A stretch of DNA of 20,000 nucleotides, from IMG/VR virus record IMGVR_UViG_3300030106_002045; one strand, given 5' to 3'. The position numbers and the translations under genes were made by a program. Origin of the DNA: an uncultured virus (IMG/VR IMGVR_UViG_3300030106_002045). Its lineage: Duplodnaviria; Heunggongvirae; Uroviricota; Caudoviricetes. Below are positions 1 through 20,000 of this stretch, piece after piece. Numbering within the stretch: the first letter of the stretch is position 1; each line of letters starts with the position of its first letter. Below the pieces are notes generated by a model, which made no database searches, had not been told where the DNA came from, and was given only the letters and a program-made list of their open reading frames with translations.

Positions 1-547
1 CCCAATCTGCAGCTAATGGTGGTGTTTTAGCAGGTTTTTTACTTTTTGATGGTTCTTCTATTTTTGTATCATCAATTTTAGTCATTTGAGCACGAATATC
101 TGACATTTGTTCATATAATTTTACTTGTTCGTCAGTATTTCCTGTTTCAATAGCTTCTTTTAAACGTGATGATACACCTTGATATTGATTTTTTAATGAT
201 TTAGAACCAATGTCAAGTGTTCTTTTTTCTAAATTTGCAAGTCTTTCTTGCAAATCTACTACTCTTTGTTCAGCTTCTGCTCTTTTAGCCACTTCTTTTG
301 CTATTCTTTTACGAACTCGCTCAGAATATGGTGCATCTTCTGAATATGGTACAGTTTTTTTCGTTTCAACATCATATTTAACTTCATTTTCATATGACAT
401 ATCTGTATTTTTTTCTTTTTCTTCCTTATCTTCTGCTTTCTCTACAAGATCATCAATAGGATTTTTAGGAACTTCTACTTCCTTTTCCTCGTTTTCTTCT
501 ATTTTAACTTCTAACTCTTTCTGATCTTTTTCATCTTGGTTTGTCAT
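1..547 (-). CDS. Probable capsid scaffolding/assembly protein (3'-truncated by window edge; absent from the ORF track)
   Basis: ATG at 547 with AGGAG SD upstream. Open frame MTNQDEKDQKELEVKIEENEEKEVEVPKNP...YSERVRKRIAKEVAKRAEAEQRVVDLQERL... runs off the window. Acidic N-terminus, coiled-coil character, and position after portal/GroES are typical of scaffolding proteins. Confidence 0.6.
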   Translation of the reverse strand, partial: MTNQDEKDQKELEVKIEENEEKEVEVPKNPIDDLVEKAEDKEEKEKNTDMSYENEVKYDVETKKTVPYSEDAPYSERVRKRIAKEVAKRAEAEQRVVDLQERLANLEKRTLDIGSKSLKNQYQGVSSRLKEAIETGNTDEQVKLYEQMSDIRAQMTKIDDTKIEEPSKSKKPAKTPPLAADW

Positions 548-584
548 AGTAACTCCTATGTTGTCGATATCCTGATATATCGTA

Positions 585-950
585 TTATATTTGTTGAGAT
601 ACTATTTCAGGGCTGCTAATTGTTGCAAGTACCTCATCGTCATTTATTAACACCATTTTTACCTTTTGTACAGATATTTTTGCACCAGCATATCTACCAT
701 AAATTACCCAATCACCAACTTTGCACCAAGGTTTTCTTTCAGAATAACATTCTGGACCCATTGCTATTACTTTTCCAACAGAATTTAATAAACTCTGCAT
801 TTCTTTATTTGAATCAGGTAGATATATTCCACCTTTTGTTTTATCCATACTTCCTTTAGGTCTAATTAATATTCTATAACCAGCAGGTTGTGGAACTTCT
901 TTTGGTGTTTTTATAGAATCATCTGTTGCCCATTGTTCGTTACTTATCAT
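585..950 (-). CDS. groES: Phage-encoded co-chaperonin GroES (Cpn10)
   Basis: Cpn10 motifs PAGYRILIRP, KTKGGIYLP, GKVIAMGP, KVGDWVIYGRYAG, LINDDEVLA. Confidence 0.93.
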   Translation of the reverse strand: MISNEQWATDDSIKTPKEVPQPAGYRILIRPKGSMDKTKGGIYLPDSNKEMQSLLNSVGKVIAMGPECYSERKPWCKVGDWVIYGRYAGAKISVQKVKMVLINDDEVLATISSPEIVSQQI

Positions 951-1146
951 CTTCGTCTATATCTCCTTCCTGATATTTTTTAATTGTTTCATTAATTATT
1001 TCTAGAGCTTTATCTAAACCTTGTGCCATTCCATGTATTTTTTTGTAATCATGTAAAGTTTCTACATCTTTAGTTAACAAATTGTTACCTAATTCTGTTT
1101 TATATTTTTTAATTTGATTTTTTATTGTTTGTAGTAGTAGTTCCAT
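940..1146 (-). CDS. Hypothetical protein (conserved-type helical protein preceding phage GroES)
   Basis: 68-aa ORF in operon, overlaps groES start; 'YKKIHGMAQGLDKALEII' helix. Confidence 0.7.
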   Translation of the reverse strand: MELLLQTIKNQIKKYKTELGNNLLTKDVETLHDYKKIHGMAQGLDKALEIINETIKKYQEGDIDEDDK

Positions 1147-1303
1147 CTATTTGATCTGTTAAAAATTCTAATGTTTCATCAAAATTTTTTTGTAAACTGT
1201 TTGCAGCGATAGCAAATAATCTAGGTTTTACATGTTTTATAGAAATTTTTTTATTTTCTAAATATTTTTTAGCTTGTCTAATTTTTTCGTTGTCGAGTGC
1301 CAT
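1109..1303 (-). CDS. Hypothetical protein
   Basis: 64-aa ORF; TAATG coupling with upstream gene. Confidence 0.65.
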   Translation of the reverse strand: MALDNEKIRQAKKYLENKKISIKHVKPRLFAIAANSLQKNFDETLEFLTDQIDGTTTTNNKKSN

Positions 1304-1581
1304 TATTTTTTTCTTTTCTTTCTAATCGCTTCTTTACCTTTTTTAAATATAGAAGCAACTTTTGTTTTACCCATGACTTTAGCTCTTTGTTCTCCGACAG
1401 TTAAAATTTGTATTTTACGTGCATAAGGTTTTTTTATTCTTTTAACTTTAGCAACAGTTTTACGTGCATCAGCTGGTGTAGCAAATTTTATACCTACTGT
1501 GTCTTTAGGATTTTCGTCTGTATATAATCTCCTACCAGAACCTTTTGGTTTTTTTCCTGTTCCTTTTTTAGGGTCAGCCAT
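1303..1581 (-). CDS. Small basic hypothetical protein
   Basis: 92 aa, Lys/Arg-rich (MADPKKGTGKKPKGSGRRLYTDENP); TAATG-coupled to portal stop. Confidence 0.75.
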   Translation of the reverse strand: MADPKKGTGKKPKGSGRRLYTDENPKDTVGIKFATPADARKTVAKVKRIKKPYARKIQILTVGEQRAKVMGKTKVASIFKKGKEAIRKKRKK

Positions 1582-3890
1582 TACTTATCACGTTTTGCAA
1601 CTCTTGAAGCTGTTTCAACAATTTTAGCTTTTACTTCTGCGTCCTTTCTAGCTTGAGTTCTTTCTTTGTCTTTAACACCTTCAGCAAATCTCGCTTTTCT
1701 AATATTTAATTCTTCTGCTTTTAATTGTAATTGTGCAGCATCTTTTTGTCTTTCCATTTGTTCTTTTTGTTGTTCTGGACTTGGTGGCATAGACCCCATT
1801 AAACCTTGTGCAGCTTGTGCTGCTGCAGCAGCTATTCTATTTTCTTGTTCGATATTAATTTCTTGACTTGGCTCATCATTCATTTCTTTGTTAAATTCAC
1901 CAGATGAAGTAGGCATACCTTCTGGTACTTGAGCTTGCATTTGTTGTTGGTATAAATATGCCATATGTTGTCCTATATGAGCCATCATTGATGGATATAA
2001 AACTTCTTTAGCTTGTGGATTACCACCAAATCTTGGATCATTTATAAATTGTTGATGTACTATTATATGAGCTTGATGATCTTGATCTTCAAAAACTTTA
2101 ATTGGTTTACCATTTAATAATGCCATGTTTTCTGATACTGGATCTCGTCTTGGTGTTTCTTCATCTTCTATCATAAGTTCGTTATATTCTGGAACATTTA
2201 AAGCTTGTAAAAATCTTCTTGTTGCTTCTTTTACATTAATTATTTGTGGTGAAGATTGAGCTAGTTGTAAACCTGTTTGTGCTAAAGCTATTCTTTGTGC
2301 TTGAGAAAAAATATTAGGATCACTTACTGGTATTACATCTACTGCATCACTAAAATCTTTTCTTCTTATAATTTTCTTTTCTCCAATTACATCATATGGA
2401 TATTCATCATCTAAGTATTCTCCATTTAATTCATAAATTAATTTAAATTCTCTACCTTGAGCTTGGTGTAATCTTTTATGTATAGCACTAAATACTTTAG
2501 AACCTTGTTCTATTAAAGCGATGGTGGTTCCAACTGGACCGGAACCAGCGGAATCACCAATCATTGCATCTGCTATTGATGCAAAACGTCTTCCTGATTC
2601 AGTTAAAACGCCTAAAAGCTGTAAGAGAGTAGGTGATGGTTCTTTGAAAGGAAGAGGGATAAAACTCTTTCTAAGATCATCACCATAGGCTTCGACTTCT
2701 ACCCATTCACCAGGTGAAACAGTTATATCTCCACCTTCTATTCTTGCTCCTTTAGCTCTAAATCCTCCATTGAGGTTGGCAAAGGCAGCTGAATCTAGTA
2801 GAGCACGAAGTGCTCCAGTGCTTGCATGTTGCAGACCGCCGATCATTTGGATTAGGCCGAAACCATAAAAACCTAAACCAGGAAGATATTTATAATGTAT
2901 AAAATAAGTTCTTTTTCTTTTTAATGGATCATCTTCTTTCCAATTTCTTCTTATTGCTAAAACTACAGTGCTATCTTGGTCAACTGTTACAATGTAAGGT
3001 AAAGCTAAACCATTTTCATCTTCTCCTATATCTAAATTTGCGTGTATTTCTAAAATTGTATGTATCTTATCAGACATACTAGGTGTCATACCTTGTAATC
3101 TTTCCATTGTTTGTTCAACAGTTCCACCTTGATTTGAAGTTGTTTCAGTTTTACTTAATGGTACATCTTTATAAAATCCTTCTATTTGTCGTCTTTTAAT
3201 TTCGTTTCTTGAAAGTTTCATTACTTGAGTATATCTTTCAGATGTTTCTAAATCTGTATTATCATATGATATTACAAAATCTTCTGCTGGTACAAATACT
3301 GAACAAATTCTATCTAAAGAATTATCAAAATATATTTTTTTAAATGCAGAACCAGCTAAAGATAAATAAAATAACAACTGATCTAATTCATTAAAGTAGT
3401 CTTTTATTTGATTTGTTACTTGCCAATTCATAAAATCTTGAACACGTTGTGCTTGCTCTATTTTTTTATTTGAAGATTTACCAATCACTTGTGTTTTTAC
3501 TGGACCACCAGACGGAAAAAGTTCTGCTATTGCTCTTGCTTGAAACTGAGTTGCTGCCTCAGCCATTAATGGATGATGTACACCAGAAGCTCCCGGGAAA
3601 GGATCTTGTCTATCTTCTACAACGACACCTAACATTTTAAGACCTTTAGAATATTGATCTTCCCAATCTTTTCTAGATGATTTATCATCTTGATAAGCTT
3701 TAACTAAATCTCTACCAATACTATTTACTTCTTGATCTGTTAATTCTTCTGCTAAATTAGAATAATGATCTGATTCAAAAGCTTCTTCTTCTTTATCTGT
3801 TAAATCTGAATCGACTTCTACTTTAACTTTTTTACCTTTATCATCAGTAAATTCTAAATTTTTTTTATCTAATTCTACTTCTAAAGCCAT
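1581..3890 (-). CDS. Portal protein
   Basis: 769 aa. Motifs SRKDWEDQYSKGL, PFPGASGVHHPL, GSAFKKIYFD, YLPGLGFYGFGL, PVGTTIALIEQG and a C-terminal coiled coil. Lies between terminase and head genes. Confidence 0.88.
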   Translation of the reverse strand: MALEVELDKKNLEFTDDKGKKVKVEVDSDLTDKEEEAFESDHYSNLAEELTDQEVNSIGRDLVKAYQDDKSSRKDWEDQYSKGLKMLGVVVEDRQDPFPGASGVHHPLMAEAATQFQARAIAELFPSGGPVKTQVIGKSSNKKIEQAQRVQDFMNWQVTNQIKDYFNELDQLLFYLSLAGSAFKKIYFDNSLDRICSVFVPAEDFVISYDNTDLETSERYTQVMKLSRNEIKRRQIEGFYKDVPLSKTETTSNQGGTVEQTMERLQGMTPSMSDKIHTILEIHANLDIGEDENGLALPYIVTVDQDSTVVLAIRRNWKEDDPLKRKRTYFIHYKYLPGLGFYGFGLIQMIGGLQHASTGALRALLDSAAFANLNGGFRAKGARIEGGDITVSPGEWVEVEAYGDDLRKSFIPLPFKEPSPTLLQLLGVLTESGRRFASIADAMIGDSAGSGPVGTTIALIEQGSKVFSAIHKRLHQAQGREFKLIYELNGEYLDDEYPYDVIGEKKIIRRKDFSDAVDVIPVSDPNIFSQAQRIALAQTGLQLAQSSPQIINVKEATRRFLQALNVPEYNELMIEDEETPRRDPVSENMALLNGKPIKVFEDQDHQAHIIVHQQFINDPRFGGNPQAKEVLYPSMMAHIGQHMAYLYQQQMQAQVPEGMPTSSGEFNKEMNDEPSQEINIEQENRIAAAAAQAAQGLMGSMPPSPEQQKEQMERQKDAAQLQLKAEELNIRKARFAEGVKDKERTQARKDAEVKAKIVETASRVAKRDK

Positions 3891-4174
3891 TATGCTTTCC
3901 TTTTAGTTTTTTTCTTTCTGCCATCTGGTCTTCTGTTTCTATCTCGTTTACCTTTTAAAATATCTCTATCAACTTTAGCAGCTTTACCACCCGTTAATGC
4001 AGAATTTACTCTAGCCATAGCCCATGCTTGTGGGCTAACACCTTTTCTATGACCACTTGTTCTATATGCAGCCAAGCCTCTATTATAAATTGCTCTTATT
4101 TTGGAAGTTGATACACCAGTTTTTTTTGCTTTGTTTCTAATCGCTGTTGCGGTACTCGATTTTCTTTTAGCCAT
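3890..4174 (-). CDS. Small basic protein (resembles DUF5824-type family, from memory)
   Basis: Motif IYNRGLAAYRTSGHRKGVSPQAWAMARVNS; 94 aa; coupled to portal start. Confidence 0.7.
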   Translation of the reverse strand: MAKRKSSTATAIRNKAKKTGVSTSKIRAIYNRGLAAYRTSGHRKGVSPQAWAMARVNSALTGGKAAKVDRDILKGKRDRNRRPDGRKKKTKRKA

Positions 4175-4421
4175 ACATTCTCCTAAATCTTTTATTATGT
4201 ATACTTTCTTTTTTAGATCCTACAAATTTTCCACCTTTTTTATCTCCAGGTAAAACTCCAGAACCTTTATTATCTTTGTTTAATCTTTTAATAGCAGCTT
4301 TTCTTGCACTACGAAGTTTTCCAGAAGTGCCAGTTAAATATTTTTTAGGTACCTTTTTACCTTTTTTTCTTTTTCTAGGTACAGATACTTGTTTAGTAAA
4401 ATTAGCACGTGACATTGGCAT
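4167..4421 (-). CDS. Small basic hypothetical protein
   Basis: 84 aa, very K/R-rich, overlaps neighbours in operon. Confidence 0.7.
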   Translation of the reverse strand: MPMSRANFTKQVSVPRKRKKGKKVPKKYLTGTSGKLRSARKAAIKRLNKDNKGSGVLPGDKKGGKFVGSKKESIHNKRFRRMYG

Positions 4422-4543
4422 TATTTTGGAAAACCTCTTCTCATGTTTTTATATGCTTTTTTAGAAATAGTGGATTTCTTTTTAGTTCTAGAAATTCCTT
4501 TTTTTCTACGAGCATTTATGTTTGCATAAAGACCTTTTTTCAT
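4421..4543 (-). CDS. Tiny basic protein (40 aa, below ORF-track cutoff)
   Basis: MKKGLYANINARRKKGISRTKKKSTISKKAYKNMRRGFPK*; TAATG overlap with next gene; GGAGG upstream. Confidence 0.7.
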   Translation of the reverse strand: MKKGLYANINARRKKGISRTKKKSTISKKAYKNMRRGFPK

Positions 4544-4608
4544 TTTTGCATCATACCTCCTGGTTCATACCATACTTTCCTGTATAAGATATAAAACAAA
4601 AATATTGA

Positions 4609-4821
4609 TTATTCTAGTATTATTTTCTTGATTGATTGAGAACCATCAATGTTTTTTTCTAACTCTGCTTTACCTTTCCAACATTTATATGTAACAGATT
4701 CAGAATATTGTCTTTCTGCAGTTCTTTTTCCACGTAAACATTCAGCCATTGATGATTGTAAACGAGCTTCTTTTATCTCTCCGTTTACAAACATTAGTAA
4801 TCCTACTACAGCCTCTATCAT
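4609..4821 (-). CDS. Hypothetical protein (hydrophobic N-terminus, 2 Cys)
   Basis: 70 aa; ATGA overlap with upstream gene. Confidence 0.7.
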   Translation of the reverse strand: MIEAVVGLLMFVNGEIKEARLQSSMAECLRGKRTAERQYSESVTYKCWKGKAELEKNIDGSQSIKKIILE

Positions 4822-5243
4822 TTTCCATTACCGTTTGTATATTTCATTTCTCTGTTTTGATCTTTCAATTTTTCTATATCAACTAAAACTTTATCCATCT
4901 GCCCTCTTAAAAATTCTATATTAACTTTGTTTAAAGCCATAGATTCTATATGTTTATTTAACTTGTCGGTAGTCTTATATAAATCCTCGATCATCATAAA
5001 TTGTTCTGAATCAGCAGGTAAAGAACCTAATTGTCCACGTGGCCATTTAATTCTAAATTCTGTATTTTCTTCTAAATCTTTTTCCATTATCTGTATACGA
5101 GTATCAGCAACATTTAGTCGTTCTATAATTTGAAAATAACCCATTGTTCCAAGTGCTACAATTATAATTAAACTTGCAACAGTCTTCATTGGCATTTGTA
5201 CAGCTGCCTCCTCTGATATATTTAATGGTTTTTTAATAGGCAC
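4818..5243 (-). CDS. Membrane-anchored coiled-coil protein
   Basis: TM segment TVASLIIIVALGTMGYF followed by coiled coil. GTG at 5243 preceded by GGAGG is a better start than the TTG at 5255. Confidence 0.7.
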   Translation of the reverse strand: MPIKKPLNISEEAAVQMPMKTVASLIIIVALGTMGYFQIIERLNVADTRIQIMEKDLEENTEFRIKWPRGQLGSLPADSEQFMMIEDLYKTTDKLNKHIESMALNKVNIEFLRGQMDKVLVDIEKLKDQNREMKYTNGNGK

Positions 5244-5310
5244 TAGGTCCTCCAAAAAGTGCGAGTAAAGTTATTAATATGATTAGAATTGCAGTAAAGT
5301 AATAATTCAT
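5233..5310 (-). CDS. Small hydrophobic peptide (25 aa)
   Basis: MNYYFTAILIILITLLALFGGPSAY*; ATG directly after upstream stop; fills operon gap. Confidence 0.5.
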   Translation of the reverse strand: MNYYFTAILIILITLLALFGGPSAY

Positions 5311-5616
5311 CTAACATCTCCACCGCCTTCTAGCTTGTCTTATTCTAGAATTAGGATTATTTCTTGTTTTGGCAGAGCTTCTTTTTAATTGACCTAGTGA
5401 TCTTGCACAATATGATTTTCTTCTTTTTGCTGCTTTACTACCTGGTTTAACTTTACCAGTTACTGCCATTTTTAATTTAGAACCAGGATTAGCTCGTCTA
5501 TAAGCTTTAATTCCTGCTCTTGTCATACCAGCACCTTTTTTAGTAGGTCGATAATATTTTTTTCTTCTTGGTATATCTCCAGTTCTTTTTCTAGGTCTTA
5601 TTCTTGTTCTAGCCAT
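5311..5616 (-). CDS. Arg/Lys-rich basic protein (resembles DUF6321-type family, from memory)
   Basis: Motifs GIKAYRRANPGSKLK, KRRKSYCARS and terminal RRRWRC. Confidence 0.72.
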   Translation of the reverse strand: MARTRIRPRKRTGDIPRRKKYYRPTKKGAGMTRAGIKAYRRANPGSKLKMAVTGKVKPGSKAAKRRKSYCARSLGQLKRSSAKTRNNPNSRIRQARRRWRC

Positions 5617-5618
5617 AA

Positions 5619-6236
5619 TTAATAACCACCTGCTCCTGCTGCTGCATCATCGGCTGCTTGTGATGCTGCTGCATCTGCAGCTGCTTGTCCTCCAGCATGT
5701 CCACCACTTACATTACCACCACCCATTTTAATATCACGAGCTGTAGGTTGTATGTTCATAATTCCTGTTGGAAATGTTTGTACATCACCTTGTGGATCTT
5801 GCATAGTAATATTTTCAATTCTTTTTTCTTCATTACTTTTTAAAGCAGCACCTGCAAAAAAAGGTATAGCAAATGGAGTTATTACACCAGCTAAACCAGC
5901 ACCAGTTGTTACATTATATGCTGCAGTACCTATTCTTAAAGCATTTTGTACATTAGAAGGAATTCCTAGAGTATCTTCTACAAAACTATTATAATAACTT
6001 ATATTATCGGCAAGTATATTCTTGGCAGATTTTTTTGAGGATTTAGTAGGTTTTTGAAAATCAAATTCAAAAAAACCTTTTTTCTTATCTTTTTCAATAT
6101 CTTCAATTTCAGAATATTTTTCATCAAATGTTTTAGGTTTGTTAAAATCTTTAATTTGACCATCATCACCTTCAAATATAGGACATACTCCATTTACAGA
6201 CATTCTTCCGTTTGGACATATAAATTCTTTTATCAT
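5619..6236 (-). CDS. Hypothetical protein with Gly/Ala-rich C-terminus (possible internal virion protein)
   Basis: 205 aa; hydrophobic GAGLAGVITPFAIPFFAGAAL segment; low-complexity AAADAAASQAADDAAAGAGGY tail. Confidence 0.65.
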   Translation of the reverse strand: MIKEFICPNGRMSVNGVCPIFEGDDGQIKDFNKPKTFDEKYSEIEDIEKDKKKGFFEFDFQKPTKSSKKSAKNILADNISYYNSFVEDTLGIPSNVQNALRIGTAAYNVTTGAGLAGVITPFAIPFFAGAALKSNEEKRIENITMQDPQGDVQTFPTGIMNIQPTARDIKMGGGNVSGGHAGGQAAADAAASQAADDAAAGAGGY

Positions 6237-6361
6237 CTGCCTTGACCCCTATATTTTTTTCTAGTAAATTTTTTATTTGGTCGCTTACTATGACGACCAG
6301 GTCTTTTTCTTGGCTTATCTCTTGGAAGAAAACTTAAACCAATCGCAGCCTTTCTAGCCAT
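6233..6361 (-). CDS. Tiny basic protein ending KKYRGQGR (42 aa, below ORF-track cutoff)
   Basis: MARKAAIGLSFLPRDKPRKRPGRHSKRPNKKFTRKKYRGQGR*; starts right after upstream stop; ATGA overlap downstream. Confidence 0.7.
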   Translation of the reverse strand: MARKAAIGLSFLPRDKPRKRPGRHSKRPNKKFTRKKYRGQGR

Positions 6362-6634
6362 TTACTTTTTTTTATTTAAATTAATCGGAATAACTTTATC
6401 TTTATTTCTTTTGATAATTTTAGAAATTCCTGGATAATTTTTTGCTTTTCCTTTGTAAATAACTCCACCTTTACCAAAATGATCCTTAACAAGCTCATCT
6501 TTTTTGGCAATCATTTCTCTGTCTTTTGATTTACCTTCTTCATAGCCATCATCATCTAACATTTTAGCTTTAGATGTATCTTCAAAATCTACATCTAAAA
6601 TTTCTTTTGTTACGTCTTTTGTAGTTTTAGCCAT
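6362..6634 (-). CDS. Hypothetical protein
   Basis: 90-aa ORF, TAATG-coupled. Confidence 0.7.
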   Translation of the reverse strand: MAKTTKDVTKEILDVDFEDTSKAKMLDDDGYEEGKSKDREMIAKKDELVKDHFGKGGVIYKGKAKNYPGISKIIKRNKDKVIPINLNKKK

Positions 6635-6792
6635 TATCTTTTTTTCCGTTTCTTCATTTTTAATTCACGTACTATTCTTTTCTTCTCAGCTTTAAGATTT
6701 TTTTTACCTTTTTTAGTTTTTGCTTTTTCAGCATCAACTCTGCCAAGTTCTTCAAGTCTATTCATACGTCTTGTGTTTTTTCTTTTCTTCAT
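6634..6792 (-). CDS. Tiny basic protein (52 aa, below ORF-track cutoff)
   Basis: MKKRKNTRRMNRLEELGRVDAEKAKTKKGKKNLKAEKKRIVRELKMKKRKKR*; coupled at both ends. Confidence 0.7.
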   Translation of the reverse strand: MKKRKNTRRMNRLEELGRVDAEKAKTKKGKKNLKAEKKRIVRELKMKKRKKR

Positions 6793-6986
6793 CATCTTTT
6801 TTTCTTGCCTTTCCTTTTAATTACACCACGTGCAATTAAAATATCTTTTTTAGTTACTTTGCCATCTCCAGACATATCTGGAAATTTGCCTTTTTTCTTT
6901 TTCTTTTTTTTCTTCATCATCTTTCCAGTCATTTTAGAATTTTGCATTCTACCTTGACCAGAGCCTGCGCCTGCTGTCATTTTCAT
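6792..6986 (-). CDS. Basic protein with a single EF-hand-like loop
   Basis: Poly-Lys followed by PDMSGDGKVTKKDIL (DxxxDGxVxxxD). Confidence 0.7.
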   Translation of the reverse strand: MKMTAGAGSGQGRMQNSKMTGKMMKKKKKKKKGKFPDMSGDGKVTKKDILIARGVIKRKGKKKR

Positions 6987-7231
6987 TAGAACGTCTCCAC
7001 TTCTATTTTAATACCACGCATCATTTTTGCATGTTCTGCTTTTCTTGTATCATCTTCTTTTACAACTTCGTCACCAGGATTTTGCATTGCTTTCTTTAAC
7101 ATAGCAGCATCTTCTACAGCACCAGGAAACTTATCATAAAATCTTTTATTAGCAGCCTTGACATCCTCAACACTATAGGTTTTTACACCTATCTTTGGCG
7201 ATGGGCTTGTTCTTTTAAAAGGGTTACTCAT
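6986..7231 (-). CDS. Hypothetical protein
   Basis: 81 aa; GGAGG SD upstream; coupled. Confidence 0.7.
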   Translation of the reverse strand: MSNPFKRTSPSPKIGVKTYSVEDVKAANKRFYDKFPGAVEDAAMLKKAMQNPGDEVVKEDDTRKAEHAKMMRGIKIEVETF

Positions 7232-7583
7232 CTTTCAGATCCTCCGTTGTACTTATTTTTTTGGAAACTATACTTTGAAATATCGAGTGTGTAAAGGTCG
7301 GAAGCATTAATTCGCTAATAGGATTATCGACATGGCCTGTAGACCACGAAATACATGGTACTCCTTTCTGGTCCCAAGCAACCAAAGCATAACCTTTTAC
7401 ATCAATTTTATCAGTAATTTTTATACAAGCATCGTGAAAAGCTTGAACAACTTCGTCATTTTGTTTATGTACAATTTCTTTTTTGGTAGGCCTTCGAGGA
7501 GTTACTCTCCATCTATCAAGAGTAATAATGTTTGTTTTTGCGGTATTTTCTTTTTTCGTCATAATCATCGTCCTCAGGATCAT
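7224..7583 (-). CDS. Hypothetical protein (start may be 7568 or 7562)
   Basis: ORF overlapping the terL 3' end; globular-looking C-terminal part. Confidence 0.65.
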   Translation of the reverse strand: MILRTMIMTKKENTAKTNIITLDRWRVTPRRPTKKEIVHKQNDEVVQAFHDACIKITDKIDVKGYALVAWDQKGVPCISWSTGHVDNPISELMLPTFTHSIFQSIVSKKISTTEDLKDE

Positions 7584-9018
7584 CTGGATGTGTTACTAAA
7601 AACCCATCACGCATTCTCATTAAAGCTTGTATACAAGTATCATGTATATCATCGTGCTTTCCATATGGGAATTGAGATGATTCTTCAATTACACTCTTAG
7701 TCCAATCTTCATCCAAAGTAAACACTAATCCACCTTCAAACATTGCAGCTACACTATGAGTTCTTGAAACTTTATCTCTTTCTGGAGTATAAGTAACTAC
7801 AGGTACTCCTGACCTTCTCATATCTTGTATAAGAGATTGACCACTAGCTCTTTTTTCTATTAATACTTGATCGGGCATCCATTCATCATAACTTTCTTGC
7901 GCACGTTTTCTTAAATCTGGATATTCTAATCTTTCTTTCCAGGCGTCTAATAATAAACATGCAGCATATGGAGTATTGTTTTCATCTCTTGCTGTAAATA
8001 CTCCCCATGTAGTACAAGCTGAATAGTCAGCAGAGGATCTTGTACTGAATGCTGTATCATAAGATTGTACAACATAACCTAATGTAGGAATTTTATCTCC
8101 TTCGTAAATATTCCACCAATCTTTTTTTATAATAGAACCTTCTTCGTTAGAGGGTCTTTGTTGATAAAGAGATTGCCATACACGTTCTCCTACTGTATTT
8201 TGTATTTTATCTAAATCTTCTTTTGAATAAGCATCTGGCCATAAAGCATTTCCTTCTTTATCAATCGCAGGTAAATCTAAAATTTTCCAATCTTCACTAG
8301 ATTCATTTAAAATATAACCCGCAAGGTCATCTTGGTGCCAACGAGTTTGTATTACTATAACTTTACCACCTGGTTGTAATCGAGTATATGCTACAGATTT
8401 ATACCACTCTAATAAATTTTTTCTTTGTACTTCTGATTCTGCGTCCTCTCTTCCTTTTATAGGATCATCTATAATTAATAAATGCGCACCTCTACCAGTA
8501 ATAGCTCCGCCTGCACCGACTGCTGCATAAGTTCCTCCATGTATAGTATGAAATCTTTTAGCTGATGTACTATCTGATCGAAGGGCCACTTGTGGAAATA
8601 CTTTGTTATAATCGTCAGATTGAAGTTGATTACGGACCTTTCGTCCAAAGTCATCAGCCAGTTCTTGAGCATATGTAGATTGAATTACAAATTCGTTTGG
8701 ATTATTACCAAGATACCAAGCAGGAAAAAATTCTGAGCATAACATAGATTTACCATGTCGAGGTGGCATAAAGACTGCTAGCCTTTTAATATCTCCTTTT
8801 TCTAAACTTTCTAAATTTTTTGCAATTAATTTTATATGCGCAGGTTCTTTATAACCAGGATACATATGTTTAGCATAAGCTAAAAAATTATTACGAGCTT
8901 TATAAGTAGATAATAAATTATTTAAATGTTCAATTAATTCACCTGCACGTTTATCACGTGTCTTTTGGTATATCTGAATAGCTGACTTTAATTTCTCTTT
9001 GATTTGAACTTCTTGCAT
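7516..9018 (-). CDS. terL: Terminase large subunit
   Basis: Walker A MPPRHGKS, Walker B LLIIDD, coupling motif QTRWH, nuclease motifs SYDTA, IEKRASG and FPYGKHDDIHD. Confidence 0.96.
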   Translation of the reverse strand: MQEVQIKEKLKSAIQIYQKTRDKRAGELIEHLNNLLSTYKARNNFLAYAKHMYPGYKEPAHIKLIAKNLESLEKGDIKRLAVFMPPRHGKSMLCSEFFPAWYLGNNPNEFVIQSTYAQELADDFGRKVRNQLQSDDYNKVFPQVALRSDSTSAKRFHTIHGGTYAAVGAGGAITGRGAHLLIIDDPIKGREDAESEVQRKNLLEWYKSVAYTRLQPGGKVIVIQTRWHQDDLAGYILNESSEDWKILDLPAIDKEGNALWPDAYSKEDLDKIQNTVGERVWQSLYQQRPSNEEGSIIKKDWWNIYEGDKIPTLGYVVQSYDTAFSTRSSADYSACTTWGVFTARDENNTPYAACLLLDAWKERLEYPDLRKRAQESYDEWMPDQVLIEKRASGQSLIQDMRRSGVPVVTYTPERDKVSRTHSVAAMFEGGLVFTLDEDWTKSVIEESSQFPYGKHDDIHDTCIQALMRMRDGFLVTHPDDPEDDDYDEKRKYRKNKHYYS

Positions 9019-9808
9019 TTTGTTGACCCATTCCTAATCCACCACTTTCTTTATATAACTTAAATTTTTCTGAAAGTAAAAAAAACGGTTGTCTTTTTTT
9101 CAAGATAACTTCTTTCCAAGCTTCTGATGGTTGTCCTATCTTATCTAGAAACCAAGCTAGTTTTGAAGCTTCTGCTAATCTTAGATTTACCATTTCTTGA
9201 TGATGTAGGTCTCCTTTTTCTTGTGGATTACCCTCGTTATATTTTCTTAATCTAAAAGTTTCATCATTATTATTACCAGTTATATCTGCTCTATCGTGAA
9301 TTACATTAATATCAACTTCTACCATTATATCTAATGCATAAGCAATTTCAGAGAGCCACGCATCATTTTGACCGTGTAGACTTATATGATCTAAACATCT
9401 AAACCAATCTCTTGGAAAACATGGAAAGATACTATAAGGATGTCCAGTTTGTTCTTTAAACTTTAATAAACAAAACTGATCTTCAAAATCCATAATCTTA
9501 TCATCCCAATTCTTAGTACACATTAAAGCATCGTCATTAAAGAACATTATCCATTTACCAGTTGAATATTGAGCTAATGTATTATTATATCTATGTAAAT
9601 TTTCGTAACCTATGGGATTAAATTGTAAAGCAATTTGATTTGGATATTTTGAATCTTTTAAATATTTAAAAGTTTCTAAGTCATCTTTATCTACACCGAA
9701 TAAGAATTGTAACTTATCGGGCTCTCTTGCATTATTGATTAATGACTCTACAGCTTTTTTTAATAAGAGCAATCTTTTACGAGTTGGTAAAAGTATAGAT
9801 ATGTTCAT
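8954..9808 (-). CDS. GT-A fold (family 2-like) glycosyltransferase; an alternative in-frame ATG at 9889 has an AGGAG SD
   Basis: N-terminal ISILLPTRKR strand, GVDKDD, and DxD-like WIMFFNDDAL; overlaps terL start by 65 nt. Confidence 0.8.
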   Translation of the reverse strand: MNISILLPTRKRLLLLKKAVESLINNAREPDKLQFLFGVDKDDLETFKYLKDSKYPNQIALQFNPIGYENLHRYNNTLAQYSTGKWIMFFNDDALMCTKNWDDKIMDFEDQFCLLKFKEQTGHPYSIFPCFPRDWFRCLDHISLHGQNDAWLSEIAYALDIMVEVDINVIHDRADITGNNNDETFRLRKYNEGNPQEKGDLHHQEMVNLRLAEASKLAWFLDKIGQPSEAWKEVILKKRQPFFLLSEKFKLYKESGGLGMGQQNARSSNQREIKVSYSDIPKDT

Positions 9809-9901
9809 GGATCCACAGTACTCAAATATAAATACAATAAAACAAAAATATGCCCGCCTTCCTCCCTGATACAACCAGTCTCCCGGCATATGTATCAACT
9901 C

Positions 9902-10543
9902 CTATTCTTTTTCTTTTATCTCGTAAAAAAATCTATCTGTATCATCTGTTACCCAATCTTTGTTTTCTACATTCCAGTCGTTTGTTTGGACTTTATAGTC
10001 TGGCACTTCGCTTCTCGTAGTGAATGAATTAACATTCCATAATACTCTATTATTTGGCTGAGCAGCAAAATTACCATTGTCAAGCTCCAATATATGAGCA
10101 CATTTATGCTCCTGAGGAATTTCAGAATGATCTGTATCAATAACATTGGGGTCAGGGTGACACCAATCAACAGTAAACAGATACTCACCTGTATAAAGTT
10201 TTTTATCTTTACCAAAATATTTAGCTCTTTGTCCTGTTAGAAAAGCAAACTCAGTAATGCTATGATGATAATCAAAGCTATTCCACAGCTCAAGTAAGTC
10301 GTTTTGCATATCTGGCACTTCTCGCCTTTCCATCTTCGCAGAAAAGAAGGCAGCAATTGGCAACCGCCAAAAGCACGCACCGTTCGGTAACATGATATTA
10401 AAAAGGATACCACGACCCTGTATACTTGTGAGACCGAAGATAACACAATCTTCGCTTTCTCCATGATGTTTTTGTTGGTCATATAAATACTCCTTGCGTA
10501 TTTGACAATATATTGGTGGAATGCTACTATTTAAAAAGGCCAT
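9902..10543 (-). CDS. Conserved-type marine phage hypothetical protein
   Basis: 213 aa, natural composition; motifs GACFWRLPIAAF, GEYLFTVDW, EHKCAHILELDNGNFAAQPNNR; function not recognised. Confidence 0.8.
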   Translation of the reverse strand: MAFLNSSIPPIYCQIRKEYLYDQQKHHGESEDCVIFGLTSIQGRGILFNIMLPNGACFWRLPIAAFFSAKMERREVPDMQNDLLELWNSFDYHHSITEFAFLTGQRAKYFGKDKKLYTGEYLFTVDWCHPDPNVIDTDHSEIPQEHKCAHILELDNGNFAAQPNNRVLWNVNSFTTRSEVPDYKVQTNDWNVENKDWVTDDTDRFFYEIKEKE

Positions 10544-10721
10544 TGTAAAGCTATATTACAAAAAAAAATATTTTTCTAGAGAAATTTATACGCATATAAG
10601 TCATTCTACACTAACTCTAGCTCTACCTCTAAGACTAACGCCAAATCGCCGCAAACTTTATACGAATTTTTATAAATTAAACTTAATACGAATTTTTAAA
10701 AAAAGTGAGAGAAAAAAAGAT

Positions 10722-10758
10722 AAAAAAAAACTAGCGTAAAATTAATTACGCTAGTTTT
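10722..10758 (-). terminator. Rho-independent terminator of the 129-aa gene
   Basis: Inverted repeat AAAACTAGCGTAA(10727-39)/TTACGCTAGTTTT(10746-58) with a 9-nt U tract on the minus strand, 15 nt after the stop codon. Confidence 0.85.
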
Positions 10759-10773
10759 ATTATTTAAATAATA

Positions 10774-11163
10774 TTAAAGACTTTTTATTTTTTCTTCGAA
10801 GAATTTAATATTTTCGATTATCGAATTATCGACTTTATTTTTTTTAATAAACTCTTTATTCGAGTTAATTAAATCTAAATATAAATCTTTTTTAGATTTA
10901 TCGATATACGAATTTAAATCGATTAATAAATTTACTTTTTTAAATCGATTATTTCTAGTCGTATCGTATTCTATATCGACTTTTCTATAATCGTTATTAA
11001 AAGCGTTTTCTATAGTAGTAGAAAATTTCGCCTTCTCGTAAATTATAAACGACTTAGTTTTATCTCGTTTATTATTAAATAATCTAAATAAAACTTTTTT
11101 ATCTTTAAACTCTCTAAAAGATAAAGCTATTTTATTCTCGATTATATTTTTCTTAGTAGTCAT
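10774..11163 (-). CDS. 129-aa protein in a CA/TG- and CC/GG-purged cassette; putative paralog of the 13649-14014 protein
   Basis: Has its own promoter, SD-like AGAAAGCGAG and terminator; gapless similarity of residues 30-71 to residues 56-97 of the 121-aa protein. Confidence 0.8.
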   Translation of the reverse strand: MTTKKNIIENKIALSFREFKDKKVLFRLFNNKRDKTKSFIIYEKAKFSTTIENAFNNDYRKVDIEYDTTRNNRFKKVNLLIDLNSYIDKSKKDLYLDLINSNKEFIKKNKVDNSIIENIKFFEEKIKSL

Positions 11164-11231
11164 TAGCTTTCTCGCTTTCTAATTCTTAAACTATTTTAAT
11201 TATTAAAATATTTAAATTTAAGAATTAACGA

Positions 11232-11260
11232 ATATTAAAAAATTTTTTTTAAAAAGTAAA
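11232..11260 (-). promoter_or_regulatory. Sigma70-like promoter of the 129-aa gene
   Basis: TTTACT(11260-55)-N17-TAATAT(11237-32). Confidence 0.65.
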
Positions 11261-11513
11261 TAGTTAATTTCTGTTGTTTTCGCTTGTAGATAGAAAGAAC
11301 AAAGATAGAACACTCGTTCTCGTTTCGTTCTCTTTAAAATAAAGTAAACAAAATCGATAACGTAAAAAATAAAAAAATAAAATCTTTTAATAAATAAAGT
11401 AACATAAGTATTATAATAAATTATTTATATCATTTTTATACGTTTTAATTTTAATTTATTAATTATTCTGTTTTGTCGGAAAAAGCTCTATCCTTAATTT
11501 TTTTTATTTCACG

Positions 11514-11615
11514 TGATCCTTGCGGATCAGCCCTGATCAACTAGATACTAGGATCAAGCTGGATCATCTAGGCTCATGCCACAACAAGCAACAGTCGCCT
11601 GCCACAACAAGCAAC
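11514..11615. repeat. Phased GATC cluster plus 16-bp direct repeat; candidate pac/terminus element
   Basis: GATC at 11515, 11525, 11535, 11552 and 11562 (GCTC at 11572); TGCCACAACAAGCAAC at 11577-92 and 11600-15; immediately downstream of terS. Confidence 0.7.
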
Positions 11616-11620
11616 CGCCG

Positions 11621-12070
11621 TCAATCTAGTTTATGTTCTGATTTGATTTGTTCTAGGTACTTGGCCAAAGCATCATCGTCCATGTTGTCTAGTGTTGAGT
11701 GCTGTACTTCCTTCTTTTCAACAAGGAACCCTAATAGCTGAGACTTCAACCTTATCGCATTGACTGCTGCTGTATATTGTTTCTTGCCACAAGCATCAAC
11801 ATACAGTTTATCTAGCTTTTCAACCTCTTTTGACACAGACTCACTGGTCAAGCGCCTAGTGTCAACACGCAATCTGTCTATATACTGGAGGATTTTATCT
11901 TTCTTTAAGTTCCGGGCAGCTTGTACGTGAGCAGAAGTTTCAGAGTAACCTGCTTCAACAGCCGCTTGTCTCTTACCTTTTCCTTGCGCTATACCCTCAC
12001 AAAACTTTTTTTCCATTGAGGATAAAGTCGCTTCGTTGGTTTGATGTATTTGGTCAATAGTTATCGCCAT
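11621..12070 (-). CDS. terS: Terminase small subunit
   Basis: HTH motif LSSMEKKFCEGIAQG..QAAVEAGYSETSAHVQAARNLKKDKILQYI, and AVNAIRLKSQLLG oligomerisation segment. Confidence 0.85.
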   Translation of the reverse strand: MAITIDQIHQTNEATLSSMEKKFCEGIAQGKGKRQAAVEAGYSETSAHVQAARNLKKDKILQYIDRLRVDTRRLTSESVSKEVEKLDKLYVDACGKKQYTAAVNAIRLKSQLLGFLVEKKEVQHSTLDNMDDDALAKYLEQIKSEHKLD

Positions 12071-12112
12071 ATTTATCCTAATATAGCGATTATTTTATGA
12101 TTGTAAATTGTA

Positions 12113-12394
12113 TTATAATCTCGATTTATGCCATGAAATTATATCTTTAACACCATGAAAATTTTTAAATTTAACATGCACACATCCTGTATGTCCATCA
12201 TCAATGTCAACAATAGTTTCGGGTACAACAGTTTGTTTACTATGGTAAACTGCTATGTTATAGCTTTCGTTTTTACCTCGACCTTGCAATCTGAAATCTT
12301 TTTCGTCTTGTTCAGTCATTACATAATCGCCATCAAGTATGCAATCTTCTACATATTTGTTTAACTTTTGTTTCATTATAGCTACAGGGTCCAT
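12113..12394 (-). CDS. Hypothetical early protein
   Basis: 93 aa; AGAAAGGAG SD. Confidence 0.75.
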   Translation of the reverse strand: MDPVAIMKQKLNKYVEDCILDGDYVMTEQDEKDFRLQGRGKNESYNIAVYHSKQTVVPETIVDIDDGHTGCVHVKFKNFHGVKDIISWHKSRL

Positions 12395-12428
12395 TAGTTC
12401 TCCTTTCTATATTTATTTATAATTATAA

Positions 12429-12457
12429 ATTATAGAAAGAAGAACAATATTAAACAA
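12429..12457 (-). promoter_or_regulatory. Sigma70-like promoter
   Basis: TTGTTT-N17-TATAAT upstream of the gene starting at 12394. Confidence 0.6.
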
Positions 12458-12464
12458 TTATCGT

Positions 12465-12668
12465 TTATTGTAATCTAACTTTTATGTTGTATTTGCTTAA
12501 ATCTTCAGGGTAATCGTTGTACCCTGCTTTAACAACAATAGTGTTTTCTCTAAAGTCTGTAATGTAATCTTTTAACTCTTTATCAGTAACACTACCCTCT
12601 TGATTTCTTCTTTCTGCACGTTCTAACCAAGTTTTTGCAACAACATCTGGTACTACTCTTTTGCTCAT
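12465..12668 (-). CDS. Hypothetical protein
   Basis: 67 aa, adjacent to upstream stop. Confidence 0.65.
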   Translation of the reverse strand: MSKRVVPDVVAKTWLERAERRNQEGSVTDKELKDYITDFRENTIVVKAGYNDYPEDLSKYNIKVRLQ

Positions 12669-12669
12669 A

Positions 12670-12897
12670 TTAACCTACCTGTTCTTGGATAGTAATAACC
12701 TCAACATCTACTTCTTTAACATTTTCTTGCTTACCAAGACCATCTGACATAACAGATAACTGTGTATGAAATGCTTGATAGATGTCGTGAAAAGTTTTAC
12801 CGTAACAATAAGCAGTTATAAAGATTGTAGTATCTTGATAACCCTCTACTTTGCTGGTGTCTTTATAACGAATAACACCTTCACATTTTTTACTCAT
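12670..12897 (-). CDS. Hypothetical protein
   Basis: 75 aa; TAAGGAGG SD. Confidence 0.7.
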   Translation of the reverse strand: MSKKCEGVIRYKDTSKVEGYQDTTIFITAYCYGKTFHDIYQAFHTQLSVMSDGLGKQENVKEVDVEVITIQEQVG

Positions 12898-12962
12898 AAG
12901 CCTCCTTAGCTTTTAATTTATTTATAATTTTAAGATAAAGAATAGATTTCATTTAAATACAA

Positions 12963-13337
12963 TTAAAGAGTTCGAGCAACATATTTAGACCATAATTCGT
13001 TTATATTGCTGTGCTCTATTAATTTTTCGTTATGAAAATCTACTTGCCAAATTTTAACCATCAGATCATTATATTTAAAATAAACGTCATACCGATATGA
13101 TAAATCTCCATGACGGTGAGGTCCTTCTGTTAGTCTAGCACCACCAGCTCTTCCATCTTTTGCTACATAACAAAAAGCAGCAGCAAATTCATCAGCTTCA
13201 AATCGTGGAAATTGCCAAGCTGATTCTTTGGCTTTATTAATCATTTGTAAAGCATTAGCAGGGTAACCATCGTAGTGATAGTAAACACTAAATGCACCAT
13301 CTTTGTCTTTAAAAGTGTAACATGCTCTAGTTGACAT
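12963..13337 (-). CDS. Hypothetical protein of the widespread phage 'MSTR...YxHxDGYP' type
   Basis: MSTRACY...VYYHYDGYP...YRYDV; GAAAGGA SD. Confidence 0.75.
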   Translation of the reverse strand: MSTRACYTFKDKDGAFSVYYHYDGYPANALQMINKAKESAWQFPRFEADEFAAAFCYVAKDGRAGGARLTEGPHRHGDLSYRYDVYFKYNDLMVKIWQVDFHNEKLIEHSNINELWSKYVARTL

Positions 13338-13479
13338 TGTTATCCTTTCTAAAAGATTCAGTTAATCTTTCTGATCTTTTTCTTTCTTCTCTTGCCTCTA
13401 GCCAGTTTATAATTGCAAGTAAAGTAACACCTACAAAGATAATAAATAAACCAGCTAATATTAATAACTCAAACAACAT
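13327..13479 (-). CDS. Small single-pass membrane protein (50 aa)
   Basis: MLFELLILAGLFIIFVGVTLLAIINWLEAREERKRSERLTESFRKDNNVN*; AAGGAG SD. Confidence 0.65.
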   Translation of the reverse strand: MLFELLILAGLFIIFVGVTLLAIINWLEAREERKRSERLTESFRKDNNVN

Positions 13480-13648
13480 ATCTTTCTCCTTTTTAAAGTG
13501 ATAGCCGACCCTTTCGTTTGTTACATAGACACTTATTAATGTGCCAGCCTGCTATCACACTCCTTTCTTTCCTATAGGGTTATAGCCACAAAGAATAAAC
13601 TCTGTGGCTATAATTATAGAATAAATTAAAATAATCATAGTTATACAA

Positions 13649-14014
13649 TTATTTTAAATCGTAAGTTGCTTTAGGCGTCTTATTAGGCGCACCAGCAGCA
13701 TCGATAACTTCGATTGCAATAAATCCACGTTCTCTATCCCAATCAAGATCAATAGTCTTTCCACCAGCCTTTAAAAATTCTCTAATTTTCATGCCAGTTT
13801 TGTATAGACTAAATCTCTTGTATCCACCAGATCCTTCTCTTTTAGGATTTTTTGGAACTTTGATTTGGATTTTAGCATCTCTATCATACTTATATGTACC
13901 CTTGAATTGTTTAGGATCCATAGCCTTACTTTTTACTTTAGCCTTAGGTTTAACTACTTCTGACTTTTTAGTCTTAGGAGTTACCTTAGGTTTTGTAGCC
14001 AAGTTAATAGACAT
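13649..14014 (-). CDS. Basic putative DNA-binding protein (Lys/Pro-rich arm plus NPKRxGS...DLDWD domain)
   Basis: 121 aa; histone-H1-like N-terminal arm; compact domain NPKREGSGGYKRFSLYKTGMKIREFLKAGGKTIDLDWDRERGFI; AGAAAGGAG SD. DNA binding is an inference. Confidence 0.7.
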   Translation of the reverse strand: MSINLATKPKVTPKTKKSEVVKPKAKVKSKAMDPKQFKGTYKYDRDAKIQIKVPKNPKREGSGGYKRFSLYKTGMKIREFLKAGGKTIDLDWDRERGFIAIEVIDAAGAPNKTPKATYDLK

Positions 14015-14088
14015 AACACTTTCTCCTTTCTATATTTATTTTATATATTTACTATATAAGCAACCAATTATAAATTAAAACAATAAAA

Positions 14089-14319
14089 TTAAACCTTAGC
14101 TTTATTAGTGTGAGTAAATCCTTCTTTTTTAGCAGACTTAACTCCTGCTAATCTTTTATTATCATCAGATTTATTTTCTTTTTTACTAAATTCATCAAAA
14201 TTTTGGTCAAGCCAATTATCAAATTCAAGTCTATCAAAATCTTCATCAATGAGACCCATATCTTTAGCTTTATCAAAGTATTTATCGACACCTTTATCTG
14301 TTTTAGGAAATTTAGCCAT
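14089..14319 (-). CDS. Hypothetical protein
   Basis: 76 aa, acidic middle part. Confidence 0.65.
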   Translation of the reverse strand: MAKFPKTDKGVDKYFDKAKDMGLIDEDFDRLEFDNWLDQNFDEFSKKENKSDDNKRLAGVKSAKKEGFTHTNKAKV

Positions 14320-14395
14320 AATTATTAATTTATACTATATATAAAAAATTAATAAATAAAATTAAACAAGAAAATCAACCTTGCGAGCAACCTCG

Positions 14396-14485
14396 GGTAT
14401 TGGCGGTATTGGCATAAAATAAGCTCCAATACCAGTTATTATCATTGGTATAATTGAATAGTAGTCGAAAAGGTATTGGTATTGG
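14396..14485. repeat. GGTATTGG repeat cluster in a non-coding AT-rich gap (candidate origin/operator)
   Basis: GGTATTGG at 14396, 14405, 14472 and 14478; reverse copy CCAATACC at 14426; flanked by very AT-rich DNA. Confidence 0.65.
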
Positions 14486-14653
14486 CTCTTTTTATATTTT
14501 TTCATTTTATTTTTTTCAAAAATATTTTCCTTATTAGAATAACGTGAATAATATAATTAGCATAATTATTAAAAAAACAAAATCTTTAAATATAAATATC
14601 ATGGAGATATTATCTTTTATACTATTATTTTAAAGGAAGTACAAGTATCTTAA

Positions 14654-14977
14654 TTATTCATTCCTATTTATTTCAAGTAAAGAAAGCACTCCAGAAACGG
14701 TATTTGCTACATTGGCAGTAAGAGATAATGTTTGACTTTCTTGAAGGATCAAAGGCGCATCAACAAGGTTACTATGAGTGTTAGAGCTTATTTCTTCAAT
14801 AGCAGTATTAAATGTATTTGTTAAATTATTTGAAGTTAATGTTACTAAAGTGTTAGCTCCGGAGTTAGTTATTTGAACACTTTTGATCAATGCTCTACTA
14901 TCAGATGGTGTTGTATAAATTAAATTAGCACCAGTGTTAGCTAAACTAAACATCTCATTTTTAAAAATATTTGCCAT
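14654..14977 (-). CDS. Beta-strand-rich, virion-structural-like protein
   Basis: MANIFKN...LIYTTPSDSRALIKSVQITN...PLILQESQTL...SLLEI pattern; GGAGG SD. Confidence 0.65.
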   Translation of the reverse strand: MANIFKNEMFSLANTGANLIYTTPSDSRALIKSVQITNSGANTLVTLTSNNLTNTFNTAIEEISSNTHSNLVDAPLILQESQTLSLTANVANTVSGVLSLLEINRNE

Positions 14978-15148
14978 TTATCCTCCTAAAAACCAAGTCT
15001 TTCTTTCTTCTTCATTTGATTGATCTTCTTGAAAAGTTGAATTTAAAATTTTAATCATATCTTGCAAATCTTCAATAAGTTGATCAAAATCAATTTTATT
15101 GTAATTTTCAGGTGCAGTATTTAAACGTGACGTAGGTATCTTTGCCAT
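14978..15148 (-). CDS. Small helical protein (56 aa, below ORF-track cutoff), partner of the downstream gene
   Basis: MAKIPTSRLNTAPENYNKIDFDQLIEDLQDMIKILNSTFQEDQSNEEERKTWFLGG*; stop abuts next ATG. Confidence 0.7.
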   Translation of the reverse strand: MAKIPTSRLNTAPENYNKIDFDQLIEDLQDMIKILNSTFQEDQSNEEERKTWFLGG

Positions 15149-15189
15149 AGCTTACACTATTCCAAATGTATACGAAAGTACAACAAAAA

Positions 15190-15354
15190 CTATGTTTCTT
15201 GTTCTGTGTCCTTCTTAATATCTTGTGCAACTTCATTAATTTTTCTTTGAATTTGCACCATTTCAATTGTTACTGAGCCATTAGCTAGTAATTCAGAAGC
15301 CCATTTGGCTTCAAGGTTTCGCTTCTGGTTCAGTTTTTGTTCCAGACTGCTCAT
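15190..15354 (-). CDS. Small coiled-coil protein (54 aa, below ORF-track cutoff)
   Basis: MSSLEQKLNQKRNLEAKWASELLANGSVTIEMVQIQEKINEVAQDIKKDTEQET*; GGAGG SD. Confidence 0.7.
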   Translation of the reverse strand: MSSLEQKLNQKRNLEAKWASELLANGSVTIEMVQIQRKINEVAQDIKKDTEQET

Positions 15355-15532
15355 GCCATTCCTCCACAGTTAGTGTGTTCATTTCATTAGGTAGATAGTT
15401 AGTCATATCTTCCCATCTAAAAGTTGTGACTGGCTCATTCCAAAGAGCCGTGACAGCTTTATCTAAGTTATCGCTTTCAACTAGGCCTTTAGCATAGTAT
15501 CCGTAGCGCCTAAATTGAAAAAACACTAACAT
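15311..15532 (-). CDS. Hypothetical protein
   Basis: 73 aa; overlaps downstream gene. Confidence 0.65.
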   Translation of the reverse strand: MLVFFQFRRYGYYAKGLVESDNLDKAVTALWNEPVTTFRWEDMTNYLPNEMNTLTVEEWHEQSGTKTEPEAKP

Positions 15533-15571
15533 TTATGTTAGGGCTAACACATTTTTATCGTTTTGTAAAGG

Positions 15572-16105
15572 TTATTTATACCACTCAGGTACTTGATTTT
15601 TCCATGTAGCAAACTCTTTCTTGTGAGCCATGTAAAAAGTTCTATAAGCTTCAACAGTATCTTCTTTTTTACACTCATCTGGCATACATTGAGGTGGTTG
15701 AGTAAAATTACCTATATCGATGTTTTTAGGAAATTGATAAATATGTTGAATTAATTTTTTATAAGTATCGTGGACTTTATCATATCTTTTAGTGTATTCT
15801 TTACAAAGAGCACACCACAAATGTAATAACCACCTATAATTATCTTTATTTAATCTACACCAAATAGCACATGGGTGATTATAATATGCTGCTTTATATA
15901 AAATATTTTCTTTTTCGTCAGGTAAAACCCAATATTTTACCATAGTTTTACCATTTACTGATAATCTAGTTTGTTCCTCGCCATCTAATATTCTATGAGC
16001 AGTAGAGAGCAGTTGTGCGTATTCAACAATCATTTTAGTTACGTGTTTATCGCAATGATACTCGGCGCATTTATCAGTATGGAAGTCTAAATAAAAAATA
16101 TTCAT
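15572..16105 (-). CDS. Pyrimidine-dimer DNA glycosylase / endonuclease V-like protein
   Basis: MNIFYLD...HCDKHVTKMIVEYAQLLSTAH...LYKAAYYNHPCAIW...EYTKRYDKVH...PPQCMP...AYRTFY pattern. Confidence 0.78.
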   Translation of the reverse strand: MNIFYLDFHTDKCAEYHCDKHVTKMIVEYAQLLSTAHRILDGEEQTRLSVNGKTMVKYWVLPDEKENILYKAAYYNHPCAIWCRLNKDNYRWLLHLWCALCKEYTKRYDKVHDTYKKLIQHIYQFPKNIDIGNFTQPPQCMPDECKKEDTVEAYRTFYMAHKKEFATWKNQVPEWYK

Positions 16106-16203
16106 TTTCTTCTATTTATAATAAAATAAGCAATTAATAATCCAATAAATAAACAGCCAAGATTATAAAAAAACATAAGTAATCCAAATTCAAATGTAAT
16201 CAT
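16102..16203 (-). CDS. Small membrane peptide (33 aa)
   Basis: MITFEFGLLMFFYNLGCLFIGLLIAYFIINRRK*; ATGA overlaps at both ends. Confidence 0.6.
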   Translation of the reverse strand: MITFEFGLLMFFYNLGCLFIGLLIAYFIINRRK

Positions 16204-16526
16204 TTTAACAATCTATTTATTTCATCTCTTAATTCTCTCAACTTACAACGAACTTGATAATCTTTTTGATAATAATAAGCTGGATTATTTTGATCAAAGG
16301 TTTTAGTGTCTATATAAACTGCAAAATGCTCAGCATATTTAAGTGGTAAATTTTGACCATTGCCATGATATTTACGTGTACCACGACCTTTTACTCTTAT
16401 CTTGTATCTATCTTTATTTAAAAATTGTCTTAATAAAGTTATGAAATATTTACCATTTTGAGTGTTAGGTATTTTATAAAAATAATGTACGAATGATTTT
16501 TGATTCTTTTTACTTCTAAATGTCAT
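16200..16526 (-). CDS. Hypothetical basic protein (start revised from 16592)
   Basis: ATG 16526 has a GGAG SD and an ATGA overlap with the upstream gene. Confidence 0.7.
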   Translation of the reverse strand: MTFRSKKNQKSFVHYFYKIPNTQNGKYFITLLRQFLNKDRYKIRVKGRGTRKYHGNGQNLPLKYAEHFAVYIDTKTFDQNNPAYYYQKDYQVRCKLRELRDEINRLLK

Positions 16527-16705
16527 TTTAAAACTCCTTTTTTTTCTTTTACATAGTCTTGTAGTTCTTGAAAACATTGTTCCATAAACCAATCACTTAA
16601 ATCACCACTATTTAATTTAATTGTTTTACCATTAGGATTTGTTAATTCAATTTTAACACTATCCCATTGCCACTCGTTATTGTGTCCGTTATCTCGTTGT
16701 GTCAT
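16523..16705 (-). CDS. Hypothetical protein (start revised from 16753)
   Basis: ATG 16705 with GAAAGGA SD and ATGA overlap. Confidence 0.65.
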   Translation of the reverse strand: MTQRDNGHNNEWQWDSVKIELTNPNGKTIKLNSGDLSDWFMEQCFQELQDYVKEKKGVLK

Positions 16706-16905
16706 TTTATCCTTTCTAAGTCTTTCTGCGCTTGTCTTATAGTTTGATACCATCTACGTGTAAATGATATTTTATTTAATTTTCTAATCAAAGTCTTCAA
16801 TTTTATTTTTCTAATTTTTTTATCACCCATTGTATAATAAACATTTACATCTGACACGGGTTTATCCATTACTTCTTTACTGAAATTTCTCTTTTTTATA
16901 ATCAT
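16702..16905 (-). CDS. Hypothetical basic protein
   Basis: 67 aa in operon. Confidence 0.6.
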   Translation of the reverse strand: MIIKKRNFSKEVMDKPVSDVNVYYTMGDKKIRKIKLKTLIRKLNKISFTRRWYQTIRQAQKDLERIK

Positions 16906-16911
16906 TCTAAA

Positions 16912-17115
16912 CTAACACACACATCCTATTAAATTACCACTACCATTATTCATTATATATAAATTTAATGATTCTATATAATTTGTTAATTTAATTCTTA
17001 AAATGTCACAAAGGTCAAAACAAGTTAAATCTTGTATTATTACAACATTTTCTAACATTTTTTTTGTAACAGGTATAAGTTTATATAAACCATCATTATA
17101 AACTATTAAATTCAT
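16912..17115 (-). CDS. Hypothetical Cys-containing protein
   Basis: 67 aa; CFDLC and terminal GCVC. Confidence 0.65.
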   Translation of the reverse strand: MNLIVYNDGLYKLIPVTKKMLENVVIIQDLTCFDLCDILRIKLTNYIESLNLYIMNNGSGNLIGCVC

Positions 17116-17225
17116 TAGAATAGAATTACACCAGTTATAAAACCTAAAATAAAAAATACTATCTCACGTCTATTATATAAAGACCATATATCAAATTTAT
17201 TTTTGATCTTGCTCAAATAAGACAT
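17115..17225 (-). CDS. Small membrane peptide (36 aa)
   Basis: MSYLSKIKNKFDIWSLYNRREIVFFILGFITGVILF*; TAATG coupling. Confidence 0.6.
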   Translation of the reverse strand: MSYLSKIKNKFDIWSLYNRREIVFFILGFITGVILF

Positions 17226-17475
17226 TACCTTTTTCGTCTGTAACTTTATAAACATTCTCAACCTCCCTATTAAGATCATCTTTATAAAAAGTATCTGAAA
17301 CTGATTCTATACCATATTCTTCGATATAGTCAGAAACAATTACTTGTGCTGTATCGTTATCTTGACAAGCTTGTATAAAAGATTCCTTGTTTGCATTAAA
17401 TTCTTTTTCATCGACTACATTTAATTCGATTTCGCAAGGAACTCTCATATTGAATTTAACTTTTAACTTCGTCAT
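17197..17475 (-). CDS. Acidic hypothetical protein
   Basis: 92 aa, D/E-rich. Confidence 0.65.
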   Translation of the reverse strand: MTKLKVKFNMRVPCEIELNVVDEKEFNANKESFIQACQDNDTAQVIVSDYIEEYGIESVSDTFYKDDLNREVENVYKVTDEKGNVLFEQDQK

Positions 17476-17659
17476 CTTCTAATACTCCTATACATTTATT
17501 TTCAGTGTTAGGAAAACCTGTAAGTTTATCGAACATTTTATGATTATCGTAACCTAATTCAATACAAGCATTCTCTATATCTTCATAAGTAAATAACATA
17601 TTTTTAGTTACTTGTAACATTCCAGGTCTTTTTTCTAATGGACCAATTTTTTTTACCAT
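17456..17659 (-). CDS. Hypothetical protein
   Basis: 67 aa; AGAAAGGAG SD. Confidence 0.7.
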   Translation of the reverse strand: MVKKIGPLEKRPGMLQVTKNMLFTYEDIENACIELGYDNHKMFDKLTGFPNTENKCIGVLEDDEVKS

Positions 17660-17785
17660 GATTTCTCCTTTCTAGCACCAGGCGGTAAAGCTAATTTAAG
17701 GAGCAAACCGCCTGATGGATTTGAGTTAGTTATGTCATTATAACCTCCTCTCGTCCGAGCTATAACTACATAAGACTTAATATAA

Positions 17786-17814
17786 ATACTATTAATAAAT
17801 ATTCCATAATACAA
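17786..17814 (-). promoter_or_regulatory. Sigma70-like promoter
   Basis: TTGTAT-N17-TAGTAT just after the upstream stop, preceding a structured leader. Confidence 0.6.
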
Positions 17815-17820
17815 TAATCG

Positions 17821-18165
17821 TTACCACTGTGATAACATCTTTGTATCGACTAATACTACATTTCCGTAGATATTTCGTCTATTAATATCATTATGTTGAC
17901 GAGCATCTTCTGGATGTTCATTACTATAACTATGCCAATAATCTCGATATGCCATAGTAGCTTTATGATTTAATTGAGCATTATTTTTACTTAATGCGTT
18001 TTCGTCACAAAGCATTTCGTAGTTTTTTCCATCCCATCTAGCTTGTGATACTTCAACAGTATTATCGTGTATAATAGCTCTAACATGTTCCCAATCAATA
18101 TCTTTAGCATGATCAAAGGCAACATGAAAACCTGTCTTGAGTATTATTATATGTTTAGTGGACAC
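17821..18165 (-). CDS. DUF3846-like protein (from memory)
   Basis: Pattern TVEV...MLCDENAL...LNHKAT...IYGNVVLV; GGAGG SD before GTG. Confidence 0.6.
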   Translation of the reverse strand: MSTKHIIILKTGFHVAFDHAKDIDWEHVRAIIHDNTVEVSQARWDGKNYEMLCDENALSKNNAQLNHKATMAYRDYWHSYSNEHPEDARQHNDINRRNIYGNVVLVDTKMLSQW

Positions 18166-18439
18166 TCTCTTTTACCTCCTCTCTTAATACTACCTTGAGC
18201 TTTTCGTAGACAGAAATTGGTATGTCTAACTGATAAAGCTCGTTATTGTCGTGTTGAAATAAAATACGCCAACTATCTATTCTCAAACGAATTGAAAATA
18301 AAATTGGCCATTCTTGATCTCTGTCGTATTTTTTAACATCTTCGAACTCGTGTTCTTTAAAATGGCGTGGCCAATTATTAGCACGAGCAATTGCATTTGA
18401 ATATATTAGTTGATCTCTATCAATTACTAAAGTATTCAT
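18155..18439 (-). CDS. Hypothetical protein
   Basis: 94 aa; TAATG-coupled. Confidence 0.7.
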   Translation of the reverse strand: MNTLVIDRDQLIYSNAIARANNWPRHFKEHEFEDVKKYDRDQEWPILFSIRLRIDSWRILFQHDNNELYQLDIPISVYEKLKVVLREEVKESVH

Positions 18440-18642
18440 TAGCGACCGTCAAGTATATCTCGTAACTCATCTAGCATATCGCCAGAATCATCGAAGTCAG
18501 ATACATCTAAATCTACAGATGCAGCAACTTCTTTATCAGACATATCATGAGCAGATATTTTATCTTCTTTTTTCCAACCATCTGGTGGAGCATTATCTTT
18601 ATTTACTTCTTTGATAATCTGACTTAGTTTTTTCTTAGTCAT
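18439..18642 (-). CDS. Hypothetical protein with acidic C-terminus
   Basis: 67 aa; AGAAAGGA SD. Confidence 0.7.
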   Translation of the reverse strand: MTKKKLSQIIKEVNKDNAPPDGWKKEDKISAHDMSDKEVAASVDLDVSDFDDSGDMLDELRDILDGR

Positions 18643-18779
18643 ACTTTCCTTTCTATTTTTAGATTAATTATAAATTTTATAATTTTTAAAAAGTTAAGAA
18701 ATACAAGAAAATTTACTGCGATACTTACTACGTAAAAGAGTTAAACCGTTGAAATAAACCGGTCCTACGTCACACTTAT

Positions 18780-19070
18780 TTAGTGGATAATAAACTCTTT
18801 TTCTATATTTTCAGAATATCTTAAAATTTCTTCAGATGTCTCAGTTGCGTGATAATCTATAAATTCTAGCATAGGCATTCTATCTATGCAAAATTCATAA
18901 AAGCGATTGATTCGAGGAAAGTAAGGTGGAGAATCAAAAGTAGAATAATTAATAGATTTTACTAATTTTGATTCTTTCTCTTTGTAAAGTATTCTAACAT
19001 TAAAATTTTGACCAGGCATAGAATACATTTCTTTAATTAAATCCAATTCCATTTTTTCTTTATCAAACAT
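18780..19070 (-). CDS. Hypothetical protein
   Basis: 96 aa; AGGA SD; overlap with upstream gene. Confidence 0.7.
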   Translation of the reverse strand: MFDKEKMELDLIKEMYSMPGQNFNVRILYKEKESKLVKSINYSTFDSPPYFPRINRFYEFCIDRMPMLEFIDYHATETSEEILRYSENIEKEFIIH

Positions 19071-19311
19071 ATTTTCCTATAGGTTTTTTTTCTGGAATAA
19101 TTATTTCATATGGCGTACAATCAAATTTAATATAAATGCCATGTAAATTAATTTCTTCTCTACCAATCTCTTCAATTTTGTTATATGATTCTTTGTATCC
19201 CTCTAACATACATGAATATGAATCCTCAAATGTAACTGGCCAAGTATGAGCAGGCATGCACATACCTTCGACTGATGAACACATTACAAGAGATAAAATA
19301 AATTCTTTCAT
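19063..19311 (-). CDS. Small Cys-rich protein with hydrophobic N-terminus (probably exported)
   Basis: MKEFILSLVMCSSVEGMC...SCMLEGY...IKFDC; ATG 19311 lies 6 nt after an extended -10 (TGTTATACT). Confidence 0.7.
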   Translation of the reverse strand: MKEFILSLVMCSSVEGMCMPAHTWPVTFEDSYSCMLEGYKESYNKIEEIGREEINLHGIYIKFDCTPYEIIIPEKKPIGKYV

Positions 19312-19330
19312 GTTCAAAGTATAACATTAT

Positions 19331-19630
19331 TTAAACTTTAAAACATCTTATAATTGTATTTCTTAAAATTTTATTATGAAGTAATATCGAATAATATTCT
19401 TCTGTAAGCTCTGCAACTCTTTCCTCTCCATGAGGTGCGACTTTAAAGTCATTCAATGTCATAATGATATGAAAAATTTCGTGAAACAAGGTGCGTCCTA
19501 AAATTCTTTTTGTTAAACCTTTTCTTATTGTTAGAAGATTATCTGTATAATGATAGACAGCATAATCCTCTATGTCCTTAAATTTAACTTTAATTACTTT
19601 GTTTTTATATTTTATCTCACGTAGTTTCAT
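19331..19630 (-). CDS. HEXXH zincin-like small protein (ImmA/IrrE-like fold)
   Basis: RTLFHEIFHII followed by EERVA. Confidence 0.7.
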   Translation of the reverse strand: MKLREIKYKNKVIKVKFKDIEDYAVYHYTDNLLTIRKGLTKRILGRTLFHEIFHIIMTLNDFKVAPHGEERVAELTEEYYSILLHNKILRNTIIRCFKV

Positions 19631-19659
19631 AGGGCCAATTTCTTGGCCCTATAATAACA

Positions 19660-20000
19660 TTATCTGGATAACATTCTACTTCTAATAGAGGCGTTATTTA
19701 CTTGCGTATCAAGACCTATACCACCGCCAGCTGCTTTACCATTATGATATGCGGCTCTATCTCTAATATTCATATTGCTCTTTTTAGATACAATTCGAAC
19801 ACCTTGAGTTTTAAGCCAATCTGTAATAGCTTTTTGCTCGTTTTTATAAACCATAGGTAAACCATCTGGATTTTCTATACCTTTATAATCTGGTGCTAAT
19901 AAAAGCCATTTGTCTTTTATTCTCTTTGATAATCGAGAAGCACAACCTAATTTAAAAGCTTGTTTCATTCGATTTATCTCTGATTTACTACCAGGCACTG
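19660..20000 (-). CDS. C-terminal part of a longer protein (resembles DUF2786-associated proteins, from memory); 5'-truncated
   Basis: Frame open to window edge; AFKLGCASRL and AAYHNGKAAGGGIGLDTQV motifs. Confidence 0.55.
   Translation of the reverse strand, partial: VPGSKSEINRMKQAFKLGCASRLSKRIKDKWLLLAPDYKGIENPDGLPMVYKNEQKAITDWLKTQGVRIVSKKSNMNIRDRAAYHNGKAAGGGIGLDTQVNNASIRSRMLSR

Follow-up and report, generated by a model that had tools for sequence, protein, structure and literature searches.

A phage transcription unit next to the small terminase gene that is almost free of the dinucleotides CA, TG, CC and GG

In the T-even phages, the glucosylation of hydroxymethylcytosine depends on a set of enzymes that consists of dCMP hydroxymethylase, dCTPase, dNMP kinase, and the alpha- and beta-glucosyltransferases. 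We know of no region of the T4 genome that is kept free of the phage's own mark and, to our knowledge, dependence of DNA glycosylation on the 3' neighbour of the modified base is undescribed. In other phages, marks are placed after replication at bases chosen by their dinucleotide context. According to the accessible text of the respective papers, TG-specific thymine hypermodification is found in the Pbunavirus phages F8 and 14-1 (PMC12191111) and in Acinetobacter phage SH-Ab 15599 (PMC13458397), the hypermodification contexts in phages M6, ViI and phiW-14 are TG and TC (PMC6449724), and there are T-dioxygenases specific for NTG or NTC (PMC13229309); within that text, none of the four papers mentions a motif-free gene cassette. 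On cytosine, GpC-specific C5-methyltransferases feed TET and glycosyltransferases (PMC8256090). Bulky groups in the major groove block bacterial RNA polymerase in vitro, whereas 5hmC and 5hmU are tolerated (PMC11550810).

The DNA analysed here (hereinafter, the window) is a stretch of 20,000 nucleotides from an uncultured marine phage (IMG/VR record IMGVR_UViG_3300030106_002045), in which one small cassette, located between the gene for the small terminase subunit (terS) and the structural genes, is purged of CA, TG, CC and GG, to which we refer as forbidden steps. Within 564 bp (10708-11271; the core of the island, to which no strand is assigned, is given as 10707..11271), there is one CA, no TG, one CC and no GG, along with 23 CG. 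The only CA/TG of the core is the CA at 11161, that is, the minus-strand ATG start codon, so that a single forbidden site is tolerated. The wider zone (10651..11477, likewise without strand), in which CA/TG is reduced, contains a single CC/GG in total, the CC at 11031, and even this is a minority variant that is replaced by CT in most related contigs of runs X5 and X10 (C>T at place 11032). These counts, which an earlier note on this DNA had obtained by hand, were all reproduced on recount, and the expectation of a few dozen CA/TG from base composition also holds: the 500-bp segment at 10751 contains one CA or TG compared to 36.9 expected (observed to expected ratio, O/E, 0.03). In the same segment, one CC or GG is observed compared to 9.1 expected, whereas CG is enriched (21 compared to 4.2, O/E 4.9) and the GC content is 19% versus about 31% elsewhere. 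TA is neither enriched nor depleted (O/E 0.98), and the GC dinucleotide is not depleted in the island (7 observed, about 5 expected). The longest CA/TG-free gap, 455 bp, belongs to the island, and the next one, outside of it, spans 68 bp; for CC/GG, two gaps of 447 and 382 bp stand out, and the next longest is 158 bp. The rest of the genome contains about 160 forbidden steps per kb. The purge is far beyond chance. It is not an assembly artefact either, a possibility that the earlier note had raised against itself: pieces of the island were found with 0 differences in Logan contigs from runs X1 and X3 (the same study and, possibly, the window's own source), and dozens of IMG/VR contigs that derive from other samples contain orthologous islands.

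The purged stretch is one transcription unit that consists of a promoter-like site, a minus-strand open reading frame (ORF) for 129 amino acids and a terminator. The promoter-like site, TTTACT-N17-TAATAT (11232..11260, minus strand), was read from the sequence; both hexamers consist of allowed steps, unlike the consensus TTGACA. The TTTACT hexamer is also found upstream of the purged copies in some relatives, in locus L060 and in the distant lineage G010. The ribosome-binding region, AGAAAGCGAGAAAG (11167..11180, minus strand), was similarly read from the sequence and lacks GG; the block TAGAAAG..AGAAA directly upstream of the ATG is conserved in 15 aligned loci. The intrinsic terminator (10727..10758, minus strand) consists of a hairpin, the stem of which is AAAACTAGCGTAA / TTACGCTAGTTTT, and a T run after it, and contains allowed steps only; in the copy of normal composition in L060 (see below), the terminator stem is GGGAGCGAG/CTCGCTCCC instead. 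Of the non-coding signals to which the earlier note had extended the rule, the terminator was detected by a terminator scan, and both TTTACT and the GG-free ribosome-binding region are present, but the consensus promoter scan, at its threshold, neither scored nor listed the TTTACT site, so the promoter is a feature that we infer.

Past the terminator and within the purged zone, TCGTATWAAGTTT occurs in two exact copies that are 26 bp apart (10653..10691, minus strand) and are the window's only exact matches to this motif; the motif also follows the terminator in L060 and in the distant G010. Between terS and the island lies a GC-rich (44%) boundary region (11478..11620, no strand) with direct repeats and GATC-containing hairpins (GATCCGCAAGGATC) that is duplicated along with the cassette in two-copy phages and, possibly, is a pac site or a regulatory region; an Rfam search of positions 10300-12300 yielded no match. 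The upstream neighbour (11621..12070, minus strand) matches PF03592 and phrog_51/641, which corroborates the earlier placement of the cassette next to terS. The downstream neighbour (9902..10543, minus strand) belongs to the phrog_3704 family, is missing from the distant lineage that has the island, and produced no sequence match in the PDB and no match in the Atlas. A search of the phage collection matched only 120 bp of a neighbouring gene, in Pelagibacter phage HTVC023P, where the synteny differs.

The ORF itself (P0001, 10774..11163, minus strand) encodes a basic protein (pI 9.7) that is written in a 13-letter amino-acid alphabet. As the earlier note had pointed out, this protein contains no C, G, H, P, Q or W, and no M after Met1; these seven residues account for 21.9% of the products of the window's other genes, and the probability of finding none in 128 residues is about 2e-14. 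The AF2 model is confident (pLDDT 89.1), yet neither the sequence (Pfam, PHROGs, NCBIfam) nor the fold (PDB by Foldseek; VIA wide, best Z 4.1; BFVD) has a match. There are 1644 related protein clusters, all unnamed. The protein evolves faster than the terminase subunit, with 45-100% identity across relatives compared to 80-100% for terS, and the ORF is undamaged in all 103 of 103 complete copies.

The earlier note had suggested looking for the same island beside terS in related phage contigs, and there it was found, in an abundant group of ocean phages and also in a distant lineage (terL 64-69% identical) that obeys the rule. At most two forbidden steps are present in 43 of the 75 distinct orthologous ORFs, with nucleotide identity down to 56%, and the genomes G002, G004, G010 and G011 each contain one island. 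In 32 orthologous loci, the CA/TG O/E is 0.00-0.12 over a zone that starts 100 bp before the ATG and extends 100 bp beyond the stop codon, and the CC/GG O/E between -100 and -200 is 0.21-0.24; the purge spans about 50 bp of untranscribed promoter DNA as well as DNA beyond the terminator. The island borders match the path of RNA polymerase, from -100 of the ATG to +100 past the stop. The choice of synonymous codons is equally telling. When two-fold degenerate codons ending in a pyrimidine were sorted by the following base in the 43 distinct purged ORFs, 99% of those before G ended in C (baseline 21%), compared to 0% before A (baseline 16%) and 0% before C (baseline 22%), whereas before T the fraction was 17%, close to the baseline of 18%. 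Synonymous codon choice follows the rule exactly, and the rule acts on DNA, not on composition. Of the possible synonymous transitions, 64% would make a forbidden step, whereas only 10 such steps are present in 17,181 nt of sequences that are 56-100% identical; the rule is under maintenance across relatives. Together, the codon data, the conservation among orthologs and the borders in the 32 loci confirm the earlier suggestion of a DNA-level constraint that covers the coding and non-coding parts of the whole transcription unit and is actively maintained.

A second version of the gene, free of the constraint, contains about 40 forbidden steps and has a promoter-like site and a terminator to itself; it is located 0.5 kb upstream in 19 loci and, additionally, in G010 and G011. 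Because this normal-composition twin exists, the rule belongs to the cassette and not to the protein. Some lineages retain only a normal-like copy, and none of their long contigs extends to the enzyme cluster described below. Several ways to account for the distribution of purged and relaxed copies were considered and dropped. Intermediate copies are not recombinants of normal and purged ones, given that their forbidden steps are scattered rather than clustered. A rule that applies to the template strand only was abandoned because the CA and TG classes relax alike at synonymous sites, and the TG deficit in relaxed copies stems from amino-acid content. The idea that the purge requires the adjacent GT2-like or phrog_3704 genes was discarded as well since both occur in purged and relaxed loci, and both are missing from the island-bearing G010 and G011.

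An enzyme cluster that encodes a C5-methyltransferase, a MazG-like protein, a beta-glucosyltransferase (BGT)-like protein, a P-loop kinase-like protein, a thymidylate synthase (TS)-like protein and dCMP deaminase is present in 6 of the 6 long genomes that cover the region, among them the distant island-bearing lineage. The best PDB relative of the TS homologue is the CMP 5-hydroxymethylase MilA (9.4e-19), compared to 1e-10 or weaker for thymidylate synthases, and its score of 51 bits is far below the NCBIfam thymidylate synthase cut-off of 327 bits. An aspartate of this protein aligns with the asparagine of the TS motif PFN, the residue that specifies uracil in thymidylate synthases. Judging from these sequence features, the TS homologue looks cytosine-type, so that the phages appear to share with T4 a TS homologue that acts on a cytosine nucleotide. 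The 345-aa protein encoded next to it is predicted to adopt the GT-B fold (AF2 pLDDT 77.7), with T4 beta-glucosyltransferase as the top Foldseek match, at modest scores (E 1.1e-5, TM 0.54 with a range of 0.51-0.56, 11-13% identity), and with PF09198 as the Atlas lead at 0.95; going by the model, it folds like a T4 beta-glucosyltransferase-like enzyme. The MazG-like protein contains a PRA-PH domain (3.6e-12), the P-loop protein shows a weak dTMP-kinase likeness, and the methyltransferase motif is NPPC; neither the P-loop protein nor the 345-aa protein has a sequence match in the PDB. There was no Pfam match to TET/JBP, and the 2OG oxygenases that were found belong to other families and are missing from G010 and G011. 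Among the Pfam- or PHROGs-scanned ORFs of G002 and G003, no phage RNA polymerase was detected. Loss of the enzyme cluster as the cause of relaxation was also considered and dropped, on the evidence of G007, a close relative of G002, in which the cluster is intact (84-95% identity) and the cassette is partly relaxed, with 12 forbidden steps; thus, relaxation does not need cluster loss.

The reading that we favour, with a probability of roughly 0.45, is that the sequence of the cassette keeps it clear of a context-specific hypermodification that the phage would apply to cytosines elsewhere in its genome. Such a context-specific modification had been offered in the earlier note as an alternative; it is now favoured by the apparently cytosine-type TS homologue, the BGT-like enzyme and the C5-methyltransferase, and by the fact that both forbidden pairs consist of a 5'-C followed by A or C. 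Also in its favour are the codon-level rule and its maintenance, the position of the borders, the single island per genome, the normal-composition twin, the lack of a recognised phage RNA polymerase in the scanned ORFs of G002 and G003, and the published dinucleotide-specific marks. Under this hypothesis, the phage probably replaces or decorates cytosine: the TS homologue would produce a 5-substituted dCMP, and the glucosyltransferase-like enzyme would add a sugar on the DNA, with the C5-methyltransferase also encoded. The bulky step would depend on the 3' neighbour and hit C before A or C, a rule that, when read on both strands, translates into exactly CA, CC, TG and GG. Removal of all these sites between a point some 50 bp before the start site and the DNA just beyond the terminator would leave this gene as near-plain DNA in the virion. 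The host RNA polymerase could then bind and read the plain cassette at once or, in another version, it would be out of reach of defences by which modified bases are bound, cut or excised; in either case, the basic 129-aa protein might be the first or guaranteed product of infection. The data establish the purge with its borders and conservation, the rule in codon choice, the twin and the presence of the enzyme genes; from these we infer the DNA modification itself, the context specificity of the mark, when the gene is expressed and what its protein does. Several observations speak against this reading. The four steps abound in every other gene of the phage, early genes among them, and replacement of cytosine before replication would leave the C5-methyltransferase without an evident role. 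The cassette of G007 is partly relaxed in spite of the intact enzyme cluster, and the one TG of the start codon is tolerated. The genome-wide counts of 4-bp palindromes give a weak signal, with CCGG and GGCC not depleted and CGCG nearly absent. Furthermore, Pbunavirus 14-1 has no TG/CA-free island (its longest gap is 85 bp); since this phage is reported to be TG-marked, a context-specific mark alone does not produce an island.

A different possibility, which we consider unlikely, is that the cassette is the first DNA to enter the cell, in the manner of the T5 first-step transfer or the T7 leading end, and carries an anti-defence gene, and that, purged of the short words read by a host factor, it evades a nuclease or sensor of the host or a competitor directly, with phage modification having no role; the earlier note had raised such a first-injected segment. 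The cassette is, indeed, self-contained and adjoins terS, and the faster evolution of its protein relative to its neighbours is typical of anti-defence genes; besides, contigs often break nearby, with G011 ending 179 bp after the ORF, G007 starting 255 bp before it and, by an informal tally, a contig end within 1.5 kb upstream in about 33 of 76 usable loci. However, the IMG/VR records are listed as linear without end repeats, and the island of G002 lies inside its 48.9-kb contig, at 12 kb. Nor is any nuclease known that has a two-base target and would spare the rest of the phage genome, where forbidden steps abound. Evasion of classical restriction, as the earlier note had considered, is not supported: TCGA, ATCGAT and CTAG, all common restriction palindromes, occur in abundance within the island, the depletion of 4-6 bp palindromes that marks restriction avoidance is not seen there, and a forbidden step is part of only 4 of the 16 four-base palindromes.

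The purge could also be envisaged as a mutational footprint, in which selection preserves only the protein while C (or A) is continually converted wherever it follows C, either by a deaminase with this context specificity or by hypermutation coupled to transcription. The borders do coincide with a transcription unit, the GC content falls to 19%, and deamination of A and C after C might be expected to leave C before G or T only. We find this scenario highly improbable because the normal twin, only 0.5 kb away and with the same type of promoter, is untouched, the deamination product TA is not enriched, and both strands are purged alike, untranscribed promoter DNA included. Moreover, the use of NNC|G in place of NNT|G in 99% of cases needs a T-to-C change or retention rather than deamination, and the ORF is intact in every sequence even though such conversion would turn CAA, CAG and TGG into stops. 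A DNA deaminase was not recognised, the sole deaminase being of the dCMP type, and the TA excess, strand bias and damaged frames of a RIP- or APOBEC-like footprint were not observed. Least probable, in our opinion, is a physical or RNA-level constraint, such as the need for an AT-rich unwinding element or an R-loop origin, for keeping a nucleoid protein away or attracting it, or for an mRNA that escapes an RNase by lacking CA, CC, UG and GG. The extreme AT-richness, the promoter and an adjacent repeat region that could be an origin or a pac site are compatible with such a constraint, and the four steps are absent from the mRNA as well. Nevertheless, these steps comprise two reverse-complement pairs, which points to duplex DNA, and some 50 bp of untranscribed promoter DNA and the post-terminator DNA are purged, too. 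The most flexible step, TA, is as frequent as expected and CG is more frequent, and there is no asymmetry between the strands in the relaxation of CA and TG at synonymous sites. Given that the protein is conserved and well folded, the DNA of the cassette is not merely structural.

A broader generalization of the favoured reading, namely, that context-hypermodifying phages spell out a pioneer gene with a restricted set of dinucleotides to keep it as plain DNA, and that the forbidden set then reads out the specificity of the enzyme, is in our view less likely than not. It would predict a cytosine mark, probably a glycosylated 5-substituted cytosine, only on C before A or C. If the reading is true, a virus can shield a single gene from the chemistry of its own DNA through recoding, at the cost of seven amino acids, and the paired normal and purged twins would represent a new form of epigenetic bet-hedging in viruses. 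Attention would be drawn to a small, abundant protein family whose expression would have to be guaranteed at the start of infection in very abundant marine bacteria, which would make it a candidate key to host takeover or counter-defence. There would also be a computational route from metagenomes, without cultures, to modified phage genomes and to the prediction of their motifs, and a new specificity class of DNA-modifying enzymes, useful as tools, would be predicted. Should the reading fail, a near-absolute, ancient constraint still demands explanation. The earlier note knew of no case of purging at the dinucleotide level, and a full-text literature search likewise found no description of such a cassette.

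Among the known systems, those of thymidine hypermodification resemble the present one in that the mark is set by a two-base context, with TG/CA among the contexts purged here, and in that the enzymes are encoded, together with a TS homologue and a P-loop kinase, in clusters for nucleotide metabolism. They differ in that the TS homologue described here looks cytosine-type, with its Asp, and in that CC/GG is purged as well. In the pathways that combine C5-methyltransferases, TET-like dioxygenases and glycosyltransferases (PMC8256090; bioRxiv 10.1101/2023.12.21.572611), uncultured marine phages similarly encode a C5-methyltransferase homologue and glycosyltransferases. The GpC pathways and CmoX, a GC-specific carboxymethyltransferase (PMC12783734), share with our proposal a cytosine mark limited to a dinucleotide context. 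By contrast, GC is not depleted in the island and a TET/JBP match is lacking, and CmoX contains SPPC where the methyltransferase here has NPPC.

The T-even system of hydroxymethylcytosine glucosylation is mirrored by the apparent cytosine-type TS homologue, the pyrophosphohydrolase, the kinase-like protein and dCMP deaminase, and by a GT-B enzyme whose best structural match is T4 BGT; the differences are the low sequence identity to that enzyme and the dependence on the 3' neighbour, which here is conjectural. The T5 pre-early region and the T7 leading end are likewise small, self-contained units of the early type that have their own promoter, are depleted of targets and are suspected to act first. 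There, however, specific restriction sites are missing and staged entry at a fixed end is proven, whereas here four dinucleotides are missing and the palindromes remain. Finally, as in the palindrome avoidance of phages, selection removes short DNA words that are read by enzymes; but palindrome avoidance is normally genome-wide, partial and directed at words of 4-6 bp, whereas the purge described here is local, almost absolute, directed at words of 2 bp, and costs the encoded protein seven amino acids.

On recount, all the dinucleotide counts of the earlier note were reproduced exactly. The stretch 10708-11271 contains a single CA (at 11161, the start codon of the minus-strand gene), no TG, a single CC (at 11031), no GG and 23 CG, and only one CC/GG is found in the whole of 10651-11477. 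In the 500 bp from 10751, one CA+TG is observed vs 36.9 expected from base composition and one CC+GG vs 9.1 expected, and CG is in excess (21 vs 4.2 expected); the GC content of this segment is 19%, compared with about 31% elsewhere in the window. Neither a recurrence of similar gaps nor an assembly artefact, the possibilities raised earlier, accounts for the pattern: CA/TG-free gaps reach 455 bp in the island and do not exceed 68 bp elsewhere in the window, and pieces of the island occur with no differences in Logan contigs of two sequencing runs, both from one study that is possibly the source of the window. At 11031-11032, CC is a minority variant, with T at 11032 in most of the related contigs of two further runs (X5 and X10). 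The 129-aa product, a basic protein (pI 9.7), contains no C, G, H, P, Q or W and no M after the first residue, a set that makes up 21.9% of the residues in other genes.

All genes around the island are on the minus strand, in the transcriptional order terS (11621-12070), the island, the genes for a phrog_3704 protein (9902-10543) and a GT2-like protein (8954-9898), terL (7516-9018), portal (1581-3890) and, last, GroES. The island itself comprises a promoter-like TTTACT-N17-TAATAT (11260-11232), read off the sequence and unscored by the promoter scan, a ribosome-binding region without GG, the 129-aa ORF (11163-10774) and a terminator hairpin detected by a terminator scan (10758-10727), so that, as proposed earlier, the rule extends to non-coding signals, promoter DNA included. 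Directly past the terminator, on the minus strand, are two exact copies, 26 bp apart, of the 13-mer TCGTATWAAGTTT (10691-10653), with no other exact matches in the window; the motif is also kept in the related contig L060 (2690-2740) and in the genome G010 (about 59700-59740), the latter from a lineage where identity of the cassette protein is down to about 50%, and may be a candidate operator or phage-specific promoter for the structural genes. Between terS and the island lies a GC-rich region of 143 bp (11478-11620) with several GATC hairpins (GATCCGCAAGGATC, GCAA loop) and direct repeats of the TTGAC type. It had no match in an Rfam search, is duplicated along with the cassette in two-copy phages (L060 1100-1180 and 1718-1805), and may serve as a pac site, origin or regulatory region. 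A repeat, AGAAC(A/G)AAAC(G)AGAAC, is conserved about 130-170 bp upstream of the ATG in the aligned loci (11300-11345 in the window, minus strand), and the window copy has CG where relatives read CA. The contigs of L033, L057, L058, L074, L159, L161, G003, G007 and G011 stop at most a few hundred bases away from the cassette or terS; contig ends near the cassette are possibly real genome ends, or are due to the duplicated repeats or to low coverage of DNA with 18% GC.

The island is real and conserved. A search with its protein detected orthologous cassettes adjoining terS, many of them purged, in more than 115 IMG/VR stretches, the comparison with relatives that the earlier note had suggested, and 1644 related protein clusters, all unnamed and all marine, are present in a large collection. 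Among 75 distinct ORFs (103 complete ones), 43 have at most 2 of the forbidden steps CA, TG, CC and GG, start codon included, 13 have 3-10, 14 have 12-22 and 5 have 28-41. The 43 purged ORFs, with DNA identity of 56-100% (median 80%), together contain 10 forbidden steps beyond the start codon in 17,181 nt; in these ORFs, 64% of the possible synonymous transitions and 40% of the transversions would create a forbidden step. In 32 loci, complete depletion covers the ORF together with 100 bp on either side (ahead of the ATG and beyond the stop) and fades across a further 100-250 bp outward, borders that agree with the earlier claim that a whole transcription unit is purged; the fully depleted span is the DNA that RNA polymerase touches, untranscribed promoter DNA included. 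Exactly one island is present in each of the long genomes G002, G004, G010 and G011. The latter two, 99-100% complete, represent a distant lineage (terL 64-69% and terS 53% identical), and between lineages the purged genes share 45-52% identity; therefore, the rule is old. Partial relaxation is seen in some lineages with a single copy, where the forbidden steps are spread over the gene; in the tree, these copies nest among fully purged relatives.

Whether a synonymous codon ends in C or T is set, in the purged ORFs, solely by the next base: C-ending codons make up 99% before G (baseline 21%), 0% before A (16%), 0% before C (22%) and 17% before T (18%). In the four-fold degenerate ACN, TCN and GCN codons, A and C endings are lost, leaving T in about 72% and G in about 27% of cases. 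The excess of CG is a by-product: NNC|GNN is forced and the decay of NCG via G-to-A is blocked. The forbidden steps form two reverse-complement pairs which, together with the purge of non-transcribed DNA, points to duplex DNA rather than RNA. In whole contigs (41-56 kb), CGCG is nearly absent, with 0, 3, 0 and 0 copies in G002, G003, G004 and G005 (observed/expected 0-0.3), and CCGG and GGCC are not depleted.

In 19 loci, two tandem cassettes follow terS, the upstream twin having about 40 forbidden steps and a normal composition (GC 0.30) and the downstream copy having no forbidden steps (GC 0.18). In L060, each copy comes with its own terminator, a promoter-like TTTACT site and the repeat region, the terminator stem of the normal copy being GG/CC-rich. 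The same layout is seen in G010 and G011, where the twin and purged proteins are only 33% identical. Sites with A, T, N or S in the purged protein correspond to P or Q in the twin; therefore, the restriction belongs to the cassette, not to the protein. Three apparent normal orthologs (L095, L119 and L124) were rejected, being upstream twins on truncated contigs.

A conserved gene cluster adjoins the DNA polymerase in G002 (L133 5496-9870) and G003 (L135 13962-18319) and encodes, in this order, a dCMP deaminase, a thymidylate synthase homolog, a P-loop kinase-like protein, a 345-aa GT-B protein, a MazG-like (pyrophosphohydrolase-like) protein and a C5-cytosine methyltransferase (PF00145). All six genes were found in 6 of 6 long genomes covering the region (G002, G003, G007, G008, G010 and G011). 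The synthase homolog is closest to the CMP 5-hydroxymethylase MilA (9.4e-19, vs 1e-10 for true synthases), scores far under the NCBIfam thymidylate synthase cut-offs and has Asp where the PFN motif has Asn; Asp at this position (Asp179 of T4 dCMP hydroxymethylase vs Asn177 of thymidylate synthase) marks a cytosine substrate, and the homolog looks to be of the cytosine type. The 345-aa protein has a predicted GT-B fold (model from 23 homologs, pLDDT 77.7), with T4 beta-glucosyltransferase as the top structural match at modest scores (E 1.1e-5, TM 0.51-0.56). In some lineages, the cluster is joined by UDP-glucose dehydrogenase, NAD synthase, an epimerase/dehydratase and a carbamoyltransferase; taken together, these genes suggest that the DNA of an abundant group of marine phages contains glycosylated cytosine. 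G010 and G011 lack UDP-glucose dehydrogenase, NAD synthase, the GT2-like gene and phrog_3704. No phage RNA polymerase was detected among the ORFs scanned in G002 and G003.

The likeliest meaning of the cassette, at a probability of roughly 0.45, is that it is kept free of a putative context-specific cytosine hypermodification. Read on the appropriate strand, each forbidden pair begins with C, so that the mark would sit on a cytosine picked by its 3' neighbor, and the forbidden set would predict its specificity, namely, C followed by A or C. Against this reading, G007, a genome near G002, carries an intact cluster (84-95% identity) and yet has 12 forbidden steps in its cassette; in Pbunavirus 14-1, where the T of TG is reportedly modified, TG/CA-free stretches do not exceed 85 bp; all other phage genes are full of the four steps; one TG is retained in the start codon; the scheme offers no obvious role for the C5-methyltransferase; and the palindrome statistics give no more than a weak hint.

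That the cassette is first-entering DNA that directly avoids a host nuclease seems rather improbable: contigs do frequently break near it, with an end at most 1.5 kb upstream in about 33 of 76 usable loci (an informal tally), but restriction palindromes are plentiful inside the island, which also tells against the evasion of host restriction suggested earlier, and we know of no two-base nuclease that would spare the remaining phage genome. A deaminase footprint is unlikely, given that NNC|G is favored, the reading frame is always intact, TA shows no enrichment and the twin, at a distance of 0.5 kb, has been left untouched. A constraint acting purely on structure or on the RNA is hard to square with a purge that is strand-symmetric and extends to promoter DNA.

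A search of the full-text literature found no description of a motif-free gene cassette and, as far as that search reaches, the island is undescribed; nor do the relevant passages of the papers cited below mention a motif-free gene. A different composition bias is seen in Pseudomonas phage 14-1 (L157/L158, about 50645-51272 of the record), where about 560 bp in ORF66 lack AT and TA, these gaps being by far the longest of their kind in that genome. Dinucleotide-specific post-replicative marks are established on thymine at TG or TC (PMC12191111, PMC13458397, PMC6449724, PMC13229309) and on cytosine at GpC (PMC8256090, bioRxiv 10.1101/2023.12.21.572611, PMC12783734), thymidylate synthase homologs produce 5-hydroxy-dCMP for arabinosylation (PMC13326640), and bulky major-groove groups block the RNA polymerases of E. 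coli and B. subtilis, whereas 5hmC and 5hmU are tolerated (PMC11550810).

Follow-up and report, generated by a model that had tools for sequence, protein, structure and literature searches.

Why is one gene of a phage written almost without a quarter of all dinucleotides, and is its product related to a normally coded protein encoded in the same stretch of DNA? The locus belongs to a marine phage (IMG/VR IMGVR_UViG_3300030106_002045, Caudoviricetes), of which a stretch of 20,000 nt, hereafter the window, was analysed; it is a podovirus related to HTVC023P-type pelagiphages. A first-pass annotation had proposed that the purged gene (P0001, 129 aa) is a recoded paralog of a second gene of the window (P0002, 121 aa).

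A purged gene between the terminase genes

The P0001 gene is found between the genes for the small and large terminase subunits, and a GT2-like gene lies two genes downstream of its AT-rich island. The features of the locus are collected in Table 1.

Table 1. Features of the purged locus and of the P0002 gene (window coordinates)
Feature	Position	Strand	Remarks
Purged 129-aa gene (P0001)	10774..11163	-	ORF and translation
Normally coded 121-aa gene (P0002)	13649..14014	-	ORF and translation
AT-rich island, 976 bp, GC 20.7%	10545..11520		Composition; sole such island in the window
Strictly purged core	10706..11272		CA/TG only in the start ATG; one GG
Intrinsic terminator after the P0001 gene	10727..10758	-	13-pair stem, then T run
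Putative sigma-70-type promoter, TTTACT/17 nt/TAATAT	11232..11260	-	Read by eye; 8/12 consensus positions
Conserved upstream element, repeated AGAAC boxes and CA-rich block	11272..11330	-	Just beyond the strict purge
Small terminase subunit gene	11621..12070	-	PF03592, E 2.2e-8; directly upstream of the island

The strict core takes in the P0001 gene with its 5' leader and terminator, and the putative promoter as well. The assignment of the promoter is putative: its TTTACT block is kept in an alignment of 48 upstream sequences, and the candidate is absent from the output of a consensus promoter scan. The AGAAC/CA-rich element could be an operator, and across 54 non-redundant loci CA peaks at -150 to -100 relative to P0001-type genes. 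Just upstream of the unit, after the small terminase gene, five (T/G)GATC(C/A) repeats form a conserved cluster, which could be a packaging site and hence lie near a genome end.

The premise of the first-pass annotation, that this gene is purged, holds. No CA or TG occurs over 455 bp (10706-11161), and only one GG/CC is present in 10649-11478. The gene contains two CA, TG, CC or GG, compared with 39.0 +/- 4.4 in 5000 mononucleotide shuffles (minimum 21), and its sole TG is the start codon; the whole island has 27 such dinucleotides where 100.6 +/- 7.0 are expected. In the purged unit the rule is that, on both strands, C never stands before A or C. Without CA, CC, TG and GG there are no codons for His, Gln, Cys, Trp, Pro, Gly or internal Met, so that the loss of Pro, Gly, Trp and Met described previously is correct but the purged set is wider, taking in His, Gln and Cys.

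Given its own protein and the codon usage of the window, the P0001 gene should have 27.5 +/- 4.2 forbidden dinucleotides rather than the 2 seen, whereas in the same test the P0002 gene has 60 against 60.3 expected. This bears out the proposal that a constraint on the nucleic acid overrode the composition of the P0001 protein, and the purge is almost certainly exerted at the nucleic-acid level and under selection. TC and GC are retained (17 TC in the gene; 15 GC in the island, o/e 1.47). General restriction-site avoidance was considered and rejected, because restriction-type palindromes (ATCGAT, TTCGAA, TCGA) persist within the gene.

Probable distant homology of P0001 and P0002

Both proteins are basic. 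P0001 (pI 9.7, net charge +11) uses 14 amino acids and is laid out as a winged-helix-like core followed by a C-terminal helical hairpin, with a pLDDT of 89.7 in the AF2 model; public metagenomes contain 1507 clusters of its relatives, grouped at 90% identity. P0002 (pI 10.1, net charge +18) begins with a disordered, K/P-rich tail (residues 1-38, 12 of them K or R); the winged-helix-like core that it shares with P0001 occupies residues 48-101 or so. No above-threshold match for P0001, P0002 or their relatives was obtained in curated families (Pfam, PHROGs, PDB sequences), the neighbours of the proteins in the Atlas are unnamed viral clusters, and the models of both proteins have chain 3i3l_A (residues 430/446-555) among their weak matches. 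Judged by their sequences, the two proteins belong to a previously unannotated family whose core spans some 45 residues (N-P-K-R-x-G-S ... D-x-x-[YW]-D). In the models this core looks like a winged helix. Both proteins probably bind nucleic acid, a prediction indirectly supported by pI values of 9.6-10.1 and by the H1-like tails of relatives.

The ungapped 42-residue alignment on which the proposed paralogy was based (residues 30-71 of P0001 against 56-97 of P0002) was reproduced, with its 8/42 identities and with all the described replacements (P>N, W>Y, M>T, G>K/S/D/Y/N). Taken alone, the pair is at chance level: the BLASTP E is 0.083, and the Smith-Waterman score of 35 is equalled by 16-22% of 2000 shuffles. 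The similarity becomes significant at the level of the family profiles. Profile-profile comparison (hhalign, 23 against 39 sequences) recovered the same register with a probability of 84% and E 7.4e-6, matching 45 columns (25-69 with 51-95); over both runs the probability was 84-89% and E ranged from 2.1e-6 to 7.4e-6. The score on rerun was 40.0, about 14 standard deviations above 100 column-shuffled controls (mean 10.2, sd 2.1, maximum 19.2), and a reversed-alignment control scored 9.7.

Searches with single-family HMMs were less even. An HMM of the 129-aa family, run on 1623 ORFs, gave E 0.002 for the 121-aa ORF, and 7e-6 and 2e-5 for homologs of it. In the other direction, the 121-aa-family HMM did not reach the 129-aa ORF (E 3.9) but did reach normally coded members of the 129-aa family (E 9e-4 and 5.5e-3). 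One such member, P0215, bridges the two proteins (E 5e-23 to P0001, E 6e-6 to P0002). Predicted secondary structures coincide in order and spacing at an offset of 26 (E23-26/E48-51, H37-45/H63-68, H51-56/H77-82, H61-67/H87-96), and the genes are syntenic in 20/80 loci found with P0001 and 11/28 found with P0215. That two lysine-rich small proteins resemble each other by chance or convergence would suit the insignificant single pair, the one-sided HMM miss and the shortness of the aligned core, but it is highly improbable in the face of the shuffled controls, the bridging sequence, the coincident structures and the synteny. We conclude that P0001 and P0002 are, by their profiles, very probably distant homologs.

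The 121-aa gene is nevertheless not the nearest normal copy, since the P0215-type paralog is far closer to P0001. In related phages this normal paralog stands in tandem beside the AT-rich island in 25/28 loci; this window lacks it. Its place in relatives bears on the scenario of the first-pass annotation, in which the purged gene would be an immediate-early, motif-free copy on the first-entering DNA, invisible to host restriction or defence for as long as an anti-defence function has yet to be made, and the 121-aa gene a later, normal copy. The unit does end in a terminator of its own and has an AT-rich leader and a promoter-like block that is conserved, the GATC-containing repeats might mark a nearby genome end, and the probable nucleic-acid binding of two basic proteins would suit such a role. 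We nonetheless consider this scenario quite unlikely. Restriction-type palindromes remain in the gene, which sits between terminase subunit genes rather than at a demonstrated genome end, the tandem copy is closer to P0001 than the 121-aa gene is, and in a relative classed as having direct terminal repeats (G002) the island is 13.7 kb into the record.

The purge among relatives

The purge is real, sharply bounded, unique in each genome and held by ongoing selection. CA/TG is absent from 48 of 80 relatives of the P0001 gene and occurs no more than once in 60, at a divergence of about 0.67-0.7 for dS and with a median dN/dS of 0.20 (1475 pairs); the protein is under purifying selection and is still predicted to fold. 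In the 54 non-redundant loci the density of forbidden dinucleotides is close to zero from about -100 (before the ATG) to +50 (past the stop). One clear island was found in the window and in each of three relatives (G002, G004 and G005); in G003 there is also a second island, which is marginal (209 bp). Members of the family differ by degrees in their fraction of forbidden amino acids, which lies between 0% and 18%; the background is 22.6%.

These data can be set against the idea that the loss of dinucleotides is a functionless by-product of mutation, the island being either an AT-rich, horizontally acquired moron or a locus subject to hypermutation, such as a heavily transcribed unit undergoing context-specific cytosine deamination. 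The island is moron-like in its terminator and in a composition unlike that of its neighbours, CA, CC, TG and GG are exactly the pairs that deamination of C in CA or CC contexts would erase if it acted on both strands, and relatives carry a gene of the dCMP-deaminase family. We regard this idea as very unlikely, because forbidden pairs have not been created among relatives some 0.67 substitutions per synonymous site apart and because the boundaries of the purge are sharp and conserved. Further, the replacements separating P0001 from its normal paralog are mostly not C>T/G>A transitions (e.g. Q>E, H>D, P>N, M>K), and the deaminase of the relatives is of the nucleotide (dCMP) type.

The bounds of the purge are also those of the putative transcript, so that a cause at the RNA level fits them equally well. 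Under such a constraint the mRNA would have to be free of CA, UG, CC and GG: it could thereby survive a low-specificity endoribonuclease active in infection, or it could be an unstructured, AU-rich message without alternative starts (every NUG start codon contains UG) or Shine-Dalgarno-like GG runs. The strict zone from -100 to +50 matches the putative promoter-to-terminator unit, the one TG of the gene is the start codon, and pelagiphage infection reportedly leaves cells deprived of ribosomes. Downstream of the terminator, only sense-strand CA/CC stay rare and TG/GG come back. Two pairs of relaxed lineages (L043/L053 and L070/L075) have regained sense CA (8-10) more than TG (2-3), which hints at a strand-specific component, while a third lineage (L001) shows the reverse pattern, with TG regained over sense CA. 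Against this, the four dinucleotides disappear as reverse-complement pairs, which is what a constraint on double-stranded DNA predicts and what RNA would need two coincidences to produce; the putative promoter, which is not transcribed, is also inside the strict zone; and we know of no RNase with such a four-dinucleotide specificity. Overall, we judge an RNA-level constraint unlikely.

A unit possibly kept clear of DNA modification

The explanation that we tentatively favour is that the P0001 transcription unit is kept free of the contexts used by the phage's own putative, dinucleotide-specific DNA modification. The phage would modify its DNA after replication at, for example, the T of TG and the C of CC-type contexts, and a short transcription unit between the terminase genes, rewritten as a whole so as to lack them, would remain 'naked' DNA that can be read or bound without modification. 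The fuller version, in which the whole genome is marked at TG/CC-type contexts, exactly one unit is left naked, a 14-amino-acid protein is the price and normal paralogs are kept elsewhere, is more doubtful.

Candidate enzymes are found in relatives. A C5 DNA methyltransferase (PF00145, E 1.6e-28) is encoded in G006, outside this window, and G002 has a similar 349-aa ORF; the target motif of the methyltransferase is not legible from its sequence. Close relatives also encode a thymidylate-synthase homolog, a dNMP-kinase-like protein, a dCMP deaminase, a MazG-like protein and sugar-nucleotide enzymes. PF00303 was matched in 3/5 records searched (G002, G003 and G006), the other two being 66-71% complete fragments. 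The thymidylate-synthase gene adjoins that of the dCMP deaminase, with PolA next to both in G006. The product of the thymidylate-synthase homolog may be either 5-hmdUMP or plain dTMP.

Other modification enzymes were sought without success in defined sets of proteins. A permissive Pfam search for aGPT-Pplase and 5mYOX domains found none in four proteins, namely two unassigned ones of about 347 aa, the kinase-like protein and a 213-aa protein of the window. The first two (346/348 aa), encoded in the relatives beside the thymidylate-synthase and kinase-like genes, had no Pfam match even at E up to 10, and the kinase-like protein, considered as a possible 5-hmdU DNA kinase, matched, weakly, thymidylate kinase and P-loop models alone. 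The 213-aa protein is PHROG 3704, labelled 'ferredoxin', with no match in Pfam or among solved structures. No TET/JBP-type dioxygenase was recognised among the scanned proteins of the window and its relatives.

According to published reports, phage T-dioxygenases act post-replicatively at NTG or NTC (PMC13229309), T hypermodification in M6, ViI and phiW-14 prefers TG/TC (PMC6449724), and dinucleotide context sets the target of phage C5-MT/5mYOX/GT systems, the C5-MT context being GpC (bioRxiv 2023.12.21.572611). Thymidine-hypermodification genes are described for some HTVC023P-type clades (PMC9599517). Against the modification explanation, the island tolerates GpC, and the gene retains TC, the second of the T contexts in those reports.

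Implications

Phages are well known to avoid motifs in their genomes, but as a rule they do so incompletely and the sites are longer. The P0001 gene is almost wholly free of a quarter of all dinucleotides, and this is maintained among relatives in which most synonymous sites have been replaced. It offers a natural test case for the smallest amino-acid alphabet that a folded domain can tolerate, with seven amino acids lost and a confident predicted fold, and related phages with tandem normal and purged copies provide a ready-made experimental control. The locus is also a testable pointer to a dinucleotide-reading process (DNA modification, nuclease or sensor) in phages of SAR11-type marine bacteria, and it brings to light a small, winged-helix-like family not annotated before, of which the 129-aa branch alone accounts for the metagenomic clusters counted above. 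If the fuller version of the modification reading is correct, P0001 would be a first example of a natural protein whose alphabet has been narrowed by an epigenetic code, and the unit would be a self-marking 'unmodified window' that serves regulation or the takeover of the host, in a phage group that is among the most abundant in the ocean.

Comparison with known systems

The closest known counterparts of the predicted core are winged-helix (wHTH) domains, as in PriA, MarR, Fur, ScpB and RiPP recognition elements. A K/P/A-rich disordered tail joined to a small globular domain of winged-helix type recalls linker histone H1 and H1-like proteins (Chlamydia Hc1/Hc2, AlgP); unlike in these, the tail of P0002 is N-terminal and short, and DNA binding is here a prediction from sequence. 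For the long relative P0235 there is a sub-threshold hit to Pfam HC2 (E 8.6e-5), which is confined to low-complexity sequence. T7 gene 0.3 (Ocr), with its early leader, is the model behind the early-copy scenario: this small counter-defence gene lies on the leading DNA, is the first to be expressed and encodes a very acidic DNA mimic. An anti-restriction protein of the Ocr type is ruled out here by the basic charge of both proteins.

As in phage modification systems guided by dinucleotide context, where a single context (including TG) can set DNA chemistry, relatives carry a C5 methyltransferase and a thymidylate-synthase-type module. The present case differs from those published, as far as their available text goes, in that CA/TG and CC/GG are avoided and not GpC or TC, and in that the modification is here putative. 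The same text does not describe a region escaping modification by lacking the context for C5-MT/5mYOX/GT, T-dioxygenase or thymidine-hypermodification systems.

The P0001 unit resembles phage morons, self-contained promoter-gene-terminator inserts between late genes, in its own terminator, conserved promoter-like block, aberrant composition and site between terminase genes. Ordinary morons, though, are merely off-composition, whereas this unit lacks four dinucleotides and their absence is selected. In RNA viruses of vertebrates, depletion of CpG and UpA evades sensors such as ZAP, and there too viral genes are recoded at the dinucleotide level and codon choice is constrained. That depletion is genome-wide, partial and confined to one or two dinucleotides, while here it is near-total, affects four dinucleotides in one gene and has cost its protein seven amino acids.

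Avoidance of four dinucleotides in the island

The gene for the 129-aa protein (P0001) lies in an AT-rich island of 976 bp (GC 20.7%, against about 31% for the whole window) where the dinucleotides CA, TG, CC and GG are avoided. CA and TG are missing over 455 bp up to the start codon, and GG or CC occurs once in about 830 bp of the island region. The gene contains two of these forbidden dinucleotides, compared with 39.0 ± 4.4 in mononucleotide shuffles (minimum 21, n=5000), which rejects AT-richness alone as the cause, and with 27.5 ± 4.2 (minimum 14, n=5000) when the protein is kept fixed and codons follow the usage of the window, which rejects amino-acid composition alone. The avoidance therefore acts on synonymous sites and codon junctions. 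It also bars all codons for H, Q, C, W, P and G, plus internal M, and the protein uses 14 amino acids. Under the same codon-usage model, the gene for the normally coded 121-aa protein (P0002) has 60 forbidden dinucleotides and 60.3 are expected. The share of forbidden amino acids is graded across the 129-aa family, from 0% through 1-9% to 13-18%, and is 22.6% in nine other proteins of the window.

In the island, CG reaches 3.7 times its expected frequency. We rejected this enrichment as a binding motif since it follows from the dinucleotide rule: NNT-G and NNG-G codon junctions and NCA/NCC codons are banned, so G or T must follow codons ending in C, and A or C must precede codons starting with G. 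Across relatives the number of CG ranges from 7 to 23. GC-skew gave no sign of a replication origin at the island. The purged gene is striking, and we met no earlier description of it in the literature searched, which held nothing relevant on a modification-free phage region or on the 129-aa/121-aa family in pelagiphages and, on dinucleotide depletion of phage early regions, unrelated papers only.

Conservation of the purge in related phages

We compared 80 related loci on viral contigs (71-95% protein identity). Of these genes, 48 lack CA and TG entirely and 60 hold no more than one, and CC/GG average 0.2, while the flanks of 79 loci carry about 140-180 forbidden dinucleotides per kb (one short flank is at 322). 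The median dS of 0.67 across 1475 gene pairs indicates that synonymous sites have largely turned over and that the purge is kept by selection; the protein is under purifying selection (dN/dS 0.20). In 54 non-redundant loci the flanks hold about 20 forbidden dinucleotides per 100 nt; the density drops to 2-4 at -325 nt and beyond, and between -100 and 50 nt past the stop it is near zero. The purge is relaxed in a few lineages, chiefly through regained sense-strand CA. That it is a mutational by-product appears very improbable, given its retention in the 80 loci, its boundaries in the 54 loci and the dS and dN/dS of the 1475 pairs. One clear island was seen in each of the five records scanned (the window and the related records G002-G005, with lengths up to 61 kb), and G003 shows a further, marginal island of 209 bp.

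The near-zero zone contains a conserved promoter-like block, read by eye (TTTACT, 17 nt, TAATAT), followed by the 129-aa gene, and also a strong terminator. Just upstream of the strictly purged zone there are conserved repeated AGAAC boxes and a CA-rich block, the latter conserved at -150 to -100 in the 54 loci; together they are a candidate operator of the island gene. A cluster of GATC hexamers, conserved in a 48-sequence upstream alignment, has a layout like that of the repeated hexamers of the P1 pac site, and may be a packaging start or a regulatory array.

Homology of the 129-aa and 121-aa proteins

The first-pass annotation had described the purged gene as an apparent recoded paralog of the 121-aa gene from an ungapped alignment with 8/42 identities. 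Both ORFs and the alignment are as described, and within the aligned stretch the 129-aa protein has another residue at each P, G, W and M position of the 121-aa protein. The pair alone is not significant: BLASTP gives the same alignment an E of 0.083, and the local alignment score of 35 is matched by 16-22% of 2000 shuffles. Pairwise similarity was thus rejected as sufficient proof of homology. Relatives number 73 for the 121-aa protein and, at 90% clustering, 1507 for the 129-aa protein (39 representatives at 50%). In the profile-profile comparison that had been proposed as a check, hhalign matched the two family alignments with a probability of 84% and an E of 7.4e-6 over 45 columns (residues 25-69 of the 129-aa protein and 51-95 of the 121-aa protein), in the proposed register. 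On rerun the score was 40.0, against 10.2 ± 2.1 (maximum 19.2) for 100 column-shuffled versions and 9.7 for the reversed alignment. The window and four related records gave 1623 six-frame ORFs. With the 129-aa-family HMM, the 121-aa ORF scored E 0.002 among them and its homologs scored 7e-6 and 2e-5. With the 121-aa-family HMM, members of the 129-aa family that are normally coded scored E 9e-4 and 5.5e-3, and the purged ORF itself was not reached (E 3.9).

Normal composition is retained by diverged members of the 129-aa family. One of these, P0215, from related phages, matches the 129-aa protein at E 5e-23 (39% over 114 residues) and the 121-aa protein at E 6e-6 (37% over 41 residues). Its N-P-K-x-x-G-S faces N-N-K-R-D-K-T in the purged protein. 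This pairing involves two compensating 3-residue gaps, so the register of some ten residues at the centre of the ungapped alignment may be wrong. Neither family received a name from Pfam, PHROGs, PDB sequence searches or the ESM Atlas, and a tblastn search of 50,697 phage records with the two proteins was negative up to E 1.

A tandem normally coded copy in related phages

A search with P0215 yielded 28 loci from the related phage group. The order in 25 of them is small terminase, a normal copy (copy A), the AT-rich island with the purged copy (copy B), a homolog of the window's 213-aa gene and large terminase; the other three stop short of the island. Copy A contains 31-50 CA/TG and 18-27 CC/GG (GC 0.31-0.35), compared with 5-9 and 6-11 in copy B (GC 0.19-0.23). 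An HMM search of the window ORFs found no copy A there. The original observation holds and is extended, and its interpretation is supported in part: the idea of a normal and a recoded copy stands, but the partner is the tandem copy A of related phages, not the 121-aa gene. The 121-aa family is a third branch, more distant than copy A. Of the 80 loci, 20 have a gene of this family on the same strand, 2.5-4 kb further upstream (by hand count, 28 loci retain 2.85 kb or more of upstream sequence, and these include 19 of the 20), and one is also found upstream in 11 of the 28 P0215 loci. We claim no order of duplication and purge, because the base of the 129-aa family tree does not resolve and the composition violates the model.

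In copy A ORFs (3914-4357 in locus L088, and relatives), ATGs further upstream frequently offer alternative starts, with 20-47 extra residues of poor conservation; translation probably begins at the conserved MKK(T/Q)(E/Q)TKLPRT.

Predicted structure and function

The AlphaFold2 model of the 129-aa protein is confident (pLDDT 89.7, pTM 0.82), with elements H14-19, E23-26, H37-45, H51-56, H61-67 and E79-81 and a C-terminal hairpin of two long helices (89-108 and 113-127). That of the 121-aa protein is moderate (pLDDT 67, core 70-84), with a disordered tail (1-38), rich in K/P, followed by E48-51, H63-68, H77-82, H87-96 and E99-101. All proteins tested are basic (pI 9.6-10.1), and two longer relatives (361 and 398 aa) carry long K/A/P-rich, H1-like linkers before the same C-terminal domain. 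These features suggest that the family probably binds nucleic acid, with the reservation that the third helix carries a conserved acidic D-x-x-[YW]-D motif.

Phage and gene neighbourhood

The long ORFs of the window, a portal-size protein among them, are all on the minus strand. The large terminase shares 42-44% identity with its counterparts in Pelagibacter phages HTVC023P and HTVC027P and in phage 023Pt_psg01, and one neighbouring gene has DNA-level matches in these phages, so that the window belongs to a podovirus that is related to HTVC023P-type pelagiphages and is none of the cultured ones. The 213-aa protein downstream of the island has no Pfam match and is annotated as phosphoribosylaminoimidazole synthetase in HTVC023P and HTVC027P. 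The GT2-like glycosyltransferase ORF and the start of the large terminase gene share 65 bases.

Features of the window
Feature	Coordinates	Strand	Remarks
GroES/Cpn10-type co-chaperonin gene	585-950	-	121 aa; PF00166, E 6.6e-16; within structural module
Extremely lysine/arginine-rich small ORFs	3890-4421, 5311-5616, 6634-6986	-	53-101 aa; amid structural genes
Large terminase	7516-9018	-	500 aa
GT2-like glycosyltransferase	8954-9898	-	PF00535, E 4.8e-4, below cut-off
Conserved 213-aa protein	9902-10543	-	directly downstream of island; PHROG 3704, label 'ferredoxin'
AT-rich island	10545-11520
Strong intrinsic terminator	10758-10727		within near-zero zone
Purged 129-aa gene (P0001)	10774-11163	-
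AGAAC boxes and CA-rich block	11272-11330		AGAAC boxes: AGAACGAAACG, AGAACGAG
Five (T/G)GATC(C/A) hexamers	11520-11585		in about 60 bp after the direct-repeat hairpin
Terminator-like hairpin	11620-11589		encloses two copies of a 15-base direct repeat; directly after small terminase gene
Small terminase	11621-12070	-	PF03592, E 2.2e-8
121-aa gene (P0002)	13649-14014	-
177-aa protein	15572-16105	-	match to T4 endonuclease V-type pyrimidine dimer DNA glycosylase, PF03013, E 1.2e-6

A pyrimidine dimer DNA glycosylase is plausible in a surface-ocean phage, and the lysine/arginine-rich ORFs may encode internal or DNA-condensing proteins. Part of 9000-14100 is present in 20 of the 22 listed sequencing runs (15 studies), mostly marine or seawater metagenomes from 2014-2025, with at least half of the sampled words in five; one 2025 run, which bears a coded organism label instead of metagenome, has 59%.

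Possible cause of the purge

The four dinucleotides form two reverse-complement pairs and obey one rule, that C never precedes A or C on either strand, which points to a constraint on double-stranded DNA. A constraint acting on RNA we consider unlikely. General restriction-site avoidance was rejected, as palindromes are still present in the gene, and these also weaken the role in genome entry or anti-restriction proposed in the first-pass annotation, to which we give a lower standing still. We tentatively favour, as possible rather than probable, that the transcription unit would be kept free of the dinucleotide contexts that the phage would modify. Against modification count the boundaries of the purge and the CA/TG asymmetry, to which an RNA-level cause is suited too, the tolerance of GC and TC in the island, the failure to recognise an aGPT-Pplase or a dioxygenase among the scanned proteins, and a methyltransferase of the relatives whose specificity cannot be inferred from its sequence.

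We favour modification because of the GT2-like gene near the island, the modification-type genes of relatives, the hypermodification genes of some HTVC023P-type clades and the dinucleotide-context systems documented in phages. In two related records, G006 (L115, 7958-12412) and G002 (L113/L114), a compact module adjoining PolA holds a C5 DNA methyltransferase (11357-12412 in L115), a MazG-like protein, a 346-348-aa protein of PHROG 14998, a dNMP-kinase-like protein, a thymidylate-synthase homolog and a dCMP deaminase. The same records carry UDP-glucose dehydrogenase, an NAD-synthase-like PP-loop protein and an epimerase, and together these genes suggest non-canonical or glycosylated DNA bases. 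Passages in the cited sources place thymidine-hypermodification genes in some HTVC023P-type clades (PMC9599517) and describe phage modification governed by one dinucleotide: phage T-dioxygenases act at NTG or NTC (PMC13229309), phage thymidine hypermodification prefers TG/TC (PMC6449724), and phage C5-MT/5mYOX/glycosyltransferase systems act in a GpC context (bioRxiv 2023.12.21.572611).
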